Shown here: one piece after another, positions 1 to 64,000 of the stretch
Layout of the letters: each line of letters opens with the position of its first letter
Numbering within the stretch: the stretch's first letter is position 1
DNA from: an uncultured Acidobacteriaceae bacterium
GTDB lineage: Bacteria; Acidobacteriota; Terriglobia; Terriglobales; Acidobacteriaceae
Length of the DNA: 64,000 nucleotides
Reading direction: 5' to 3'
Assembly (NCBI GenBank): GCA_963794965.1
Contig: CAWCFQ010000004.1
Coordinates: 654,789-718,788 of the forward strand
Position numbers and translations under genes: made by a program
The notes under the pieces: model-generated
What the model was told of the DNA's origin: nothing
Databases searched by the model: none
The model's input: only the letters and a program-made list of their open reading frames with translations

Positions 1-271
1 GGATGGCACCGTGATGAACAAAGCTAGATTCATCGCCAGCAACAAAGATCCTGACGTGCAGGTCAGTCTGTTGGTGAATGATGGAGTCGACGTCCACTTT
101 TATTATCCGGGCGTTGCGGTGGTAACTGGGGCTTACCACTTCAAGGGCACAAACAAGGGAAAACCGTTCGATCGCTACGGCCGCTTCACCGATACGTGGA
201 TATCCTCCGCAGGTCAATGGGTGTGCGTAGCGAGTCATGCCAGTCTGGTGAAGAAGCCGAGCTCCCACTAG
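1..271 (+). CDS. C-terminal part of an NTF2-fold (SnoaL/DUF4440-like) protein; the 5' end lies outside the window
   Basis: The frame is open to the window edge. The tail GRFTDTWISSAGQWVCVASHAS resembles the terminal strands of DUF4440/SnoaL-type proteins. Assignment is from memory only. Confidence 0.4.
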   Translation, partial: DGTVMNKARFIASNKDPDVQVSLLVNDGVDVHFYYPGVAVVTGAYHFKGTNKGKPFDRYGRFTDTWISSAGQWVCVASHASLVKKPSSH

Positions 272-341
272 ACCGCAAGGGTGCATGGGACGCCTTTCCA
301 GGATTATTGCGGACGTGAGCAAAGCGGGAGCCCGCAGAGCC

Positions 342-390
342 TGTCCTGAGCACAGTCGAAGGACGAAATCCTGAGCAACGCGAGGGATCC
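342..390. repeat. Two tandem REP-like units (TCCTGAGC-N-CGAAGGAC / TCCTGAGC-N-CGAGGGATCC)
   Basis: tgtcctgagcacagtcgaaggac is followed by atcctgagcaacgcgagggatcc. The same motif (gtcatcctgagcgaagcgaaggacc) recurs at 57655-57679. Confidence 0.5.
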
Positions 391-419
391 GAAAATAAGT
401 GCGATGATGGCAGGTAGAG

Positions 420-496
420 TGGTGCGCCCGGAGAGAATCGAACTCCCAACCTCTTGGTTCGTAGCCAAGCACTCTATCCAATTGAGCTACGGGCGC
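420..496 (-). tRNA. tRNA-Arg (anticodon ACG)
   Basis: The reverse complement GCGCCCGTAGCTCAATTGGATAGAGTGCTTGGCTACGAACCAAGAGGTTGGGAGTTCGATTCTCTCCGGGCGCACCA folds as a 77-nt cloverleaf. It has a 7-bp acceptor stem, anticodon stem CTTGG/CCAAG with loop CTACGAA, a TTCGATT T-loop and an encoded CCA. Confidence 0.95.
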
Positions 497-984
497 ATCG
501 CGGCAGAATTGTGTTCTTGAATTATAACGGAACCGAATCGTTTCGCCCAACCCCGATCGCCGATCTGCTCTCCCAAGAACCGGATTCAGAGTGTGCTGAC
601 CCTTCCGATCCGCGCTGAATGTCTGGCTGTGGAAATCGGCGCCCTGCCGAGAACAAAGATTTGTAATTTAGAGTAAAAGTTTCCGGCCTCAGCGCAAAAC
701 CTACCCGCCCCAGCGTTCCACTCATACGCGCTGGCAAGGCCTTAGCGATGGCACACGACATGCTTCTTGTTGCGTCAGACGAAGTGGCGCGCAACGGGGC
801 ATCTTGGAAATTACTTCGGCCAGAGGTCTTTCCGAATGCCCCTTTGCACATGCTTCGTTGGTCTCGTCAGAGCGCGCTCCGCCCCGCTTCCCGGCCCTCC
901 CCCGAGAGTCCTCCTGCTGGCTGAGGATTAGCAGGGAAACGGGCGGAGTGCGGTCTGATCGCGTCTCACTTCTCGCCAAAAATC

Positions 985-1212
985 TCAGGCAAGAACTAAC
1001 TGGCTCTGCACGTCGATACCGGACTCGCGCAGCAACTTGGCCACTGTGTCGCTCTTCATTCGCGAGGCATCGAACAGCACACGCACCGTCCGTTCTTTCT
1101 CATCGAACTTGATGCGCTGGATGCCATAGACTTCACGCACACTGTCAATGGCCCGCAACGCAGCTTCTCCGGGCGGAGTCTGGTAGCGGTAGGCAGCTTC
1201 AAGGTACGTCAT
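985..1212 (-). CDS. Small hypothetical protein; its pattern resembles an HMA/ferredoxin-like fold but has no CxxC
   Basis: 75-aa ORF with sensible composition, divergent from copA. The segment ERTVRVLFDASRMKSDTVAKLLRESGIDV resembles the second half of heavy-metal-associated domains, but no metal-binding cysteines are present. Confidence 0.45.
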   Translation of the reverse strand: MTYLEAAYRYQTPPGEAALRAIDSVREVYGIQRIKFDEKERTVRVLFDASRMKSDTVAKLLRESGIDVQSQLVLA

Positions 1213-1371
1213 TTCATTTCTCCCAAAGAATAGGTTCGAGGATTACCCTTTGAGTATCTAATAAGTGCTGGCTTCCGCCAAGCCCAAGCTCGTATAGGGC
1301 CGGCCGCGCTCGGCCACTGTCGGCAATCATCGCGAATTCTGGTTCGATGTAGACTTCTGGCAACGAAAATT

Positions 1372-3894
1372 ATGGACCACCGAGGCCCCGTGGACATCCC
1401 AAACGCCGCATCGTCTCCCGCCAAGGCGAAAGACCCCGTCTGTGGCATGGATGTGAATCCGGCCACGGCTCGCCACACGACTCTGCACAAAGGCAAAGAG
1501 TATTTCTTTTGTTGTGCCGGGTGCCTCGCAAAATTCCAGGCGAATCCCGAGAAGATTCTGTCCTCCCCACCCAAACCGATGGGGTCGGGTCTGGTGTCAC
1601 TCGGCGGTCCGACCTTGGTCATGCCAGCACTAACCAAGCCGCCTGCAATTGCTACGCTGCCAGCCGACGCCGCAAAAGACACGCGCGCCTATGTCTGTCC
1701 CATGTGCCCGGAGGTGCGACAAATCGGGCCCGGACCGTGTCCCAAGTGTGGCATGGCGCTGGATCCCGAATCGCCAGCGCTCCTCGCGACCAAGACGGAG
1801 TACACCTGCCCCATGCATCCCGAGATCGTGCGCCCAGGGCCAGGAAGTTGTCCAATTTGCGGCATGGCTCTTGAGCCGCGCACGGTGACCGTCGAAGAAG
1901 ACAATCCCGAACTGCGCGACATGACAAGGCGCTTCTGGATCAGCCTGGCGCTAACCGTGCCGCTCCTGGTTGTGGCCATGGAGGTGATGGCGGTTAGGTC
2001 GGGCTTGGGGGTACAGCCTACTTCTTCGGGAGGGGCGCGGCCGTGGGTCGAGCTGCTGCTCGCCACACCCGTAGTCCTCTGGGGCGGCTGGCCCTTCTTC
2101 CAGCGCGGATGGGCGTCGCTGGTGAATCGCAGCACCAACATGTTCACGCTGATCGCTATGGGCACCGGCGTGGCGTACTCCTACAGCGTGGTAGCGACGG
2201 TGTTCCCGCAGATATTTCCGGCGTCGTTTCGCACGATGACTGACCGCCCGGATGTTTACTTTGAAGCTGCCGCCGCCATCGTCACGCTCGTACTGCTGGG
2301 ACAAGTCCTGGAACTGCGCGCCCGCAGCCGCACGTCAAGCGCAATCCGGGCGCTGCTCGATCTCAGCCCGAAGATGGCGCGCCTATTGAGCGAAGATGGC
2401 TCCGAGCGCGACATCCCGCTCGGACAGGTAAAGCCCGGAGATCGCCTCCGCGTCCGTCCGGGAGAAAAGATCCCCGTAGATGGCGTTGTGCTGGAGGGAT
2501 CGAGCGCAGTGGATGAGTCCATGATCACCGGCGAATCCATTCCCGTGGAGAAGGCAGTTGGGTCGCGTGTAATCGGCGCAACCGTGAACGGCGCCGGATC
2601 TCTGGTGATGCGTGCCGAGCGCGTAGGCAGCGAGACCATGCTGGCGCAGATCGTGCAGATGGTAAGCCAGGCGCAGCGCACGCGTGCCCCCATCCAACGC
2701 CTGGCGGATAAAGTCGCCGGTTGGTTCGTGCCGGCGGTAATCGCCATTGCGGTAGTGACCTTCATAGCCTGGGTGAGTTTCGGCCCAGAGCCGCGTTTCG
2801 CGCACGCCATCGTGAACGCCGTGGCCGTGTTGATCATCGCGTGTCCTTGCGCACTGGGCCTGGCAACGCCCATGGCGATCATGGTCGGCACCGGACGCGG
2901 CGCGCACGCCGGCGTCCTCATCAAGAATGCTGAGGCGCTCGAAACGCTGGAGAAAGTTGACACCATCGTCTTCGACAAGACCGGCACGCTGACCGAGGGA
3001 AAACCGAAGGTCGTGGCATACAGCGATCCCGAGGTCGTTCGCCTCGCAGCCAGCGTGGAGCGTGCGAGTGAACATCCCTTAGCAGCCGCCATCATGGACC
3101 TGGCCAGCCATCTGAATCTGAAGCTCTCTGACGTTTCTGGGTTTGAGTATCTGCCGGGCAAGGGTGTTAAAGGCTTCGTCGAGGGCAGGAGAATCGCGGC
3201 AGGGAATTGGGCGCTCATGACGGACCTCGGTGTTTTCGGCTCGGGACGCAAAACCGCGGCTTCGGTGCTAACGGTGCCCGGCGCGACTCAGGTCTATGTT
3301 GCCATCGACGGTCAATACGCCGGAAACATCGCCATTGCAGATCCGCTCAAGGCAACTGCAGTCGCCGCGCTGCGCGAGTTAAAGGCCCAGCGCATCCGCA
3401 TCGTCATGCTCACCGGCGACAACCCGCCAACGGCAAAGGAGATCGCCAACAAATTAGGCATTGATGATTTTCGCGCCGAGGTTTTGCCCGCGCAAAAGGC
3501 CGAGATCGTCAAGAGTCTCCAGAGCGAAGGCCGGGTGGTAGCGATGGCAGGGGACGGCATCAACGACGCACCCGCTCTGGCTCAGGCGCAAGTAGGAATC
3601 GCCATGGGGACGGGAACCGACATCGCCATGGAAAGTGCCGGCATCACCCTGCTGAAAGGAGATCTTGAAGGAATTCTGCGCGCCCGCAAACTGAGCCAGG
3701 CCACCATGCGCAACATCCGCCAGAACCTGTTCTTCGCGTTCGTCTACAACTCAATAGGAGTGCCAATAGCGGCAGGCGTGCTGTATCCCGTATTCGGATT
3801 GCTATTGAGCCCGATTCTGGCCGCCGCCGCGATGAGCTTCAGTTCAGTGTCCGTAATCACGAACTCGTTGCGCTTGCGCAAAGTAAAGCTTTAG
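1372..3894 (+). CDS. copA: Copper-translocating P1B-type ATPase
   Basis: 840 aa with P1B signatures [13 protein letters not shown] (CPC), [10 protein letters not shown] and [10 protein letters not shown]. The N-terminus carries a YHS/TRASH-like CGM...FFCCAGC module and two [14 protein letters not shown] / [14 protein letters not shown] modules. Confidence 0.95.
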
Positions 3895-3971
3895 GTCTCA
3901 GGTGTCAGGTGTCAGGAAAGCCAACATCGATTTTGCTTTTCCTGAGACCCGACACCTAAGACCTAAGACCT
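3893..3971. repeat. Imperfect word hairpin, GTGTCAGG / CCTGAGAC family; likely bidirectional terminator
   Basis: Left arm is aggtctcaggtgtcaggtgtcagg and right arm is cctgagacccgacacctaagacctaagacct. About 24 positions pair with 3 mismatches. It lies between convergent copA and the TlpA-like gene. The left arm plus aaagcc recurs at 40737. Confidence 0.7.
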
Positions 3972-3974
3972 GCC

Positions 3975-4472
3975 TCACAACTTGTTCAGATAATCCGTCA
4001 CTTCCGGACTCGTCCAATCCACGGGCCCGATAAACTTGCGCCGGATCACGCCGCCACGGTCGATTACGTAGGTTTCCGGCCATCCAAACGTGCCATAGAG
4101 CGAAGCCGCCTTCTTCGCCTCATCCCGCACCGTGACCATGTTGACACGATAGTCCTTGAGGAACTTGTGGTACGCCGCGTCATCAGCGTCAATGCTAACC
4201 GCCAGCACCACGACGCCCTTATCCTTGAGGCGCGCCTGCATCTGAACCAGCGATGGAGTCTCTTCGACACAGGGCGGGCACCATGTAGCCCAGAAATTCA
4301 GCACCACCACCTGCCCGCGAAACTGGCTGAGCGTGACTTTGTGGTCGGAATCCTGCAAGGTAAAGTCCGGGGCGTTCGAACCGATGCGCGCGGGATGGCT
4401 CCCGCTGTAGCATCCGATCAGCGCAAGCAGCAATCCAATCGTTAGCGGCGTGAAAAGGAGCGTTTGTCTCAC
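3975..4472 (-). CDS. TlpA/ResA-family thiol-disulfide oxidoreductase (thioredoxin fold), probable lipoprotein
   Basis: Carries the WATWCPPCVEE active-site motif and the signal LLFTPLTIGLLLALIGC with a lipobox. The ORF track starts at 4508 (GTG), which overlaps the divergent GT2 start. The GTG at 4472 gives a cleaner signal peptide. Confidence 0.8.
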   Translation of the reverse strand: MRQTLLFTPLTIGLLLALIGCYSGSHPARIGSNAPDFTLQDSDHKVTLSQFRGQVVVLNFWATWCPPCVEETPSLVQMQARLKDKGVVVLAVSIDADDAAYHKFLKDYRVNMVTVRDEAKKAASLYGTFGWPETYVIDRGGVIRRKFIGPVDWTSPEVTDYLNKL

Positions 4473-4495
4473 CCCGCTATAATAGCGAAAAACCG

Positions 4496-5620
4496 ATGGA
4501 TAGTTCACTTCCAGCCACGTTGCCGCAGTCGCCGACCCCGGGAGCCTCGAATCGAGAGGTCTCGATTATTATTCCGGCGCGGAACGAAGAGGATAGCCTC
4601 GGCGGCTGTCTGCAATCCTTGACCGCACAAACCGGTGTCGCATTGGAAATCATCGTGGTCGACGACGGCTCCACCGACCGCACGCGCGCGATCGCGGAGA
4701 GTTTTGCCGGTGTGCGGGTGATCTCCGCGGGAACCGTGCATGCAGGTTGGACGGGAAAGAACAATGCGGTCGTTGCCGGAGCGAGAGCAGCGCGCGCGAA
4801 GTGGCTCTTGTTTACCGACGCCGACACCGTGCATCTCCCCGGATCGCTGGCGCGCGCGTTAGCGGAAGCCAAAAAGGAGGGAGCCGATTTGCTCTCGTAC
4901 TCGCCGGAGCAGATCGTGGTCACCTTTGCCGAGCGGGCGGTGATGCCCGTAATCTTCGCGGAACTCGCCGCACAGTATCCGCCCCACAAAGTGCGCGAGC
5001 AGGGTGCCGAAATCGCAGCCGCGAATGGCCAGTACATTCTGGTCCGCCGCGCAGCTTACGATGCCGTAGGCGGACACGCCGCAGTAGCCACGGAAATACT
5101 CGAGGACGTGGCGTTGGCCAACCTGTTCCGCAATGCCGGCCAGCGCCTCCACTTCCGTTATGGCGAAGACGCGGTTCGCACGCGGATGTACCGCAACTGG
5201 GCCCAGCTTCGAGAGGGTTGGACAAAGAATCTGGCGCTCTTATTCCCTCGACCGGAATTTCTCGCTGTCCAGGCTCTGATCTTATGGTTGGCTGCGTGGT
5301 CGACAATTGCCATCGCAGTGTCGGGCGTAACCAGCCGGCACTTCGTCTGGATTTTGGCAGCCGCTTTCTGGCTGTTGGTGTACCGCCGAATTTGCGCCGC
5401 GCATTTCGCAGCGGTGAACAACATGCTGGCGATGGTTTTCGGTCTGCCCATGTTCGCCTATCTCCTGATACGTTCAAAGAAGGCCCAAGCGAGCGGCCAG
5501 GTATCATGGAAGGGCCGTACCTACAGCACAGGCTCACCCAGTAAAAGCGCGTCCACCAGAATGCAAGCGTCCAGACCGATTTCGAAGATAGAGAGTCAAG
5601 AACTGAGAGCTGAAAACTGA
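4496..5620 (+). CDS. Family 2 glycosyltransferase with C-terminal membrane segments
   Basis: Shows SIIIPARNEEDSL, VVDDGSTDRT and FTDADT motifs plus a hydrophobic C-terminal half. The last ~10 codons and the stop lie inside a CTGAGAGCTG word repeat. Confidence 0.75.
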   Translation: MDSSLPATLPQSPTPGASNREVSIIIPARNEEDSLGGCLQSLTAQTGVALEIIVVDDGSTDRTRAIAESFAGVRVISAGTVHAGWTGKNNAVVAGARAARAKWLLFTDADTVHLPGSLARALAEAKKEGADLLSYSPEQIVVTFAERAVMPVIFAELAAQYPPHKVREQGAEIAAANGQYILVRRAAYDAVGGHAAVATEILEDVALANLFRNAGQRLHFRYGEDAVRTRMYRNWAQLREGWTKNLALLFPRPEFLAVQALILWLAAWSTIAIAVSGVTSRHFVWILAAAFWLLVYRRICAAHFAAVNNMLAMVFGLPMFAYLLIRSKKAQASGQVSWKGRTYSTGSPSKSASTRMQASRPISKIESQELRAEN

Positions 5621-5633
5621 GAGCTGAGAGCTG
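5603..5633. repeat. Tandem word repeat CTGAGAGCTG(A)
   Basis: The sequence ctgagagctgaaaactgagagctgagagctg overlaps the 3' end of the GT2 ORF. A related copy lies at 11880-11903. Confidence 0.7.
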
Positions 5634-5638
5634 TTTCT

Positions 5639-6049
5639 ATGGTCTATCTCACACGCAAAGCTGAATTCTCCGCCTCGCATTACTACCACAACCCGGAATT
5701 CACTCCGGAGGAGAACCAACGCCTCTTCGGCAAGTGCAATAATCCCAATGGCCACGGACACAACTACACTCTCGAAGTGACGGTGAAGGGAGCCGTCGAT
5801 CCCAAGTCGGGCTTCGTCGTCAACCTGAAGCAATTGAAGGATGTCATGAGCAGGGAAGTGCTCGACGCGCTCGACCATCGTTTCCTGAACAAAGAAGTGC
5901 CCGAGTTTTTCACCAGGATCCCGACCACGGAGAACCTCGCCATCGTCATCTGGCAGCGCCTCGCGCCCAAACTCACCGCTACCCAATTGCACCGCGTCCG
6001 CGTCTACGAAACGCCCGACCTCTTTGTCGATTTCTATGGGGAAGCATGA
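5639..6049 (+). CDS. 6-pyruvoyl-tetrahydropterin synthase, eukaryote-like type (PTPS/QueD superfamily)
   Basis: FGKCNNPNGHGHNY, LDHRFLN and TTEN motifs, and overall collinearity with animal PTPS as I remember it. Confidence 0.85.
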   Translation: MVYLTRKAEFSASHYYHNPEFTPEENQRLFGKCNNPNGHGHNYTLEVTVKGAVDPKSGFVVNLKQLKDVMSREVLDALDHRFLNKEVPEFFTRIPTTENLAIVIWQRLAPKLTATQLHRVRVYETPDLFVDFYGEA

Positions 6050-6477
6050 AAACGAAAAGCATGAAAGCGCATCTAACCCGGCGCTACATGTTCTCAGCGT
6101 CACACCGCTTGCACAGCGACGAGATGTCGGCGGAAGAAAACCACGCGACCTATGGCAAATGCAATAATCCCTACGGACACGGCCACAACTACACCGTCGA
6201 GGTCACCGTCAGTGGGCTGGTCGATGACCAGACGGGAATGGTTTGCAATCTGGTCGATCTGGATGGCTTCGTGCACAACGAGATTCTCGAGCGCTACGAC
6301 CACCAGAATCTAAATCTGCTCGAGGAATTCGCGAAACAGGTACCGACCACGGAAAACCTATGCATAGCGATCTACGAAATAGTGAAGCGCGGCTTTGATA
6401 AGGCTCATCTAGAAAAAGTGAGAATTGAAGAGACGATGATGAACTCGTTCGAATATGGTGGAGAAAACGGTCTCTAG
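6046..6477 (+). CDS. Second PTPS paralogue, start overlapping the upstream stop (ATGA)
   Basis: YGKCNNPYGHGHNY, YDHQNLN and TTEN motifs are retained. There is a 4-nt overlap with the first copy. Confidence 0.85.
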   Translation: MKTKSMKAHLTRRYMFSASHRLHSDEMSAEENHATYGKCNNPYGHGHNYTVEVTVSGLVDDQTGMVCNLVDLDGFVHNEILERYDHQNLNLLEEFAKQVPTTENLCIAIYEIVKRGFDKAHLEKVRIEETMMNSFEYGGENGL

Positions 6478-6540
6478 TTGCTGGTCGCGGGTCGCTGGCA
6501 GCGACAGTTTGCCAACGACCAACGACCATCGACCAACGAC
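6477..6540. repeat. Imperfect word hairpin, CCAACGAC family
   Basis: Left arm is gttgctggtcgcgggtcgctgg and right arm is gccaacgaccaacgaccatcgaccaacgac. The right arm plus taaa(a)gcc is homologous to 8177-8203. Confidence 0.55.
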
Positions 6541-6549
6541 TAAAAGCCT

Positions 6550-7149
6550 ATGAAACCAGCCACTGAATCCAGCACTCTGACCAGCGCCACCTACGAAGAA
6601 CTAGTTCGCGAGATGCTCGTTCGCCTCGGCGAAGATCCCGATCGCGAGGGCCTTGTGCGCACTCCGGCGCGCGTGCAAAAAGCCATGCAATTCTTAGTCA
6701 AGGGCTACAAGGACGACCCCGAAGCGCTTTTGCGCAAGGCGCTTTTCACGGTCACCTACGACGAGATGGTAATCGTGAAAGACGTCGAAATGTTCAGCCT
6801 GTGCGAGCACCACCTCCTGCCGTTCTTTGGCAAGGTGCACGTCGCCTACATCCCCAACGGAAAAGTGATCGGACTGAGCAAAATTCCCCGCCTCATAGAA
6901 ATATTTTCGCGGCGCTTGCAGATTCAGGAGCGCCTGACCACGCAAATCGCCGAGGCCATCCAGAATGCCATCGAGCCGCAAGGCGTCGGCGTGGTCATCG
7001 AAGCCCGGCATCTCTGCATGATGATGCGCGGGGTCGAGAAACAACATTCTTCGGCGGTAACCTCGTCCATGCTCGGCAGCTTCCGCCACGAAGAGGAAAC
7101 AAGAACCGAATTCCTGTCCCTGATCCGCCAGCGGAGCAATGGTGTGTGA
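6550..7149 (+). CDS. folE: GTP cyclohydrolase I
   Basis: Shows the [21 protein letters not shown] and [11 protein letters not shown] signatures of FolE type 1. Confidence 0.93.
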
Positions 7150-7159
7150 GTAGTAGCTC

Positions 7160-7206
7160 GTGTGGGGACGGGCGCCCTCGCCCGTCCAAGCCGAGCGCAG
7201 CTCGGC
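7160..7206. repeat. Double hairpin repeat GTGTGGGGACGGGCG...CGCCCGTCC plus GCCGAGC-GCA-GCTCGGC
   Basis: ggacgggcg-ccct-cgcccgtcc forms a 9-bp stem and is followed by a 7-bp stem. It lies directly 3' of folE. A near-copy occurs inside an ORF at 56797-56835. Confidence 0.7.
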
Positions 7207-7312
7207 AACTGCCGGCAGTCACAGCAACTTCTGGGACTTGCAGCAACGCTATTGCCGAACTGTGAACTTCCCGCTCGAAAGATCGCGCCCGTTGGAATAA
7301 GCTGAACTGCGC

Positions 7313-8071
7313 ATGCAGAAAGGTCAAATCTCGCCGCGCGAATCCCGGCTCTCCGGCCGCCTTGCCCTGATCACCGGCGCCAATGGCGGCATCGGACTTG
7401 CCATTGCCCGAGCCCTGGCCCGCGCAGGATGCAATCTGGTCATCACCGCCCGCGACCAGCGTACCTTGGACAAGGCGCGCACCGAATTGGAAAAGTTGCA
7501 GCCGCAGGGAGCGAACCTGCATGTGCTGGCGCAGTCCTGCGACGTCCGCAGCCCCGACTCCGTCGACTACCTCTTCGCTCTGGTCCGCAGCCTGCGCCGG
7601 CCGCTCGATATCCTCATCAACAATGCTGGCATTGGACATCCCAACCTCACCGTAGGCGACTTGCCTTACCCCACTTGGATGGAAGTAATCGATACCAACC
7701 TCAACGGCACGTTCCTCGTGACGCAAGCGGCGTTAGCCGCGATGAAACGTGGAAGCACGATCGTGAATAATCTCTCCATCGCCGCCGAGCGTGTGTTCCC
7801 TGGGTCGGCAGCCTACAATGCGTCCAAGCATGGCGCGCTCGGATTTACCAACACCCTGCGCGAAGAGTTGAGGCCGAAAGGCATTCGCGTGATCGCCCTA
7901 ATGCCCGGCGCAACCGACACCGCAATCTGGCACACGCTCTGGCCCCAAGCGCCAAGAGGCAAGATGATGTCCGCCGAAACCGTAGCCCGCACGGTGGTCG
8001 ATGTATTGCTGATGCCCGAAAACACAACCGTAGAAAAAATAGTGGTGATGCCGTCAAGCGGTACACTGTAG
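7313..8071 (+). CDS. Short-chain dehydrogenase/reductase (SDR)
   Basis: TGANGGIGLAIA Rossmann motif, NNAG, and the YNASK catalytic motif. Confidence 0.85.
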   Translation: MQKGQISPRESRLSGRLALITGANGGIGLAIARALARAGCNLVITARDQRTLDKARTELEKLQPQGANLHVLAQSCDVRSPDSVDYLFALVRSLRRPLDILINNAGIGHPNLTVGDLPYPTWMEVIDTNLNGTFLVTQAALAAMKRGSTIVNNLSIAAERVFPGSAAYNASKHGALGFTNTLREELRPKGIRVIALMPGATDTAIWHTLWPQAPRGKMMSAETVARTVVDVLLMPENTTVEKIVVMPSSGTL

Positions 8072-8135
8072 CGAGCCTGGGTTGGTGAAGCCGGAGGAGC
8101 CACGCGAAGGCTAGCTTGTGCATATCCAACACTTA

Positions 8136-8196
8136 GGTCGTTGCCGGTTGTCGTAGAGCTCTTGCCGTTGTCCGCTAACGACGAACGACCAGCGAC
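8136..8196. repeat. Degenerate word hairpin, CCAACGAC family
   Basis: ggtcgttgccggttgtcgt ... aacgacgaacgaccagcgac. Pairing is weak, but the right arm is clearly homologous to 6514-6545. Confidence 0.4.
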
Positions 8197-8229
8197 TAAA
8201 GCCCGGCGAACCGCGACCGAGAAGAAACA

Positions 8230-8613
8230 ATGTCATTCCTCGATTATTTCAATTCGCTGAAACCCGAACACCGCGCCGCATGGGCCATAGCCATAGCCGC
8301 CGACGTTCTCCAGATCGCCGCCTTCCCAATCTTCGTTGAAGGAGGCATGTCGCCGGCAGACTCGGTGCTAGACCTGATCGTCGCGTTCGTGATGATTCGT
8401 CTGCTCGGATGGCACTGGGCTTTCCTGCCGACGGCCGCTGCGAAACTCATCCCCGCCGCAGACCTTTTTCCCACTTGGACTGCGGCCGTTTGGTTTGTCA
8501 CTCGGCAAAGGGTGAGCGCCAGCTCCGAGGCAAGTCCCAGTCCCAATCCCAATCACAATTCCAAAGACGCGGAGATCCTACCGCCCGGCCCCGCACCAGA
8601 CCCGCGCCGCTGA
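8230..8613 (+). CDS. Hypothetical membrane protein
   Basis: 127-aa ORF with three hydrophobic segments and a Pro/Ser-rich tail. No family recognised. Confidence 0.5.
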   Translation: MSFLDYFNSLKPEHRAAWAIAIAADVLQIAAFPIFVEGGMSPADSVLDLIVAFVMIRLLGWHWAFLPTAAAKLIPAADLFPTWTAAVWFVTRQRVSASSEASPSPNPNHNSKDAEILPPGPAPDPRR

Positions 8614-8678
8614 ACTCAATCAAACCAGAGCTGTCCCCTGTGTTCCTCTGTGCCCGCTGTGGTTAAGAGGTGGGTTCC

Positions 8679-9377
8679 TTACCAGGTCCCATACCGATAC
8701 CGGTGTGGCCGTTCGCGAAACACCTTAATCATGACCACACCCGCGACAAACCCTCCCACATGCGCCCAGAACGCAATCCCGCCCGAGGTCTGGCTGGTTT
8801 CGGCGATCGCGGTTACGGCACCGCTCATGAAATTTCCCACGAACCAGTAGCCCAGCATCAGCCACGCCGGAACGTGAAACAGAAAGATCGGCGGAAACCA
8901 GATCAGCACGCGCGCCCGGGGATACAAGATAAAGTACGCCCCCATCACTCCCGCAATGGCGCCGCTCGCGCCTACGCTGGGCACGCGCGAGCTCTGGTTC
9001 AGCAGAATGTGCGTGACCCCGGCCGCCACTCCGCTCATCAGATAGAACACCAGATAGGAGAAGTGTCCGATGTAGTCTTCGATGTTGTCGCCGAAGATCC
9101 ACAGGAAGAGCATGTTCCCCGCCACGTGTAAGAATGAAGCGTGCAGGAACATCGAAGTAAACAAGGGCAAAATCGCCGTAGCCGCCGGAGCGTAGGAGTG
9201 TCCTGTCAGAACCGCCACCGCGTGGTGAGGCACCACGCCAAACTCCATCATGACCGAATTCAGCACCCGATGGCTGATCGAGAGCTCCCAGAAGAAGACC
9301 AGCAAGTTCAAGATAATAAGAAAATAGTTGACGAACGGCGTAGAGAACGTAGGCTGATCGTCGCGAAGAGGAATCAT
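8679..9377 (-). CDS. Rhomboid-family intramembrane serine protease
   Basis: Shows HASFLHVAGNMLFLW and GASGAIAGVMGAY (GxSG) motifs and is polytopic. Confidence 0.9.
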   Translation of the reverse strand: MIPLRDDQPTFSTPFVNYFLIILNLLVFFWELSISHRVLNSVMMEFGVVPHHAVAVLTGHSYAPAATAILPLFTSMFLHASFLHVAGNMLFLWIFGDNIEDYIGHFSYLVFYLMSGVAAGVTHILLNQSSRVPSVGASGAIAGVMGAYFILYPRARVLIWFPPIFLFHVPAWLMLGYWFVGNFMSGAVTAIAETSQTSGGIAFWAHVGGFVAGVVMIKVFRERPHRYRYGTW

Positions 9378-9450
9378 TTAATTAGTAATTGGTGATTTGG
9401 AAACACGAGTTTTCAAAACTACCAATTACAAATTAACAGATTACAAATCC
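9378..9450. repeat. Word hairpin, TAATTGGT / ACCAATTA family
   Basis: aattagtaattggt (9380-9393) pairs with accaattacaaatt (9421-9434), 14 bp with 1 mismatch. It fills the whole divergent rhomboid/truB intergenic region. About 19 of 21 left-arm positions are identical to 20797-20817. Confidence 0.7.
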
Positions 9451-9452
9451 TT

Positions 9453-10337
9453 ATGAACGGTGTCGTAGTCATCGATAAACCGCCCGGCCTGACGTCGCAC
9501 GACGTAGTCAACCGCGTCCGCCGAATTCTCGGCCAGCACGCAGTCGGCCATCTCGGCACTCTCGACCCCTCAGCCACGGGAGTCCTGCCGATTGTCTTGG
9601 GCAACCTGACGCGCCTGGCGCAGTTTTACGCCCATTCCGAAAAGACATATGAAGGCGTGATTCGCTTCGGCTTCTCGACCGACACCTACGATGCCGATGG
9701 CGAGCCCGCCACGCCGCTCTGCGACGTTCACCTCAAGCTCGATGAGGTACGCGCCCTGGCCGCCCAATTTCAGGGTGTCATCGAGCAGATGCCGCCGCCG
9801 TTCTCCGCTAAGAAGATCGCTGGGGTTCCAGCCTACAAACTGGCTCGCAAGAAACAGGAAGTCGCGCTCAGGCCGGTAAGAGTGGAAATCAAGGAATTCG
9901 AGATTCTCAACACAACGGCCGATCAAGCTACCTTCCGCGCCCGCGTGGCCTCCGGCACATACGTAAGGTCGGTGGCCCACGAGATGGGCCAGAAGCTGGG
10001 CTGCGGCGCTCATCTGGCCACCCTACGACGCACCGCCGTGGCCGAGTTCACCATCGAAGATGCCCACTCGCTGCAAGCGCTAGAAACCGCATTCCAGCAG
10101 GGAAGCGCTGAGTCGTTATTGATCCATCCGCGAAAGCTGGTGCCGCAGTTGCCCAGCGTCACCGCCGATGAAGAAAGCGTCGCCCTGATTCGCAGTGGCC
10201 GGGCCGTGAATCTTCCGGAAATGTCGCGAGCTCCCCAGGTAAAAGTCTTCGAAGGCCAGCGCGACCTGATCGCCATCGCCACCCGCATAGCCGGGACGCT
10301 CTTTCACCCTAGAATCGTGTTCACGGGCGGGAACTAA
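9453..10337 (+). CDS. truB: tRNA pseudouridine(55) synthase
   Basis: VIDKPPGLTSHDVV, GHLGTLDP (catalytic Asp) and the PPPFSAKK motif. Confidence 0.93.
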   Translation: MNGVVVIDKPPGLTSHDVVNRVRRILGQHAVGHLGTLDPSATGVLPIVLGNLTRLAQFYAHSEKTYEGVIRFGFSTDTYDADGEPATPLCDVHLKLDEVRALAAQFQGVIEQMPPPFSAKKIAGVPAYKLARKKQEVALRPVRVEIKEFEILNTTADQATFRARVASGTYVRSVAHEMGQKLGCGAHLATLRRTAVAEFTIEDAHSLQALETAFQQGSAESLLIHPRKLVPQLPSVTADEESVALIRSGRAVNLPEMSRAPQVKVFEGQRDLIAIATRIAGTLFHPRIVFTGGN

Positions 10338-10418
10338 GAAGCGGACGCTGCGGACAGCCAAGCAATAAGTAGTGTCCGATAACAGGTATTATGTTAAGTT
10401 ATGAAGACGCGTCTTGCG

Positions 10419-10733
10419 CTAGCTCTGCGCCCGCAGCACTCCCGCGAGATCCTCGCGAAACTTCTGCAGTGTACCAAGCCGCTCGGGTGTGGCCTCCACC
10501 ACCTCGCTCTTCGCCTGAAATACCCGGAGGCCCTCCCTTTCGGTGAGCACGCCCATGGCTTCGCCCATGCGCCAGCCAGGAGTGCCGAGGATCTGCAAGC
10601 CGTCCGCGCCCGGTACCAGCAAGGCGACGCAGTTGTCGCGTACCACTCCAATGCACTTGGGAAAGCGCTCAAACGTCTGCAGTTCAAATCCCGCAAGGTA
10701 CAGACGCTGGAGCTGTTCGGCGGAATCAGACAT
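10419..10733 (-). CDS. Hypothetical protein
   Basis: 104-aa ORF lying 22 nt downstream of the preceding minus-strand gene. Its composition is better than that of the overlapping plus-strand ORF 10401-10751. Confidence 0.45.
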   Translation of the reverse strand: MSDSAEQLQRLYLAGFELQTFERFPKCIGVVRDNCVALLVPGADGLQILGTPGWRMGEAMGVLTEREGLRVFQAKSEVVEATPERLGTLQKFREDLAGVLRAQS

Positions 10734-10755
10734 GGGAAACTTGTAATTTGAAACC

Positions 10756-11844
10756 TTATTGCGCTTCGGCGCGAATTACTTCCAGCGCATTCGCCTCTCC
10801 CAGCTTCAGGAAGGTGAAGACTCCGTCGTTCGCCGAATAGCATGCAAACGATGTCCCCATGCCGGTGGCATCGGCATAGCTGGCAATCTTTCGCCCAGTC
10901 TGCGCGTCCGCGACGACCACGGTCTGGCTCTGGTCTTCCTCGTTCGAGAACGAAATCGCCAACCGGTTCCCGGAAACATGAAACCCACTGGGCACCGTGT
11001 CCGCAAGCGGAGCCGCGACTTTAATCGTTTGCATGATCTTTCCACTCGGTGCGATCACATAGACCAGGGCTGGCGAAGAACCTCGCATGACGTAGAGGTT
11101 GCCATCGCTGCCAACTTCGGCATCCGCCAGATCGAGCATGGGTGCAGCTTTTTCCGCATCCTTCGGGGGACTGCCACCCGAGGCCTTCGCTCCGGTTTTT
11201 GCAGGCCCCTGCGGTTCCTCAAATGAAAGTTGCGCCAGTTCCCTTCCATCGCCGGAGAAAACAGCGGTAAAGTTGCGCCCCCGATCATTCTTATTCTGGT
11301 AATCGCGCCGCACGCCCGAGACCAGAAAATTTCCCGTGGCAAACGCCGCGAACGTATACACCTCAAAGTCGGCGTCAAGCAGCGTAGGCGATGCCGGCGA
11401 TCCGTCCGAAGAAAAATGCAGCACGTAGATCCGCGGCTTCACAACTCCGCTCTGCGCGATCTGATACATGCCGCCATCGAAAGCGGTCGAGAAGGCGTCG
11501 GCCCGGTCGAGCGCCAATTGAGAAAACACGGCCGGGTCAAACAGCGCGGTGCGCTTGCCCTCTGGATCAATCTTGACCACCGGACCCAGCAGCGGCCGGT
11601 CCATCGCGTACTTGCGGATATAGAGATTCCCGTCAGCGTCGCACTTCGACGGAACCATGAACGCTCCACCCATCTCCGAGGCCACGCTCATGGTCGAGGA
11701 GGCGCGCAGCGCAATGGTCGATCCTAAAACCGGATTCTGAGCGGGAGCATTCGGCACTGAAGAATTACTTTGCGCCGACGACATTCGCACAGAGAATCCG
11801 GCGAATACGAGCAACGCGACCAACCCAGTTGAGAACACCCTCAT
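10756..11844 (-). CDS. Secreted hypothetical protein (beta-rich, propeller-like)
   Basis: N-terminal signal MRVFSTGLVALLVFAGFSVRMSSAQS. No family recognised. Confidence 0.6.
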   Translation of the reverse strand: MRVFSTGLVALLVFAGFSVRMSSAQSNSSVPNAPAQNPVLGSTIALRASSTMSVASEMGGAFMVPSKCDADGNLYIRKYAMDRPLLGPVVKIDPEGKRTALFDPAVFSQLALDRADAFSTAFDGGMYQIAQSGVVKPRIYVLHFSSDGSPASPTLLDADFEVYTFAAFATGNFLVSGVRRDYQNKNDRGRNFTAVFSGDGRELAQLSFEEPQGPAKTGAKASGGSPPKDAEKAAPMLDLADAEVGSDGNLYVMRGSSPALVYVIAPSGKIMQTIKVAAPLADTVPSGFHVSGNRLAISFSNEEDQSQTVVVADAQTGRKIASYADATGMGTSFACYSANDGVFTFLKLGEANALEVIRAEAQ

Positions 11845-11879
11845 CCCGTGCCTACGTCTCCGTCGTCACCCGATTGAAA

Positions 11880-11903
11880 CTGACAGCTGAGAGCTGACAG
11901 CTG
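11880..11903. repeat. Tandem word repeat CTGA(C/G)AGCTG
   Basis: ctgacagctgagagctgacagctg uses the same word set as 5603-5633. Confidence 0.6.
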
Positions 11904-11908
11904 CCCTC

Positions 11909-12394
11909 CTACATCTTGTACTTGCCCAGGTCATCATCGCCCAGGTCTTCCAGCCACTTGCGCAGTTCCTCACTGTTCACGGCAGGAACGGGGTTGGTGG
12001 CCTGTTTCGAGTTCTTTAGTACCTCGTCCTCGACGAAAATCGGGCAATCCACCCGCAGGGCGAGCGCCAGCGCGTCAGACGGACGGGAGTCGATGCTCAC
12101 CACCTGCCCTTCCCGTTCCAACCAGATCACCGCGTAAAAAGTATCGTCTTTCAGTTCCGTGACCACCACTTTGTGCACCAGCGCGTCCAGACCGGTAAGC
12201 ACGTTCTTGATCAAGTCATGGGTCATCGGCCGTGGCGTATTGACCTTTTCGATTTCGAGCGCGATGGCGTTGGCTTCGTACACTCCCACCCAGATGGGCA
12301 GCACCACGTCGCTGCCCACGTCCTTGAGCAGCACAATCGGCATGTTCGAAACCGGATCCATCATCAGTCCCCGAATTTTCATTTCCACTTCCAT
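11909..12394 (-). CDS. Bifunctional nuclease family protein (DUF151)
   Basis: MKIRGLMMDPVSNMPIVLLKD, LPIWVGVYEANAIALE and RPMTHDL motifs. The ATG at 12394 is preferred because the upstream extension to 12466 is encoded by palindromic repeats. Confidence 0.8.
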   Translation of the reverse strand: MEVEMKIRGLMMDPVSNMPIVLLKDVGSDVVLPIWVGVYEANAIALEIEKVNTPRPMTHDLIKNVLTGLDALVHKVVVTELKDDTFYAVIWLEREGQVVSIDSRPSDALALALRVDCPIFVEDEVLKNSKQATNPVPAVNSEELRKWLEDLGDDDLGKYKM

Positions 12395-12417
12395 AAGACC
12401 CTCTAAGCAAACCACTC

Positions 12418-12479
12418 GTAGAGACGGGGCTTGCCCCGTCTCACTCTGCGGCCGGAGACGCGGCAAGCCGCGTCTCTAC
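12418..12479. repeat. Twin palindromes GAGACGGGGC-TT-GCCCCGTCTC and GAGACGCGGC-AA-GCCGCGTCTC within an outer GTAGAGAC/GTCTCTAC pair
   Basis: Read directly from the sequence. It lies between the miaB stop and the DUF151 start. A related copy is at 27331-27359. Confidence 0.8.
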
Positions 12480-13816
12480 GCGATATTCGACGTCGCCATC
12501 TCTCCCATTAGACTGTTCGGGCAGCTTCCCGTGACCAGCACGCGCACATAACTTCCAGTCGCAAGCTCAACGCCTGTCGGAACGGTAAAGTTCATCACCT
12601 TAATCTGCGAAGTCCGCCCAACCCACTGTCCGCGGGCCGGGTTCTTCCCTTCCACCATCGTCTCGACGACTTGCCCAACATGCCGCTGATTCCGCCGCGC
12701 CCCAATCTGCTTTTGCTTGTCATTCAAGACAGCGAGCCGCCGCGCCTTCTCCGCGTCCGGGATGGCGTCATCCAATCGCAATGCAGGCGTATTGGGCCGC
12801 GGAGAGTATTTAAAAGTAAACACGCTGTCATACCCAACCACGTCCATCAGGCTAAGCGTCTCTTCAAATTCCCGTTCCGTCTCGCCCGGGAATCCGACAA
12901 TCATATCGCTGGTGATCGATATGTCGCGCTTTGCGGCCTGAATCCAAGAGATGCGCTCCAGGTACTGGTCCCGCGTGTAGAGCCGTTGCATGGCTTCAAG
13001 CACCCGAGTAGATCCGCTCTGTACCGGTAGATGCACGTGATCGCAGAGGGCAGGCACGGAGTCGATGACATCAACAATATCGCGTCCAAAATCGCGAGGA
13101 TGCGAGGTTGTAAAGCGCACCCGCCGAATACCCGAGACCGAAGCGATAGCGGCCAGCAACTCAGCAAAGCTTTTCTTTCCATCAGGATCACGGTAAGAGT
13201 TAACGTTTTGCCCGAGCAGCTGAATCTCCGTGTACCCAAGGTCCACCAGTTGCCGTGCTTCTTCCAGAACAGAGGACGAAGTCCGGCTGCGCTCCTTGCC
13301 CCGCGTGTAGGGCACCACGCAGTAAGCGCAAAATTTGTCGCATCCCTCGATAATCGTGATGTACCCGCGATGCGGATTGGTGCGAGCTGTGTACTCGGTC
13401 TCAAAGCATTTGTCGGTGGCGCGATCTTCGAGCCCGGTAATCCGCGACTGACCAGTCTCCAACTGCACCAGCATTTGCGGAAGATTGCGGTAAGAAGCCG
13501 ACCCACAGACCATCGACACATAAGGCGCGCGCTCAAAAATCTTTTCCCCCTCCTGCTGCGCCACGCACCCCAGGACGCCAAACTGTTTGCCCTGAGCCCG
13601 AAACTTCTTATAATCCGCCAGCCGGTTAAAGACCTTTTGCTCCGCCTTGTCGCGAATTGAGCAGGTGTTATACAGGATGAGCCCCGCCTCTTCCACCGAA
13701 GGAACCTGCCGATACCCCTGCTGCAAGAGCGTCCCGACCACCTTTTCGGAGTCGTGCGCATTCATCTGGCAGCCAAAGGTTTCCAGGTAAAACGTCTTGT
13801 CGCCGGTCCCCGACAT
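12476..13816 (-). CDS. miaB: tRNA-2-methylthio-N6-dimethylallyladenosine synthase (radical SAM methylthiotransferase)
   Basis: FYLETFGCQMN, the CDKFCAYCVVPYTRG radical-SAM cluster, and a TRAM-like C-terminus. The ATG at 13816 is preferred over the TTG at 13924. Confidence 0.92.
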   Translation of the reverse strand: MSGTGDKTFYLETFGCQMNAHDSEKVVGTLLQQGYRQVPSVEEAGLILYNTCSIRDKAEQKVFNRLADYKKFRAQGKQFGVLGCVAQQEGEKIFERAPYVSMVCGSASYRNLPQMLVQLETGQSRITGLEDRATDKCFETEYTARTNPHRGYITIIEGCDKFCAYCVVPYTRGKERSRTSSSVLEEARQLVDLGYTEIQLLGQNVNSYRDPDGKKSFAELLAAIASVSGIRRVRFTTSHPRDFGRDIVDVIDSVPALCDHVHLPVQSGSTRVLEAMQRLYTRDQYLERISWIQAAKRDISITSDMIVGFPGETEREFEETLSLMDVVGYDSVFTFKYSPRPNTPALRLDDAIPDAEKARRLAVLNDKQKQIGARRNQRHVGQVVETMVEGKNPARGQWVGRTSQIKVMNFTVPTGVELATGSYVRVLVTGSCPNSLMGEMATSNIA

Positions 13817-13927
13817 CGGTCCAGTATAAACCAAGGTTTCAGGCGGTTTGCGAACTGTTGACTGAAGGAAATCGAGGGGCCCCGCTTCGCGCGCTTTTCG
13901 AGAAGTGGGCCGCACACCAGCCAAAAT

Positions 13928-16465
13928 TTACTTCTTCCCTATCAACCGAATGCGGGTGGTGAAAGCGCGGCCCTGGAAATTGCTGAAAGTCCCGAACTGG
14001 GTGGAGTCGCTGTCAGCGTTCACGACCGCGGGATTGGCGTGGTCGGTGATGTTCTCGAATCCGCCACGGAGGGCCCAATCACGGCCGAAGGCGTGGAAGC
14101 GTTTCTCCACGAACAGATTCAGTGCGAAGTAAGTTGGGAAGCGGAGCGTGCCAGGGGACCCCACAAGCTGCCCCTGCTCGTTGGTGACGTTGAAGGGAAA
14201 ACCGCTGCGTCCTTCGAGCGAGTAAGCAATATCGAGTTCATGGATGATGGGCAGTTTGAAAAATGGCACCAATCCCCAGGAGAGAAAGCGGTTAGGCGCA
14301 TCCCAGGAATAGGGACCAGCAGCTTGCGGGCTGAGGATCGGATTGTCGACGTTGAAATCCAGCACTTGATTGGATCGCGAACTGGAGCGCGTGTATGAAC
14401 CGAAGACCGAGTAGCGGTGCCGGAAAGCGCGCCGCAGGTTTACCTCGAAGGAGTGATAACGGTCGTCGCGCGTATTCTCCAGGATGAAATCGCCGCCCGG
14501 CAGTCCATTAGCCGTGTTGTAGACGAGGCCGTGCGTGCCATTTCTCTGCAGGAATTGGGCTTTCAGGTAGATGGAGCCGGGCAGCTTCTGCTCCAGACCA
14601 AGACTCCAGTTGAGATATCGTGGCTCCTGCAGTATGTGAGTGTTCGCCGAGAACGTAGTGAGAACTGAGCCGGTCGAATTGCCACTCGAGTCAAAGAAAG
14701 TGTCCGTTCTTTCGCCTGCCGATGGCCGCGCCACCAGCAGCAGGTTGGTTGCGTCGTAGACGGTTCCGACTCCCGCGGAAAGCTTGGTGTTGCCCTTGCT
14801 GTCGAGCACGTAGGTGCCCGCCAGTCGGGGAGAAACAAGCGGCGAGCGGATGAGATCATCCCAGTCGAAACGCAGGCCGGGTTCGATCAGCAAGCGGTTG
14901 GTAGCGAGCCAGCGATCCTGGATGTACCCGCTCGTTTCCAGATTGTCGGCGGCGGAATTAGCACCGCCGGAAAAAACGGAGTAGCGGGAGCAGGGATTGA
15001 AGGTTGGCATAACCGTCAAACAGTCGCCGGAAGAGAGCGGCTGTTGACCTTCGCGAAGGAACGAGATCGGAGTGCGCTGAAAATCAGCGTGATAGATGAG
15101 GCGGTCGGTGTCGATGCCCATCTTGACTTCGTGCTGCCCATGCCATTGTTTGGGCGGCAGATAGAGATTGACCAGGCCCTGCCATCGCCGGGCCCGCGTA
15201 TCGGCAAAGAGGTAATAGTTTCCGCCCGTGATTTCAGGAGAGGTAAAGTAAGGCTGGGTTCCTGCAGGCGTGAGCTCCAGGTTGTATTGCAGGAAAGCCG
15301 CTCCCGTTTCGAGCAGTTCCCCGCCCTGAAAATAATACTGATTCTTCACGCTGGCCAGATAGGCACTCTCGATATCGGATGGAGTTGCTTCGACTGGATT
15401 AATGGCCGAAAGACCCTCGTGGTCGTCGTGCAGATGGTTGAGGTTGAAGCTGGTGGTAAGGATGTCGCGCGCGCTGAGGTTGGTCTGCACCTTGGCGAGG
15501 TTGCCCACGCGCCAGAGCCGGTCGCTATCAGCGCCGTTGGGCAATTCGGTGATGACGATGTTGTCATACTCGCCGTCGGGAGAGTCGAAGAACCACATCT
15601 TGCCTTTACGAATGGGCCCCGAAAAGGCAAAGCGCGGGTCCACCTTGTCGAAGGCCAGTCCCTTCTTGTTCTGTACCGAAGGAACGAAGTTCGTCCCTGC
15701 GTAACGGAAATGGTCGTCGCCAATCCCGGTGTTGAGGCTGAGCACCCCTCCCGAGCCTTTGCCGTACTCGGCCGAGTTGCGGCTCGCTTCGACGTCCACC
15801 GAACGGAGCGAGTCGGGACTAACCCGCATAAGCAGTTCGCCAGTAGCGGGCTGGGTGACGTTGAAGCCATCCAGCAAAGTGAGGGTTTGATATGTCTCCG
15901 ACCCGGCGATGTGCGGCTGTCCGAAAACATCGTTGACCACCCCGGGAATAAAGTTCAGCGCGTTGCGGTAGTCGCGGGTGTCAGGGTAAGGGAGGTTGAT
16001 AATGTCGACGCCGGTGAGCTGCTCTTGATCCGAAACCTGGGCGGGATCGATGGCGGGCGGGGACTCGACCACATTGACCACCTGGCGCACCTCTTGCTGG
16101 TGGGTAAGTGTGACCTCAACATTCGAGGCAGTGCCGGTCTGAACCGCAGGCAATGTCAGTGTCACCGAGTAGAACCCTTGCTTCTCGACGCGGAGCTGGT
16201 AGCTAGTAGCGGAGAGATTGGAGAATTCGCAGTGGCCGGCAAAATCGGTGACCGAGCGCAGCGCCACCGCCTCGGGAGAAGCTTGGAGAAATACCAGCGC
16301 GGATGTTACCGCAACATCGTTCTCATCGACCACCGTGACCAGGATGTTCTGCGATGGCGTTGCTCCCGGCGCTTTTGCGGAAGTCTGGACGAGAGCACTG
16401 CGGATCAGAAAAACACAGACTGCCAGGCAAATCACCGATGCGCGCAACCGAGAGGGCCTGGGCAT
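13928..16465 (-). CDS. TonB-dependent receptor with N-terminal carboxypeptidase-regulatory-like domain
   Basis: 845 aa with a signal peptide and an N-terminal ILVTVVDENDVAVTSALVFL beta-sandwich. It has a plug/barrel-like Gly/Tyr-rich body and a C-terminal aromatic strand FTTRIRLIGKK. Confidence 0.8.
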   Translation of the reverse strand: MPRPSRLRASVICLAVCVFLIRSALVQTSAKAPGATPSQNILVTVVDENDVAVTSALVFLQASPEAVALRSVTDFAGHCEFSNLSATSYQLRVEKQGFYSVTLTLPAVQTGTASNVEVTLTHQQEVRQVVNVVESPPAIDPAQVSDQEQLTGVDIINLPYPDTRDYRNALNFIPGVVNDVFGQPHIAGSETYQTLTLLDGFNVTQPATGELLMRVSPDSLRSVDVEASRNSAEYGKGSGGVLSLNTGIGDDHFRYAGTNFVPSVQNKKGLAFDKVDPRFAFSGPIRKGKMWFFDSPDGEYDNIVITELPNGADSDRLWRVGNLAKVQTNLSARDILTTSFNLNHLHDDHEGLSAINPVEATPSDIESAYLASVKNQYYFQGGELLETGAAFLQYNLELTPAGTQPYFTSPEITGGNYYLFADTRARRWQGLVNLYLPPKQWHGQHEVKMGIDTDRLIYHADFQRTPISFLREGQQPLSSGDCLTVMPTFNPCSRYSVFSGGANSAADNLETSGYIQDRWLATNRLLIEPGLRFDWDDLIRSPLVSPRLAGTYVLDSKGNTKLSAGVGTVYDATNLLLVARPSAGERTDTFFDSSGNSTGSVLTTFSANTHILQEPRYLNWSLGLEQKLPGSIYLKAQFLQRNGTHGLVYNTANGLPGGDFILENTRDDRYHSFEVNLRRAFRHRYSVFGSYTRSSSRSNQVLDFNVDNPILSPQAAGPYSWDAPNRFLSWGLVPFFKLPIIHELDIAYSLEGRSGFPFNVTNEQGQLVGSPGTLRFPTYFALNLFVEKRFHAFGRDWALRGGFENITDHANPAVVNADSDSTQFGTFSNFQGRAFTTRIRLIGKK

Positions 16466-16640
16466 AAACGGTGTCTCTATTTTCGCTCAAAAACAGCCGT
16501 TTAGTTTCGGTTAGGCCAGGTGCCCCATCCTAACGTCGCGTTTTTCGACGTTAGAGTGCGATTCCCCGGCCGCGTCAAGATGGGGATTTTCCCGGAAATC
16601 GAGGAGCATGAAATTGTGCGACGGTACGGTTACCGCCCGC

Positions 16641-16919
16641 CTATCGGTAGCCCCCGGCATCTTCGACGAAATGGTACTCGCCGTCGATAACGCCGGAAGC
16701 TTCTCCCGCTTTAGCCGCCTCGGGATTGCTTATAAACTCCTGCGCCTTGTCCATGGAGGCAACTTCGAACATGAAGAAAACGTTGTTAGGCTCTCCGACG
16801 GTACGCCAGACACTAACCAGTCGAAGGCCAGCTTGCTGGTGAGCTGCAGCGTGAGAAGCGAACACGGCCTTCCAGCGCAAGAAGTCCGCAACGCGATTGC
16901 GACACAACATATAAGTCAT
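16641..16919 (-). CDS. Small hypothetical protein (possibly a dimeric alpha/beta-barrel type)
   Basis: The start MTYMLCRNRVADFLRWKAVF at ATG 16919 is preferred. No family confidently recognised. Confidence 0.45.
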   Translation of the reverse strand: MTYMLCRNRVADFLRWKAVFASHAAAHQQAGLRLVSVWRTVGEPNNVFFMFEVASMDKAQEFISNPEAAKAGEASGVIDGEYHFVEDAGGYR

Positions 16920-16935
16920 CAGTTTCCTGTCGCTT

Positions 16936-17448
16936 CTACTTGGCCCGCGCCAGTGTGAACACTTCTTTCCCCTCTTTGCCATGATCGAGAAAGACCCATT
17001 CTTCGACGTGATGATCGGCGTCCGGTAGCGTGAAGGTCACGCGCTGCATATGCCCGTCGCCGGGACCGATGTTGGTCCCGTCAAAGAATTCGAAGCTAAC
17101 CGATTTCGCGTCCGACGAAATGACTTTCATGCGCGGCTGGTTGCCGGCTGCGCAGTAGTGGGTCATCAGGAGTCGGTCGCCATCCATGTGAAACATGGTG
17201 ATCATGTTTTCCGAGCCGCGACCGAGAATCTCGCTCATGAGCGCGGATCCGCCTGCCGTCATGCGGAAGGTCACTTGAATGGGCTGACCCTGGTTGTTTT
17301 TCCCTGCCCAGTTCCCTTCCAGTCCCTTGAGCAACTCGAACGACTTGTGCCCGTCCGGCTGCGCCACAACCACGCTGGCAGAGAGCACGATGATCAGAGT
17401 TGCAACCATCGCGGCGAGGCTGCGAAATGCATTCCGATTGAGCTTCAT
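16936..17448 (-). CDS. Secreted hypothetical protein
   Basis: ATG at 17448 is preceded by GGAGGA. Signal peptide MKLNRNAFRSLAAMVATLIIVLSASVVVAQP. No family recognised with confidence. Confidence 0.6.
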   Translation of the reverse strand: MKLNRNAFRSLAAMVATLIIVLSASVVVAQPDGHKSFELLKGLEGNWAGKNNQGQPIQVTFRMTAGGSALMSEILGRGSENMITMFHMDGDRLLMTHYCAAGNQPRMKVISSDAKSVSFEFFDGTNIGPGDGHMQRVTFTLPDADHHVEEWVFLDHGKEGKEVFTLARAK

Positions 17449-17485
17449 AGGTTCCTCCGTGGATTGAATTGCCCCGCTGCGTACG

Positions 17486-18568
17486 TTAAGTTGCATCCAG
17501 AGGATAATTCGGGTTCCCTCCGCCCAGTTTCTCGCTGAGATGGGCGGCGATCAGTTTGCCGTGGAAACGGCCATTCTCAATGAAGATTTCGTTGGTCTTC
17601 GATCCCGCCACGATGACTCCCGCGACATAGATTCCCGGAACATTCGACTCCAGATTTTCCGGATCGCACACGGGACGCATCTGTTGCGGGGAAAGTTCGA
17701 TGCCCACGCTGCACAGGAAATCGTAGTCTGGATGGTACCCGGTCAGCGCAAACACAAAATCGTTTTTCAGGCGCAACGAGCCGGACGGTCCGCGCAGCAC
17801 CACGAAGTCGGCTCCAATTTCCTGCACCGTGCTGTTGAAGTACGCCGTGATTTCACCGGCTTTAATGCGATTCTCGATGTCGGGACGCACCCAATACTTG
17901 ACGTGGTGGTGCATCTGCGGTCCGCGATGGACGAGCGTGACCCGTGACCCGTGCCGCCACAAGTCCAAGGCCGCTTCCGCCGCTGAATTCTTGCCCCCGA
18001 TCACCAGCACGTCGGTGTCGTAATAAGGATGCGGTTCCCGATAGTAGTGGAAAACTTTGTCCAGATCTTCGCCGGGAACACCGATTTGGTTGGCTAGATC
18101 GTAGTAGCCAGTGGCGATTACGATCTTGCGCGCGCGGTAGTCGTGAATGGCGCTATGCCGGTCGGTTGTGGTGACCCGGAATTTGCCGTCCTCGCCCGTA
18201 ATCGTCTTCACCCACTCGTACTGCCGCACGTGCAGGTGATAGTGCTCGGCGACCCGGCGGTAATATTCCAGGGCTTCCAGGCGAGTGGGCTTGGCCAGGG
18301 ATGTGGTGAACGGAATATCGCCAATCTCGAGCAACTCCGGCGTGGTGAAAAACACCATGTTGTTCGGATAGTGAAAGACGGAATTGACCAGGCATCCCTT
18401 GTCGACGATGAGCGCCTTAAAGCCGGCCTTCTGCGCCTCGATGGCGCAGGCCATGCCAGTGGGGCCAGCGCCTACGACCAAAACATCACTGGAAGAGTCG
18501 TGCCGCGCATGAGCTTGACTGCGGGGCAGAGTTTCGGGAACCTGTTCAACCGGTGTCGAGGTATTCAT
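17486..18568 (-). CDS. ypdA: YpdA-family putative bacillithiol disulfide reductase (FAD/NAD(P) oxidoreductase)
   Basis: Collinear with B. subtilis YpdA as I remember it: VVGAGPTGMACAIEA, VNSVFHYPNNMVFFTT, IATGYYD, VPGEDLDKVFHYY, VIGGKNSAAEAALDL, KNDFVFALTGYHPD, NEIFIENGRFHG. Confidence 0.85.
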   Translation of the reverse strand: MNTSTPVEQVPETLPRSQAHARHDSSSDVLVVGAGPTGMACAIEAQKAGFKALIVDKGCLVNSVFHYPNNMVFFTTPELLEIGDIPFTTSLAKPTRLEALEYYRRVAEHYHLHVRQYEWVKTITGEDGKFRVTTTDRHSAIHDYRARKIVIATGYYDLANQIGVPGEDLDKVFHYYREPHPYYDTDVLVIGGKNSAAEAALDLWRHGSRVTLVHRGPQMHHHVKYWVRPDIENRIKAGEITAYFNSTVQEIGADFVVLRGPSGSLRLKNDFVFALTGYHPDYDFLCSVGIELSPQQMRPVCDPENLESNVPGIYVAGVIVAGSKTNEIFIENGRFHGKLIAAHLSEKLGGGNPNYPLDAT

Positions 18569-18647
18569 CGCGGTCAGAGAGACGCACAATTCTAGCACTG
18601 GGCGCAATCGCCAGGATCATGACGATGATCGCGGCGCGCTCGACCCG

Positions 18648-19310
18648 CTACTTCTTCACGCACACCGAAACTCCATCGCGAATGGGCAAGATGGTAGTAA
18701 ACAGATGGGGCGACTCGCAGATCAGTTTGTTGAATTCGAGGATGGCCTTGGTTTGGGCGTCAGGTTTAGGCTTGCCCAGCTTGCCGCTCCACAGGACGTT
18801 ATCCGTGATAAAAAGACCGCCGCTTTTCAGCCGCGGCAGGGCGAGACGAGGGACGCGCGGGTAGTCGGTCTTATCGACGTCATTGAAAATAATGTCATAC
18901 TGCTCCTTCTCTTCCGAGAGAATTTCGAGCGCGTCGCCCACCCGAACCTTGATGCGCTGGCTGACTCCAGCACGATCGAAGTAGCGGCGCGCTTTTTCGG
19001 CGCGCTTGCGGTCACCGTCGGTATAAATGACCACCCCCCGTTCACCCACTGCCCGCGCCCACCAGATAGTGGAGTAGCCGATCGCCGAGCCCATTTCAAA
19101 TACTTTCTTCGCGCCGCTGATCGTTGCCAGTTGATACAGCACGCGAGCGACGACAGGGCCGACGATGGGCACGTCATTTTGGGCGGCGTCAGCTTCCATC
19201 TCGGCGAGAACTTCGTCGCGCGCCGGCAGCATTGCGTACAGGTAGTCTTCGACTTCTGGAACGGTAATCCCGCCCATGCGCCAGTCAGGCTTCGGCGATT
19301 GATTCGTCAT
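18648..19310 (-). CDS. Class I SAM-dependent O-methyltransferase (caffeoyl-CoA OMT-like)
   Basis: VFEMGSAIGYSTIWWA, DIIFNDVDK and GGLFITDNVLW motifs. Confidence 0.8.
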   Translation of the reverse strand: MTNQSPKPDWRMGGITVPEVEDYLYAMLPARDEVLAEMEADAAQNDVPIVGPVVARVLYQLATISGAKKVFEMGSAIGYSTIWWARAVGERGVVIYTDGDRKRAEKARRYFDRAGVSQRIKVRVGDALEILSEEKEQYDIIFNDVDKTDYPRVPRLALPRLKSGGLFITDNVLWSGKLGKPKPDAQTKAILEFNKLICESPHLFTTILPIRDGVSVCVKK

Positions 19311-19360
19311 GCAGGTCCTTACGGTGGAGATTTAACAACTCGTCACCAAGAAATCGACGC

Positions 19361-20062
19361 TTATGCAATCGTCTTCCCCGGTTTCAGTTCCAGCACTTCC
19401 ACGCCAGGCGCCAGTTTCTGCAACTCGCCGGGCGTTCCGGTCAGCGGAGGAAACGTACCGAAGTGCATAGGGATGACAGTTTCCGGCTGCAGCAGTTTAC
19501 AAGCGTATGCAGCCTCGCGCGGCGACATCGTAAAAAGGTCGCCGATCGGCAGCATGGCAATCTTTGGGGCGTAGAGGTCGCGAATGATGGCCATGTCGCT
19601 GAAGACGTTGGTATCGCCTGCATGGTAGAGCTTGACTCCGTTCGAAAATTCAAGCACGTAGCCGCAGGCTTCACCGCCGTAGATGATCTGGTCGCCATCC
19701 TGAATGCCGCAGGAATGCACCGCGTGCACCATGGTGATCTTCACCCCAGCGACGGTTTGCGTGCCGCCCTTATTCATGGGCGCGATCTGTTGGACGCCCT
19801 TCTTCTGCAGCCACAAGCAAAGCTCGTAGATGCCAACGGCGATCGGATTGAACTTCTTGCCCACCTCGACCGCATCCCCGATGTGATCGCCATGCCCGTG
19901 AGTGCAGAGCAGCACGTCGGCTTTCTTGACGTTCTTCTCACTTTCCGGGCACGCGGGGTTGCCGGCAATCCACGGATCGACGTAGAGTGTCTTCCCTTCC
20001 GGCGTCAGAATGCGGAATGTGGAGTGCCCAAGCCATGTAAGTTGGATTCCTTGAAGCTTCAC
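19361..20062 (-). CDS. Metal-dependent hydrolase, MBL fold (UPF0173-like)
   Basis: LTWLGHSTF, LCTHGHGDHIGD and YHAGDT motifs. Confidence 0.85.
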   Translation of the reverse strand: MKLQGIQLTWLGHSTFRILTPEGKTLYVDPWIAGNPACPESEKNVKKADVLLCTHGHGDHIGDAVEVGKKFNPIAVGIYELCLWLQKKGVQQIAPMNKGGTQTVAGVKITMVHAVHSCGIQDGDQIIYGGEACGYVLEFSNGVKLYHAGDTNVFSDMAIIRDLYAPKIAMLPIGDLFTMSPREAAYACKLLQPETVIPMHFGTFPPLTGTPGELQKLAPGVEVLELKPGKTIA

Positions 20063-20247
20063 GAAATCCTCCAGGTAAGTTGCAAGCTGCGAAGTAGCAT
20101 TCTAGTGACGCCGGCAAAAGCGCGCAACGGGAGCACGCGGGCCGCAATGCCACTTCGTTTGGTGGAGCGGCGGCCGACCCTCCACGAACTTCCCCGGGTG
20201 CAAATCATTCCGGCTGCGCGCAACCTCGTGTATTAAGATGGTGGGCC

Positions 20248-20805
20248 ATGCCTGACCTCAAAGTATTGCTGTCACGCGAAACGATTGCCAAGCGGGTCGC
20301 CGAGATGGGTGCAGAGATTGCGCGCGATTTTCGCGGTCAATCGATTATCTTCGTCGGCGTTCTCAAGGGCGCGGCCGTTTTCCTGAGCGATCTGGCGCGC
20401 CAGGTCCCGCTCGACGCCACCTTCGACTTTATCGGAGTTTCCAGTTACGGAAACCGTCCCACCCCCAATGAAGATCCGGCGGGCCACGCGGCCTGGGATT
20501 CGCTCGGCGAGGTGCGCTTGACCAAAGACATGGATCAATCGCTGGCCGGCCGAAACGTGATTCTGGTCGAAGACATCCTCGATACCGGGCTGACCTTGAA
20601 CTACATTTCGAAGCTGGTCCAGGCGCATCAGCCAAGATCGTTGCGCATTGCGGCCTTGCTCGACAAGCCCTCGCGCCGCAAGCAGCCGATCCAGGCGCAA
20701 TACATAGGTTTCACCATCCCCGACGCCTACGTGGTCGGCTACGGTTTGGACTACGCGGGAAAATACCGCAATCTTCCGGATATCTGTGTGTTGGAGAATT
20801 TGTAA
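20248..20805 (+). CDS. hpt: Hypoxanthine phosphoribosyltransferase
   Basis: VGVLKGA, the VILVEDILDTGLTL PRPP-binding motif, and VVGYGLDY. Confidence 0.93.
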   Translation: MPDLKVLLSRETIAKRVAEMGAEIARDFRGQSIIFVGVLKGAAVFLSDLARQVPLDATFDFIGVSSYGNRPTPNEDPAGHAAWDSLGEVRLTKDMDQSLAGRNVILVEDILDTGLTLNYISKLVQAHQPRSLRIAALLDKPSRRKQPIQAQYIGFTIPDAYVVGYGLDYAGKYRNLPDICVLENL

Positions 20806-20871
20806 TTGGTGATTTGCACTTTGTAATTTTGAAACCTGGCGTTTTCGCTTTTCAATTACCAATTACAAATG
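20797..20871. repeat. Word hairpin, TAATTGGT / ACCAATTA family
   Basis: aatttgtaattggtgatt (20797-20814) pairs with aattaccaattacaaat (20854-20870), with 1 internal mismatch. Homologous to 9378-9450. Confidence 0.7.
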
Positions 20872-20899
20872 CTTAATCGCAAATTTCTCGGCTGCTAGA

Positions 20900-22663
20900 A
20901 TGAAGCTTGTGAAAACGACTGAACACGCCTCCGAGATGGAACCCCTCTTGCTGGAAGTGGCCGACGTGGTCAATACCACGCTCGACCTGGAAACCACGCT
21001 GCGCCGCGTGGCGGAACTGGTCCGCAAGGTCATTGACTACGAAATCTTCGCCATCCTGTTGCTCAACGAACAGCGCCAGGAATTGTACGTCCGCTTCCAT
21101 GTCGGGTATCCCCAGGAAGTCGCCGACCGCTTGCGCGTGAAACTGGGCCAGGGCGTAACGGGACGCGCGGCGCAAACTCGGCAAGCCGTGCTGGTTGCCG
21201 ATGCGACGCTGGAAGATTTTTACATTGCGGCGCTGCCCAACGTTCACTCCGAGCTCGCCATTCCCCTGATCGTCAAGAATCGGGTGATCGGCGTGATCGA
21301 CATTGAGGCCCGCGAAAAGGGCTATTTCACCGAAGAGCATAAACGTCTGCTGACGCTGATCGCGTCGCGCATGGCGATTGGCATTGAGAATGCGCGCCTG
21401 CACACGCGCATGACGCGCCAGGCCCGCACCCTCCTTCTTTTGAACGAAATTGCGCGCGAACTCACGTCCATTCTGAACCTCGACGAATTGCTCAAGCGCA
21501 TCGCCGAACTGCTCAACCGCCTGATCGAGTACCAGATGTTCAGCATTCTCTTGGTCGACGCAACCGGCGAAAAACTGCAGCACCGATTTTCGCAGCGCTT
21601 CGAGGAACGTCTCCATTTGAAGCACGACATTCCGCTCGGCCGCGGCGTAGTGGGCTACGCCGCACAGGCCAAGGAAGCGATCCTCGTGCCTGACGTCACC
21701 AAGAGTGAGCGCTACATTGCGGTGAATCCGGAGACGCGCTCGGAATTGGCGGTCCCGCTGATCTACCAGGAGAAGGTAATCGGCGTGCTCGATCTGGAGC
21801 ACACCCGTCGCGGCTATTTCACCGAAGATCACAAGCGGACCCTGACCACGCTGGCGGCGCAGCTTGCCATCGCCATCGAAAACGCCCGGTTGTACGAGCA
21901 GATTGCCCGGCAAGAGCAGCGCCTGGAACGCGAATTAGCCTTGGCGCGCGAGCTGCAGTTTCGTTTGCTGCCGCATTCGCGTCCGAAGATGCAGCATCTC
22001 GATGTCGAGGCGAAGTTTGTTCCCGCGCGCGCCATCGGCGGCGATCTCTACGACTTTGTTCCCTATTCCCTGTCGCGCCTGGGGATCGCGATTGGAGACG
22101 TAAGCGGCAAAGGCGCGCCCGCTGCCATTTATGCCGCGCTCGTCAGCGGCATTCTGCGTTCCCACGCACCGATTGAACCCGGTCCGGCGGAGATGCTTTC
22201 AGCGGTGAATTTGTCGCTGGCGGAACGCCGGATCGCCGCGCAGTTCGTTTCGATCATCTACGCCGTGTGGGATGACGAGAAGCGCACCCTGCTGGTGGCG
22301 AATTCCGGCTTGCCGCGGCCCATCTACTCACATGACGGCAAAATTGAGTTCATAGAGGCGACTGGGTTGCCGCTCGGCCTGTTCGATGAAGCCGAATACG
22401 ACGAATTCAGTTTCAAGGCCAAGCCCGGAGATCTCTTCGTGTTCTACAGCGACGGCATTCTCGACGCGCGCAACCGGCATGGGCAATCTTTTGGGCCGGA
22501 GCGTGTGGAAGCAATCGTAGCCGGCTGCACCACCAAGTCGGCGGACTGCGTGGTAAACGAAATCTTCAAAGCGGTTACCGAGCACGCCGCGGGGGTGGAT
22601 ACGTTCGATGATCAGACCGTAGTCGCCATCAAAGTGAAATCCGGTCCAGGCAAACGCAAGTGA
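20900..22663 (+). CDS. GAF-domain(s) plus PP2C/SpoIIE-family serine phosphatase (RsbU-like)
   Basis: Repeated GAF patterns (GVTGRAA..., SELAIPL, VIGVIDIE / GVVGYAA..., SELAVPL, VIGVLDLE). The C-terminus shows GGDLYDF, IGDVSGKG and DDQTVVAIK motifs. Confidence 0.88.
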   Translation: MKLVKTTEHASEMEPLLLEVADVVNTTLDLETTLRRVAELVRKVIDYEIFAILLLNEQRQELYVRFHVGYPQEVADRLRVKLGQGVTGRAAQTRQAVLVADATLEDFYIAALPNVHSELAIPLIVKNRVIGVIDIEAREKGYFTEEHKRLLTLIASRMAIGIENARLHTRMTRQARTLLLLNEIARELTSILNLDELLKRIAELLNRLIEYQMFSILLVDATGEKLQHRFSQRFEERLHLKHDIPLGRGVVGYAAQAKEAILVPDVTKSERYIAVNPETRSELAVPLIYQEKVIGVLDLEHTRRGYFTEDHKRTLTTLAAQLAIAIENARLYEQIARQEQRLERELALARELQFRLLPHSRPKMQHLDVEAKFVPARAIGGDLYDFVPYSLSRLGIAIGDVSGKGAPAAIYAALVSGILRSHAPIEPGPAEMLSAVNLSLAERRIAAQFVSIIYAVWDDEKRTLLVANSGLPRPIYSHDGKIEFIEATGLPLGLFDEAEYDEFSFKAKPGDLFVFYSDGILDARNRHGQSFGPERVEAIVAGCTTKSADCVVNEIFKAVTEHAAGVDTFDDQTVVAIKVKSGPGKRK

Positions 22664-23967
22664 AACGCCTACGCGAATCGAAGGCGTTGCGACCGCCCGC
22701 CTTTGAGTATCGTGGTGCGGCTCCGGGGGGGAGCGCAAGCGAACTTTACTGCGAGGCGGTAGCGCTTGCAGATCTTGCCGCGCGCCACGGAACCCCGCTA
22801 TACGTCTATTCCGCGGCGATGATTCGTGCGCGCTTGCATGCCTTCGCTTGCGCCTTTCGGTCCATTCCGCACACGCTGTGTTATTCGGTGAAAGCTAATT
22901 CGACGCTGGCGATTCTGCGGCTGGTGGCCGGCGAAGCGGCTGGCTTCGATGTGGTTTCTGGCGGAGAACTGCAACGGGCGCTGCGCGTAAGCCGGAAGGC
23001 TGCAAGGAAGATTGTGTTCTCCGGCGTGGGTAAGACCGCGGCAGAGATGGAACTCGCTCTCCGTTCGGGAATATTGCTGTTCAACATTGAAAGCGCTTCA
23101 GAATTAAATTTGCTTTCTGCCACCGCGACACGATTGAGAAAACGAGCGGTGGTAGCGGTGCGGGTCAATCCCGATGTCTCCGCAAAAACCCATCCTTATA
23201 TTTCGACCGGACTGCATCAGCACAAGTTCGGCGTGCCCATCCCCGAGGCGCGGACGCTCTACGCGCTGGCCGCGAAGCAGCCTTATCTGAAAGTCGCCGG
23301 AGTGAGTGTCCACATCGGATCGCAGATTACCGAGGTCGGTTCTTTTCGAGCGGCGCTCGAGCGCGTGGCCGATCTGGTCCGCGTTCTGCGCGAACAGGGT
23401 CACCACATCCGCTATATCGACGCCGGCGGCGGCTTGGGAATTTCCTACCAGGGAGCGCAGGGCGATTTTGAGAAGCAGATTGCGGCGTATGCGAAGGCCG
23501 TGCTGGGTCCGCTGCGGGAATTGCAGTTGCATTTACTACTGGAGCCGGGACGTTCCATCGTTGGGCCAGCCGGTGTGTTACTGACGCGCGTCCTCTACCG
23601 GAAGACGAATAATCACAAGCGCTTTCTGATTGTCGATGCGGCGATGAATGATCTGCTGCGTCCATCGCTCTACAGCGCGTATCACGAGATTGTCCCAGTG
23701 AACCGCGACTCGCGTCCGGCCGAGGTTACTGATGTGGTCGGCCCCATCTGCGAGACCGGCGACTTTTTCGCGCGCGACCGAAAGCTTCCACGGGTCAGCG
23801 AAGGCGACCTTCTGGCCATTCTCGACGTCGGCGCCTACGGCGCGGTGCTGGGATCAAACTACAATACGCGCGGCCGGGCGGCAGAGGTGCTGGTGGATGG
23901 TGCGAGGGCCAGAGTGATCCGGCGACGAGAAAGCCTGCAGGATCAACTGCGGATGGAAGTCGTCTAA
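22660..23967 (+). CDS. lysA: Diaminopimelate decarboxylase
   Basis: GTPLYVY, the YSVKAN PLP-lysine motif, HIGSQ, GGGLGI, EPGRSIVG and CETGD. The GTG start overlaps the upstream stop. Confidence 0.92.
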   Translation: MKRLRESKALRPPAFEYRGAAPGGSASELYCEAVALADLAARHGTPLYVYSAAMIRARLHAFACAFRSIPHTLCYSVKANSTLAILRLVAGEAAGFDVVSGGELQRALRVSRKAARKIVFSGVGKTAAEMELALRSGILLFNIESASELNLLSATATRLRKRAVVAVRVNPDVSAKTHPYISTGLHQHKFGVPIPEARTLYALAAKQPYLKVAGVSVHIGSQITEVGSFRAALERVADLVRVLREQGHHIRYIDAGGGLGISYQGAQGDFEKQIAAYAKAVLGPLRELQLHLLLEPGRSIVGPAGVLLTRVLYRKTNNHKRFLIVDAAMNDLLRPSLYSAYHEIVPVNRDSRPAEVTDVVGPICETGDFFARDRKLPRVSEGDLLAILDVGAYGAVLGSNYNTRGRAAEVLVDGARARVIRRRESLQDQLRMEVV

Positions 23968-23990
23968 CTTCGAATATTATGGAGGCGATT

Positions 23991-24635
23991 ATGAAACGGC
24001 GTTTGTTTTGGAGAAGTCGCCCGCGTTTGGCCGCAAAGACGTTCCTTGCGTATTCAGTGCTCGCTGGCCTTGCAGCCTTGTTAGCCTTCGCCCAGGACGA
24101 GTATACCTATGTGTTTCACCCCAATCAGGAGGTCCGCGTCGCCAATCTGCCAGCGCTAACGGCAGCGTCGACTGACCCATCCGCGGTGCTCGCCGCAGCG
24201 CTGGAGACAATCATCCGCGACCAAGCCGTGTGCTGCGGAAAGGATTCTGCCCTCGAAGATACGGTACAGGCAGCTTCTCCGTCATTGCGGGAACTCAGTG
24301 CCAAATTGCAGGGAAAGCATGTCATGATCGACGGCCGCTCCGTAATGGTGAATGCGGACTATGTCCCGCAAAGCTCGATTACTCCCGATCTAATGATCAG
24401 TGCCCTGATCGACCAACACCCCCTGCTAATCAAGTGGAAGTCGCACTTCTACGTGCTCTACGGAGCGATCTACGATGAGACCGTCTATTCCAGCGGGCAG
24501 AGGCAATTCGCAGTCCACAAACTCTTATTGCTGGATCCACGCTTTTCTGACCGGCGCAGGCAAACCGAATTCAATCGCGACAGCGACGACTGGGGAAAAG
24601 TTGAGGGACTTTTGACGCTCTCGGTTGCGCGCTAA
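23991..24635 (+). CDS. Secreted hypothetical protein
   Basis: GGAGG lies 5 nt before the ATG at 23991. Signal anchor AAKTFLAYSVLAGLAALLAFAQD. No family recognised. Confidence 0.55.
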   Translation: MKRRLFWRSRPRLAAKTFLAYSVLAGLAALLAFAQDEYTYVFHPNQEVRVANLPALTAASTDPSAVLAAALETIIRDQAVCCGKDSALEDTVQAASPSLRELSAKLQGKHVMIDGRSVMVNADYVPQSSITPDLMISALIDQHPLLIKWKSHFYVLYGAIYDETVYSSGQRQFAVHKLLLLDPRFSDRRRQTEFNRDSDDWGKVEGLLTLSVAR

Positions 24636-24643
24636 TAACGCGA

Positions 24644-25570
24644 CTACAACGACTCGAGAAAGTTCGTCACCGCCCGCAGCACTGGCTCGGGCTGCTGGAT
24701 GAACAGTGCGTGCCCCAGGTTGCGGAACTTCACATGCGCGTGATGGGGCAACAACCGCGTGGCCAACGCCACATCGGCGTCCGACATCAGGCCGCCTAAT
24801 TCCGGGGTCCCTTGCAAAAGCAGTGTTGGACAAGCGATTCCACGCAACACCGTCTCGCCGTCCCAGCCTTCGAGCGACGACCCGTCCAGCGTCATTTCAT
24901 AAGCGTCAGGATCGGTTTGCTGCACCGAGCGCGCCCAGGAAAGCAGGTAGGGCTCATCGTTGCCGGGAAGTTCGCGGATCGTGACCGACCCGCCGCTTGG
25001 AACTCGCAACACAATCTTGCCGATGCCGTCCGCAATCTGCTCGACCGACCCCCCGCTGCGCGCCAGATCGCGCAGCCCCGAAAACAGCGCGGTGTACATC
25101 GGATTGCGAATTCGCTGGGCTACAATGATGTTGTCGCCAAGAACGAGAGCCCGCACCAGTTCCGGATGATGCGAAGCAACCCACATGCCCAACATGCCGC
25201 CCAGCGAATGTCCAAAGAGCACGGCGGGCGCCGAAACGCGCTCGCGCAAAAAGCAGGCTATGTCTTCAGCATACTGCGGCCCGTGGTAGCCGCGAGCCAC
25301 ATGGGAGGACTTGCCATGCCCGCGAAGGTCAGGCGCGAAGATATGCCAGCGCAGGCTCAGTGCGGGAATCACCGGCAGAAAGACTTGCCAGCGCCGGCCG
25401 AGTCCATGCAGCAGCACCAGCGGCGGACCATGCGCCGGCCCCTCGGCATAGTTCAGCTGAACGCCCAATCGAACTTCGCCGGCGTTGAAGGTGCGCTCGA
25501 CCAGCCCTGGATGATTCTCACTCACAACGCTCACCGGCTCGTGGCATCTCGGTCGTAATTTCCCAGACAA
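24644..25570 (-). CDS. Alpha/beta-fold hydrolase
   Basis: HGLGRRWQ, the GHSLGG nucleophile elbow, and a C-terminal His region. Confidence 0.85.
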   Translation of the reverse strand: MSGKLRPRCHEPVSVVSENHPGLVERTFNAGEVRLGVQLNYAEGPAHGPPLVLLHGLGRRWQVFLPVIPALSLRWHIFAPDLRGHGKSSHVARGYHGPQYAEDIACFLRERVSAPAVLFGHSLGGMLGMWVASHHPELVRALVLGDNIIVAQRIRNPMYTALFSGLRDLARSGGSVEQIADGIGKIVLRVPSGGSVTIRELPGNDEPYLLSWARSVQQTDPDAYEMTLDGSSLEGWDGETVLRGIACPTLLLQGTPELGGLMSDADVALATRLLPHHAHVKFRNLGHALFIQQPEPVLRAVTNFLESL

Positions 25571-25624
25571 TCCAAAAGCGAAGAACAGTCCCAGCGTTTC
25601 TCCACATGAGACCTGAGACCTGCT

Positions 25625-26533
25625 CTAGCGGTCTCCCCACTTCAGCTTGGTGGCAAGCACCTCGAAAAATGTCTTCTGAAAACGTAACAACCGCGCCGGA
25701 TGTTCGGCCTTCCCACAGCGCACGATGTCACCGTCCCGCACCGGCATTCCAACTTGTCCATCCATACTTAGATAGGCTTCTTCTTGCCCGGTCTTGACGT
25801 GGATTTCGATCGCGACCGTATCCCGCACGACCACCGGACGGTGCGTCAATCCGTGGGGCGAAACCGGCGTAATGACGAAGGCATCCACATCCGGTTTGAG
25901 AATCGGTCCGCCCGCTCCCAAAGAGTATGCGGTAGAACCGGTCGGCGTCGCGATGATCAGAGCGTCAGCTTTGTAGCTGGACACAAACTCCGCGTCCACG
26001 AAAAGGTCGAAGTAGTTCAGCCGCGCAATAGCACTTTTGCTCACGACGACATCGTTCAAAGCCTCGTGAGTTGCAACCACGCCTCCGCCCCGAACCAGGG
26101 AACAGACCAACATGGACCGGCTTTCCACCACGTATTCACCCTTGGCGACCGCCTCCAACGCGGGGTAAAGATCGGCCAGCGGCAACTCAGTAAGGAATCC
26201 AAGCGTGCCCAGGTTGATGCCGAGAATCAGCGTTCCGGCCTTCGCCACCGCGCGCGCCGCCGAAAGCAGCGTACCGTCGCCGCCGAGCACCAGAGCCAGA
26301 TGCGGCGACCGCGCCGCCAATTCGCTCCGCGCCATCACGCTCGATGCGGAAAAATAGGCTGCGCTTTCCTGGTCCGTTACCACCGAGTAGTTGCGCTCCT
26401 GCAGCCACTTCTGGAGCACTGGCAGTACTTTCGACAACTCCGGACGGTCTGGCTTGGAAATGATGGCAACCGTTTTCTGGCGGGTTGGAATGTGGGAGGA
26501 CTCGGGCATATTTGCGGAATTTTCCTCGGGCAT
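25625..26533 (-). CDS. nadK: NAD+ kinase
   Basis: VLGGDGTLLSAAR, GINLGTLGFL and ATPTGSTAYSLGAGGPI motifs. Confidence 0.93.
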   Translation of the reverse strand: MPEENSANMPESSHIPTRQKTVAIISKPDRPELSKVLPVLQKWLQERNYSVVTDQESAAYFSASSVMARSELAARSPHLALVLGGDGTLLSAARAVAKAGTLILGINLGTLGFLTELPLADLYPALEAVAKGEYVVESRSMLVCSLVRGGGVVATHEALNDVVVSKSAIARLNYFDLFVDAEFVSSYKADALIIATPTGSTAYSLGAGGPILKPDVDAFVITPVSPHGLTHRPVVVRDTVAIEIHVKTGQEEAYLSMDGQVGMPVRDGDIVRCGKAEHPARLLRFQKTFFEVLATKLKWGDR

Positions 26534-26554
26534 CGGACTTCCGATTGTACAGAA

Positions 26555-27307
26555 TCACCGGATGGCGGGCGGAGAAAACTCTGCGTGGAGCAGGAATTCG
26601 CGATTGCCTTCGCCGCCCAGAATGGGAGACTCGATCCATTCGGTGTGCACGCATCCTAGATCCAACAGCGCCGCTTCCACCTTGGCCACGGCCGCTCGTT
26701 GTGCCGATTCGTCACGCACAATCCCGCCCTTACCCACCAGTTCCCTGCCCGCCTCAAACTGCGGTTTCACCAGCACCACAATCTCGCCACAACCCGAAGC
26801 GGAACGAAGCACCGCCGGCAGCACCAGCGTAGCGGAGATAAAGGAGACATCCATAGCGATGAAATCAATCGGCTCGCCAACGTCGCCGGGCTTCAGATAA
26901 CGGGCGTTGGTTTTTTCCAACAGCCGAATGCGCGGGTCGTTGCGCAACCCAAAATCCATCTGCCCGTATCCGGTATCGACGGCAATCACTTTGGCGGCGC
27001 CGTGCTGCAGCATGCAGTCGCTGAAGCCTCCAGTGGAAGCGCCGACGTCAAGACAGACTTTGCCCTGGAGATCGATGCGCCAGTGCTCAAGAGCTTTCTC
27101 CAACTTAAGCCCGCCACGGCTGACGTAGCGGCGATCCGCGCCCAGCAGCCGCAAAACCGACGCCGAGCCGGAGTCAATCAGTGCGCCCGCCTTCTCGATC
27201 TTCTGCTCGTTCACCAGAACTTTTCCTGCGAGGATGAGGGCCTGCGCCCGCTCACGCGACGGCGCCAGACCTCGATCCACCAGCAACTTGTCGAGACGTG
27301 TCTTCAT
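26555..27307 (-). CDS. tlyA: TlyA-family rRNA (cytidine-2'-O)-methyltransferase
   Basis: S4-like MKTRLDKLLVDRGLAPSRERA, YVSRGGLKL, DVGASTGGFSD and KPQFE motifs. The ATG at 27307 is preferred because the upstream extension runs through a palindromic repeat. Confidence 0.9.
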   Translation of the reverse strand: MKTRLDKLLVDRGLAPSRERAQALILAGKVLVNEQKIEKAGALIDSGSASVLRLLGADRRYVSRGGLKLEKALEHWRIDLQGKVCLDVGASTGGFSDCMLQHGAAKVIAVDTGYGQMDFGLRNDPRIRLLEKTNARYLKPGDVGEPIDFIAMDVSFISATLVLPAVLRSASGCGEIVVLVKPQFEAGRELVGKGGIVRDESAQRAAVAKVEAALLDLGCVHTEWIESPILGGEGNREFLLHAEFSPPAIR

Positions 27308-27330
27308 TGAGCACAACGCCAATTTTCTTC

Positions 27331-27359
27331 GTAGAGAGAGACGGGGCTCGCCCCGTCTC
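27331..27359. repeat. Palindrome GTAGAGA-GAGACGGGGC-TC-GCCCCGTCTC
   Basis: 10-bp stem at 27338-27359. Same family as 12418-12442. Confidence 0.8.
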
Positions 27360-27517
27360 GGGAGATCAGATTCCCCTTCACTGGCGGCGAATGGCACGAT
27401 GCAGCTAGCACCCGATGCAGTGCAGAATGTTGAAACGATTAGTTAACAGGAGGTTACAGGAATAAGTCCCCGCTTTTCCACAAACTTTTCCTCAGTGGTG
27501 TTGAAAAGTGAGAGAGG

Positions 27518-27600
27518 CATCGGGCGATCGGGTCATCGAAAACCAAAGACAAAGTAGTTTTGGAATTCAGATGACCCGATGACCCGATCATCCGATGACG
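27518..27600. repeat. Word hairpin, GATCGGGTCATC / GATGACCCGAT family
   Basis: Left arm is catcgggcgatcgggtcatcg and right arm is gatgacccgatgacccgatcatccgatgacg, with a 13-bp perfect core. It lies directly 3' of yebC. Confidence 0.7.
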
Positions 27601-28347
27601 TCAGCCGGCAACTTCTTCCAGCAGCTTCTGGTCAATATCGAAGTTGGCATGCACGTTCTGCACATCGTCGCAATCTTCGAGCGCTTCCATCAACCGGATC
27701 ATCTGCGCCGCCTGCTGTCCTTCCAGCTTGATGTAGGTATCCGGAATCATAGCCACGCTCGATGAAACGGGGGTGATGCCGGCCTTCTTCACGGCCTCCA
27801 AGACGTTTTCGTAGGCGGAAGTGTCAGTCAGGATTTCCCAGTTCTCGCCATCATCCTTCAAATCTTCACCGCCCGCTTCCAGGATGATGTTCATCAGATC
27901 GTCTTCCTTGGCTGCCGACTTGGGAATGATAATGTCGCCCTTCTTGTGGAACATATACGCGACGGCGCCCGCCGAGGCCATATTGCCATTGTTCTTGCCA
28001 AACACGTGCCGGATTTCGCTGACCGTACGATTGCGGTTGTCGGTGGAAATCTCGGCCAGCAAAGCCACGCCGCCGGGGCCATAGCCCTCCAGCACAAATT
28101 CCTCGTAGCTCGCGCCCGGCAATTCGCCGGTGCCGCGCTGGATGGCGCGTTTGATGTTGTCGGCAGGCATGTTCTCGGCCTTAGCTGCCACGATGGCCGT
28201 GCGCAAGCGCGGGTTCATGTCAGGATCGCCGCCCGACTTCGCCGCCATCGCAATTTCCTTAATGAGACGGGTGAAGATCTTGCCGCGCTTGGCGTCAAGC
28301 GCGCCCTTCTTGTGCTTGATGGTTGCCCACTTCGAATGGCCGGACAT
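27601..28347 (-). CDS. yebC: YebC/PmpR-family DNA-binding transcriptional regulator
   Basis: [28 protein letters not shown] is the canonical N-terminus. Confidence 0.93.
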
Positions 28348-28592
28348 AGCTCTACCTCGTATCTTCTCTCTGTAAAACGAGAACTTGAATGGCGCAGATT
28401 CTCGAAATTATGGATCCGCCCGCGGAGGAAATCACAGGATCAGCCTCGACGTAAATCGTTCAGGCGAATGGAGATTATAGCATGAGCCGGGCGGTCCTCC
28501 CGTGGCCTTCCGTTGGTGCGGCAGTGCCTTGGCGCTGCAGCGACTTAGTGCTCAGCAGGCAAGACATGAGGTAACCTTGTCGGGAATCTCCC

Positions 28593-30308
28593 ATGGCCAC
28601 GAATGCTCTCGACCGCCAACTCACTCAACTAGAAGCCAGCCGCTATCGTTTCGGCCGCAACGAAGCCGCAAGCGTCGTCAAGTTGCTGAATCACCTCGAC
28701 GCCGCGCGCTTCCCTGATTCCGCCTCGCTGATCCGCTTCCACGAGTCGTTGCTTTTCCTACGGGCCTTCCCTCAAGGGCTAGGGGTGGTTCGCGCTACCG
28801 AGCGCATTCTGAATAGTTTCCACAGAAAAGTGGAAGCACTACATAAAGCCGGCTCCGACATGGATGCCTTCGAGCCCATCGAAGTCTCCGGCATAGCTGG
28901 CACTCAAATGGAGGACACGCTCAGCTTCGACGTTGCACGCTGGCTGGTTAAGCGCATGCCCAACCAAGTCGAAATCTCCTGGGATAACTACGATCCCGGA
29001 CGGGAATTAGGCACCACCGGCCCGCGCTTTATCCCTTTGCTCGAAGACGATGCCTATGTCGAGGCCGACACGCCATGGCGCCGATGGCTCGAAACCGCCG
29101 CCGGCAAGAAGGGATCCGATCCGGCATGGCTGGTGCGGCGCTTCGCCGATCTAGCGCTCCCGCCCAATCAGAAAGCCGAACTCTACGAATCGTTGCGCGT
29201 GCCCTTGCGCTGGAATCTCGCGAACTCCGTCGTCTCAAGAACGCGAAGCTGGAAGCCGGTTCGCAACGTTTTCTACCACAACGAGCCGCTGATCAGTCGC
29301 AGCCAGGTGTCGCTGGCCGCGGAACTGGCAAGGCCTCCGGTCCAACTGACCAAGCTCTCCCGCAAGCAGGGCGAGCAAATCATGGACCTGATCCGCGAAG
29401 TGATGCTGGTGCGCTACCGTGAACTTTACGGCACCACGCTAGGCGATCCTGCGTCGGTGGCGCGAGCCAATGTCGGGCGTGGAGTGACGATCCATCTTTG
29501 GAACCTGCCGCCAGACCGCCGTCTCCCGCTGCGCGCCTATGTCGCGGGATTAACGTTGAAGAACGGCGTGCCCATCAATTACATCGAGGCCATCGGACTC
29601 TGCGAGTGGATGGAGGTCGGCTTCAACACTTTCTACACTTTCCGCGGCGGCGAAGCGGGATGGATTTATGCGCAAGTCCTGCGCTGCCTGTGTCACCTGA
29701 TGGGAACAACCTGCATCTCGGTCTACCCATATCAACTGGGCCATGACAACGAAGAAGCCATTGAATCGGGCGCCTTCTGGTTTTACCGGAAGCTAGGCTT
29801 CAGACCGGGCCGCCCCGATTTGCAGAGATTGGCGGAACGCGAGGAAGGCAGAATCGCCGCCGCTACTAAGCTAGGAAGAACCAAATACCGCACACCCGCC
29901 AGAACCTTGCGTCGCCTGGCTGCTGGGCACGTGTTCTACGAATTGCCGGGCAGCCAGGTAGGAGCTTGGGACACCTTCAGCACACGCAACATTGGCCTGC
30001 GAGTGAATCGACGGATGGCACAAGAATTTCAAGGCGAAAGCCACCGCCTGCGCAAGGAATCGGCGCGCGCGGTAGCGCGGATTCTCGGCGTGGATACCTC
30101 TTCGTGGACACCTTCCGAATGCGCCAGCTTTGAGAATTTTGCCGTGGTCCTGGCACTGGTTCCCGGCCTTGAGGGTTGGACGCGCGAAGACAAAGAAGCG
30201 CTGCTCCGAATCATCCGCAGCAAGTCCAAGGCCGACGAGATGCTCTATCTTCACCTCACGCAGCGCCACGAGCGGCTCCGTGAAGCGCTACTGAAACTCG
30301 GCTCCTAA
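28593..30308 (+). CDS. Large conserved-looking hypothetical protein with a GNAT-like segment
   Basis: 571 aa with good coding composition. The segment EAIESGAFWFYRKLGFRP resembles the GNAT acetyl-CoA-binding helix and strand. No family recognised. Confidence 0.6.
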   Translation: MATNALDRQLTQLEASRYRFGRNEAASVVKLLNHLDAARFPDSASLIRFHESLLFLRAFPQGLGVVRATERILNSFHRKVEALHKAGSDMDAFEPIEVSGIAGTQMEDTLSFDVARWLVKRMPNQVEISWDNYDPGRELGTTGPRFIPLLEDDAYVEADTPWRRWLETAAGKKGSDPAWLVRRFADLALPPNQKAELYESLRVPLRWNLANSVVSRTRSWKPVRNVFYHNEPLISRSQVSLAAELARPPVQLTKLSRKQGEQIMDLIREVMLVRYRELYGTTLGDPASVARANVGRGVTIHLWNLPPDRRLPLRAYVAGLTLKNGVPINYIEAIGLCEWMEVGFNTFYTFRGGEAGWIYAQVLRCLCHLMGTTCISVYPYQLGHDNEEAIESGAFWFYRKLGFRPGRPDLQRLAEREEGRIAAATKLGRTKYRTPARTLRRLAAGHVFYELPGSQVGAWDTFSTRNIGLRVNRRMAQEFQGESHRLRKESARAVARILGVDTSSWTPSECASFENFAVVLALVPGLEGWTREDKEALLRIIRSKSKADEMLYLHLTQRHERLREALLKLGS

Positions 30309-30408
30309 CCTGCGGGTCGCCATTTGCAGCACCTGTCTTGGGGGTGCCCCATCCTTCGCGCGCTTTTCGCAAAGGGTGGGAAGCGATGCTGTCGACTCCG
30401 CCCGATGC

Positions 30409-31356
30409 TCACCGCGGCCTGCCCGAGAACTTTTTGGCAAATTCCGGCGGCAAAGCCGGCGTCGCCCCCGCCTGGGAGCAAACATAGCGTGCCACTTCGT
30501 TGGCAATCTTATTGATTTCGTCTAGGTCCATCTTCCGGAGCAGTCCCAAAACCAGCGCGGCGGTAAATGAATCTCCTGCGCCCACGGTGTCGACGACCTT
30601 CACGGGATGAGATGGACAATCCGACCACCGTCCCCCCTGCCAGAGCAAACTGCCGTTCGCCCCGCGCGTGAGTGCAACCAGGCGCAGACCAAAACTCTCC
30701 GCCAGCCACTCGATCTGACGTTTGATCTCGTGTAGCGCGGACACTCTTGTCCGCGTGTCTGCAGCGAAGCCGTCGTCTGCGTCGGCGAGCTTAAACATTT
30801 CCGCCAGGACTGGCAGTTCGTCATCGTTCAGCTTCAAAACGTTTGCCAACCGGAGCGAGTCTTCAATCACGTCACGCGAATAAAACTGCTGCCGAAGGTT
30901 AATGTCGAAAACGCGCAGCGCGTCCGCTGGCGCCGCCGTAACTAATTGTTGAATTGTGCTGCGCGACGGCTCGCACCGCTGAGCCAGGCTTCCGAAACAT
31001 ACTGCGTCCGCCTCACCGACGACCGCCAGTGCTTCCCCGGTCAGAGCCAGGAAGTCCCACGCCACCTTTTCCGGAATGGTGAAATGAGCCAGCCCATCGC
31101 CTGAGAGTTCGACCTTAGCAATCCCAGTCGGCACCGTGTCATCCACTTGTACGGCGGTATCGGGCAGGCCCATCTCGCGAAAGCGCCGAATGATCTCGCG
31201 CCCGTAGTCATCATTCCCCACGCGCGTGACGACGTAGGCCTCTGCCCCGAGGGCGTGCGCATGATACGCGAAGTTGGCCGGCGCTCCACCCAACTGCGGC
31301 CCGCTGAGAAGCAAGTCCCACAACACTTCTCCGACACCGACAACGCGAAAACCCAT
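30409..31356 (-). CDS. PfkB-family carbohydrate kinase (fructokinase-like)
   Basis: N-terminal GEVLWDL..GGAPANFA and C-terminal DTVGAGDSFTAAL motifs. Confidence 0.88.
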   Translation of the reverse strand: MGFRVVGVGEVLWDLLLSGPQLGGAPANFAYHAHALGAEAYVVTRVGNDDYGREIIRRFREMGLPDTAVQVDDTVPTGIAKVELSGDGLAHFTIPEKVAWDFLALTGEALAVVGEADAVCFGSLAQRCEPSRSTIQQLVTAAPADALRVFDINLRQQFYSRDVIEDSLRLANVLKLNDDELPVLAEMFKLADADDGFAADTRTRVSALHEIKRQIEWLAESFGLRLVALTRGANGSLLWQGGRWSDCPSHPVKVVDTVGAGDSFTAALVLGLLRKMDLDEINKIANEVARYVCSQAGATPALPPEFAKKFSGRPR

Positions 31357-31363
31357 GGCGATC

Positions 31364-32689
31364 CTATTCGATCCCCAACTGTTTCTGGATCTGTTCCAGC
31401 GGCACGCCCTTCGTCTCCGGTACCAGAGTCTTCACCCAAATCAGTTGCAGCACCATCATGCCGGCGAAGAACGAGAAAACGTAACCGGGTGGAAAACTGG
31501 AAACCATGCGCGGGAAAAACGTAGTAAGCAAAGCGGCGAAGATCCAATGCGTGAAGCTGCCCAGGGCTTGACCTTCGGCTCGATGCCGATTAGGAAATAT
31601 CTCGGAAATAAAAACCCAGATGACGGCTCCCTGACCGATGGCGTGCGCAGCGATGAAGGCGAAAATGCAAACCGGCACAATCGCAAAATGTTCGGTAAAG
31701 AAAGCCCACGCCACCAGACCCAGAGAACCGATGTAGCCGAACGAGCCAATATACAGAAGCGTGCGTCGTCCCAACCGGTCAATCAACCAGAGACCGACAA
31801 AGGTAAAAACGAGATTGGTGACCCCGATGCCGATCGATTGCAGCAGCGCGGCCTTCGCCCCGAGTCCCGTAAGTTCAAAGATGCGCGGCGCAAAGTAGAG
31901 AACGGCGTTGATGCCGGAGAGTTGGTTGAAGAACGCAATCAGAATGGCAAGCAGGATGGGCTTACGAAGACGACGCGTCCAGAAATGCGCCGACGAAGCT
32001 TCCTCCGAAGAAGCCGCCGCGATCTCGTTCGCCTCGGCTTCAATCTCAGCTTGGGAAGCCTCGGGCTGAATGCGTTGTAGGATTTTCAGCCCGCCCGCCC
32101 GATCGCCCTTCCTGCCCAACAACCAGCGTGGACTCTCCGGAAGGCCGAAGCAAAGCAGAGCGTAGACGAGCGAGGGGAACGCGGCCACACCCAGCATCCA
32201 TCGCCAGGCATTGATTCCAATGCCCGCCAGCAGCGCGTTCGACACAAAAGCGATCAGGATGCCGAAAACAATGTTGAATTGGAACATGCCGGCCAGCCGT
32301 CCGCGCTGCCGCGGCGGCGCAATTTCGGAGATGTAGAGCGGAGCCGCCACGGTCGAAATGCCGATGCCCAGACCGCCAATAACCCGCGCCACGATGAACG
32401 TGGCGACGTTCGTCGCCAACCCTGATCCGACCGCACCAACCAAGTAAAGAACGCCGATCCATAGCAGCGTCGCTTTGCGTCCGAATCGGTCCGCAGGCCA
32501 GCCCCCGACCAGCGCTCCCACCACCGTGCCGTAGAGGGCGGAAGCCATGGCAATCCCGTGCAGTCCGGGACTAAGCCCCCAGAGCGACTGAATCGTTTTT
32601 TCCGCGCCCGAGATGACGACTGTGTCGAACCCGAAAAGGAAGCCGGCCAGTGCCGACGTAAGCGACCAGAAGAAAACCCTAGGGTTCAT
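31364..32689 (-). CDS. MFS sugar porter (sugar:H+ symporter family)
   Basis: GWPADRFGRK, PESPRWL and PETKG motifs with a 12-TM pattern. It lies 7 nt upstream of the kinase. Confidence 0.9.
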   Translation of the reverse strand: MNPRVFFWSLTSALAGFLFGFDTVVISGAEKTIQSLWGLSPGLHGIAMASALYGTVVGALVGGWPADRFGRKATLLWIGVLYLVGAVGSGLATNVATFIVARVIGGLGIGISTVAAPLYISEIAPPRQRGRLAGMFQFNIVFGILIAFVSNALLAGIGINAWRWMLGVAAFPSLVYALLCFGLPESPRWLLGRKGDRAGGLKILQRIQPEASQAEIEAEANEIAAASSEEASSAHFWTRRLRKPILLAILIAFFNQLSGINAVLYFAPRIFELTGLGAKAALLQSIGIGVTNLVFTFVGLWLIDRLGRRTLLYIGSFGYIGSLGLVAWAFFTEHFAIVPVCIFAFIAAHAIGQGAVIWVFISEIFPNRHRAEGQALGSFTHWIFAALLTTFFPRMVSSFPPGYVFSFFAGMMVLQLIWVKTLVPETKGVPLEQIQKQLGIE

Positions 32690-32881
32690 AGAGGGATGAA
32701 GTCAGCGAGCTCTCACGATAAATGCACTGTGGACGTCATGCAAATGTGAGACTTGATGCACTACCGGCTAACTTGAACCGCCTCGTTTGAACGTGTATAA
32801 AGACATTTGGAAGTAAGCGCCGGGTCGGTCGTGTAATGGCGTTCCCGGTTTAACCTCATAGCATAAGATATTGATTTTAAA

Positions 32882-32966
32882 GCGGAAGTGGTGGAACTGG
32901 CAGACACACCATCTTGAGGGGGTGGCGCCGAAAGGCGTGGGGGTTCAAATCCCCCCTTCCGCACCA
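32882..32966 (+). tRNA. tRNA-Leu (anticodon GAG), class II with long variable arm
   Basis: GCGGAAGTGGTGGAACTGGCAGACACACCATCTTGAGGGGGTGGCGCCGAAAGGCGTGGGGGTTCAAATCCCCCCTTCCGCACCA. Anticodon stem CCATC/GGTGG with loop TTGAGGG, variable stem-loop CGCCGAAAGGCG, and an encoded CCA. Confidence 0.93.
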
Positions 32967-33012
32967 ATATTAAGGCTGTAGATTGAATAGGTTACAGGCA
33001 GCTACCTAGTTT

Positions 33013-33031
33013 CGTACAATTATCGTACAAT
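33013..33031 (+). promoter_or_regulatory. Putative arm-type integrase binding sites (CGTACAAT-TAT-CGTACAAT), tRNA-proximal end
   Basis: Tandem octamers read directly. The same arrangement occurs at 40204-40222. Confidence 0.5.
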
Positions 33032-33066
33032 GCTTCCGGTGGGCTCACCTTCTCCCGGAGGCATTT

Positions 33067-34185
33067 ATGTTGAGCGTCTACACTCGTCACTACCCTCCTT
33101 GCGCGCAGTCAGATCCCTATTACAGGCGTTGCCACTGCCCGAAATGGATCATGGGCACTGTCGAAACGACAGGCGCCTTCGTGCGCGTCAGCGCCCGCAC
33201 TCGCGCCTGGGAAAAGGCGGAAAAGAAGGCGCGGCTGATGGAGGCGGAGGCGGCCGACCCCACGCCGGCACGCGTGACCGCAGAGGCCGCGCTCGACGCA
33301 TTCATCGCAAGGAAGCAGGGACAGCGGTTATCGCATAGCTGGCTCTACAAATTTTCGTTGATGCAGCGTGAGCTGGTTAGCTTTGCGCAGGGTCGAGGCC
33401 TGACCTACATTGACGAATTCACGGACGACGAACTTGGCCTGCTCAGTCGATCCTGGAAGGTCGCACCCATCACCGCCCAGAAACGGCAGGAACGCTGGCA
33501 CTCGTTTTTCTCCTACTGTGTGCGTAAATGCTGGCTGAAACAGAACCCGGTCGAAGAATTGGGCTCAATCAAGGTCCGACCTGTCCCCACTGATTATTTT
33601 TCGCAAGAAGAGTTTCAGAAGTTGGTGAACGTAACCTACGATCTGTCTCATTGGAGCACGAATCCTGGACACAGGGTCCGAGTGCGGGGCCTCTTGCTTC
33701 TCATGCGCTACAGCGGACTGCGCCTGAATGATGCGGTAACACTTGAGCGGGCGCGCCTGACGGAAAATCGCCTGTTTCTATACCAGCAGAAAACAGGGCT
33801 GCCAGTATACGTACCGCTGCCGCCTCACGTAGTCGAGCTTTTGAGGACAGTCGAAAACACCAATTCGCGCTACTTCTTCTGGACTGGAAATGGGTTGCAT
33901 TATCGCGCCAGCAATTGCTGGCACGCCAGTTTGCAGCGCCTCTTCAAGTGGGCAAAACTCGACAAGAGGGCTCACCCCCACATGCTCCGGGACACTTTTG
34001 CCGTAGAACTACTGTTGGCAGGCGTTCCCATTGACCAAGTGTCCATTCTGCTGGGACACGCTAGCGTGAAGACCACTGAGCGGCATTACGCTCCTTTCGT
34101 CAAGGCCCGTCAGGAGCAATTAGTTTCGTCCGTGGAAAAGAGCTGGCGGCTCCAGGGACTGCGGCTCGTGAAGAAGCACGCTTAG
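33067..34185 (+). CDS. int: Tyrosine-type site-specific recombinase/integrase
   Basis: RYSGLRLNDA (Arg I), HMLRDTF (HxxR) and LLGHASVKTTERHY (His/Tyr) motifs. It lies next to a tRNA. Confidence 0.92.
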   Translation: MLSVYTRHYPPCAQSDPYYRRCHCPKWIMGTVETTGAFVRVSARTRAWEKAEKKARLMEAEAADPTPARVTAEAALDAFIARKQGQRLSHSWLYKFSLMQRELVSFAQGRGLTYIDEFTDDELGLLSRSWKVAPITAQKRQERWHSFFSYCVRKCWLKQNPVEELGSIKVRPVPTDYFSQEEFQKLVNVTYDLSHWSTNPGHRVRVRGLLLLMRYSGLRLNDAVTLERARLTENRLFLYQQKTGLPVYVPLPPHVVELLRTVENTNSRYFFWTGNGLHYRASNCWHASLQRLFKWAKLDKRAHPHMLRDTFAVELLLAGVPIDQVSILLGHASVKTTERHYAPFVKARQEQLVSSVEKSWRLQGLRLVKKHA

Positions 34186-34221
34186 CAACTCTCGGCCCTT
34201 TGCAGCAACCGTCGATAATCG

Positions 34222-34512
34222 TCAGCTTGCTTTTCGAAGCTTGCGATGTACGCGATGAAGAACCGTTTCTGGCACGCGCAACGTGCGATATCCGCGCTTG
34301 TGCAACTTCTCTTCCCTGCTCCAGCGGATTACGCCCGGTTCCCGTTCAAAAATCCTTCGCACTGTCTTCTCACTGAGCGCCCAAAGTTTGGCGATCTCGA
34401 TCACCGAGTAGTGCTTCTCATTCGCCAAATCGAAAGGGCCTAATGATGACCCGACGGAAACCGGACGGAAACCGTCAGACGGCTCTATTGGTCTTCTAGC
34501 GGAGTCAGACAT
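34222..34512 (-). CDS. Helix-turn-helix DNA-binding protein, excisionase-like (HTH_17-type)
   Basis: YSVIEIAKLWALSEKTVRRIFEREPGVIRW matches the excisionase-family HTH pattern. It is convergent with and adjacent to int. Confidence 0.6.
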   Translation of the reverse strand: MSDSARRPIEPSDGFRPVSVGSSLGPFDLANEKHYSVIEIAKLWALSEKTVRRIFEREPGVIRWSREEKLHKRGYRTLRVPETVLHRVHRKLRKAS

Positions 34513-34725
34513 GGTACAAGCCTCAACCGCAGCTGGATGTTAACCAACTTGATTCCACATGCTTAAATTGTCCAATGAATTCTCGGGCGACACCTATTCC
34601 CAACAGGAATAGCTGGGTCAGAAATGACCGATACTCCCCTCGTATGCTGCCTTTGTTGATCGGCTGATGCGAGGTGAAACAAGAGACCCGCGCCAGCGAG
34701 GACGCCAGCGCGGGCTTAACGTTGC

Positions 34726-35091
34726 TCAGTACTCGCTCGGCAAGTGGATCACGTTGTTGGCGAAGTACAGCGTGATTTCATCCAGCGGAAAATCCGTGTG
34801 CTCGATCACCTTGCTGAACACGATGTTGCCGTTGCCATCATCGCACGTAAGCGTAGCGGTTCGGTCGGGACGTACGGCGAGCTTCCAGACCTGAAATTCC
34901 TGGGCGGCAACAGCCTTGTTATAGGGCTGAATGATCGCGATTTCGTCCAGAAGCCAATACGCCCCACCGCGCTCGGCAACGTACTGCGCGCCGTCGGTAT
35001 AGAGAACGTTGCGGTTGATCCCGTGCCGATACCAGTTTTCGCTGCCGGTGAACTGCGCGAGGTCGTTCTTGCTGAGAGTCTTCGTCGTCAT
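34726..35091 (-). CDS. DUF6876-like protein (family seen on plasmids/ICEs)
   Basis: Starting at ATG 35091: MTTKTLSKNDLAQFTGSENWYRHGINRNVLYTDGAQYVAERGGAYWLLDEIA. The pattern is recalled for DUF6876 and has not been searched. Confidence 0.6.
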   Translation of the reverse strand: MTTKTLSKNDLAQFTGSENWYRHGINRNVLYTDGAQYVAERGGAYWLLDEIAIIQPYNKAVAAQEFQVWKLAVRPDRTATLTCDDGNGNIVFSKVIEHTDFPLDEITLYFANNVIHLPSEY

Positions 35092-35454
35092 GGTTTGCCT
35101 CTTTTCTTGATGTGACCCCCACGACGGGGGCGAGAGAGGCAATAGGAACAGCCGCACTGGAGGCGCGGCGTCACAGGCAACCGTGGAATAAATGAGGGGC
35201 AGCCCGTAGGGAATCATCGTTTATGCCGCGAAAGTGCCTTGACGCAAGCCTGCGGCTGTTAAGTTGACTCCGAACCCGTCCGTTAGTGGGTCACAGGAAG
35301 AGGCACGATGACGAGGACCATACGTCGGCGAGGTCGCGAATCCCACAACGCACGGAATGGTGACAGTTCTCGACGAGGACATCCCCTTTTGAGGAAGACA
35401 GGCTGGTAAGCTAGGTCCTAGCAGTGACGGTAACTCTAGTTGGAAGGCGTAGGT

Positions 35455-36501
35455 ATGAGAGTTGCACGGCTGGAGATCAGGAATTTTCGCGGTATCAAGA
35501 GCGCCTGTCTTGACTTCGCCGGTCATACCCTGCTCCTCGGTATGAACAATGTCGGAAAGTCCACCGTCTGCGAAGCCCTCGAATTAGTGCTTGGCCCGGA
35601 GCGTCTGTCAAGGTTTCCTCCAGTCGAGGAATTTGATTTTTACAACGCGCGATACCTTGAGGATGATGGCGAGACACCAATCCCGATTGAGATCGATGTA
35701 ACGTTGACCGAACTCTCCGAGGAAGTCGCCAACAAGTGCGCTCCACACGCTCATCATTGGCATTTAGACAAAAAAGATGTCCTGGGTCAGGGCGAGGCTG
35801 ATGTCGTCGATGATCCCCGCGTATGCGAATGTCTCAGGCTCAAAACTATCGCTTCGTACAATCGGGAGGAAGACGAGTTTGAGGCCCAAACGTTTTTCGT
35901 CGACGGCCCGCCGAATTCCGAGGGCGGGCTTGCCGGAGTTCCAAGAAACATAAAACGGCTCTTCGGCTTCTTGTATCTACGCGCTCTTCGCACCGGATCC
36001 CGCGCGTTGAGTCTTGAGCGTGGGTCACTTCTGGACATCATCCTCAAACAACGTGACATTCGCACAGGGATCTGGGAAACCACCATCAAGCGGCTAAGAG
36101 AGCTTGACCCTCCAATCCACGAGGGGGCCGCCGATTTGGGGCCGGTGTTGGAAAATATCGAAAAACGCCTTGGCCAGTATATCCACCTGGAAACAAATGG
36201 TCCCGCCACGCAGCTTTTCGTGTCGCAGTTGACGCGAGAGCACCTCAGAAAGACAATTAGTTTCTTCCTTAAAACGTCGGCCGGTCAGGACCCGGTTCCC
36301 TTCCAGGAGGTCGGCACGGGCACGCTCAATACGCTTGTTCTCGCGTTGCTGACTTTTATCGCCGAGATTAAGAAAGACAATGTGATCTTTGCCATGGAGG
36401 AACCGGAGATTGCCCTACCCCCGCACACGCAACGGCGCATTGCCAATTACCTGCTCCAAAACACAACGCAGTGCTTGGTCACCTCTCATTCACTGACCTG
36501 A
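35455..36501 (+). pseudogene. OLD/AAA15-type ABC ATPase, 3'-truncated by an IS element
   Basis: RLEIRNFRGIKS, Walker A GMNNVGKST, Walker B VIFAMEEPEIALPP and H-loop LVTSHS. The ORF then reads L-T-stop from the IS terminal repeat TGACCTGA. No Toprim or other C-terminal domain follows. Confidence 0.8.
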
Positions 36502-36541
36502 CCGGGAAAATTTGTACCAAGTGGAATGAGAGAGAATCCAC

Positions 36542-36838
36542 TTGGAGGAAAAGCAGGTCATGCCCATCCAGAGGTACAAGCCAGAGCAAATCGTGACGAT
36601 GCTGCGGCAGATTGAAGTGAGCATCGCGAACGGAAAAACCACCCCACAAGCCTGCAAGGAAGCCGGGATCACCATGCAGACGTTCTACCGCTGGCGGAAG
36701 GAATACGGCGGTTTGAAGATGGACCAGGCCAAGCGGCTGAAAGAACTGGAGAAAGAGAACGGCAAGTTGAAACGGCTGGTCGCGGAGCTGTCGTTGGACA
36801 AGCAGATCCTGAAGGATATTGCGGAGGGAAACTTCTAA
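36542..36838 (+). CDS. IS3-family transposase OrfA (HTH plus leucine zipper)
   Basis: KPEQIVTMLRQIEV, FYRWRKEYGGLKMDQAKRLKELEKENGKLKRLVAELSLDKQILK. Confidence 0.9.
   Translation: MEEKQVMPIQRYKPEQIVTMLRQIEVSIANGKTTPQACKEAGITMQTFYRWRKEYGGLKMDQAKRLKELEKENGKLKRLVAELSLDKQILKDIAEGNF
36826..36832 (+). promoter_or_regulatory. Candidate -1 programmed frameshift heptamer G_GGA_AAC
   Basis: X_XXY_YYZ motif in the orfA zero frame, 3 nt before the orfA stop codon (36836-36838). The -1 frame continues GKLLSPERRRCAVEH into orfB with no stop. Confidence 0.6.
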
Positions 36839-36888
36839 GCCCGGAGCGACGTCGGTGCGCCGTAGAGCATGCCCGCGAGGAGTATGAA

Positions 36889-37761
36889 GTGAGTGAGCGG
36901 CGGGCGTGCCGAGTGGTGCGGCAATGGCGAGGAACACAACGCTATGTGCCGCTGCGGCGCACGGACGAAGACGAGCTAACGCAGGCGATCCTGGCCCTGG
37001 CGGCGAAGTATGGGCGGTACGGCTACCGGCGCATCACGGTGCTGTTGCGGGATGCGGGGTGGCCGGTGGGGAAGGATCGAGTGCAGCGGATCTGGCGACG
37101 TGAAGGGCTGAAGGTACCGCAGAAACAGCGGCCACGAGGGCGGTTGTGGCTGGGCGATGGTTCGTGCGTACGGTTGCGACCGGAGCGGGCGAATCATGCG
37201 TGGAGCTACGATTTTGTGAAAGCGATGACGCACGATGGACGAGCGCTGCGTATCCTGGTGCTGATCGACGAGTATACGCGGGAGTGCTTGGCGTTGCGGG
37301 TGGCACGGCGCTTGGGGAGTTTGCAGGTGATCGAAACGTTGGCGGATGTGATGTTGCTGCGCGGGATCCCAGAGCACATCCGTTCGGACAATGGGCCGGA
37401 GTTCATTGCCAAAGAGTTGCGGAAGTGGCTGGGAAAGCTGGGCACGAAAACGCTCTATATCGAGCCTGGGAGCCCGTGGGAGAACGGGTACTGTGAGAGT
37501 TTCAACGGGAAGCTGCGAGATGAGTTCTTGAATGGCGAGATCTTCTACTCGCTGAAGGAGGCACAGATTCTGACGGAGAGGTGGCGCGTGGAATACAACA
37601 CGGAACGGCCGCACTCGGCACTGGGCTACAGACCACCGGCGCCACAAGCCATCTTGCCGAACCAAGAGGGGCATGGAGATATGGAAAACGCTTCGCGTTT
37701 CCCACATCCCCACACCCCCGGCGACGACTACGGACAATTGTCCAAAGAGGCGTTACACTAA
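36889..37761 (+). CDS. IS3-family transposase OrfB (DDE integrase core)
   Basis: WSYDFV, LIDEYTRECL, IRSDNGPEF and PGSPWENGYCESFNGKLRDEFLN motifs. Probably expressed as an OrfAB fusion. Confidence 0.9.
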   Translation: MSERRACRVVRQWRGTQRYVPLRRTDEDELTQAILALAAKYGRYGYRRITVLLRDAGWPVGKDRVQRIWRREGLKVPQKQRPRGRLWLGDGSCVRLRPERANHAWSYDFVKAMTHDGRALRILVLIDEYTRECLALRVARRLGSLQVIETLADVMLLRGIPEHIRSDNGPEFIAKELRKWLGKLGTKTLYIEPGSPWENGYCESFNGKLRDEFLNGEIFYSLKEAQILTERWRVEYNTERPHSALGYRPPAPQAILPNQEGHGDMENASRFPHPHTPGDDYGQLSKEALH

Positions 37762-37786
37762 CATTCCACTTGGTACAAAAGATCGG

Positions 37787-38194
37787 TCAGGTCACCCACG
37801 CGCACCACTCCACGGCCTTTGTCAAGCGACTTTCACGGTGTTTGTCGAAAGCCTCAGCATTGTTTCTCAAATAAAACTCGTCGAGGTATGGAACCATTCC
37901 CTCAAGCGCGAGGATGCTGATTCGGAACGAAACCAGTGTGACCAAGATGCACAGTAGGAAGGCAACCCATGACGCTAAAAGCGACGGAATCCAAACAGCC
38001 CGTCCAATTGGAGCGACATCTTTGATGAACGCCAACGACAGACCGAGTGCTCCGCTTGAGAATGTCAGAAGATACTTGTCGAAGTTTTCGGTGCCTGACT
38101 TGGTGTCTTCCCACACTTTCTTCCGGTACTCGTCATGCAACTCTTCCGGTCTGGTCTTGTCTGCCATGCTGTCAGTCGCGCCTCGCCGCGACAA
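37787..38194 (-). CDS. Small two-TM protein, last gene of an uncharacterised operon; 3' end supplied by the IS terminal repeat
   Basis: Two hydrophobic helices (LLTFSSGALGLSLAFI and WIPSLLASWVAFLLCILVTLVSF). The final codons V-T-stop come from the IS IRR (boundary at 37794/37795). The start is TTG 38194 or ATG 38167. Confidence 0.55.
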   Translation of the reverse strand: MSRRGATDSMADKTRPEELHDEYRKKVWEDTKSGTENFDKYLLTFSSGALGLSLAFIKDVAPIGRAVWIPSLLASWVAFLLCILVTLVSFRISILALEGMVPYLDEFYLRNNAEAFDKHRESRLTKAVEWCAWVT

Positions 38195-38239
38195 TGATTA
38201 TTAGGTTGCCCAGCGAACTCGAATAGCGTTCCCTGGACG

Positions 38240-39118
38240 TTATATGCCGGGCCAATTCTCGGATGAGAAATACTCAAATATCGCGTGTGCCACAACCAAG
38301 GCGAATCGGGCGTCCTGGCGAGAGATGGGCGTCGGGCTTTGCGCTGTTGGCAGTGGCTCGTGTGGGCCGAGATGTAGGAACTGGCGGAACGCGGCGAATG
38401 AATCCAGAAGTTTGTCACGAACACCTGCGTGGGCGTGAGCGAGCATCTTCTCCCACGTACTTCTATCGATCTCCTTTGCCGAGTAGCACTCTGCCATCGC
38501 GTTGAATGCTGAACGCAATTCCGTCAACACATGAGGATAGTCCCCAATTCGGTAAAGTTCCTCAGCCCGTCCTAGTCGCGCACGCGCCGTCGCCATTTCC
38601 TTTCGGCTGTCTCCGGGGAAGTTGACCTCAAGCAATCTCAGGTCAGATACTCCCCAAGCCTTCAGCGCCGTATCAATCCAGTGCGAACGTGGAACTGTGA
38701 CCTGAAGAGTCATATCCTGTAGCCGTTCAAATTCGTTGGTCTGTTTCAAGGCTACCAACCCGGACAAGATGATTCTCAAGAGCAGATTGCTTCCGCTGCG
38801 AAGTTCTTCGATATGTTTTATCTGCGTCAGCGTCAGCGGCACGCTCAAGTTCACTGTTCGGTCATAGGGATTCGGCATCGAATCTTCGGCTATAGGCGGA
38901 TGCTCGACCGTCGCCACAGGGTGATTTTCATTCGACACGTAAATCTTGCCGCTCACTCTCAATAGCGTGTAGGTTGTCGGGCCGAGCGGGAGAAGTTGGA
39001 ACTTCAGCCCCAAGACCAATTGAGGATTCGCTGGCCCGCCCGTTCCGATAATGTCGGTCGATTCAAGACGAACTCGTCCGACCCCGTTCCCTTTGACAGT
39101 AAACGTAGTTTCACTCAT
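38240..39118 (-). CDS. Uncharacterised protein: beta-rich N-domain plus helical C-domain with a DUF4145-like pattern
   Basis: 292 aa with ATG 5 nt after the upstream stop. The C-terminal pattern is RAEELYRIGDYPHVLTELRSAFNAM...FRQFLHLGPHE...ISRQDARFALVVAHAIFEYF. Confidence 0.65.
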   Translation of the reverse strand: MSETTFTVKGNGVGRVRLESTDIIGTGGPANPQLVLGLKFQLLPLGPTTYTLLRVSGKIYVSNENHPVATVEHPPIAEDSMPNPYDRTVNLSVPLTLTQIKHIEELRSGSNLLLRIILSGLVALKQTNEFERLQDMTLQVTVPRSHWIDTALKAWGVSDLRLLEVNFPGDSRKEMATARARLGRAEELYRIGDYPHVLTELRSAFNAMAECYSAKEIDRSTWEKMLAHAHAGVRDKLLDSFAAFRQFLHLGPHEPLPTAQSPTPISRQDARFALVVAHAIFEYFSSENWPGI

Positions 39119-39123
39119 CGGAT

Positions 39124-39624
39124 TTACCGAGTGGTTCTGGCGAGGTCTCGCATTTTTCTGACAGTCAACTCTGCCATCTTCTCAGGCGTCACAACGCTGT
39201 CCCCGTATCCAATTCCGACTTCACTGTCGTGGTTCAGACGAAAGTGAAAAAGAAGTTCCGGCTGCTCCCATACGACAAGCCGGATTCCTTGGGGCGAGTA
39301 GTGGAAATTCCAGCTTATGATGTTCGGCCGGTAGCGGATGTTGTGCCACGTGACGTTGACTTGGCAACTTGTCGTCCCTTGTGGAGATGTGCTCCCAGAG
39401 AGTTCTTCACCCACAAGGTTCGGCAGAGCGTCAGTGTTGACTTTGAGTTCTTTGAGAAAACGCTGGAATACCTCCGGCCCTTGATTCGCAACTCGCCCCG
39501 CTGCGTCTACGGCTCGTTGGCTACGAGCCTCAGCCTCAGCAGCGGCACGATGGGTTGCCGCGTTCTGTTGCTCAATCCATTCGGTACTCACAAGCAAGAA
39601 TCCTCTACCGCAACAGTAGCACAA
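39124..39624 (-). CDS. Uncharacterised protein
   Basis: 166-aa ORF from TTG 39624. The GTG at 39591 is preceded by AGAGGA and is the more likely start. No family recognised. Confidence 0.55.
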   Translation of the reverse strand: MCYCCGRGFLLVSTEWIEQQNAATHRAAAEAEARSQRAVDAAGRVANQGPEVFQRFLKELKVNTDALPNLVGEELSGSTSPQGTTSCQVNVTWHNIRYRPNIISWNFHYSPQGIRLVVWEQPELLFHFRLNHDSEVGIGYGDSVVTPEKMAELTVRKMRDLARTTR

Positions 39625-39961
39625 TTCTATAGCGAATCAAAGGCGAAAGGGCGTAGGATGCCGGAATGGACGAGAGTCGTAAGAGAGTCATCGGGGCCGG
39701 GCGGCGATTCTGGCGAGTCTCCACATGCAGACGGCGGATGATTTGTTCGGAGGTCCGCAAGGAAGCCCACGAACGGACAAACTCATCGCCGCAAGCATTC
39801 ATTGGGCTGAGAAAATCATGGCGAAGATCGATGAGGTCTTCGGACGGTAGGCTTCGCAACAGGACGGCAGGATGGTATCGGAATGCGGACTCCGTTGCGG
39901 AGATTCTGTCTAAATGGGGAGGCAGAGCAATTGCTTTCGGGACGTGGGCGCACGAGGTCAT
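39605..39961 (-). CDS. Possible first small ORF of the operon
   Basis: 118-aa ORF starting at ATG 39961. Its composition is better than that of the Arg-rich overlapping plus-strand ORF, but the C-terminal third looks non-protein-like. Confidence 0.3.
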   Translation of the reverse strand: MTSCAHVPKAIALPPHLDRISATESAFRYHPAVLLRSLPSEDLIDLRHDFLSPMNACGDEFVRSWASLRTSEQIIRRLHVETRQNRRPAPMTLLRLSSIPASYALSPLIRYRIVLLLR

Positions 39962-40203
39962 AAAGAATCTGCGTCGTTAGGAACGAAGCGCTAGGGTTGA
40001 GGGAAAATGGGTTTTGTTCTTATTGAAGAGTGTGCAGACGAAGACAACCCCTACGAGATCCGGAGACGTGCTTCGAAGCGCGCTCACCAACCCAGGCATT
40101 CTCGAACGGTGGCCTTGACCGAGGGGAGGGGCGGATGTCAAACTAATGCTGGTAGGATTGAGAGAAAGCCTTCGGCGCGGTTTTCTCTTGTGCGCGTGTT
40201 CGC

Positions 40204-40222
40204 CGTACAATAAACGTACAAT
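40204..40222 (+). promoter_or_regulatory. Putative arm-type integrase binding sites (CGTACAAT-AAA-CGTACAAT), distal end
   Basis: Same tandem octamers, orientation and spacing as 33013-33031. Confidence 0.5.
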
Positions 40223-40302
40223 GGAAGCGGGATTGTGGGGCATTTGGGCTTTTGGGCCGAATGCAGAATCAGTAAGTTACGTGTTATCAACGTGATGGAG
40301 TA

Positions 40303-40326
40303 GTTCAAATCCCCCCTTCCGCACCA
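40303..40326 (+). repeat. attR-type direct repeat (copy of the tRNA-Leu 3' end)
   Basis: Exact 24-nt match to 32943-32966. Confidence 0.9.
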
Positions 40327-40384
40327 TCATTTTAATTCCACCGGAATTTGAAACGGGCCGCGGCCCCGACGGAGTTTGTTTGCA

Positions 40385-40735
40385 ATGACCATTTTGATCC
40401 TGCTGGTTCACGTTTTCGTTTGTTTCTTCCTGATTGCCGTAGTGTTGCTGCAGAGCGGAAAGAGCGGCGACTTGGCTGCGGCTTTTGGCGGGCAGGGCAG
40501 CCAGACTGCGTTTGGCCCACGGGGCGCAGCTTCGGCTCTTTCCCGCGCGACCACATGGTCCGCGATCATCTTCATGATCACCTCCATCACGCTCTCGATC
40601 TTTGCCGCGCGGAAAACTGGACCCACCTCCGTGCTCTCTGGAGTAAAGCCTTCGCAGACCAAGTCGCAGCCGGCGACGCCAGCCCCATCCGTCCCGCCGA
40701 CGGTTCCGCAAAATCAGGCGCCAACGCAAAAATAA
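40385..40735 (+). CDS. secG: Preprotein translocase subunit SecG
   Basis: [22 protein letters not shown]...AFGPRGA...LSRATTW is the SecG pattern. The ATG at 40385 is preceded by GGAG. Confidence 0.88.
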
Positions 40736-40736
40736 A

Positions 40737-40855
40737 GTGTCAGGTCTCAGGTCCCAGGAAAGCCAAAATCTGAACGTTCGGATTTCAAGCTTCTCGCATT
40801 TACGTCTACCCGCACAGAGTTCTTCCTGCGACCTGACACCTGAGACCTGACACCT
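40737..40855. repeat. Word hairpin with long spacer, GTGTCAGG / CCTGAGAC family
   Basis: Left arm is gtgtcaggtctcaggtcccagg followed by aaagcc. Right arm is cctgcgacctgacacctgagacctgacacct. It lies between convergent secG and an MBL hydrolase and overlaps the hydrolase stop codon. Confidence 0.65.
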
Positions 40856-41492
40856 AGCCTTTCAGAAACGGATTCTCTTCCCTTTCCTCTCCAATGGTCG
40901 TACGTGGCCCGTGCCCCGGAATCACAATCGTCTCATCCGGCAGCGTTAGCACTCGTTCGTGCAGCGAGCGCATGATTTTCTCGAACGAGCCTCCTGGTAG
41001 ATCGGTGCGTCCAATGCTGCCGGCGAACAGCGTGTCGCCCGCGATTAGCATTTGTTCCGCGGGGAAATAGAGGCAAACGCTGCCCTCGGTGTGTCCCGGC
41101 GTGTGGAGAACGTTCGCGGTCAAGCTGCCAGTCCGCAGTCGTTCGCCATCCGCGATACTCGCTTCGATCGCAACTTCACCCGGCGCGGCCATGCCTACCC
41201 ATGTAGCCTGCACGTCAAGCATCTTCAGCAGCGCGTAGTCATTCTGATTAAGCAGGATGGGCGCGCCAGTAACCGCACGCAGCTTCATCGCTCCGCCCAC
41301 GTGATCGATGTGCGCGTGGGTGATGACGATTTGCTTCACCGCCAGCTTGTGCTGGCGGACGATGGTAAGAACGTCCTCAATGTCGTCACCCGGATCGATG
41401 ACCATGGCTTCGTGCGTGGTCTCATCGCCGATGATCGAGCAGTTGCATTGCAGCGGGCCGACAGGAAGGATCTTGTGAATCATCCGATCCAT
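40854..41492 (-). CDS. MBL-fold metallo-hydrolase (glyoxalase II-like)
   Basis: ITHAHIDHVGG, HTPGHTEGS and GDTLF motifs. Confidence 0.88.
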   Translation of the reverse strand: MDRMIHKILPVGPLQCNCSIIGDETTHEAMVIDPGDDIEDVLTIVRQHKLAVKQIVITHAHIDHVGGAMKLRAVTGAPILLNQNDYALLKMLDVQATWVGMAAPGEVAIEASIADGERLRTGSLTANVLHTPGHTEGSVCLYFPAEQMLIAGDTLFAGSIGRTDLPGGSFEKIMRSLHERVLTLPDETIVIPGHGPRTTIGEEREENPFLKG

Positions 41493-41501
41493 TGTAAAGA
41501 A

Positions 41502-41595
41502 GTTAGAGGTCAGAAGTCAGATTGCAGAAGTAAAACCCGCGAACTCTTGACCAAAGGGTTTTACTTCTGCAATCTGACCTCTAACCTCTGACCTC
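41502..41595. repeat. Long hairpin with 23-bp perfect stem plus GAGGTCAGA word arms
   Basis: gtcagattgcagaagtaaaaccc (41516-41538) pairs perfectly with gggttttacttctgcaatctgac (41556-41578) around a 17-nt loop. The flanks are gttagaggtcagaa / ctctaacctctgacctc. Confidence 0.8.
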
Positions 41596-41597
41596 GC

Positions 41598-42773
41598 CTA
41601 CGATGCCACCTCAATCTGCCCCGTAGTCTGATCCGACCGAAAGCGCAGCAGCGCCGCGATGTTCCCGGCGTTATCCAGATCGCTGTGTTCCTTGAGGTAG
41701 AACAATTCGATGTCGCGACGGATCGCGATCGGAATGATGGCATCCGAGACGTCGGCGAGTTCGCGAGTGCGGCTTCCGCAAGCCACGCACAACGGGACGA
41801 CATGCGCATCGATGTGGCCGCAATTCGGGCACTCAACCGCCCGAGCCGAATAGTTTTCAGCGAGAAAAATGCTCTGCACTTCCCCGGTTTCCAATGCGCG
41901 CAGCACGCGGCGCAGGCCGGTGACCCCGCGTCCGTTGGACTTGGCAAGATCCACCGCTTCGCTCGCCTTCCGCGAAGCGCGTTCCGCCATCCAGCGATTC
42001 AGGACGGCGCCGGCGTGATCGCGAATCTCTTCATTCGAAACGCTGGCAACGTCAGCAGAGAATCGCCCAATCAAGCGCTGCTTCACGTAAGGATGCAGGT
42101 GGGCCTCGAACTCCGGCCAGTTGGCATCCTGGCAACCGACAATGAGCCGCTCCCAGATACCTTTTTCGAAGTCGATCCGCAAGCGCTCGGAAACCGACTT
42201 GAAATGCTGGAGCGCTTCTTCTGACACACGCCGTTCCGCATGTCCGCCTTCGTAGCCGTTGTATCCGTAGCTGGAAGCGTTGCGCGAGAGCATATGGACT
42301 ATGGCTCCGCGTTCCCGCAGATCATCCAGTCGGAGATCAAAGATGCGGGCCCGCTGCCGGTCGACCATGGCCACGCACAGCGCCGGTTGCGCTCCCAGCA
42401 AAGCTGCCAGCGGTTTCAACTGAAAGCGGGGTTGAAGATAAATTTGCGTGCCTCCAAGATGCGGCGGCAATTCGTACTCCCTCCAGAAATTCTGAGCCGA
42501 GCAGGCGAACACTGCCCTTCCGCGGGCATTCCCGCGCAGGTTCGTGGCCACCTCCAGCACGCGATCCAGGTCGGCATGCAGCGATCCGTTCTTGCCGATC
42601 GCGGCCGCGCTTTTCAGCGCCTGCTTCACCACATCTTTGGCAACAATGACCTCACGGCGATGCGAGCGATCCTGCGGAGGATCGGGCTGGAAGTAGAAAC
42701 TCAGGGCACACGCCCCTTTGTTTTCGTCCACTTGAAAGGCCGCCAACTCACGGATTTCATCCCGGGTCATCAT
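41598..42773 (-). CDS. eRF1/Pelota-like (baeRF-type) protein with C-terminal zinc ribbon
   Basis: N-terminus ACALSFYFQPDPP...R is typical of bacterial aeRF1-like families. GLRRVLRALETGEVQSIFL resembles eRF1 domain 3. A CPNCGH...CVACGS ribbon is present. Assignment is from recalled patterns only. Confidence 0.6.
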   Translation of the reverse strand: MMTRDEIRELAAFQVDENKGACALSFYFQPDPPQDRSHRREVIVAKDVVKQALKSAAAIGKNGSLHADLDRVLEVATNLRGNARGRAVFACSAQNFWREYELPPHLGGTQIYLQPRFQLKPLAALLGAQPALCVAMVDRQRARIFDLRLDDLRERGAIVHMLSRNASSYGYNGYEGGHAERRVSEEALQHFKSVSERLRIDFEKGIWERLIVGCQDANWPEFEAHLHPYVKQRLIGRFSADVASVSNEEIRDHAGAVLNRWMAERASRKASEAVDLAKSNGRGVTGLRRVLRALETGEVQSIFLAENYSARAVECPNCGHIDAHVVPLCVACGSRTRELADVSDAIIPIAIRRDIELFYLKEHSDLDNAGNIAALLRFRSDQTTGQIEVAS

Positions 42774-42814
42774 CTCGACGCTCCTTAAATACTGAGATGC
42801 TGGTTCTGAGCCGC

Positions 42815-43861
42815 TTAGATTCGAGTTTTGACCAAGAGTTCCTGGTGGAACTCGTTGGCAATGGAAGGCGCGGAGCGAACGCAGTCGCGCGCCCGCTGCA
42901 CGGACTCGCGCACCGCCTCCACATGCCGCCCGGTGATGGCGGCAATTTCGTTGAGGGAAAAGCCTTCTATGCCGTAAAGCAGGAAAGCTTCACGGTCGGT
43001 GCGGTCGGCCCCGCGGAGAGCGGCTTGCACCAAAGCAATCACTTCGTCGGAGTACGCCGCCTGCTCCGGAGTAGACACCCGGCGATCGGGGATAGCGCTT
43101 TCCCGCGTCCAACCCTCGTCCGGCTGATGGAATTGCAATCCAACTTCGTCCGAAGCTTGGACATTCTGACGGCGGCGGCTGTCTTCGAGATGCAGAGCCT
43201 CGGGACTCTCCAATTCACGAAGGCGCGCCGTCATCTCGTTCATCGCTTGCAGGGCAAGGTGGTAAAGCCAAGGCTCGAGCGATAGTTTTTCCGGACGGTC
43301 GTTACCCCCGAGAGCTCGCGCGATGACTTCGTTCACCACCTCGGGGGTGGAGAGACCATCCTCCGGAATCTCCTCGTCGGCGCGGCGGAAATGGAGCTCC
43401 CGCTCCACAAAACGCTCGAGGCGGCCAAGGTTCACGTTCACATAGGAGCCGATATCGTCGGCGGAAATCGTAGGCGGCATGACCGCTGCCAGCGTCTGCT
43501 CGAAGGGCACGCCGGGCTCCGGAGATTCCTGCGCCCCTCCGCGCCAGCGCCGCCATTTGTGGCTCGAGCGCAGCAATTCCTTATGCCGCCCGATCTGCTG
43601 GATGAGTTCGTCGAAGGCAGCCTTGATGGCCGCGGTGGCGCTGGGAGCTTTCTCTTGGACCGTCAGTTGGCCCGAGGGCAAACGCAGATTCAAGGAGACC
43701 AGCGTTCCAGGGCGCGTCGAATTCTGATCGACAATGGCTTTCAAATGAACCAGTTCAGGCCGGAAGACCTGAATCCGCTTCTGAATTTTTTCGATCTGGT
43801 GGCTGATTTCTTTTTCGATGTCGGGAGTTTTGTGGACCTTGTAACTGACGTGAACGTTCAT
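42815..43861 (-). CDS. Fusion protein: N-terminal HPF/RaiA (S30AE) ribosome-hibernation domain plus C-terminal ECF-sigma-like regions 2 and 4
   Basis: From ATG 43861, MNVHVSYKVHKTPDIEKEISHQIEKIQKRIQVF...LNLRLPSGQLTVQEKAPSATAAIKAAFDELIQQIGRHKELL is collinear with E. coli HPF. The C-terminus carries PWLYHLALQAMNEM (region 2-like) and REAFLLYGIEGFSLNEIAAITGRHVEAVRESVQRARDCV (region 4 HTH). Confidence 0.7.
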   Translation of the reverse strand: MNVHVSYKVHKTPDIEKEISHQIEKIQKRIQVFRPELVHLKAIVDQNSTRPGTLVSLNLRLPSGQLTVQEKAPSATAAIKAAFDELIQQIGRHKELLRSSHKWRRWRGGAQESPEPGVPFEQTLAAVMPPTISADDIGSYVNVNLGRLERFVERELHFRRADEEIPEDGLSTPEVVNEVIARALGGNDRPEKLSLEPWLYHLALQAMNEMTARLRELESPEALHLEDSRRRQNVQASDEVGLQFHQPDEGWTRESAIPDRRVSTPEQAAYSDEVIALVQAALRGADRTDREAFLLYGIEGFSLNEIAAITGRHVEAVRESVQRARDCVRSAPSIANEFHQELLVKTRI

Positions 43862-44023
43862 TTTCGAGCCTCGAACCCGGAAAGAAAGTCCGTGAAGCTG
43901 CGACCCTGACAAATTCATTGTACACCCGGTCGGAAGGAGCGAAACCGCCTTTGGTGGCAAGGTGGCATCCCGGCTCTCATCTTCAAATGGGGGCAGGACT
44001 ACGCGTCATTAAGAGAATCAGAT

Positions 44024-45289
44024 TTATTGTCTTGGAGTCACAGCCAGGCGCAACCGGCTCGCCACTGGTCGACCATCTTTGAATGCCGGAATGAATTTCC
44101 AGGCCAATGCTGCGTTGATAAGGTCTGAGTCCACGTTTTTCACTTTCCCCGCCGGTTCGGCCGATCTCACTTTTCCTGCTCCGTCAATCACAAGATCCAG
44201 GAACCATTCCGCCTCCGCCCCGCCCTGCCGCCGAACCTTCGGCACGGGAGGGCGCAGAAGCAGGATGGCCCTAGGAGGGATGACCTCCAATTTGCGGTTC
44301 GGTCCCGACCGGCTAACAGCGTCAAATATGTGCGCACGTTTTTCCCTGCCCCGAGGAGAACCCGTGGACACACCGTCAGCTTGACTGTGAATTCCACGAG
44401 CCCGAGCACTCTCCAGGGCGGCATGAATCCGATCGACATCGGCAGCAGGCCACATTTCAGCCAGGGAACGCCAAGCCTCCTGCTCGCGTCCGCTGTAGAG
44501 ATAAGCCCAAACGAGTTCCAAAATTTTGATCTTCGCCATCCGCAAGCGGTGCAACCGCTCCGCGGACGTGGAGGGTGTTGCCACCAATTTGCCATCGCTG
44601 CCTTTGAAGTCTTCCAGATCCTGCGAGCGCATCCCAGCCCGTATTTTCGCGATTGTATCGTCGAAGTAACGTTGGAACTCGGCGCTCACATCCAGCAATC
44701 GTCCGTGTGCAAACCGGAAAGCCACGCCCGGAGCCGAGTCCAATTCGCCCAAGGCCAGATTTTCGAAGCCATTCAGCGCAGCCGCATCTGTAGTCCAGAT
44801 TTCGGCCCTTCCATCAAGATCGATATCCGACGCGCTGTAGAAATCTCCTCCGGTAATGGTGCGCAATAAACGCGGCGGCTTTTCCAGGGAATAGAGCTTA
44901 TATTCCATGCAGCAGTCAGCGTCGGACTTCTTGATCTGAAAAGCGGCCATCGGGATGCCATCCCCCAGGTCCACGCCGAATGCGTCGAGATCAAGCTGCG
45001 CCACGCCCGTTGCGACCACCAGTTCTTGGTTTTCCCAGCTAAGCTTTGCCGCGCAAGCACGCGTCGCCAATTCCCCGTTTCGCGCCGCCCCCACGTGCAC
45101 CCTGATCCCAGTGCGAAACTCCGCATCAAAACTTCCGCTCCCGCCATTGCAAAGGACGCGATCCTGCGTTTGACAAAGGCTCAGCGTCGTCCAGAATACG
45201 CACCCGAGAAAAATCCCCGCTGCGGCCAACCGGCGACAGAGCCAAGCACGCGGAAAAAGCCCGTGAAGCGGCAGTCCGAACAAGCCCAT
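44024..45289 (-). CDS. Secreted hypothetical protein with TonB-C-like C-terminal domain
   Basis: Signal/anchor AAAGIFLGCVFWTTLSLCQ, an FG-GAP-like ASDIDLDGRAEIW, and a C-terminus LINAALAWKFIPAFKDGRPVASRLRLAV. Confidence 0.55.
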   Translation of the reverse strand: MGLFGLPLHGLFPRAWLCRRLAAAGIFLGCVFWTTLSLCQTQDRVLCNGGSGSFDAEFRTGIRVHVGAARNGELATRACAAKLSWENQELVVATGVAQLDLDAFGVDLGDGIPMAAFQIKKSDADCCMEYKLYSLEKPPRLLRTITGGDFYSASDIDLDGRAEIWTTDAAALNGFENLALGELDSAPGVAFRFAHGRLLDVSAEFQRYFDDTIAKIRAGMRSQDLEDFKGSDGKLVATPSTSAERLHRLRMAKIKILELVWAYLYSGREQEAWRSLAEMWPAADVDRIHAALESARARGIHSQADGVSTGSPRGREKRAHIFDAVSRSGPNRKLEVIPPRAILLLRPPVPKVRRQGGAEAEWFLDLVIDGAGKVRSAEPAGKVKNVDSDLINAALAWKFIPAFKDGRPVASRLRLAVTPRQ

Positions 45290-45351
45290 TTGTACACCCG
45301 AAGGAACGGAGTGGAACCGCGCTCAAGGCGAGTAGCTCGAAGCTCGCCGCT

Positions 45352-46587
45352 TTACTTCATGTAGACCGAATCCTTCCGTAGCTCCTCCGGCAGCACCACC
45401 GGGAATGGCGGGAATTCATGCGAGACGCCCTTGAATAACGGAACTGTGGCCTCCAAGCGCTTGCTGCCATCATGCACCGCGAACTTCTTTGGCTTATCCG
45501 CAGCGCCGCTCCACAGAGACACGCCGGCGTAAGCGCCGTCCTTGCGCAGGATGTAGTAGGTCATGTCCATGAACTTGAGCTTGTTCATGTCATTGTTGTA
45601 GTTGCGGGCAACGCGCTTGAGCGCGTCCATGCCTGCTTCGACCGGCGACATGCCGTGCCGCATGTTTTCGACGATGGTGTGCGCTCCGGCAACCTTGATG
45701 TTCTCTTCTCCGCTGCCAGTGGCGCCCGCCGAGCCCACATCCTGATCGGTGTAGCATCCGGCGCCGATAATCGGCGAATCGCCGCAACGCCCTGGGAGTT
45801 TGAAAGCCAGTCCGCTGGTCGTCGTGCAACCGGAGATTTCACCTTTGTCGTTAAGCGCGGAACAGTGAATGGTCCCGTGCGGTGGAACCAGAACGCGCCG
45901 GATTGCCGCCATGCGGAATTCCCGTTCGATGCCCAGCTGGTCTGCGCGCTCTTCCAGGCGTCGGAGGCCTTGCTCCCAAAGTTCGGATTGCGGTGGGGTA
46001 GTTGGCGGAGTTGTCGGTAACGACGGCGGCTTCCACTGCGGGTCCGACATTCCCTGTCCCCACCAGTCGTCCGTCGAGTGATACTCCTTCCACAGCAACC
46101 AGATTTTGCGCGACCGTTCGGTAAGCAGATTTTCGCGAGGGAAACCTACGGCAACGGCGAATCGTTCGGCGCCGTCGCCGACCAGCATGACATGCCCGGT
46201 GTGCTCCATCACAGCTTTGGATACCAACGAAACATTCTTGATGTTCCGCACGCCGCCCACCGATCCGGCGCGCCGCGTAGGCCCATGCATGCAGCAAGCG
46301 TCAAGTTCGACCACCCCTTCTTCGTTCGGAAGTCCGCCCAGCCCGACGCTATCGTCGTTGGGATCGTCTTCCGGACCCTTGACCACGCGCAGCGCAGCGT
46401 CCAATGTGTCGCCGCCGTTTTTCAGGAAAGCGAATGCGTCATCGAGGTAATTAAGGCCATTCTTGGCGCAGATGATGATCGGCCGCTTGCCCGGCCGCAA
46501 ACTTTCATCCTTAATCTCTGCGTTCAAACCGGTCACCAGGGATGCGGCGACCGCCGACTCCAGAAATCCACGACGAGTTATAGACAT
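45352..46587 (-). CDS. Ntn-hydrolase glycosylasparaginase / isoaspartyl peptidase family, Tat-type signal
   Basis: MSITRRGFLESAVAASL, the HGTIHCSAL...CTTTSG autoprocessing region, and GDSPIIGAGCY. Confidence 0.8.
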   Translation of the reverse strand: MSITRRGFLESAVAASLVTGLNAEIKDESLRPGKRPIIICAKNGLNYLDDAFAFLKNGGDTLDAALRVVKGPEDDPNDDSVGLGGLPNEEGVVELDACCMHGPTRRAGSVGGVRNIKNVSLVSKAVMEHTGHVMLVGDGAERFAVAVGFPRENLLTERSRKIWLLWKEYHSTDDWWGQGMSDPQWKPPSLPTTPPTTPPQSELWEQGLRRLEERADQLGIEREFRMAAIRRVLVPPHGTIHCSALNDKGEISGCTTTSGLAFKLPGRCGDSPIIGAGCYTDQDVGSAGATGSGEENIKVAGAHTIVENMRHGMSPVEAGMDALKRVARNYNNDMNKLKFMDMTYYILRKDGAYAGVSLWSGAADKPKKFAVHDGSKRLEATVPLFKGVSHEFPPFPVVLPEELRKDSVYMK

Positions 46588-46630
46588 GAATGCTCCACTA
46601 GCAGCTTGCGGAAAAACTTGGATTCTTGCC

Positions 46631-46705
46631 TCTGTTTTGAAGGGGCGCGGCTTCAGCCACGCCGTAAGTGCACAAAATCAACGACGGCTCTAGCCGTTGA
46701 CGCTG
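46631..46705 (+). repeat. Two-hairpin dispersed repeat, copy A
   Basis: ggcgcggc-ttca-gccacgcc followed by acggct-ct-agccgt. Aligns with 48400-48475 and 63197-63268. Confidence 0.65.
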
Positions 46706-46723
46706 CAGTACCGTAACACAACC

Positions 46724-47149
46724 TTACTGCGGTTGCGGTTCGCTTGGCGGAGGCGGAGGCGGCGTACCCATGCCGCCATGGTGCATCATGCCCGGATGCG
46801 ACATGCCTCCGGGACCCATGTCCTCCATGTGTTTCATCATCTGTTCCATGTGGCCAACCATCATCGTCCACATGTCCACGTTGGCTTGCCAGCGCTCCTT
46901 CTCCGCGGAATCGCTGATCTTGGCCACGTTGCCTTTCAGTTGCTCAAGCGACGCCTTCATCTTGTCCACGTCAGCCTTCATGGCGTCCATGTGCTGTTTC
47001 TGCATCTCCATCATCTGATGATGTTCCATGCCCATCTGACCGGGGCCGCCCTTGGCGGGAGGCGCTGCTGGCGGTGCGCTCTGCGTCTGCGCCCACGCCA
47101 GAGATGCCAGGGCCAAAATCACGGTAAACAAAACGCTCTTGTGATTCAT
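46724..47149 (-). CDS. Secreted Met/His-rich protein (possible periplasmic Cu/Ag-binding protein)
   Basis: Signal peptide ending LAWAQ, followed by MGMEHHQMMEMQKQHMDAM ... MMVGHMEQMMKHMEDMGPGGMSHPGMMHHGGM and a Pro-rich tail. Confidence 0.6.
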   Translation of the reverse strand: MNHKSVLFTVILALASLAWAQTQSAPPAAPPAKGGPGQMGMEHHQMMEMQKQHMDAMKADVDKMKASLEQLKGNVAKISDSAEKERWQANVDMWTMMVGHMEQMMKHMEDMGPGGMSHPGMMHHGGMGTPPPPPPSEPQPQ

Positions 47150-47207
47150 AAAGACTTATCCTTTCCAACAGCCAGTGCAAGTATATGCCTGGACCATGCT
47201 CTGAGCT

Positions 47208-48377
47208 CTAGCCCGCAACGCACTGCAGCAACCGCGCCACGCCTTCTCGAAACGCTTCGGGTTTGGTGATCAAGCTCACCACCAGATGCCCCTCCTGCGC
47301 GAAATCGTAGAAGTGCCCCGGATGCACGATGACCCCCATTTTTCGCAGGAGATCAACCGCCAGATCTTCGTCGGTTCCCAGTGCCGGCACCCGCAGCACC
47401 ACATACCACCCGCCCTCGACTTGCAGCCGAGTGCACGAGGGACTACCTGCGAGCTGCCCATCAAGCTCCGCCAGATTCACCCGCAAACGATCCAGAAGAA
47501 TGGGCTGAATTTGCTTGCGCTGCTCCAGCAGCACCGAAGCCGCCAGTTGCACCGGAGTGTTCATGGAAAGATAGGTATCGGCGATGACTTCCAGACGCGC
47601 TCCCGCTTCGCTGACCGCTTCTTTCCGGCCGCTCGCCGCCACCCAGGCAAGTTTCATCTGCGGCAGTGCGGAAATCTTTGAAACTCCGCTCAGAGTAAAC
47701 GTGAGCGCGTCATCGTTAGCCACGAAACTGCTCCGCGGCGCGCCGTCGTGCGCATAGTCCAGAAACACTTCGTCCACAATCAGCGCCAGATCGTAATCAC
47801 GGCAGAAAGCGTTGAGCGCCACAGTCTCCGAAGCGGAGACGTAAGAGCCGGTCGGGTTGTTGGGGTGGACGAGAATCACGGCCCGCGATCGGGTGCTGGC
47901 CGCCTTGTAGAGCGAATCGAAATCGACTTGCCAGCCGTGATCGTAGAGCAGCGGATACGGAACCAGCTTAACGTCAGACAGATCGGCCAGAAATTCGAAT
48001 AGCGGATAGCTCGGCTTGGGTACAAGAATCTCGTCTCCGGGATTGCACAGCAGCCGGAATACATACGAGTAAGCCTCGCTGGTGCTGGTGGTCAGAATCA
48101 GGAGTTCGGGATCGAGATCGAAAACCTCGTGCGCCTCGCGATAGTAGCGGCACACGGCCTGTCGCGCCTCAAGCATACCCCGGGGCTGAGGGTCGTAATG
48201 CATCGCTTCAGGATTCGACAGTGCCGCGAGCACGATTTCCGGGTCGGGACGGATACCAGCTTCGGTCGGGTTCGCGACCGTGAGATCCAGTATCTCCTGT
48301 CCCGAAGCGCGCGCTTCCTCGATTGCGCGCGTGAGCGCATTCGGTGCGAGCCGCCAGTTTGTGCGATTCGAAAACAT
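47208..48377 (-). CDS. Pyridoxal-phosphate-dependent aminotransferase (class I/II)
   Basis: The N-terminus SNRTNWRLAPNALT..ILDLTVANPT is typical of AlaA-like enzymes. HPNNPTG and the SGVSK PLP-lysine region are present. Confidence 0.85.
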   Translation of the reverse strand: MFSNRTNWRLAPNALTRAIEEARASGQEILDLTVANPTEAGIRPDPEIVLAALSNPEAMHYDPQPRGMLEARQAVCRYYREAHEVFDLDPELLILTTSTSEAYSYVFRLLCNPGDEILVPKPSYPLFEFLADLSDVKLVPYPLLYDHGWQVDFDSLYKAASTRSRAVILVHPNNPTGSYVSASETVALNAFCRDYDLALIVDEVFLDYAHDGAPRSSFVANDDALTFTLSGVSKISALPQMKLAWVAASGRKEAVSEAGARLEVIADTYLSMNTPVQLAASVLLEQRKQIQPILLDRLRVNLAELDGQLAGSPSCTRLQVEGGWYVVLRVPALGTDEDLAVDLLRKMGVIVHPGHFYDFAQEGHLVVSLITKPEAFREGVARLLQCVAG

Positions 48378-48399
48378 AAATTCCCGTAACCCTCAAGCC

Positions 48400-48475
48400 T
48401 GTGAATAAGATTCGTATCAGGGCACGCCTTCGGGCGTGCCGCAGGTGCCGTTTAGAAATGCGCCTTTAGGCGCTG
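48400..48475 (+). repeat. Two-hairpin dispersed repeat, copy B
   Basis: ggcacgcc-ttcg-ggcgtgcc followed by gcgcct-tt-aggcgc. Both stems differ from copies A and C by paired (compensatory) changes. Confidence 0.65.
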
Positions 48476-48533
48476 CAACGCCTTCTCGCGATGGCAAACC
48501 CGGCACCTCCCTAACTCCCGCCACCTCCATCTC

Positions 48534-50903
48534 ATGCTAGACTCGCAATTGAGTGAACCACCTTTGCGGATGCGCATCCTCACCCGCTACATTCTGGGAG
48601 AAGTCGTCTCCCACGCCCTGATCGGCGCGGCGGTTTTCACATTCGTTCTCTTCACCCGCGACCTCGGCCGCATCCTCGAACTGGTGGTCCGCAACAGCGC
48701 GCCCTTGCCCAGCGTAGCAGAAATTTTCTTCTTCACCGTCCCCGTCGCCCTCACCTACACCATTCCCATGGGCGTGCTCGTCGGCATTCTCATCGGACTC
48801 AGCCGCCTGGCTGCGGACAGCGAAATCACCGCCATGCGCGCCAGCGGCCTGGGCGTCTGGACCTTCCTGCGTGTGATCTCGATCTTCGTGGTCGTGGCCT
48901 GGCTGCTTGCTCTCGGCAACAGCGTCTATCTCGCGCCTCGTTCGCTCACCGCCCTGGGAGAGCTCCAGGACGACCTCAAGTCTTCTCAAGCTTCTTTTGA
49001 AGTTCAGCCGCGCGTGTTTTACGAGGGATTCCCGAAGATCATCCTCTACGTACAGGACGTCAAAGCCATGGCCGGCGGAGCCCTCTGGAAGGGCGTGTTC
49101 CTCGCGGACCTGACTGACCCCGCCGCGCCCCGCATCAGCCTCGCCCACGAAGGCCTGCTCGTCAGCCAGGGGCCCGATACCCTCGACTTGCATCTCACCA
49201 ACGGCTCCACGCACGAAAACGATCCCAAGAATCCCGACCAGTACCAGATCTCCACCTTTCAGACGACTGACATCCCCATCCAGATCCCTGCATCACAAAG
49301 CAGTCAGGAACACGAACCCACGTCACTCGGCGAGATCAATGTCGCCGAACTCCTCCGCAGCGCGCGAACCGCCGACCCCATGACCCGCCGCTGGCACCTG
49401 ATCGAATACCACCGCCGCCTCGCCCTGCCGACCGCCTGCATCGTCCTCGCCCTGGTCGGCATTCCGCTCGGCTTGTCCTCCAAGAAAGGTGGCAAGTCCA
49501 GCGGATTTGTCCTGACCATTCTGCTGGTCTTTCTTTACTATTCGATTTCTTTGATTGGAGTCTCTTTCGCGCGCCAGGGACGTCTCTCTCCCGCCGCCGG
49601 GGTTTGGCTCGCCGACTTCGTGTTTCTTCTCGGAGGCGTTCTTCTGCTCTGGCAATCGGAACGCCGCCCCATCGAACTGGCTGGGATCCGGTCGTGGTTT
49701 AAGGCTGCAAAGTTTAGAGCGCCGGCTCTCCCACTGAACGGCGCATCGGGGCCCCTTCGCGAAAGCATCTTTACCCGCTGGCCCCGGCGCTGGCGCTTGT
49801 TTAATCTTCGTTTCCCCACCATCCTCGACGATTATGTGCTGCGCGACTTTACCCTCTATTTGGGGATGATCGTCGCCGCTTTCCTCATGCTGCTCCTGGT
49901 GTTCACCCTGTTCGAATTGCTCAGCGATATTCTGCGCAATCAGGTCTCGCCCCTCACCGTGGGCGAATATTTACTGAACGTGGTGCCCTATTTTCTCTAT
50001 AACACCACGCCCCTCAGCATGCTGCTGGCGGTTCTGGTCACTTTCGGACTGCTGCAGCGTTCCAACGAAATCACGGCCATCAAGGCCACTGGCATCAGTC
50101 TTTACCGCGTCATCGTCCCCGTTTTGATCTCCGCCACACTCGTCGCCGGCGTGCTCTTTCTCTCCGACCAACTCTATCTCCCTTACACCAACAAACGTCA
50201 GGACGCGCTCCGCAACCAGATCAAGGGCAAGCCCGCGCAAACCTACCTCCGCCCTGAGCGCCAGTGGATGTTCGGCCAGCATTCTGATATTTACTACTAT
50301 CAATTCTTCGACCCCGACCGCGATGTCTTCGGTGGCATCTCCGTGTTCCAGTTCGATCCGCATACTTTCCAGATCACCCATCGCATCACTGCCGATCGCG
50401 CGCACTGGTCAAACTCCATGGGCCGATGGGTTTACGAGCAGGGATGGGAGCGAAGCTTAAACGGCGCTGCCATCGAGAACTACCGCAAGTTCGATGTCGC
50501 CACTTACCCCGAATTGGCGGAAGCGCCCGCCTACTTCAAGAAGGAAATCAAACAGTCGTCGGAAATGAGCTACGACGAGCTCCGCCGCTACATTTACGAT
50601 CTCGAACAAAGTGGTTTTGACGTGGTCCGCCTGCGCGTCCAACTGCAAAAGAAGATTGCCTATCCGCTGATCACGCTGGTAATGGCCATCCTCGCCATTC
50701 CCTTCGCGCTTTCCGCCGGCAAGCGCACCGCGCTGGCAGGGGTTGCCACCGCCATCGGCATCGGCGTTGTCTATTGGACGCTCTCCGGCTTATTCGAGGC
50801 GATGGGCAATCTGAGCCAACTCCCGCCCGCAGTTGCCGCCTGGTCCCCAGACCTGGTCTTCGGCTTCATCGGAGGCTATTTAATCCTTCGGATGCCAACC
50901 TAA
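48534..50903 (+). CDS. Fused LptF-LptG-type LPS export permease (two YjgP/YjgQ modules in one ORF)
   Basis: The first module begins MRILTRYILGEV (the ATG at 48570 may be the true start). The second begins ILDDYVLRDFTLYLGMIV near residue 430. There is no stop between them. Confidence 0.8.
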   Translation: MLDSQLSEPPLRMRILTRYILGEVVSHALIGAAVFTFVLFTRDLGRILELVVRNSAPLPSVAEIFFFTVPVALTYTIPMGVLVGILIGLSRLAADSEITAMRASGLGVWTFLRVISIFVVVAWLLALGNSVYLAPRSLTALGELQDDLKSSQASFEVQPRVFYEGFPKIILYVQDVKAMAGGALWKGVFLADLTDPAAPRISLAHEGLLVSQGPDTLDLHLTNGSTHENDPKNPDQYQISTFQTTDIPIQIPASQSSQEHEPTSLGEINVAELLRSARTADPMTRRWHLIEYHRRLALPTACIVLALVGIPLGLSSKKGGKSSGFVLTILLVFLYYSISLIGVSFARQGRLSPAAGVWLADFVFLLGGVLLLWQSERRPIELAGIRSWFKAAKFRAPALPLNGASGPLRESIFTRWPRRWRLFNLRFPTILDDYVLRDFTLYLGMIVAAFLMLLLVFTLFELLSDILRNQVSPLTVGEYLLNVVPYFLYNTTPLSMLLAVLVTFGLLQRSNEITAIKATGISLYRVIVPVLISATLVAGVLFLSDQLYLPYTNKRQDALRNQIKGKPAQTYLRPERQWMFGQHSDIYYYQFFDPDRDVFGGISVFQFDPHTFQITHRITADRAHWSNSMGRWVYEQGWERSLNGAAIENYRKFDVATYPELAEAPAYFKKEIKQSSEMSYDELRRYIYDLEQSGFDVVRLRVQLQKKIAYPLITLVMAILAIPFALSAGKRTALAGVATAIGIGVVYWTLSGLFEAMGNLSQLPPAVAAWSPDLVFGFIGGYLILRMPT

Positions 50904-50921
50904 TCATGAAACCGTTTGCGA

Positions 50922-51013
50922 CATTGAATCATTGAGGCATTGAATCATTTGAAACCCAGCGTGGAACTGAGGTTTTCAATCATTCAATGACCAAATGATT
51001 GAATGATTCAATG
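50922..51013. repeat. Word hairpin, CATTGAATCATT family
   Basis: cattgaatcattgaggcattgaatcatttgaaa ... ttttcaatcattcaatgaccaaatgattgaatgattcaatg. It lies between convergent genes. Confidence 0.65.
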
Positions 51014-51017
51014 TTTT

Positions 51018-52502
51018 TTAGTGCGCCGCCATCCCGCTCGGTGTCGGCAGGCTATCGACCGTGAGCGGACTGCTCATCGATCCGCTCGTCGTGCTCAGCC
51101 CAAAGCCCATAATGTTGCTCGAGTTACTGTTTGACACGTAAAGAAACTGCCCCGTGTTGTCTACACTCGGATGCAGCGCCAGCGCCCCCGGCTGTGCTCC
51201 GGATCCGGTCGGATAGCTCGCCGGGCTCAGCGCCGTCAAGGTTCCCGCCGCGGTGCTAATGCGAAATCCAAAAACCTGGCTCGTTCCCTCGGCGACCACG
51301 TAGAGAAAGCTGTTGGTCGGATCTACCACCATGGCAACCGGGTTCTGTCCCGCCGAGGTCGGCGGTATCTGGCAAGACAAATTCGGACACGTTGTCAATG
51401 GAAACATTAGATCTTGAGCCACTTGCTGCTGCGTGCAGTTCGCATTGCCGACCACTGTGCACACCTGGAACGGATAGAGGGCGCCGACTACGCCTCCCTG
51501 GCCCACATACACAAACAGGCCGCCGGAATTTTCACCAGCCGGATTCGTGTAAACCGCCTGAACCGAGATGGGATTCACCGCCGCCACCGCATAAGGCGAA
51601 AGCGTCTGCTCGGTGAGCACGCCCGAGGAACTCACGGTATACACGCTCACCGAATTGTCATTGGGCGGTGCCGGGGCCGGAGCCGGGGGCGGGTTCCCTG
51701 GTTGAACGCACGCCACCGTGCAAAGGTCATAGTTGTTAGTTACAAAGAGAAGTTCCTGGGCCGCTCCGCCGGGTGGCGTGAACGTAATGGGCGAAAGCGC
51801 ACTCGGACTCTTGCTCAGGAAGAGCGGACTTTGGTAGGCAGAGTTTTGGCTTACGAATGTCAACAATGTCAACGCGGTTGAGGGCGGCTTTGGCATGGCA
51901 AACACCGAGATGGACGGACAGCCCGCAAAATCCGCGGCCTGCGTAGCGTTCGTAGCAGCCATAGCAATCGCCGGGCAAGTTTCCGGAAGAGGGTAAGACC
52001 CGTAATCGATCACGAACAGGAACTGTCCCGCGGCATCCCGCGTCATGGCCACCGCAGAGTCGGGGTAGGTGGTCCAGTTTACCGCCGTGCCTGGGTTTGA
52101 CAGGCTCCCATCCGAGTTCACCGTATACGGGTAAATCGAAGGCGCAATAGGATTATTTTCACCGGGCCCGCAAGCGGGACATGCCGGTGCACCCTGATTC
52201 AGCACGTACGCCGTCGCACCCGTCGGGTCGAGCAGAATCTCCAGTGGAAGTCCGCACGGTTCGGGATTGTCCTGGCTCGCCTGCGCAGGACACGTGCTCG
52301 CATTCGCGTTGACCAGCGACAGGTTGCCGCTGTCCAAGTCGATGGCATAGGAATTCACGTTGTTCCCAATCCCGGTGCTCCCCTGGGTCAGCACATACAA
52401 CATTCCCGCGGGTCGTGAAGAGGAACTTCCGCAATTCAGCAGAAACAAACTCAGGGCACCGAGCCCCACCAGCGCAACCACTCCGCCTATTTTCTTCGAC
52501 AT
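51018..52502 (-). CDS. Lipoprotein, beta-propeller (lactonase/YVTN-like) fold
   Basis: Lipobox LFLLNCGSSSS. Repeated YVxxxGS / FxYVxN strand motifs are typical of 7-bladed lactonase-like propellers. Confidence 0.55.
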   Translation of the reverse strand: MSKKIGGVVALVGLGALSLFLLNCGSSSSRPAGMLYVLTQGSTGIGNNVNSYAIDLDSGNLSLVNANASTCPAQASQDNPEPCGLPLEILLDPTGATAYVLNQGAPACPACGPGENNPIAPSIYPYTVNSDGSLSNPGTAVNWTTYPDSAVAMTRDAAGQFLFVIDYGSYPLPETCPAIAMAATNATQAADFAGCPSISVFAMPKPPSTALTLLTFVSQNSAYQSPLFLSKSPSALSPITFTPPGGAAQELLFVTNNYDLCTVACVQPGNPPPAPAPAPPNDNSVSVYTVSSSGVLTEQTLSPYAVAAVNPISVQAVYTNPAGENSGGLFVYVGQGGVVGALYPFQVCTVVGNANCTQQQVAQDLMFPLTTCPNLSCQIPPTSAGQNPVAMVVDPTNSFLYVVAEGTSQVFGFRISTAAGTLTALSPASYPTGSGAQPGALALHPSVDNTGQFLYVSNSNSSNIMGFGLSTTSGSMSSPLTVDSLPTPSGMAAH

Positions 52503-52526
52503 CTACGCTCCCAAAAATTGTATCGA

Positions 52527-52606
52527 GTGATCGGATGATCAGGTCGATCGAAGATCAAGCGCCTTTGACCTTAAATGGCCCGATGGCCCGATCACCCGAT
52601 GATCAT
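52527..52606. repeat. Word hairpin, GATCGG / CCCGATCA family (related to 27518-27600)
   Basis: gtgatcggatgatcaggtcgatcg ... ggcccgatggcccgatcacccgatgatcat. Several register-shifted pairings are possible. Confidence 0.55.
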
Positions 52607-52617
52607 TGATTTGTGTA

Positions 52618-54042
52618 TCAGGAACCAGTGGGAAGAGCAACCGGCGCCACTGCCGGAATCCGGATTTCAATCTCTAACCCACCTTCTTTTCGGTTGGATG
52701 CACGAAGTTGTCCGCCGTGCAGCCTGATTGCCCGATCCGCAATCGACAATCCCAACCCCGCGCCGCCAGTCTGCCGGTTGCGCGCGTCGTCTAGCCGATA
52801 AAACGGCTCCAATATCTTCTGCAGCGCTTCGTCGGGAACGCCGGGGCCGGAATCCAGTACCCGAACAATAAGCTCTTCCTCGCCATTCGCCGGTCGCTGC
52901 CGTTCCAGTCGCACTTCCACCGTCGTGCCTTCAGCAGTATACCGCGTTGCGTTCCTCACCACATTCTCCACCGCGCTCCGGAGCAAGTCGGCATCGGCCT
53001 CCACCAGAAACTGATCCGCAGGATCCGCCGTAGCCTCCGCCGCAACTCGGCATCGCCGCCCGGGAGTTTCGTACTCGGCGTCGCGCGCCACTTGCTCTAC
53101 CAGTTCCCGCAGCGGCAATTTGGTCTTTCGCAGCCCGTCCGTTCCCGACTCCAGCCGCGAAATGGTCAGCAACCGCTGGATCAGTTGGTTCAGCCGGTCG
53201 GCCTCCAGTTCGATTCGGTTCAACGCGTTTTCAAACTCTGGCGCAACTCCCGGGGCGGCCTCCGAAGCTGCTCGCTGCCGCGCCAGCCCCAGCGCCACAC
53301 TTAACCGGGCCAGCGGAGATCGCAGTTCGTGGGAAACATCCTTCAGCAGTCGCGATTGCGAATCCACCAGCCCTTCGATCCGTTCCGCCATGCGATCAAA
53401 ATCGCGCATCAACTCCGTCAGGTCGTCGCGCCCGCCGCCTGCCGGAGCGCCCGTGCGCGCGCTCAAGTCGCCCGCCGCCAGACTCTGCGCCGCTTTCCGC
53501 AAACGCGTGACCGGACTGGTCATCGACCAGGCCAGAAAATAGCAAACCAGTCCCGACAAAATTACCGCGATTCCCAGCAACGGAATGTCGTGCGGACCGA
53601 AAAATACCCGCGGTCCCGGAGGCAACTCCAACACCAGCGTGTACCGCTTTCCATCCAGCGTCAGCGCCTGCCGCACCATGCGGTCCGGCATCAGATTGTC
53701 CATCCATTCACGGTGCCGGGGCGGACCGCCGCGCAGTGCTCCGCCCTCCCGGACGTCCTCGACCCAGGACGGCACATGGCGTCCGCTGACTTCATGGCCC
53801 GCCGGATCAAAGACAAATGCCCGCACGTGCTGCGTGTGCCAGAGTTCTTCCAGGTAATCGCGGGCGCCATGCTCTCCCCCACTCTGATACGCGTTCACGG
53901 CTTCAGCCAGCATTTGTGGGGCTTGGCTTTCCATCGCGTGCCGTGGCGGACGCAATGCGATCGTCACCAGAATCGCCAGCACCATGGACAGCGCCAGCGC
54001 TGCCCACAGTGACAGAAAAATCTTAAGGAAAAGGCTCTTCAT
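52618..54042 (-). CDS. Sensor histidine kinase (HAMP-HisKA-HATPase; CpxA/BaeS-like)
   Basis: Two TM segments, a HAMP domain, H-box SHELRSPLARL, N-box NVVRNATRY and G-box GGAGLGLSIA. Confidence 0.9.
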   Translation of the reverse strand: MKSLFLKIFLSLWAALALSMVLAILVTIALRPPRHAMESQAPQMLAEAVNAYQSGGEHGARDYLEELWHTQHVRAFVFDPAGHEVSGRHVPSWVEDVREGGALRGGPPRHREWMDNLMPDRMVRQALTLDGKRYTLVLELPPGPRVFFGPHDIPLLGIAVILSGLVCYFLAWSMTSPVTRLRKAAQSLAAGDLSARTGAPAGGGRDDLTELMRDFDRMAERIEGLVDSQSRLLKDVSHELRSPLARLSVALGLARQRAASEAAPGVAPEFENALNRIELEADRLNQLIQRLLTISRLESGTDGLRKTKLPLRELVEQVARDAEYETPGRRCRVAAEATADPADQFLVEADADLLRSAVENVVRNATRYTAEGTTVEVRLERQRPANGEEELIVRVLDSGPGVPDEALQKILEPFYRLDDARNRQTGGAGLGLSIADRAIRLHGGQLRASNRKEGGLEIEIRIPAVAPVALPTGS

Positions 54043-54060
54043 AACTTCCGGGAACGGCTC

Positions 54061-54127
54061 CTGGCTTCTGGCTTCTAGCTGCTAGCAAACGGGGATCGCC
54101 AGAAGCCAGTAGCTAGAAGCCAGTAGC
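54061..54127. repeat. Word hairpin, CTGGCTTCTAGCT / AGCTAGAAGCCAG family, between the response regulator and kinase genes
   Basis: Two alternative perfect pairings: 54061-54072 with 54098-54109 (12 bp), and 54068-54080 with 54111-54123 (13 bp). Confidence 0.75.
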
Positions 54128-54131
54128 GATT

Positions 54132-54851
54132 CTATTTCTTCGTCTTAACCGCCGGCCGCGCAAACATGTATCCTACGCCGCGAATCGTCTTGATGTGATC
54201 GCCGTTTTCTTCGGAGTCGCCCAGCTTCCGCCGCACCTTGCTGACGTGCATATCAATGCTGCGATCGAACGGCATGAATTTCCGGCTCAGTACCGCATTC
54301 ACTAGGCGCTCCCGAGTCACCACTCGCCCAGCCTCGCGCAGCAGCACTTCCAGCAGATTGAATTCCACCGAAGTCAGATCGACCGGTTGCCCCGCTCGCG
54401 ACACACTGCGCGTAGCCGGATCCAATTCCACGTCGCCCACCGTTAGCACCTCCGGCACCCCGTCAGTCGCGCTGGCGGGCTTGGTGCGCCGCAGGATCGC
54501 TCGGATTCGCGCCACCAGTTCCCGTGGGTTAAACGGCTTCGGAAGATAATCGTCCGCTCCGATTTCCAGCCCCACGATGCGGTCCACATCTTCGCCGCGC
54601 GCCGTCAACAGCAGCACTGGAATCTTCGACACGCTGCGAATCCGCCGCAGCACTTCGAAGCCATTGATCCCCGGCAGCATCACGTCGAGCACGATCAACG
54701 CATACTCGTTGGTCAGCGCCTGTTGCAGCCCCTGTTCGCCGTCATGGACAGCCTTCAGGCTGAACCCCTCGGCTGTCAGGTACTCCTGCACTAGACCGCA
54801 CAATTCAACGTCGTCATCCACCACCAGTACGTGTTCCATTCTCTTCATCAT
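54132..54851 (-). CDS. OmpR-family response regulator (CpxR-like)
   Basis: Receiver domain VLVVDDD...DVMLPG...LTAR with a winged-helix C-terminus TIRGVGYMF. Confidence 0.92.
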   Translation of the reverse strand: MMKRMEHVLVVDDDVELCGLVQEYLTAEGFSLKAVHDGEQGLQQALTNEYALIVLDVMLPGINGFEVLRRIRSVSKIPVLLLTARGEDVDRIVGLEIGADDYLPKPFNPRELVARIRAILRRTKPASATDGVPEVLTVGDVELDPATRSVSRAGQPVDLTSVEFNLLEVLLREAGRVVTRERLVNAVLSRKFMPFDRSIDMHVSKVRRKLGDSEENGDHIKTIRGVGYMFARPAVKTKK

Positions 54852-54913
54852 TCAACACCTTCACTCGCCGCCACGCAGTAAAGATTTGTGATTGCTGAAA
54901 CGGCTGCGAGCCG

Positions 54914-54973
54914 CTGGCTTCTAGCTGCTAGCAAACCCGGTTCGCTAGTAGCCAGTAGCTAGAAGCCAGTAGC
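54914..54973. repeat. Word hairpin, same family as 54061-54127, upstream of the response regulator
   Basis: ctggcttctagct (54914-54926) pairs perfectly with agctagaagccag (54957-54969). About 60 nt are nearly identical to the other copy. Confidence 0.75.
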
Positions 54974-55104
54974 TCTTTACAAAACTTTACCGCGCTTGAC
55001 TGACTCTTTACCTCCTCTTCTCCGGAACGGTGTTCTTATCAGCATAGATGTCCGGGCTGTCTCCCGGAACCTACGAGATCAATAGCACGCTAAAAGGAGT
55101 TCCA

Positions 55105-55572
55105 ATGAAATCAACTCGTACACGTATTCTCGCCATCGGCGCCGCTGTCCTGCTGATTGCTGCAGGCGCGATTGCACAAGGCCGCCACGGTTTTGGTGGC
55201 CCCGGCGGCGATTTCCGCCACATGCTCCGGCAACTCGACTTAACCCCTGACCAACACAGCCAGGTCAAGGCGATTTTCGAAAAAGAGAAGCCGACTCTGC
55301 AACCGCTGATGCAGCAGATGCGGCAAAATCATCAGGCCATGAAAGCTCTGCAGGCCAGTGGCGCCTTCGACGAAGCTAAAACTCGCACCCTGGCGACGCA
55401 AAATGCACAGACCATGATTGAGCTCCAGGTTGAGCATGCCCGCATGCAGTCCGAAATCATGCAGATTCTGACCGCCGATCAAAAAGCCAAACTGGCTCAG
55501 ATCGAGGCCAACAAGGAAGCGCGCATGCAAGAGCACATGAAAAACCAAACGCCGCCTCCGTCCGAGCAATAA
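55105..55572 (+). CDS. Spy/CpxP-family periplasmic chaperone-like protein
   Basis: AAGGAG lies 5 nt before the ATG at 55105. It has a signal peptide and two LTXXQ motifs (LTPDQ, LTADQ). It is divergent from the CpxRA-like pair. Confidence 0.75.
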   Translation: MKSTRTRILAIGAAVLLIAAGAIAQGRHGFGGPGGDFRHMLRQLDLTPDQHSQVKAIFEKEKPTLQPLMQQMRQNHQAMKALQASGAFDEAKTRTLATQNAQTMIELQVEHARMQSEIMQILTADQKAKLAQIEANKEARMQEHMKNQTPPPSEQ

Positions 55573-55819
55573 CTCGGTACTGCTGGCGCTCTCTCCCCCG
55601 GGTGGGGAACGGAACCTCCAATCTCCGTCCTCGCCCGGCTTTTTGCCCAGTGGAGGAACCGAATGGAACGCGCCGACCTGCTCTACTCGGGATTGATGTT
55701 CGCCGCAGGCATCCTGTCCGTCTGGACTGCGCTGCTGCTTACCGCCACCTGCGTTGCTTTAGCGCCCGCGCTCCGAAAATCCGCACCGCCCGCTGCTACA
55801 ATTTCATCTACAGAGCATC

Positions 55820-57619
55820 ATGGTGCCGAAGAACCTACGCCCCCTCGTTCCCTATCTCAAGCGTTACCGCCGGGGACTCACCTTGGGCGCTTTGTGCGTC
55901 CTGCTCACTAACAGCATCGCCGTCCAGTTTCCGCAAGTTCTGCGCCACGCCACCAACGATCTTCACTCCGGAGTCACCACTCAAAAATTGCTGAAGTACG
56001 CTCTCGCCATCATCGCCGTTTTTGTGGCCAAAGGCATCTTCCAGTTTCTGACGCGCTGGATCGTCATCGGCATTTCCCGCGACATCGAATTCGATCTGCG
56101 CAACGATCTCTTCGCTCACCTCGAAAGCCTCTCCTACTCTTACTACCAGCGCAATCGCACCGGCGACATCATGGCTCGCGCCACCAACGATCTGAATGCC
56201 GTCCGCAATCTGCTCGGCCCAGCCATCATGTATTCCGCCAACACCATTGTGTTCACCGCGCTGGCCGTGAGTTACATGTTCAAGATCAGCCCCAAGCTGA
56301 CCATCTTCGCTTTCTTGCCACTCCCCGTAGCCAGTATCGTCATTCAATATTTCGGCCGCCAGATTCACGAGCGCTTCGAACGCATTCAGGCCATGTTCTC
56401 CGACATCTCAGCCCGCGCTCAGGAGAATTTCTCCGGCGCCCGCGTAATCCGCGCCTACGTGCAGGAGCAATCCGAGATCGCCGCCTTCGAATCCGCCAAC
56501 CAGGAATACATCCGTCGCAGCCTCGGCCTGGTTCGCCTGATGGGCATGCTCTGGCCAACTCTGGAGCTGATGCTGGGCATCGCCACCGTCATCGTCCTCT
56601 GGCTAGGCGGCCGCCAGGTCCTGCAGGGTCGGATGAACGTAGGCGACTTCGTCGCCTTCAACACCTACATGGCGCAATTGATGTGGCCGGTAATCGCCTT
56701 GGGATGGGTCATCAACATCTTCCAGCGTGGAACCGCCTCCATGGCGCGTATTCAGGAAATCCTCTCCCAGCAACCCGAGATAGCCGACGAAGCTGGTGTG
56801 GGGACGGGCGACTCGCCCGTCCAGCGCGCAGCCGCCACCCGCGCCCCCATCCTCGGTGAAATCGAATTCCGCAATCTAAACTTCGCCTACAACGGCACCG
56901 CTGTTCTAAAGGACGTCAACCTGCGCATCCCCGCCAGCTCCAGCCTAGCCATAGTCGGCCCCACCGGCTCCGGCAAAACCACGCTAGTCAGCCTGATCCC
57001 CCGCATCTACGACGCCGAGCCCGGCACGGTTCTAATCGACGGCCTCCCCATTCGCCAATTCCCTCTCGACTCTCTCCGCCGCCACATAGGATTCGTTCCC
57101 CAGGAAACTTTCCTCTTCAGCGACACCATCCGCGAAAACATCGCCTTCGGAGTATCGAAGGAGGCGTCGCGCGAAGACGGTGACGTCCCGCTAGATGACA
57201 TCGAAGCCGCCGCCGAAGCCGCCAACATCGCCCACGACATCGAAAGTTTCCCCGAAGGCTTCAACACTACCGTAGGCGAACGCGGCATCACTCTTTCCGG
57301 AGGCCAGAAGCAGCGCACCGCCATAGCCCGCGCCCTGCTTCGCAGCCCGAGCATCCTCATCCTCGACGACGCTCTCTCCAGTGTCGACACTCACACCGAA
57401 GACAAAATCCTCAACCACCTCCGCGAAATCATGCAGGGACGCACCACCATCTTCATTTCCCACCGCGTTTCCACCGTCCGCAACGCCGACTCCATAGCCG
57501 TCCTCTACCAGGGACGCATAGTGGAACAAGGCACCCACGACCAACTCCTGGCCCGCAACGGCTACTACACCGACCTCTATAACAAGCAGTTGCTCGAAGA
57601 AGAGCTAGCCGAAGTCTAG
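55820..57619 (+). CDS. ABC exporter, fused permease/ATPase (MsbA-like)
   Basis: Six-TM N-domain, Walker A GPTGSGKTT, signature LSGGQKQR and Walker B ILILDDA. Confidence 0.9.
   Translation: MVPKNLRPLVPYLKRYRRGLTLGALCVLLTNSIAVQFPQVLRHATNDLHSGVTTQKLLKYALAIIAVFVAKGIFQFLTRWIVIGISRDIEFDLRNDLFAHLESLSYSYYQRNRTGDIMARATNDLNAVRNLLGPAIMYSANTIVFTALAVSYMFKISPKLTIFAFLPLPVASIVIQYFGRQIHERFERIQAMFSDISARAQENFSGARVIRAYVQEQSEIAAFESANQEYIRRSLGLVRLMGMLWPTLELMLGIATVIVLWLGGRQVLQGRMNVGDFVAFNTYMAQLMWPVIALGWVINIFQRGTASMARIQEILSQQPEIADEAGVGTGDSPVQRAAATRAPILGEIEFRNLNFAYNGTAVLKDVNLRIPASSSLAIVGPTGSGKTTLVSLIPRIYDAEPGTVLIDGLPIRQFPLDSLRRHIGFVPQETFLFSDTIRENIAFGVSKEASREDGDVPLDDIEAAAEAANIAHDIESFPEGFNTTVGERGITLSGGQKQRTAIARALLRSPSILILDDALSSVDTHTEDKILNHLREIMQGRTTIFISHRVSTVRNADSIAVLYQGRIVEQGTHDQLLARNGYYTDLYNKQLLEEELAEV
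56797..56835. repeat. In-frame copy of the GTGTGGGGACGGGCG...CGCCCGTCC hairpin repeat inside the ABC exporter linker
   Basis: gtgtggggacgggcgactcgcccgtccagcgcgcagc aligns with 7160-7201 and encodes GVGTGDSPVQRAA. Confidence 0.7.
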
Positions 57620-57654
57620 CCAGCGTCCCGTACATTTGCGATTTATTGGGAACT

Positions 57655-57737
57655 GTCATCCTGAGCGAAGCGAAGGACCTATGCAGTTTGCTCGCAGCGC
57701 CGGAATGCACCGTGTAGGGCGGACACTCTTGCCCGCC
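57655..57737. repeat. Composite REP-like element (GTCATCCTGAGCGAAGCGAAGGACC plus GTAGGGCGGACACTCTTGCCCGCC hairpin)
   Basis: Read directly. The first unit matches 342-390. The second forms ggcggaca/tgcccgcc, 7 of 8 bp. Confidence 0.6.
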
Positions 57738-57841
57738 AACCCCAGACCGGGGAGCAGATGTCAATTTCTTGCACAAACGCCATCTAATATTTCCTGTTCA
57801 TACAACCCCACGCGGATTAACTTGCTCAGACAAGGAGAAGC

Positions 57842-60800
57842 ATGGATAATGCTTCCGAGTCCCCCACCATCCCTTTGCCTCACGGAGTGACCATGCGACG
57901 TTCGCGTTCGGCCTTGCTGTCCTTCTCTAAAAGCGCCTTCTTCCCTGCCCTTTTGATTGTTTGCCTCCTCGTCCTCGCCAACCCGCTGTTGGCGCAGCAG
58001 GCGCCGGTGCTGGTCACGCAGGCGGTGGATAACTCCGTCCGCACGGTTCTGACCGGCAACGTCCACCCACTGGCTCGCGCCGGGTTCGACCAGGGCGAAG
58101 CCCCGACCGACCTTATGTTGCACCGCATGATGCTGGTGCTGAAGCGCAGCGATCAGCAGGAGACCGCCCTGCGCCGCCTGATTGAAAATCAGCAGAACAA
58201 GAATTCGTCCAGCTATCACAACTGGTTGACTCCGGTCGAATTCGGCGCCCAGTTCGGTCCCGCCGATTCCGACATCGCCGCCGTTACCAACTGGCTCACC
58301 GCAAGCGGTTTCCAGATCACGCAGATCAGCAACGGCCGCACCGTGATTGAGTTCAACGGCACGGCCGGACAGGTGAAGCAAGCTTTCGGGACGGCGATTC
58401 ACAGTTACGTCGTCAAGGGTGAGCAACACTGGGCCAACGCCAGCGATCCATCAATCCCCAAGGCCCTTGCCCCGGTCATCGCAGGAGTGAACTCGCTGAA
58501 CGGCTTTCGCAGGAAGGCCCAGAACATCTACGTCGGAACCTATTCCGAAAAAACCAGGCAGCTGACCTCGCCCAACCCGAACATAGCCTACGGCGGCGCA
58601 TGCGGCCCCCTCAGTGCGCTCTGTAACGCGGTCGGTCCGTATGACTTCGCCACCATTTACGATCTCCTGCCGCTTTGGAATGCTTCCCCAGCAATTAACG
58701 GCACCGGCCAGACCATCGCCATCGTCGGCGACACCGATATCTATGCGGGCGATCCCACGGCGACTCCGCCCATTCCGAGCGATGCCGTCGCCTTTTGGAA
58801 CCTGTTTGGCCTCGATGGTGTGCACGCTCCCCAACCCACCCTCAACATCATCACCAACGGCCCCGATCCCGGCTACAACGGCGACGAACCCGAAGCCGAC
58901 ATCGACACCCAGTGGTCGGGTGCGGCCGCGCCCGGCGCCACCATTGACTTTGTCACTTCCGCAGACACCGACACCGTGGCCGGCATCGACCTCTCCGCCA
59001 TCTATATCATCGACAACAATCTCGCCCCGGTCATGAGCGAAAGTTATGGAGAATGCGAAGCTGGCCTGGGCACCAGCGGCATCGACTTCTACGGCAACAT
59101 GTGGGAGCAGGCCGCCGCGCAAGGCATAACCGTCATGGTCTCCAGCGGAGACTCCGGCTCGGCCGGCTGCGATTACTCCGGCTACCCCCCCGACCTTGAC
59201 GTTGAATACTTCGGTTTTGATGGGTTGGCCGTAAACGGGATTGCTTCCACGCCGTGGAACGTCGCGGTCGGCGGCACCGACTTCAACCAGCCCACTACTG
59301 CCCTTCAGGAACAATACTGGAATTCAACGAACGCGCCGATTACGCAGGAGTCCGCCAAGGGCCCCATCCCGGAAACTACCTGGAATAATTCGTGCACGAA
59401 TGCCATTTGGCAGCCGACTTATGGAACTACCGCTGAAGCGGCCTGCAACAACTTAAGCCTCGACGATGCTATCGTCGGCGGCGGCGGCGGCGGTGCCAGT
59501 GGCGAAGACGGTTTGGGTTTCGGCTGGCTCAAACCAACCTGGCAAACCGGCCATGGCGTTCCCAACGACAATGCCCGCGACCTTCCCGACGTTTCGCTTT
59601 TCGCCAGCAACGGCTTCTTGGGTAGTTTCTACGTCATCTGTCAGAGCGACCAAACCGGCGGCCCCGGTAGCTGCACGCTTGACAACCTTGGTGGCTACGG
59701 CGGCACCTCCGTCGCCTCGCCCGCCTTCGCCGGAATCATGGCGCTGGTGAACCAGGCGACGAAGTCACCGCAAGGCAACGCGAACCTTGTACTTTACAAC
59801 TTGGCGTCAAATCAGCCCACCGCCTTCCACAACGTTCCTGTCGGCTCTACCATCGCGATGCCCTGCGTCACCGGGACCGATCCAGACTGCATCACCAACG
59901 TTGGCACAGACAACTACGGAATCCTCTCGGGTTGGGCCACCACCGCCAGCTACGATCTCGCCACCGGCCTCGGATCGGTGGACGCCGCCAACCTGGTGAA
60001 CAAGTGGGGCGACGTCAGCTTCGCTCCCACGAACACTACCTTGAGCATTACCGTCCCCACAAACACGACGCATGGCACGAAGATAGCCGTATCGGGTACC
60101 GTGAGCCCAAGTGCCGCGACTGGCGACGTTTCCCTGCTCGTCGCTCCGGGAACGCCGGGGAATCCAGGCATTCAGTTTGGCACTCTGAGCGGGGGTACGG
60201 TCAGCGGCCATACCACCTTGCTCCCGGGCGGCACCTACAGTGTGATCGCGCACTACGGAGGCGACACGACCTACGGCGGCAGCTACTCACCCGCGTCGGC
60301 GCAATTCACCATCAACCCGGAAAGTAGCTCGGTAGCCATGAATGCTTTTACCGCGACGCCGGGTGTGGTCGTGTTCGAAGGATTCGACGTAAACGGGAAT
60401 CCCATTTTTGTGAATTCGAACTCGGTCGTTTACGGCACCGGCGGTTTTGCCCTCTACTACAATCTCTATCCCTACAGCGTTATTGGTGCCTACTGGCTCC
60501 GCGCCGATGTGCTGAATTCAGCGGGGAGCTATTGCAACCCGCAGATCTTCGACAACGTGCCTCCTCCAACCGGGCCTCCATTCGTTGCGTGTCCTACCGG
60601 CGCCGTGTCCTTCACCGATAATGGCCAAAAGCTGGATGCCAGCCCCTACGGTTTGAACAGCACCGGATTCACGGAAGATCAAGGTATCCAACTCACCGGC
60701 GGCTCGCACACTCTGGTCGCAACCTACAGCGGAGATAAGAGCTACAACGCGAGCCACACCACCGCCGCCATCACCGTCACACCGGCGACGACCGCCATCA

Positions 60801-62872
60801 GCAACGTCGCCACATCCGTCGGCACGGTAGCTGCAGGCACACCATTCAACGTCACCGCAACCGTCACCACGACGAGCTATGGCGCGGCCCCGACTGGCAC
60901 GGTTTCCTTCTACTACAGCGGAACACTGCTGGGCAAGGCGCAAACCACGCCCGCTAACGGCAGTCCCAGTGCCGGCACTGTAGCCTCCCTCGCCGCCTCC
61001 CTGACCGCTTCCATCCCCACGGCCGGGACCTACAACATCACCGCAACCTACTCCGGAGACGGCAACTATACGGCCGTGGCCGCCGGACAAAGCAACTCCG
61101 TGCCCATCACGGTCACGCCAACGAACTTCACGTTGTCGGCTAGTCCGGCTTCCTTGAGTATCGCGCAAGGAGCCAATGGCACAAGCACCATCACGATCAC
61201 GAGCCAGAACGGTTTCAGCTCCGCCACCACGCTGAGCGCTAGCGGTCTGCCCAGCGGCGTGACGGCTGCGTTCTCGCCCAACCCCGTCACTCCTCCAGCG
61301 AATGGCAACACGACCTCGACACTGACGCTCACCGCATCCGCCACGGCGACCACCGGCCTGGCCACGGTCACCATCACCGGCACGTCGGGCAGCTCGACCG
61401 CAACCACCACGATTGCCCTCACAGTGACCGGGCCACCCAGCTTCACGCTGTCGGCTTCGCCCGCCAGTGTGACGATCACGCCAACCCTTCCCGGAGGCAC
61501 CAGCACCATCACGGTGACCGACGTGAACGGATTCACCGGCAGTGTAAGCCTCGCGGCGACGGGCCTGCCAAACGGTGTGACCGCGTCATTTGCGACGAAC
61601 CCCACAACCTCAACCAGCTTGCTCACCCTGACGGCCAGTGCCACGGCAACCGTCGGGCCTGCGACGGTGACCATCACTGGCACATCCGGCAGCCTGGCCC
61701 CAACCACCACGATCGCCCTTACGGTGACGCCGCCACCGAACTTCACGCTGTCGGCTTCGCCCGCCAGCCTGGCGATCACACAAAACCTCACCGGGGGCAC
61801 CAGCACCATCACGGTAAACCCAACGAATGGCTTCACGGGCAGCGTGACCTTGACGGCAACAGGGCTGCCCACCGGAGTCACCGCCTCATTCGCTACGAAC
61901 CCGACAACCTCGACGAGCGTGCTCACCCTGACGGCAAGCAGCTCGGCAGCGGCCGGGACCGCGACGGTGACCATCACCGGCAAGTCGGGCAGTTTGGCGT
62001 CCGAAACGACTACTGTTGCCCTCACGGTCAATCAGAATTTCGCCGTGGGCAATCCCACTGCTGCTTCTCCGTCACCAGTACTCGCCGGAGAACCCGCCAC
62101 GTCCACCTTTACCGTGACGGCGGACGCCGGTGCGGCAACCTTCACCAGCCCCGTTACCTTCGCCTGCAACCTCCCTGCGGGAATCGTCGGCGTCACTTGT
62201 AACATCCCTACGATCACCGCAACCACCACATCACCCGCAACAGCCACCGTGACCATTAACACCGCCGGCCCCAACACGAGCGGAGGGAATAAGAATCTCC
62301 GACGCCGGGCTGACAACCGTTCTCCGTTGCTCCCCTTCGCATTGCCGCTCGCTGGCATCGTCTTGGCCGGGTTCGCGGGACGGAAGACGTCCAGGTATTC
62401 CGCGATTGTCGCCCTCTGCGCGTCGCTGGTGCTCCTCGGGTTGCTGGTTGCCTGCGGAAGCAGCAGCGCGCCTGCGGTAGGAGTTAGCGTAAGTCCTGAG
62501 GGATCGACCCTGTACCCGAACGGTCTCGCAGGTTCCAACTGGCCAAACCAAACGGCGTCGTTTACGGCAACGGTGACGAATTCGACCCAAGGCGTAACCT
62601 GGTCGATCAGCCCATCGACCGGGGGATCAATCACACCAAACGGCTTGACGGTAGCGTACAGCGCTCCCACGATCGCCGTCGGTCTGCCGGGAAGCGCGAC
62701 GATCACGGCAACTTCCCAAGCCGACTCAAGCAAGGTCGCTACGGCCACGGTAACGATCACACCCACAACCGTCCCCACAAGCATCGTCGGGCTGCCGTAC
62801 AGCATCACGGTGACGGCGACCGAGGGTTCCGCGGTGAACACCACGTCGGCCATTGGGCTGACCGTGGATTGA
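57842..62872 (+). CDS. Giant secreted S53 (sedolisin/kumamolisin-type) peptidase with Ig-like repeat arrays
   Basis: AGGAG lies 4 nt before the ATG. It has a signal peptide, then a pro-kumamolisin-type propeptide (NWLTPVEFGAQFGP...). The S53 catalytic core carries IAIVGD, EADIDTQW, SSGDSG and GGTSVASP. Multiple Big-like repeats follow. Near the C-terminus sit a TM segment and a lipobox-like segment, then a Big_2-like domain. Confidence 0.85.
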   Translation: MDNASESPTIPLPHGVTMRRSRSALLSFSKSAFFPALLIVCLLVLANPLLAQQAPVLVTQAVDNSVRTVLTGNVHPLARAGFDQGEAPTDLMLHRMMLVLKRSDQQETALRRLIENQQNKNSSSYHNWLTPVEFGAQFGPADSDIAAVTNWLTASGFQITQISNGRTVIEFNGTAGQVKQAFGTAIHSYVVKGEQHWANASDPSIPKALAPVIAGVNSLNGFRRKAQNIYVGTYSEKTRQLTSPNPNIAYGGACGPLSALCNAVGPYDFATIYDLLPLWNASPAINGTGQTIAIVGDTDIYAGDPTATPPIPSDAVAFWNLFGLDGVHAPQPTLNIITNGPDPGYNGDEPEADIDTQWSGAAAPGATIDFVTSADTDTVAGIDLSAIYIIDNNLAPVMSESYGECEAGLGTSGIDFYGNMWEQAAAQGITVMVSSGDSGSAGCDYSGYPPDLDVEYFGFDGLAVNGIASTPWNVAVGGTDFNQPTTALQEQYWNSTNAPITQESAKGPIPETTWNNSCTNAIWQPTYGTTAEAACNNLSLDDAIVGGGGGGASGEDGLGFGWLKPTWQTGHGVPNDNARDLPDVSLFASNGFLGSFYVICQSDQTGGPGSCTLDNLGGYGGTSVASPAFAGIMALVNQATKSPQGNANLVLYNLASNQPTAFHNVPVGSTIAMPCVTGTDPDCITNVGTDNYGILSGWATTASYDLATGLGSVDAANLVNKWGDVSFAPTNTTLSITVPTNTTHGTKIAVSGTVSPSAATGDVSLLVAPGTPGNPGIQFGTLSGGTVSGHTTLLPGGTYSVIAHYGGDTTYGGSYSPASAQFTINPESSSVAMNAFTATPGVVVFEGFDVNGNPIFVNSNSVVYGTGGFALYYNLYPYSVIGAYWLRADVLNSAGSYCNPQIFDNVPPPTGPPFVACPTGAVSFTDNGQKLDASPYGLNSTGFTEDQGIQLTGGSHTLVATYSGDKSYNASHTTAAITVTPATTAISNVATSVGTVAAGTPFNVTATVTTTSYGAAPTGTVSFYYSGTLLGKAQTTPANGSPSAGTVASLAASLTASIPTAGTYNITATYSGDGNYTAVAAGQSNSVPITVTPTNFTLSASPASLSIAQGANGTSTITITSQNGFSSATTLSASGLPSGVTAAFSPNPVTPPANGNTTSTLTLTASATATTGLATVTITGTSGSSTATTTIALTVTGPPSFTLSASPASVTITPTLPGGTSTITVTDVNGFTGSVSLAATGLPNGVTASFATNPTTSTSLLTLTASATATVGPATVTITGTSGSLAPTTTIALTVTPPPNFTLSASPASLAITQNLTGGTSTITVNPTNGFTGSVTLTATGLPTGVTASFATNPTTSTSVLTLTASSSAAAGTATVTITGKSGSLASETTTVALTVNQNFAVGNPTAASPSPVLAGEPATSTFTVTADAGAATFTSPVTFACNLPAGIVGVTCNIPTITATTTSPATATVTINTAGPNTSGGNKNLRRRADNRSPLLPFALPLAGIVLAGFAGRKTSRYSAIVALCASLVLLGLLVACGSSSAPAVGVSVSPEGSTLYPNGLAGSNWPNQTASFTATVTNSTQGVTWSISPSTGGSITPNGLTVAYSAPTIAVGLPGSATITATSQADSSKVATATVTITPTTVPTSIVGLPYSITVTATEGSAVNTTSAIGLTVD
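61124..62034 (+). repeat. Three tandem ~300-bp coding repeats (about 100-aa Ig-like units)
   Basis: Units start near 61124, 61439 and 61738, each (N/S)FTLSASPAS...GTSTITV...GLP(S/N/T)GVTA(A/S)F...LTLTAS...ATVTITG(T/K)SGS...ALTV. A fourth, degenerate unit follows. Confidence 0.85.
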
Positions 62873-62902
62873 GGGTGCTTTCGTAGTTAGCTGATTTTAC
62901 TC

Positions 62903-62935
62903 AGGGCGCGGAGAGCTTCCGCGCCCTTTCTTTAT
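62903..62935 (+). terminator. Rho-independent terminator of the S53 gene
   Basis: agggcgcgga-gagct-tccgcgccct forms a 10-bp GC-rich stem and is followed by ttctttatt. Confidence 0.8.
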
Positions 62936-63196
62936 TCGCAGCCAAGCCAGCGTCGAAATGAACTGGAGCAGTTTCGCCCTTGCTGAATCCTTCCCTGCTC
63001 GCCCCCAACCACAGCCCAAAACTGTCCCTAACTTATTGATTACTAAATACCTTACGAATAAGTCCTTATTTCTCAAAGACCTGGAGGAAATGCTACCTAA
63101 GTCTCTGATTTCTAAGGACCGCTTCCAGGGGGGTCCAGCCGCCTCGGTATCTATGCCACATCCAAGAAAGGAGTCCACTTTCCCAGAAGCGCTCTA

Positions 63197-63268
63197 GCCT
63201 CTGTCTTGAAAGGGCGCGGCTTCAGCCGCGCCGCAAGGACCCCTAAATGAAAGCACCTCTAGGCGCTG
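63197..63268 (+). repeat. Two-hairpin dispersed repeat, copy C
   Basis: ggcgcggc-ttca-gccgcgcc followed by (a)gcacct-ct-aggcgc(t). Confidence 0.65.
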
Positions 63269-63279
63269 AGGCTCCCGCC

Positions 63280-64000
63280 TCAATCGCTGTCTGGAGGCGT
63301 CGGCGGCCTCTTGTCATTCAGAAAGTACTGCGCATCCAAATCCGACGGAATCGTCTGAAACGGCAACGGCGTCTGATTGAAGTCGAAGCAATCGGAGAAG
63401 TCATCCGCCATCGAGTCCGCGTAGCCGAGAGAAGGAAGACTGAACGTGGTCTCAACGAACTTCAATATGCTGCCGAAATCATGTTGCGCGTGCGAAATGT
63501 ACTGCGCTTTGACGTAAGGCGAGATCACAATCAGCGGCACCCGGAAGCCGTACACATAGCCGCATCCCCAAGTCTGGCAATTTACCAGCACTTGCGGCGG
63601 CGCAACGTGGTCATACCAGCCTCCCCAATCGTCCCAGGTAACAAAGATCGCCGTGTTCGCCCAATAGGGACTGTTGCCAATCGCGTTCACCACCGAAGCC
63701 ACCCACGAGGGCCCCTCGGTGCCGTCGGTCGGATGGTCCGAAGCCGCGCCGTCAGGAATCACCCAACTCACGTCCGCCAGTTGGTTGCTGGAAATGTCGG
63801 TCAGTATCTGCGTCTGATCGAAGATCACATGGTTGGTCCAATCCGCCCCCGCGCAAAAGGTCGCGTTGGGCGGCGGCACGTTCGGTCCGCATATATGCTC
63901 AATCGCCTCCGGTGCGTTCCAGATCGCCGGCGACCCGTGGATGGGAGGCGGCGGTGCAGTCCCGGGCGAGTAGTACCGCCAGGACAAGGATTTCGCCTCC
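63280..64000 (-). CDS. Phosphoesterase-family protein (phospholipase C / acid phosphatase type), N-terminus outside the window
   Basis: WVIPDGAASDHP, IFVTWDDWGGWYDHV and PLIVISPY motifs. The frame is open to the window edge. Confidence 0.75.
   Translation of the reverse strand, partial: EAKSLSWRYYSPGTAPPPPIHGSPAIWNAPEAIEHICGPNVPPPNATFCAGADWTNHVIFDQTQILTDISSNQLADVSWVIPDGAASDHPTDGTEGPSWVASVVNAIGNSPYWANTAIFVTWDDWGGWYDHVAPPQVLVNCQTWGCGYVYGFRVPLIVISPYVKAQYISHAQHDFGSILKFVETTFSLPSLGYADSMADDFSDCFDFNQTPLPFQTIPSDLDAQYFLNDKRPPTPPDSD

Follow-up and report, generated by a model that had tools for sequence, protein, structure and literature searches.

The locus raises the question whether a tightly packed run of minus-strand genes, placed on a tRNA island of an uncultured Acidobacteriaceae bacterium, is a novel anti-phage operon. 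An earlier sequence-only reading of the window (the whole stretch of 64,000 nt that was analysed) had proposed such a module, with three to four genes and a HEPN-like protein of 292 aa at its centre.

The tRNA-Leu island and its genes

The location on a tRNA island was borne out, with the tRNA-Leu(gag), the 24-nt repeat and the integrase all located, and the integrative island measures 7.36 kb from attL to attR. The relevant features are the following.

32882-32966: tRNA-Leu(gag), whose 3′ 24 nt are duplicated at 40303-40326
32943-32966: attL, within the 3′ end of the tRNA-Leu(gag)
33067-34185: integrase gene, near the tRNA-Leu end of the island
35440..36501, plus: truncated gajA (Gabija OLD-family ATPase; PADLOC PDLC00086, E 5.5e-149)
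36494..37794, plus: IS3-family insertion sequence (orfA 36542-36838, orfB 36889-37761)
37787-38194, minus: listed ORF of 135 aa (TM)
37787..38167, minus: TM gene, the 5′ two-thirds of a 3-TM membrane-protein gene, with ATG at 38167
38240-39118, minus: listed ORF of 292 aa; 38240..39118, intact gene of the 292-aa protein (homologues, models, dN/dS)
39124-39624, minus: listed ORF of 166 aa from TTG, or 155 aa from GTG at 39591
39124..39591, minus: gene of the 155-aa protein, GTG start
39592..39665, minus: conserved leader/promoter region, from alignment with related loci
39605-39961, minus: listed ORF of 118 aa
39666..39850, plus: divergent 61-aa gene, frameshifted copy (88% aa identity to L063 5345-5530)
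40303..40326, plus: attR, the right end of the island, a 24-nt direct repeat of the tRNA-Leu(gag) 3′ end

The gaps of 13, 5 and 45 nt between the minus-strand ORFs were reproduced when the 155-aa start was used; the TTG start that would extend this protein to 166 aa is unlikely. Three of the proposed three or four genes are real (155-aa, 292-aa and TM). The fourth, a possible 118-aa gene, is an antisense shadow of the 61-aa gene. For the 118-aa frame (39605..39961, minus), comparison with L018 gives a dN/dS of 1.37; the 61-aa ORF of the opposite strand has 0.04-0.06, and tblastx identity is 45% against 80% in the two frames, respectively. Prodigal leaves the 118-aa ORF uncalled on the sister contig L053. 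The 61-aa gene shows the conserved pattern MDEGRKRVIGI...WAEKIM..ID..FG, and its frameshift in the window is a 1-nt deletion, as seen in the DNA alignment. On other islands it leads an operon on the minus side, together with DUF5677 or further genes; in the window, tblastn for remains of DUF5677 in the upstream region gave noise only.

All four predicted proteins (TM, 292-aa, 155/166-aa and 118-aa) are without match in Pfam, NCBIfam and PHROGs, and zero matches were obtained at E<=1 in PADLOC-DB v2.0.0. The earlier reading had likewise recognised no family for the first two and the last. Sigma-70 promoter or terminator signals for the operon on the minus strand did not exceed the shuffled expectation, and the Rfam search for an ncRNA in the conserved leader gave, at E<=1, tRNA and chance miRNA matches only. 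In the window, this leader runs directly up to the GTG start of the 155-aa gene; in L018, L019, L020, L027 and L012 it is the 292-aa gene that starts there.

The 155-aa protein represents a small acidobacterial family of 32 homologue clusters (57-100% identity), and its gene is under purifying selection (dN/dS 0.16-0.18). Elsewhere, its homologues are always the second gene of a cassette (L061-L064), following an LRAT-like gene of 129 aa and followed by a variable one. The LRAT-like protein matches LRAT with 33.9 bits (cut-off 24.3) and contains an NCEH motif and a C-terminal TM; its gene is missing from the window. Judged from these arrangements, the 155-aa gene stems from another cassette, the LRAT-like one, and is an orphan in the window. 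The 215/258-aa genes located 3′ of the 155-aa homologues were considered as candidates for the 292-aa family and are not members of it.

The 135-aa protein with two TM helices, as originally described, stands as an ORF and not as a complete gene, having lost a third TM helix and a tail. Its native sequence stops at 37795, and the last two codons and the stop codon are supplied by the insertion sequence. The intact homologue in L012 (~207 aa) retains the third helix as well as the tail, which is Pro-rich, and shares 88% aa identity with the window protein across residues 11-133; dN/dS of the TM gene is 0.07. The IS3-family element has the terminal inverted repeats TGACCTGACCG... and lacks a target-site duplication, with CAC versus CCC at its flanks. 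Collinearity between L012 and the window breaks at L012 position 4135, and a 92% identical copy of the element lies in the same orientation 520 nt past the intact TM gene of L012, which points to a 775-bp IS-adjacent deletion in the window. On this alignment, it is the deletion that took the third TM helix and the tail. The TM gene lost its last third in this way, and the module of the window is very probably dead. In PADLOC, the full-length TM protein of L012 matched PycTM only, at E 0.019.

The same element truncates both the TM gene and the neighbouring gajA. The OLD-family ATPase recognised earlier at this position is indeed the N-terminal half of GajA: the ORF covers positions 1-341 of the 600 of the PDLC00086 profile (Pfam AAA_15/AAA_21), comprises the ABC ATPase half, is cut at about residue 351 of 600 and ends at a stop codon inside the insertion sequence. 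It carries no Toprim domain, no gajB is found between the insertion sequence and the TM gene, and the full Gabija set (GajA ATPase with Toprim, and GajB helicase) is thus not present. The gajA gene is transcribed convergently to the 292-aa operon, and Gabija is unrelated to the latter.

The expectation of a conserved operon of three to four genes failed. In tblastn searches over 52 loci with the 292-aa family, the 155-aa protein was found in none, the TM protein in one (L012) and the 118-aa frame in one (L018, non-coding). The search for an operon with a full-length TM gene recovered the 292-aa gene with an intact TM gene in L012, and nowhere the whole operon. The pair recurs only in that other locus, with different upstream genes, and since both loci carry the same insertion sequence, they may be one lineage. 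As far as these comparisons go, the genes of the window are a patchwork of separate mobile-island cassettes and not one conserved operon.

Such a patchwork could also be a graveyard of unrelated cargo without joint or anti-phage function, for instance of toxin-immunity or addiction cassettes that stabilise the element, with the 155-aa protein left behind as the immunity or partner protein to an LRAT-like lipase toxin. Every gene has other partners elsewhere, the succession of the LRAT-like and 155-aa genes resembles a toxin/partner pair, four island genes are broken (gajA, TM, 61-aa and the missing LRAT-like gene), and integrases are found on all related islands. However, both the 292-aa and the 155-aa genes are still under purifying selection, and the recurrent tight coupling to R-M and Abi genes described below is ill explained by element maintenance alone, so that this explanation is considered quite unlikely.

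Family and fold of the 292-aa protein

Purifying selection acts on the 292-aa gene (dN/dS 0.10), and the protein family is large. Its close clusters number 67 and the broader ones 176, and the wider search gave 1,423 representatives (50% identity clusters, E<=1e-3), nearly all of them full length with 280-335 aa. The family is so far without a Pfam, NCBIfam, PHROG or PADLOC model; PADLOC gave no match for the distant homologue in L042, and none for DUF5677. No relatives were found in viruses (IMG/VR) or on plasmids (PLSDB, three queries), and a fold search of BFVD gave nothing at E<=1e-3. The scan of GTDB genomes returned 4 loci only, because the peptide patterns suit just the two nearer clades.

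The division into a beta-rich N-domain and a helical C-domain, suggested earlier from the sequence, agrees with the AlphaFold2 model (pLDDT 85 for the whole protein, 88 for a separate model of the C-domain). In the model, an Ig-like beta-sandwich (residues 1-142) is followed by a conserved linker helix with VPRSHWID (143-155) and a bundle of HEPN fold (173-286). Foldseek matches the N-domain to Ig-like sandwiches, among them those of TMEM106B, ApaG and arrestin. With the whole model, Foldseek against the PDB returned generic Ig-like sandwiches only, and the HEPN signal appeared only with the model of the C-domain. The best conserved residues of the family, that is, E104, R107, S145 and W147, lie outside the HEPN domain.

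The C-domain is modelled as a four-helix up-down bundle of HEPN type. Five of its six best Foldseek matches in the PDB are HEPN proteins (2hsb, 1ufb, 1wol, 1o3u and 3o10, at ranks 1, 3, 4, 5 and 6), with probabilities of 0.91-0.98, TM scores of 0.49-0.61 and weak E values (0.17-0.53). The window protein itself has zero matches to the Pfam HEPN clan at E<=1. Among 110 distant relatives, 22 match PF05168 HEPN (best 3.8e-6), one matches HEPN_Apea, and four match DUF4145 at E<=1, all below threshold. The best of the latter (PF13643 in P0164) reaches 17.3 bits against a cut-off of 23.1, with E 0.005 over model positions 2-87 of 88; the window protein does not match DUF4145 at all. The family profile aligns with the HEPN protein 1ufb of the PDB over the entire domain (E 0.017), and weakly with an AbiJ_NTD4 protein, while the profile of the C-domain found only designed helical proteins among PDB sequences. 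A placement of the C-domain in the HEPN superfamily (CL0291) is supported by the modelled fold; the link by sequence is transitive, via the distant relatives. Of the DUF4145-like character proposed earlier, the HEPN-superfamily and DUF4145-like fold was retained, and membership at the DUF4145 cut-off was not.

The catalytic motif is a different matter. Of 110 relatives, 97 keep His253. Arg stands 4-6 residues ahead of it in 7 of 110 (A5), 13 of 32 (A3) and 10 of 36 (A1). The window protein (FRQFLHLGPH) has no Arg at that distance and lacks the canonical Rx4-6H of HEPN. The R-x6-H spacing to which the sequence-only reading had pointed (R271...H278) did not hold up, as many relatives have Y or Q in place of H278. 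Since the canonical Rx4-6H is found in just 7 of 110 relatives, an RNase activity of the family appears doubtful from its sequences.

Gene neighbourhoods and the proposed role

A recurrent neighbour of the family is a Type IIG R-M gene (PDLC03604, 1.3e-191), which shares 4 nt with the family gene in at least seven loci. Such overlaps are seen in L038, L039, L041, L042, L044 and L058, and fragments of the Type IIG gene lie in L010, L011 and L036. In the clade of 32-38% identity, these Type IIG genes encode 994-1070 aa and stand in constant order ahead of the family gene. A second, different Type IIG subfamily (PDLC03628, 2.7e-281) is located near the close clade, together with HKD-Snf2, DprA-like and TIR genes (L001-4 and L008).

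These arrangements would also suit a non-toxic accessory subunit of the Type IIG enzyme, acting as a regulator, a helper in DNA or target recognition, or an anti-restriction decoy, in which case the window copy would be a stray without its enzyme. The 4-nt overlaps in constant order, the second Type IIG subfamily near the close clade and the Arg missing from the HEPN domain all fit this proposal. Against it, the window, L005-7, L012, L059 and L060 have no R-M gene within 7-10 kb, and the enzymes possess their own specificity domain of TaqI_C type; a subunit role is very unlikely.

Other neighbours are a methyltransferase with Mrr (L009 and L054), Abi_alpha, Fic and ArdC (L059), AbiJ_NTD4 (L060) and an ABC-3C ATPase (L024). 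By a raw count of our own, R-M, Abi, TIR, HNH, Fic, ABC-3C or Gabija genes occur within a few kb in ~15 of ~19 non-redundant contexts, from partly redundant loci that are almost all of soil Acidobacteriota metagenomes. On this count, the family appears closely associated with the defence genes of other genomes. The anti-phage type of context claimed earlier is probable for these genomes; the local copy is degraded, its TM, gajA and 61-aa genes all being broken.

Genes at the 3′ side of the family gene overlap its stop codon or start within a few nt, and they vary: their products are HNH_5, TIR-like, marked by an RNDLVH motif, or the TM protein. In L019 the RNDLVH protein has 221 aa, and the L042/L058 type combines Type IIG, a family gene of 295 aa (+224 aa) and HNH. 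The RNDLVH protein was examined as a HEPN candidate and could not be confirmed as one: Pfam, PADLOC and PDB gave nothing, and hhalign against the C-domain gave a probability of 0.1. Its R-x4-H motif is a lead only. The family gene is also found alone among housekeeping genes (L005-7 and L060), and a dedicated effector downstream is therefore not obligatory; the variable neighbours may simply result from the shuffling of defence islands.

This bears on the proposal that the 292-aa protein works by itself, as a HEPN protein of abortive-infection or toxin-like type encoded by a single gene (cf. AbiJ and BxaP), its neighbours being just tenants of the island. Consistent with it, the family gene stands alone in L059, L060 and L005-7, where only a divergent DUF5677 accompanies it, the downstream gene changes between loci, and single-protein HEPN/DUF4145 defences exist (PMC10799925). 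Yet co-translation is favoured by the 4-nt start/stop overlaps with Type IIG genes at many loci and by the ATGA overlaps with genes downstream, most members are without the canonical HEPN Arg, and the strongest conservation lies outside the HEPN domain. On balance, single-gene action is judged unlikely.

The best explanation for the whole, to which a probability of about 0.45 is given, is that the genes form the cargo end of a tRNA-Leu island with remnants of anti-phage or conflict cassettes, in which the 292-aa protein is an accessory sensor or adaptor. According to this explanation, members of the family would serve defence loci in general as accessory sensors or adaptors. Binding of a partner, or of a signal from the invader, would fall to the Ig-like domain together with the PRSHW helix. 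The HEPN-like domain, with its His kept and the canonical Arg lost, may be regulatory or may act as a non-canonical RNase. The output would pass through the immediately downstream gene. In the lineage of the window, this is the 3-TM membrane protein, from which a membrane lesion of abortive-infection type would be expected; in other lineages the output would come from an HNH nuclease, a TIR/deoxyribosyltransferase-like protein or an R-x4-H protein. Placed often directly 3′ of a Type IIG R-M gene, the module could provide a second line of defence, like PrrC-EcoprrI.

A broader claim would make the widespread family as a whole (no fewer than 1,400 clusters at 50% identity) the infection sensors or adaptors of a new modular defence system, with Type IIG upstream, swappable killers downstream and an Arg-less HEPN domain; this is put forward tentatively, with the odds against it. 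If the proposed role is true, the 292-aa protein marks a large family missed by Pfam, NCBIfam, PHROGs and PADLOC, which rides with Type IIG genes and swaps effectors, and it adds a new architecture (Ig-like sandwich and Arg-less HEPN) to the second-line defences coupled to R-M. It would also offer a handle on defence in the Acidobacteriota, a soil phylum in which, to our knowledge, little defence biology has been tested experimentally. The value of the window itself is lower, the local copy being a decayed, IS-damaged mosaic.

Comparison with known systems

The locus probably carries a defence module, now in decay, that varies the known theme of R-M-linked HEPN proteins. Anantharaman et al. 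(2013, PMC3710099) connect at least 16 clades of HEPN proteins with R-M systems. Like the proteins of the PrrC/RloC paradigm, the 292-aa family combines a HEPN fold, an operonic position with R-M genes and a location on mobile islands, and a back-up or suicide layer of the same kind is plausible for it. In contrast to that paradigm, the 292-aa protein has no ABC-ATPase domain, no anticodon-nuclease motif and no canonical Rx4-6H, and its R-M partner is Type IIG instead of Type I. The N-terminal Ig-like beta-sandwich is undescribed for the R-M-linked HEPN clades (PMC3710099).

A second likeness is to BxaP, a DUF4145 protein of BREX-associated defence (PMC10799925). Both have a helical domain of the HEPN clan beside methyltransferase-nucleases of R-M or BREX type, and a few distant relatives of the 292-aa protein match the whole DUF4145 model below threshold; matches to PF05168 are more numerous (22 versus 4). 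The order of domains differs, as the HEPN-like domain is C-terminal behind the beta-sandwich in the 292-aa protein, whereas in BxaP the DUF4145 domain is N-terminal and followed by a HEAT-like domain.

AbiJ is likewise built of two domains, the N-terminal one variable or serving recognition and the C-terminal one HEPN. The 292-aa protein differs from it in its N-domain, which is a beta-sandwich and not AbiJ-NTD, in its catalytic motif, and in having no Pfam or PADLOC match to AbiJ.

Composition and decay of the tRNA-Leu island

The integrative nature of the island, as proposed in the sequence-only reading, is borne out by a tRNA-Leu(gag) gene, a repeat of its 3' end and a tyrosine integrase. 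The four minus-strand ORFs reported there are all present, and their proteins gave nothing beyond noise in Pfam, NCBIfam, PHROGs and PADLOC at E<=1. The features are the following:

32882-32966, tRNA-Leu(gag)
33067-34185, tyrosine integrase
34726-35217, minus, DUF6876 gene (E 4e-47)
35440-36501, plus, gajA', GajA N-terminal half (PADLOC PDLC00086, E 5.5e-149, profile positions 1-341 of 600)
36494-37794, IS3-family element (IS) with orfA/orfB and terminal inverted repeats
37787-38194, minus, transmembrane (TM) protein ORF, 135 aa
38240-39118, minus, 292-aa ORF
39124-39624, minus, 166-aa ORF from TTG (155 aa from GTG at 39591)
39592-39665, conserved leader, ~75 nt
39605-39961, minus, 118-aa ORF
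39666-39850, plus, divergent 61-aa gene, frameshifted by a 1-nt deletion
40303-40326, repeat of the 3' 24 nt of tRNA-Leu(gag) (attR)

The neighboring gene previously read as an OLD-family ATPase is the N-terminal half of GajA. It is cut after its ATPase half by the IS, and both the Toprim domain and gajB are absent, so the sole recognisable defence system of the island is dead. The IS is single-copy, with terminal inverted repeats (TGACCTGACCG...), an internal perfect 18-nt inverted repeat and no target-site duplication (CAC left, CCC right). Both gajA' and the TM ORF run into the IS and take their stop codons from its ends. In the related metagenomic locus L012, a 92% identical IS is found at the homologous place and in the same orientation, 520 nt past an intact TM gene. 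Collinearity with the window holds over L012 2855-4135, after which the window passes directly into the IS, located at 4911 in L012; this break indicates that a 775-bp IS-adjacent deletion took TM codons ~134-207, which encode the third TM helix and the Pro-rich tail. Between the integrase and gajA' (34186-35217), ~540 nt without a called gene precede the DUF6876 gene.

The dN/dS values were 0.10 for the 292-aa gene (against three relatives), 0.07 for the retained part of the TM gene, 0.16-0.18 for the 155-aa gene (against two relatives) and 1.37 for the 118-aa frame (against locus L018). The DNA beneath the latter (about 39617-39821) has 78% identity to sequence of L018, L019, L020 and L027, where the matching stretch sits directly upstream of the 292-aa gene. 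The best-conserved frame there is on the opposite strand, a 61-aa gene (MDEGRKRVIGI...WAEKIM..ID..FG) with 88% identity to L063 5345-5530 and a dN/dS of 0.04-0.06. The 118-aa ORF was rejected as a gene on its dN/dS, on the better conservation of the opposite strand and on the sister contig L053, which carries no called gene at this position and has the upstream protein called as 155 aa.

The public contig L053 (ENA contig_74233), from the same locus, is an assembly artefact of the hairpin-chimera type. It folds back inside the 292-aa gene (called as 269 aa there), and SecG, the MBL-fold gene and the baeRF gene occur a second time, in inverted order. SecG starts just outside attR. Precomputed Pfam matches on L053 annotate 40854-43960 (minus), also just outside attR, as genes for an MBL-fold hydrolase with a weak Anti-Pycsar_Apyc1 match, a bacterial eRF1-like protein (baeRF_family10) and a Sigma70_r4/PhyR-like protein carrying a Ribosomal_S30AE domain. 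The last two may form a separate conflict or stress module.

Gene order and cargo exchange

The four proteins were compared by tblastn with 52 loci carrying relatives of the 292-aa gene. The 155-aa protein had zero matches, the TM protein one (L012, 88% identity) and the non-coding 118-aa frame one (L018). The 3-4 gene operon suggested earlier is thus a mosaic and not a conserved unit.

The 155-aa family comprises 32 clusters (57-100% identity), all without names. In other acidobacterial islands its gene is always second in a fixed arrangement, following a 129-aa LRAT-like protein (NCEH catalytic motif, C-terminal TM helix serving as anchor; PF04970 33.9 bits, above cut-off) and preceding a variable third gene (X) of 215 aa or a 258-aa DUF3800-like one. 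Relatives of window 39124-39591 are found in such cassettes at these positions:

L061 5586-7151, LRAT-155-X cassette
L063 5611-7265, LRAT-155-X cassette

The arrangement is adjoined by the divergent 61-aa gene and DUF5677, or by a 57-aa gene and others, together with integrases. The cassette, which PADLOC lacks, may encode a lipid-targeting effector or toxin together with a partner. DUF5677 proteins (259-307 aa) recur beside both the 292-aa gene (L001, L005 and L012, divergent from it) and the LRAT-155 cassette (L063/L064 4425-5348), with none in the window; a 2025 preprint names DUF5677 among the domains picked for anti-phage testing (PMC12632615).

The window lacks the LRAT-like gene, and its 155-aa gene adjoins the conserved leader directly; in L012, L018, L019 and L027 the leader abuts the 292-aa gene instead. 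In several acidobacterial islands the 61-aa gene and the leader flank differing cargo (LRAT-155-X, or 292-X). The site therefore behaves as a cargo hotspot of an integrative-island family, and the gene order of the window is the product of cassette shuffling. A rival explanation to be read against this mosaic is that the genes are cargo without joint function, namely toxin-immunity or addiction cassettes.

In sum, the 292-aa and 155-aa genes remain whole in the window; gajA, the 61-aa gene and the TM partner are damaged, and the LRAT-like partner is missing. The description that fits the locus best is a decayed region of defence cargo rather than a functioning novel system.

Family and fold of the 292-aa protein

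Close relatives form 67 clusters (44-100% identity, 290-299 aa), and 176 with the clade of 32-38% identity added. Of 1.84 billion representatives searched with a profile, 1,423 match at E<=1e-3 and 385 at E<=1e-10; almost all are 280-335 aa long and align over their full length. No family member bears a Pfam domain or functional name; those with organism names come from Acidobacteriota MAGs, apart from one from a Dormibacteria MAG. Searches of IMG/VR, PLSDB and BFVD gave no relatives.

The AlphaFold2 model (pLDDT 85) shows a beta-sandwich (1-142), a helix (144-155) and a five-helix C-terminal bundle (173-286). The N-domain matches generic Ig-like sandwiches only (TMEM106B luminal domain, Af_0446, ApaG, arrestin, Kir cytoplasmic domain). 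For the separately modeled C-domain (pLDDT 88), five of the six best PDB matches are HEPN proteins (2hsb, 1ufb, 1wol, 1o3u and sacsin 3o10; probability 0.91-0.98, TM scores 0.49-0.61, weak E-values of 0.17-0.53). Among 110 distant members, PF05168 HEPN is matched by 22 (best 3.8e-6), DUF4145 by four and HEPN_Apea by one. The family profile aligns with 1ufb over the whole domain (E 0.017) and also scores an AbiJ_NTD4 protein. Fold matches, with sequence links through relatives, support the HEPN/DUF4145 idea for the C-domain at the superfamily level.

A catalytic HEPN signature finds no support. The R-x6-H spacing put forward as a HEPN-like motif (R271-x6-H278) is not conserved among relatives. 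His253, in LGPHE, is kept in 97/110; the window protein lacks the Arg that only 7/110 carry 4-6 residues before it. The strongest family-wide conservation lies outside the HEPN domain, at E104, R107, S145, W147 and E164, with S145 and W147 in the PRSHW helix.

Genomic company and proposed role

In the 32-38% clade, the family gene shares 4 nt with the end of a Type IIG restriction-methyltransferase gene of 994-1070 aa (PDLC03604, 1.3e-191; Eco57I/MmeI/TaqI_C/HSDR_N domains) in L038, L039, L041, L042, L044 and L058; fragments are present in L010, L011 and L036. A non-toxic Type IIG accessory subunit is a rival explanation that bears on this overlap. The next gene, at -4 to +180 nt, varies in identity: an HNH_5 protein (L011, L044; in L058 after a 224-aa gene), a 412-aa TIR/nucleoside-deoxyribosyltransferase-like protein (Pfam sub-threshold; PADLOC TIR effector 3e-7) or a DUF6988-like protein.

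In the close clade, L001-4 and L008 have DUF2513 and a divergent DUF5677 gene upstream, and HKD-Snf2, another Type IIG (PDLC03628, 2.7e-281), DprA-like and TIR genes downstream. In seven loci (L014, L016, L018, L019, L020, L043, L050) the ATG of a gene for a 221-aa RNDLVH (R-x4-H) protein overlaps the stop codon of the family gene; a HEPN identity was sought for this protein and could not be shown. The TM protein is the partner in L012 and the window. Other neighbors are MTase-Mrr fusions (L009, L054), Abi_alpha, Fic, YhcG and ArdC (L059), AbiJ_NTD4 (L060), an ABC-3C ATPase (L024), Trypsin_2 (L026) and HTH-Peptidase_M78 (L022). By our own raw count, recognised conflict genes occur within a few kb in ~15 of ~19 non-redundant contexts. 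In L005-7 and L060 the family gene stands alone amid housekeeping genes, a setting to be set beside the rival explanation of a stand-alone Abi protein.

An unannotated family of 255-309 aa, with no match in Pfam or PADLOC, recurs near the family gene in both the close clade and the distant, Type IIG-linked one, and may be a further component:

L001 7648-8577, minus
L012 867-1787, minus
L038 3672-4439, minus
L044 6020-6895, minus

The two-domain protein, the tight translational coupling to restriction-modification (R-M) and the variable effector-like gene favor a sensor/adaptor role with output via the downstream gene, to which we give slightly less than even odds (roughly 0.45). From the observed structure and context we infer that the protein would sense or adapt and would pass the signal to the gene just downstream; in the lineage of the window and L012, this would be the 3-TM protein, which would imply an abortive infection that damages the membrane.

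It is an established theme that HEPN proteins serve R-M systems as a second line or as suicide partners (PMC3710099), which fits the family pattern of two domains, R-M coupling and a variable downstream gene. A recent example is BxaP, a BREX-associated DUF4145 protein with demonstrated defence (PMC10799925), and for Ig-like sandwiches in BREX/Dnd proteins a role as modules of invader recognition has been proposed (PMC12839542). The 292-aa family is a worthwhile lead for defence-system discovery, though the instance in the window is degraded. Its general kind, R-M-linked HEPN accessory/Abi proteins carried by mobile islands, has been on record since 2013; what appears new is the architecture of Ig-like sandwich, PRSHW helix and Arg-less HEPN domain, the large family without any database model, and a Type IIG coupling in which the downstream gene is swapped.

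Follow-up and report, generated by a model that had tools for sequence, protein, structure and literature searches.

The closest described systems to the locus considered here are those in which a ribosome hibernation factor is encoded beside a relative of the release factor aeRF1. In Psychrobacter urativorans, Balon (related to Rv2629/MSMEG_1130), an A-site factor that derives from aeRF1 and has neither GGQ nor NIKS, binds the same ribosome as RaiA, and the genes of the two factors are most often adjacent (2024, PMC10901736). Recurrent baeRF-HPF neighbourhoods were described in 2019 by Burroughs and Aravind, and baeRF family 10 (baeRF-1 family 10) was named as one of the few families retaining a catalytic-type glutamine (PMC6514570). 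A 2025 preprint (10.1101/2025.11.04.686544) reported chimeric HPFs fused to SigE, often adjoining Balon genes, and read them as repaired hibernation factors; a 2026 paper gave this class the name 'HPF-SigE' and found that in another chimeric HPF, HPFcold (CBU_0020, Coxiella burnetii), the fused C-terminal domain acts on the ribosome (PMC13392368). The literature that we found on HPF-SigE consists of domain-architecture surveys, and no structure, ribosome-binding assay or transcription test was found in it.

The locus analysed here, from a soil acidobacterium, is an instance of this already reported, uncharacterised HPF-SigE/Balon-adjacent architecture, and the statement in the first-pass annotation that no such system had been described is outdated. 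Like the published chimeras, its first gene combines an HPF N-domain lacking the dimerisation domain with a SigE-type module in a single polypeptide, adjoins a Balon-type gene, as is often the case, and belongs to a family in which some copies are plasmid-borne. The partner here, however, is a baeRF family-10 protein rather than Balon proper, and this acidobacterial clade, its family-10 partner, the conserved promoter and UTR and the linker motif do not appear in the HPF-SigE papers. With the Balon and RaiA pair it shares the combination of an HPF-family gene with a neighbouring gene for an A-site factor of aeRF1 descent that lacks both GGQ and NIKS, but the factor is as distant from Balon as from aRF1, has a true zinc ribbon at the site of the beta-hairpin with which Balon contacts EF-Tu, and has an HPF partner that bears a sigma module. 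HPFcold and long HPF likewise consist of an HPF N-domain, a linker and a different C-terminal domain for nucleic-acid binding or interaction, whereas the C-terminal module in this case is two-domain, sigma-like and acidic on its surfaces and is neither a cold-shock nor a dimerisation domain.

The two genes are encoded on the minus strand of the window, by which we mean the whole 64-kb stretch of DNA that was analysed (Table 1). The fusion gene encodes 348 aa and is followed by the baeRF family-10 gene (391 aa; hereafter baeRF10), the start codon of which stands 41 nt past the fusion stop on the same strand, as originally annotated, and has an AAGGAG ribosome-binding site ahead of it. No terminator-like site was found in the 41-nt gap, and the two form a predicted co-transcribed pair. 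The neighbouring genes at the locus are baeRF10 itself, an MBL hydrolase, SecG and an asparaginase, with no anti-sigma gene among them. The published HPF-SigE chimeras have a canonical HPF elsewhere in the same genome; the 64-kb window was found to contain neither a further HPF gene nor a related sigma gene. An anti-phage defence role for the pair was considered and rejected, neither protein having been matched in a PADLOC search.

Table 1. Positions in the window of the two genes, their protein domains and the flanking elements, in order of transcription
Feature	Position	Strand	Remarks
Promoter-like element GGTGTACAAT	43917..43926	-	56-65 nt ahead of the fusion ATG
5' UTR with conserved AGCTTCAC	43862..43910	-	Motif nearly invariant in alignment
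Fusion gene	42815..43861	-	HPF/RaiA + ECF-type sigma2 + sigma4
HPF/RaiA (S30AE) domain	43556..43861	-	Residues 1-102; includes conserved Q..KHK..LR C-terminal helix
Linker	43466..43555	-	Residues 103-132; basic start (WRRWR), then variable, predicted disordered
Sigma region-2-like three-helix domain	43208..43465	-	Residues 133-218
Sigma2-sigma4 linker	43076..43207	-	Residues 219-262; predicted disordered; pLDDT ~50
Sigma region-4 helix-turn-helix	42872..43075	-	Residues 263-330; recognition helix VRESVQRAR; pLDDT ~90-97
Variable C-terminal helix and stop codon	42815..42871	-	Residues 331-348; predicted helix 332-346; pairwise identity 0.16
baeRF family-10 gene	41598..42773	-	Three aeRF1-like domains; Pfam PF18854, 65 bits
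Loop GYNGYEGGH at aeRF1 GGQ-loop position	42240..42266	-	Residues 170-178
Zinc ribbon CxxC-x10-CxxC	41778..41831	-	Residues 315-332; inserted in C-terminal Pelota/L7Ae-like domain
Near-perfect hairpin, stem about 45 bp	41493..41593	-	Directly after baeRF10 stop; arms of RRTYAGA 7-mers

The mechanically called reading frame of the fusion extends to a TTG at 43960. We preferred the ATG, which has GAGG ahead of it, since homologues are 346-348 aa long and begin with MNVH. From this start the frame is unbroken over 348 codons, and homologues of the same length are widespread: more than 120 full-length fusion clusters were found at 87-95% identity and 732 clusters at 50% identity, with full-length members down to about 25-26% identity, and there are 579 confirmed fusion stretches in GTDB species genomes and full-length relatives in hundreds of Acidobacteriota genomes. 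Fusions of this build and length recur in thousands of independent assemblies and also on complete plasmids. The fusion is therefore genuine, as first annotated, and not a frameshift. The alternative that a sequencing or assembly artefact has joined two separate genes, in favour of which no point was found, is already refuted by the full-length homologue clusters and the GTDB stretches, and we give it a negligible probability.

Several lines of evidence identify the N-terminal domain as HPF, and thus bear out the initial assignment. Pfam Ribosomal_S30AE (PF02482) matches residues 9-96 with 31.6 bits (cut-off 23.7), and E. coli HPF aligns end-to-end with residues 1-99 in hhalign at a probability of 95.2%. 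Foldseek gives TM scores of 0.84-0.86 to the HPF/YfiA structures of V. cholerae and E. coli, and an AF2 model of residues 1-100 has pLDDT above 90 and contains the beta-alpha-beta-beta-beta-alpha fold. The domain is predicted to bind the 30S decoding region and inhibit translation, for which its net charge of +6 and the conserved Q..KHK..LR helix give indirect support. The usual long-HPF C-terminal dimerisation domain (Ribosom_S30AE_C) is missing, again as annotated, with no Pfam match in the fusion even at E<=1, and the half of the protein where long HPF carries this domain is sigma-like. The linker at residues 103-132 is modelled with pLDDT of only ~46-52, has insertions in some relatives and, with a pairwise identity of 0.18, is among the least conserved regions (conservation figures are pairwise identities across a 36-sequence set of diverse family members).

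That the C-terminus is sigma-like, as also proposed in the first-pass annotation, stands clearly for region 4, where Pfam Sigma70_r4_2 matches residues 287-326 with 31.1 bits (cut-off 25.7) and the recognition helix retains a sigmaE-like pattern. For region 2 the methods divide. Pfam Sigma70_r2 (PF04542) has no match in the fusion protein, and TIGR02937 (sigma70-ECF) covers residues 174-329 with 38.4 bits, below its cut-off of 42.9. On the other side, the family profile aligns with E. coli sigmaE in hhalign at 97.7% (residues 171-331 against 45-185, regions 2.2-2.4 included), structural matches to SigW, sigmaE, AlgU, EcfG and CnrH were obtained for both sigma domains with Foldseek, and some relatives of the fusion have precomputed PF04542 or PF07638 matches; on these three grounds we treat region 2 as probable in spite of the missing Pfam match. 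In phmmer, ECF sigmas from the PDB align to region 2 and to region 4 (sigmaE, AlgU and SigE for the latter), and many members of the family are labelled sigma-70-family factors in JGI and NCBI annotation.

The HPF, sigma2 and sigma4 domains are similarly conserved (pairwise identity 0.33-0.45), the linkers being low, and members of the family as divergent as about 25% identity still have sigma2 and sigma4, in that order. Within the fusion protein conservation peaks, at a pairwise identity of 0.45, in the middle helix of sigma2 at residues 172-185 (EVxDE..AL), which is the equivalent of region 2.2, generally taken as the main RNA-polymerase core-binding determinant of sigma factors; W198-L-Y is the equivalent of region 2.3/2.4. 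The sigma2 L3 loop, which in ECF sigmas reads the -10 element, shows little conservation among family members (pairwise identity 0.21). In the family alignment the sigma2-sigma4 linker carries a conserved acidic motif, LQFHQPDE, at residues about 241-249, of which P247 and E249 are retained in at least 75% of 36 diverse family members. The net charge is -8 for sigma2 and -3 for sigma4.

These features may be set against those of two kinds of sigma-like protein. The fusion resembles the ECF (group IV) sigmas sigmaE, SigW and EcfG in its sigma2-linker-sigma4 order, in its region 2.2, 2.4 and 4.2 patterns and in the superposition of its model, but it falls below the cut-offs of the sigma70-ECF (TIGR02937) and Sigma70_r2 models, carries an N-terminal HPF domain of 100 aa and has neither a cognate anti-sigma gene nor an ECF-type autoregulatory promoter. 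A cognate anti-sigma gene or autoregulated promoter is typical of ECF sigmas and not universal. The anti-anti-sigma factor PhyR also joins a sigma-like domain to one for sensing, and Pfam PhyR_sigma-like scores 26.0 on the fusion, just below its cut-off of 27.0; PhyR differs in having a receiver domain (there is no Response_reg in the fusion), another domain order and a NepR-like partner.

The second gene had been recognised at the outset as baeRF-like with a CxxC...CxxC ribbon, and this proved correct. Pfam PF18854 (baeRF_family10) matches residues 119-254 with 65.0 bits, well above its cut-off of 27.1, homologues have the same precomputed domain, and the four ribbon cysteines (C315, C318, C329 and C332) are all invariant among orthologues. 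The zinc ribbon corresponds in alignment to the CxxC in the C-terminal domain of Halobacterium aRF1 and is largely retained in the Binatia protein and the other distant partners. Against the PDB the family profile matches aRF1 (4af1, E=1e-5), Balon MSMEG_1130 (8v9j, E=0.0036) and also Pelota; baeRF10 is distantly related to both aRF1 and Balon. The NCBIfam Balon-family models (MSMEG_1130, Rv2629 and the AOC03_06830 RHF) all score far below threshold on baeRF10, with 38.1, 37.3 and 29.5 bits against cut-offs of 480, 320 and 330, respectively. The AlphaFold model has a pLDDT of 51.6, too poor for structural comparison with Balon, its HP motif and bL27 trap included.

A release-factor-like function, which the first-pass annotation had also suggested for this protein, finds less favour. 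HMMER alignments to the aRF1 structures 4af1 and 3agk place GYNGYEGGH at the GGQ position; G170, G173, Y174, G177 and H178 are invariant among orthologues and the loop has no glutamine. The family-10 proteins encoded next to four distant fusions (Binatia, L096, L097 and L099) likewise lack GGQ, and no NIKS motif was found in the N-domain of baeRF10 when its sequence was read directly. The protein thus differs from class-I release factors of the aeRF1 type in lacking both the catalytic and the stop-codon motif, and it is not likely to be a release or rescue hydrolase. Neither baeRF10 nor the four distant proteins agree with the published description of family 10 (PMC6514570) as to the GGQ-type glutamine, although baeRF10 corresponds to it in its match to the PF18854 model and its linkage to an HPF gene. 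A role as an active peptidyl-tRNA hydrolase or rescue factor that frees stalled chains before the fusion locks the ribosome is recommended by that description of a retained catalytic-type glutamine and by the full three-domain aeRF1 layout with its zinc ribbon; given the invariant G..GY..GH in place of GGQ, the partners likewise without GGQ and the lack of NIKS, we consider it very unlikely.

Upstream of the fusion, GGTGTACAAT can be read as a -10 hexamer, TACAAT, directly preceded by a conserved GGTG. It is present exactly once, at one fixed position, in 80/80 Terriglobales loci and occurs also in L096, while L099 has GGAGTAGAAT. By its sequence the element is sigmaA-like, resembling a housekeeping extended -10 and not an ECF-like promoter, and it is taken as a candidate promoter. 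An autoregulated ECF promoter was rejected, as none was seen upstream of the fusion and the invariant element is sigmaA-like. In the 5' UTR, GCTTC (43894-43898) can form a helix with GAGGC (43868-43872), the ribosome-binding site, enclosing an inner hairpin. RNAalifold finds only this 5-bp anti-SD:SD helix, without covariation; CTTC:GAGG pairing appears in 52/73 MFE folds, but a shuffled control also pairs strongly, so that the helix is at best a weak candidate. The UTR as an RNA thermometer is not supported, since covariation is lacking, the single-sequence z-score is -0.66, shuffles pair too and the predicted pairing of the ribosome-binding site is unchanged between 20 and 45 C. The hairpin behind baeRF10 (MFE -71.9 kcal/mol, z = -12.9) may be a terminator, a stabiliser or a palindromic repeat element. 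In exactly this sequence it occurs only in the window, about 10/67 loci have a related hairpin with repeat arms at the equivalent position, and it is no conserved part of the system. Matches to Rfam miRNA precursors are due to this hairpin and were dismissed as spurious, and Rfam gave no other match.

The gene pair itself is conserved across genomes, as had been anticipated. In a locus survey built from a 15-sequence family subset, of which the best 80 loci are all from Acidobacteriota, baeRF10 lies directly downstream of the fusion in 74/78 evaluable Terriglobales loci, and the pair is kept at loci with 60% fusion identity though the flanking genes differ. Adjacency is found also in four distant contexts outside these best 80 loci, drawn from plasmids and individual contigs: a Binatia genome, where the fusion is 28% identical, L096 (41% identical), L097, where the gene order is reversed, and L099. 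Four Terriglobales loci, in which no baeRF remnant was found, and most distant subclades are without baeRF10, and the fusion can thus act without it. Some MAGs (e.g. L004 and L077) appear to carry two copies of the pair; since the genes on either side of the copies are identical, redundancy within the bin and paralogy are equally likely. The neighbours of relatives include Hsp20, ClpB/ClpG-like proteins, FtsH, GroES/EL and DnaK/DnaJ/GrpE, and further Lon, DegP-like proteins, HdeD/DUF308, YfdX, Usp and PsiE. The family is abundant in soil Acidobacteriota, and other subclades are located in chaperone/protease islands, including heat-resistance-type islands on proteobacterial plasmids. A search of complete E. 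coli genomes with a Brucella plasmid gene, made for the E. coli plasmid example of the preprint, gave no match.

It is suggested here, with about even confidence, that the pair is a two-gene ribosome-hibernation module, the sigma half of which possibly couples hibernation to RNA polymerase. The basic N-terminal HPF domain would bind the decoding and mRNA-channel region of the 30S subunit of vacant ribosomes, like HPF/RaiA, and baeRF10 would sit in the A site as a non-catalytic plug, a role paralleled by Balon, which shares one ribosome with RaiA; such joint occupancy is proposed here by analogy. The flexible linker tethers a complete ECF-type sigma2-linker-sigma4 module in place of the long-HPF dimerisation domain, and this module may bind the RNA polymerase core, the likeliest additional function given that its conservation equals that of the HPF domain and peaks in the region-2.2 helix. 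The fusion could then partition between ribosomes and RNA polymerase and so couple translational shutdown to a stress/proteostasis transcription programme. A sensor linking ribosome state to transcription, as originally imagined, would be in keeping with how strongly the sigma half is conserved. A hibernation module is favoured by the domain calls, the real fusion, the conservation of the pair, the lack of GGQ and NIKS, the similar conservation of the HPF, sigma2 and sigma4 domains, the chaperone neighbourhoods and the literature on Balon and RaiA, on baeRF-HPF neighbourhoods and on chimeric HPFs. It is disfavoured by the absence of baeRF10 from four Terriglobales loci and most distant subclades, the missed Sigma70_r2 and TIGR02937 thresholds, the weak L3 loop, the housekeeping-like -10 and the lack of an anti-sigma gene.

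The same observations can be arranged differently. The fusion might be mainly an ECF-type sigma for a stress/proteostasis regulon, with vacant ribosomes acting as the anti-sigma through the HPF domain and baeRF10 tuning ribosome availability. The intact sigma2 and sigma4 domains, the highly conserved region 2.2 and the sigmaE-like recognition helix would fit such a role, as would the sigma-70-family annotations of JGI and NCBI, the lack of a separate anti-sigma gene and the location of relatives in chaperone/protease islands, where a dedicated regulator is expected. Yet the -10 element is invariant and sigmaA-like with no ECF-like autoregulatory promoter, the L3 loop is poorly conserved and the sigma70-ECF and Sigma70_r2 models remain sub-threshold. 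Moreover, sequestration on ribosomes would turn the sigma off just when stress empties them, which is a poor fit for a stress regulon, and tight pairing with an A-site factor suggests a role on the ribosome; we therefore regard this possibility as doubtful. Alternatively, the sigma-like half may have lost its transcription function and serve as a ribosomal anchor, an rRNA or r-protein binder or an oligomeriser replacing the long-HPF C-terminal domain. HPF N-domains joined to varied ribosome-acting C-modules (long HPF, HPFcold, RafH and archaeal HPF-CBS) provide precedents, the preprint (10.1101/2025.11.04.686544) sees the chimeras as repaired hibernation factors, and the missed Sigma70_r2, the weakly conserved L3 loop and the near match to PhyR, a known non-transcriptional sigma mimic, point in the same direction. 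This too we judge rather unlikely, as conservation is highest in the region-2.2 helix and not in a basic RNA-binding surface, the charges of -8 and -3 are unfavourable for rRNA binding and both sigma domains are kept in order down to about 25% identity.

A more far-reaching proposal gives the sigma half a working RNA-polymerase-binding role, one polypeptide then physically bridging ribosome and RNA polymerase. Taking its two versions together we think this improbable. In one, the availability of the sigma would be set by vacant ribosomes binding the HPF domain, the ribosome being in effect an anti-sigma; in the other, the RNA-polymerase core would be parked on hibernating ribosomes near the 30S platform while baeRF10 seals the A site. 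If the latter were true, the transcription and translation machineries would be stored together.

Ribosome hibernation and sigma-factor switching are the two main bacterial routes into dormancy and have been studied separately. A conserved fusion of HPF with a full ECF-sigma-like module, encoded beside a Balon-like A-site factor, is an obvious candidate for joining hibernation directly to sigma activity. For experiments, the locus supplies domain boundaries, conserved residues for mutation (E174/V175/E178, W198 and LQFHQPDE in the fusion, H178 in baeRF10) and a conserved candidate promoter and UTR. As the family is abundant in soil Acidobacteriota and is carried on proteobacterial plasmids, its function bears on the dormancy of soil microbes and on transferable stress tolerance.

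The fusion protein, in which an HPF/RaiA domain is joined to an ECF-sigma-like half, is a clean and well-conserved member of the recently named HPF-SigE class of chimeras. The first-pass annotation took this architecture to be undescribed, a view that is now out of date: chimeric HPFs without the dimerisation domain were the subject of a November 2025 preprint (10.1101/2025.11.04.686544), and the 2026 paper in which one of them, HPFcold, was solved names 'HPF-SigE' as its sister class (PMC13392368). No experimental work on HPF-SigE was found in the literature. In the present locus the partner is a zinc-ribbon-bearing, GGQ-less protein of baeRF family 10 (baeRF10). The baeRF families were defined by Burroughs and Aravind (2019, PMC6514570), who found their genes to be recurrently linked to HPF genes and proposed that they block the A site non-catalytically. 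Balon is related to aeRF1 but lacks both GGQ and NIKS; it was shown to bind the A site jointly with RaiA, and its genes most often adjoin raiA, with Hsp20, HdeD and alternative sigma-70 genes also found nearby (Helena-Bueno et al. 2024, PMC10901736).

The HPF and region-4 identities of the fusion are solid, and here the first-pass domain reading holds. Pfam recognises Ribosomal_S30AE at residues 9-96 (31.6 bits, cut-off 23.7) and Sigma70_r4_2 at residues 287-326 (31.1 bits, cut-off 25.7). A family profile built from 36 diverse members aligned to the entire length of E. coli HPF with 95.2% probability in hhalign, and Foldseek matched the N-terminal domain to HPF/YfiA structures (TM 0.86 at best). 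The usual long-HPF C-terminal dimerisation domain had likewise been reported missing; its Pfam model found no match in the fusion, the C-terminal part of which is sigma-like. Profile comparison and fold both speak for the region-2-like segment, which does not, however, reach the curated thresholds. The family profile matched residues 45-185 of E. coli sigmaE (regions 2.2-2.4 and 4) at 97.7%, and Foldseek aligned the C-terminal 190-220 residues with SigW, sigmaE, AlgU, EcfG and CnrH, whereas Pfam gave no Sigma70_r2 match, PhyR_sigma-like fell slightly under its cut-off, and the NCBIfam sigma70-ECF model spans residues 174-329 at 38.4 against a cut-off of 42.9. The parts of the AlphaFold2 model (mean pLDDT 83) are listed in the table.

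Among the 36 diverse members, pairwise identity is roughly equal in the HPF, sigma2 and sigma4 parts (0.33-0.45) and lower in the linkers (0.16-0.28). Conservation over the whole protein peaks at the helix EVxDE..AL, the counterpart of sigma region 2.2, and W198 of a WLY motif is nearly invariant. It was unexpected that the acidic motif LQFHQPDE should be kept family-wide, down to 25% identity, despite the variable disordered linker around it. The HPF domain is basic (+6), while sigma2 (-8) and sigma4 (-3) are acidic.

Full-length relatives 87-95% identical to the fusion form more than 120 clusters (90% identity clustering), exclusively in Terriglobales/Acidobacteriia assemblies; they go under the name 'HPF/RaiA family ribosome-associated protein' at NCBI and are called sigma-70 factors at JGI. 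When 1.84 billion representatives were searched exhaustively with HMMER, 732 clusters passed E<=1e-3 and 358 passed E<=1e-10; the most divergent full-length members were about 26% identical. At least 579 stretches were confirmed in GTDB species genomes. An artefactual joining of two genes, or a frameshift, is excluded by this range of full-length relatives in many assemblies, so that the fusion is one gene. Re-reading of both genes gave exactly the coordinates and the 41-nt spacing, from fusion stop codon to baeRF10 start, of the first-pass annotation. The fusion reading frame extends mechanically to a TTG at 43960, but the ATG is taken as the start because homologues measure 346-348 aa and share the N-terminus MNVH.

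Features of the fusion/baeRF10 locus, its surroundings and related loci (L numbers); positions are in the window unless fusion residues or a locus are named
Feature	Position	Strand	Remarks
Fusion gene	43861 to 42815	minus	348 aa; ATG start preceded by GAGG
baeRF10 gene	42773 to 41598	minus	391 aa; start behind AAGGAG ribosome-binding site
HPF fold	fusion residues 1-102		AlphaFold2 model
Disordered stretch	fusion residues 106-127		AlphaFold2 model
Three helices	fusion residues 134-218		AlphaFold2 model
Disordered stretch	fusion residues 220-262		AlphaFold2 model
Four-helix HTH domain, then terminal helix	HTH at fusion residues 265-330		AlphaFold2 model
Acidic motif LQFHQPDE	fusion residues ~241-249; 43115-43141	minus	sigma2-sigma4 linker
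Promoter-like element (window version GGTGTACAAT) and 5' UTR motif	43862-43926	minus	
Promoter/UTR repeat copies	45256-45320 and 43885-43948	minus	spacing 1371-1372 nt
421-aa ORF	44024-45289		TonB-C-like end; between promoter/UTR repeats
Near-perfect hairpin	41493-41593	minus	stem ~45 bp; directly after baeRF10 stop codon
GajA-like ORF	35440-36501	plus	353 aa
IS3-type integrase gene	36889-37761	plus	
Two unannotated ORFs	38240-39118 and 39124-39624	minus	
Met/His-rich protein	46724-47149	minus	141 aa
34-36-aa ORF	L089 7127-7237; L090 1390-1500; L091 7121-7225		overlaps fusion gene 3' end
Tandem array	L088 ~5840-5985		7-nt units GAGATCT/GAAATCT

Within the window the pair is flanked by housekeeping genes (asparaginase, aminotransferase, LptF/G, MBL hydrolase, SecG), and the gap between its two genes holds no terminator-like site. 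Conservation of the pair was borne out in the best 80 loci, with fusions 60-94% identical. Two of these stop at a contig edge; of the 78 evaluable loci, 74 have baeRF10 as the next gene downstream in the same orientation, and from four it is cleanly missing. Loci of about 60% identity, with flanking genes unlike those of the window, are among those that retain it. The pair is also present in a Candidatus Binatia genome (fusion 28% identical, baeRF10 21 nt downstream) and on two further contigs (L096 and L099), and appears in reversed order on L097, where the gene run is ClpB-like, rhomboid, ClpP/NfeD-like protease, Hsp20, baeRF10 and fusion.

The partner was rightly recognised at the outset as baeRF-like with a CxxC...CxxC ribbon: it matches baeRF_family10 at 65 bits (cut-off 27.1), and its four zinc-ribbon cysteines are invariant. 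Its AlphaFold model was poor (pLDDT 51.6) and was left out of the analysis. An orthologue profile reached archaeal aRF1 (4af1, E=1e-5; 3agk, E=2e-5), Balon MSMEG_1130 (8v9j, E=0.0036) and Pelota, and three NCBIfam Balon-family models gave no more than 30-38 bits, where their cut-offs are 320-480. By these comparisons baeRF10 is classed as a separate baeRF family, about equally distant from Balon and aRF1. Like Balon it has neither GGQ nor NIKS, although it falls far under the Balon-family cut-offs. At the GGQ-loop position it reads GYNGYEGGH, without glutamine; orthologues keep G170, G173, Y174, G177, H178, R181 and R182 without exception, and GGQ is absent from all the distant family-10 partners (Binatia, L096, L097, L099). 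A catalytic release or rescue role is unlikely.

More distant fusions occur in other settings. Proteobacterial plasmid homologues (22-30% identity, 80-95% of the protein covered) lie either in the order MarR, FtsH, large AAA ATPase, fusion, HdeD and sometimes also YfdX (Brucella anthropi pOANT01, Paracoccus yeei, Shinella) or, in Paraburkholderia, between three Hsp20 genes and GroES-GroEL-DnaK. A second acidobacterial clade adjoins ClpB, Hsp20, BON, DUF308/HdeD, a DegP-like protease, Usp and PsiE, and a further member belongs to the gene run BON, fusion, GrpE, DnaJ, MerR, ClpB, Lon; no baeRF is present at these loci. At three loci of the second clade a called ORF of 34-36 aa overlaps the fusion 3' end by 8 nt and might encode a small co-translated partner; on the plasmids HdeD occupies the equivalent position with a 4-nt overlap (L003, L085). 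Directly upstream of one clade-2 fusion ribosome-binding site (L088) is a long tandem array of 7-nt units.

The DNA upstream of the fusion is conserved beyond expectation for an ordinary promoter. Every one of the 80 best loci has the invariant 10-mer GGTGTA[C/G]AAT at 57-68 nt before the ATG, and the element recurs upstream of a 41%-identical relative; together with the near-invariant 5' UTR motif AGCTTCAC it holds the same position in L004-L083, L096 and L099. The CTTC of this motif can pair with the ribosome-binding site, with weak statistical support. An RNA-thermometer reading was unsupported in silico, the predicted pairing being without temperature dependence. Promoter and UTR occur twice in the window as a diverged direct repeat (71-77% identity). 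The 421-aa ORF between the copies, whose annotated N-terminus is a translated UTR copy, was found at one related locus only, the close relative L004, and the 1.37-kb segment that carries it looks like an upstream insertion that duplicated promoter and UTR.

The hairpin behind baeRF10 (-71.9 kcal/mol, z = -12.9) has arms of RRTYAGA 7-mers and is a candidate palindromic repeat element or terminator; miRNA-precursor Rfam matches there were spurious. Its exact sequence is unique to the window, but about 10 of 67 related loci have a related hairpin with repeat arms in that place. Elsewhere in the window, an ORF matches Gabija GajA (PADLOC, 496 bits) over the N-terminal 341 of its 600 positions. An IS3-type integrase gene follows this ORF, which looks like a defence gene that was truncated next to a mobile element. 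Two unannotated ORFs adjoin this region. A secreted-looking, very Met/His-rich protein (MEHHQMMEMQKQHMDAMK...) without a Pfam match could be a periplasmic metal binder.

What is established about HPF/RaiA domains and Balon, taken with the tight pairing seen here, suggests by homology and gene linkage, with roughly an even chance or better, that fusion and baeRF10 form a hibernation module of two proteins. Vacant ribosomes would be plugged by the HPF domain at the 30S decoding region, and baeRF10 would plug the A site without peptide release.

For the sigma half three readings remain. It may couple the module to RNA polymerase: the architecture is complete, conservation equals that of the HPF domain and is highest in the region-2.2 helix, and the surfaces are acidic, features that argue for binding to RNA polymerase and not to rRNA. 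The fusion could even be a true sigma factor gated by ribosomes. Against polymerase binding, the half scores under curated thresholds, its -10-reading loop is weakly conserved, and the locus has no ECF-type promoter and no anti-sigma gene; HPFcold, moreover, provides a precedent for fused domains that act on the ribosome, and the sigma half may instead be a ribosome-bound scaffold. If it does bind RNA polymerase, the significance of the locus would rise sharply.
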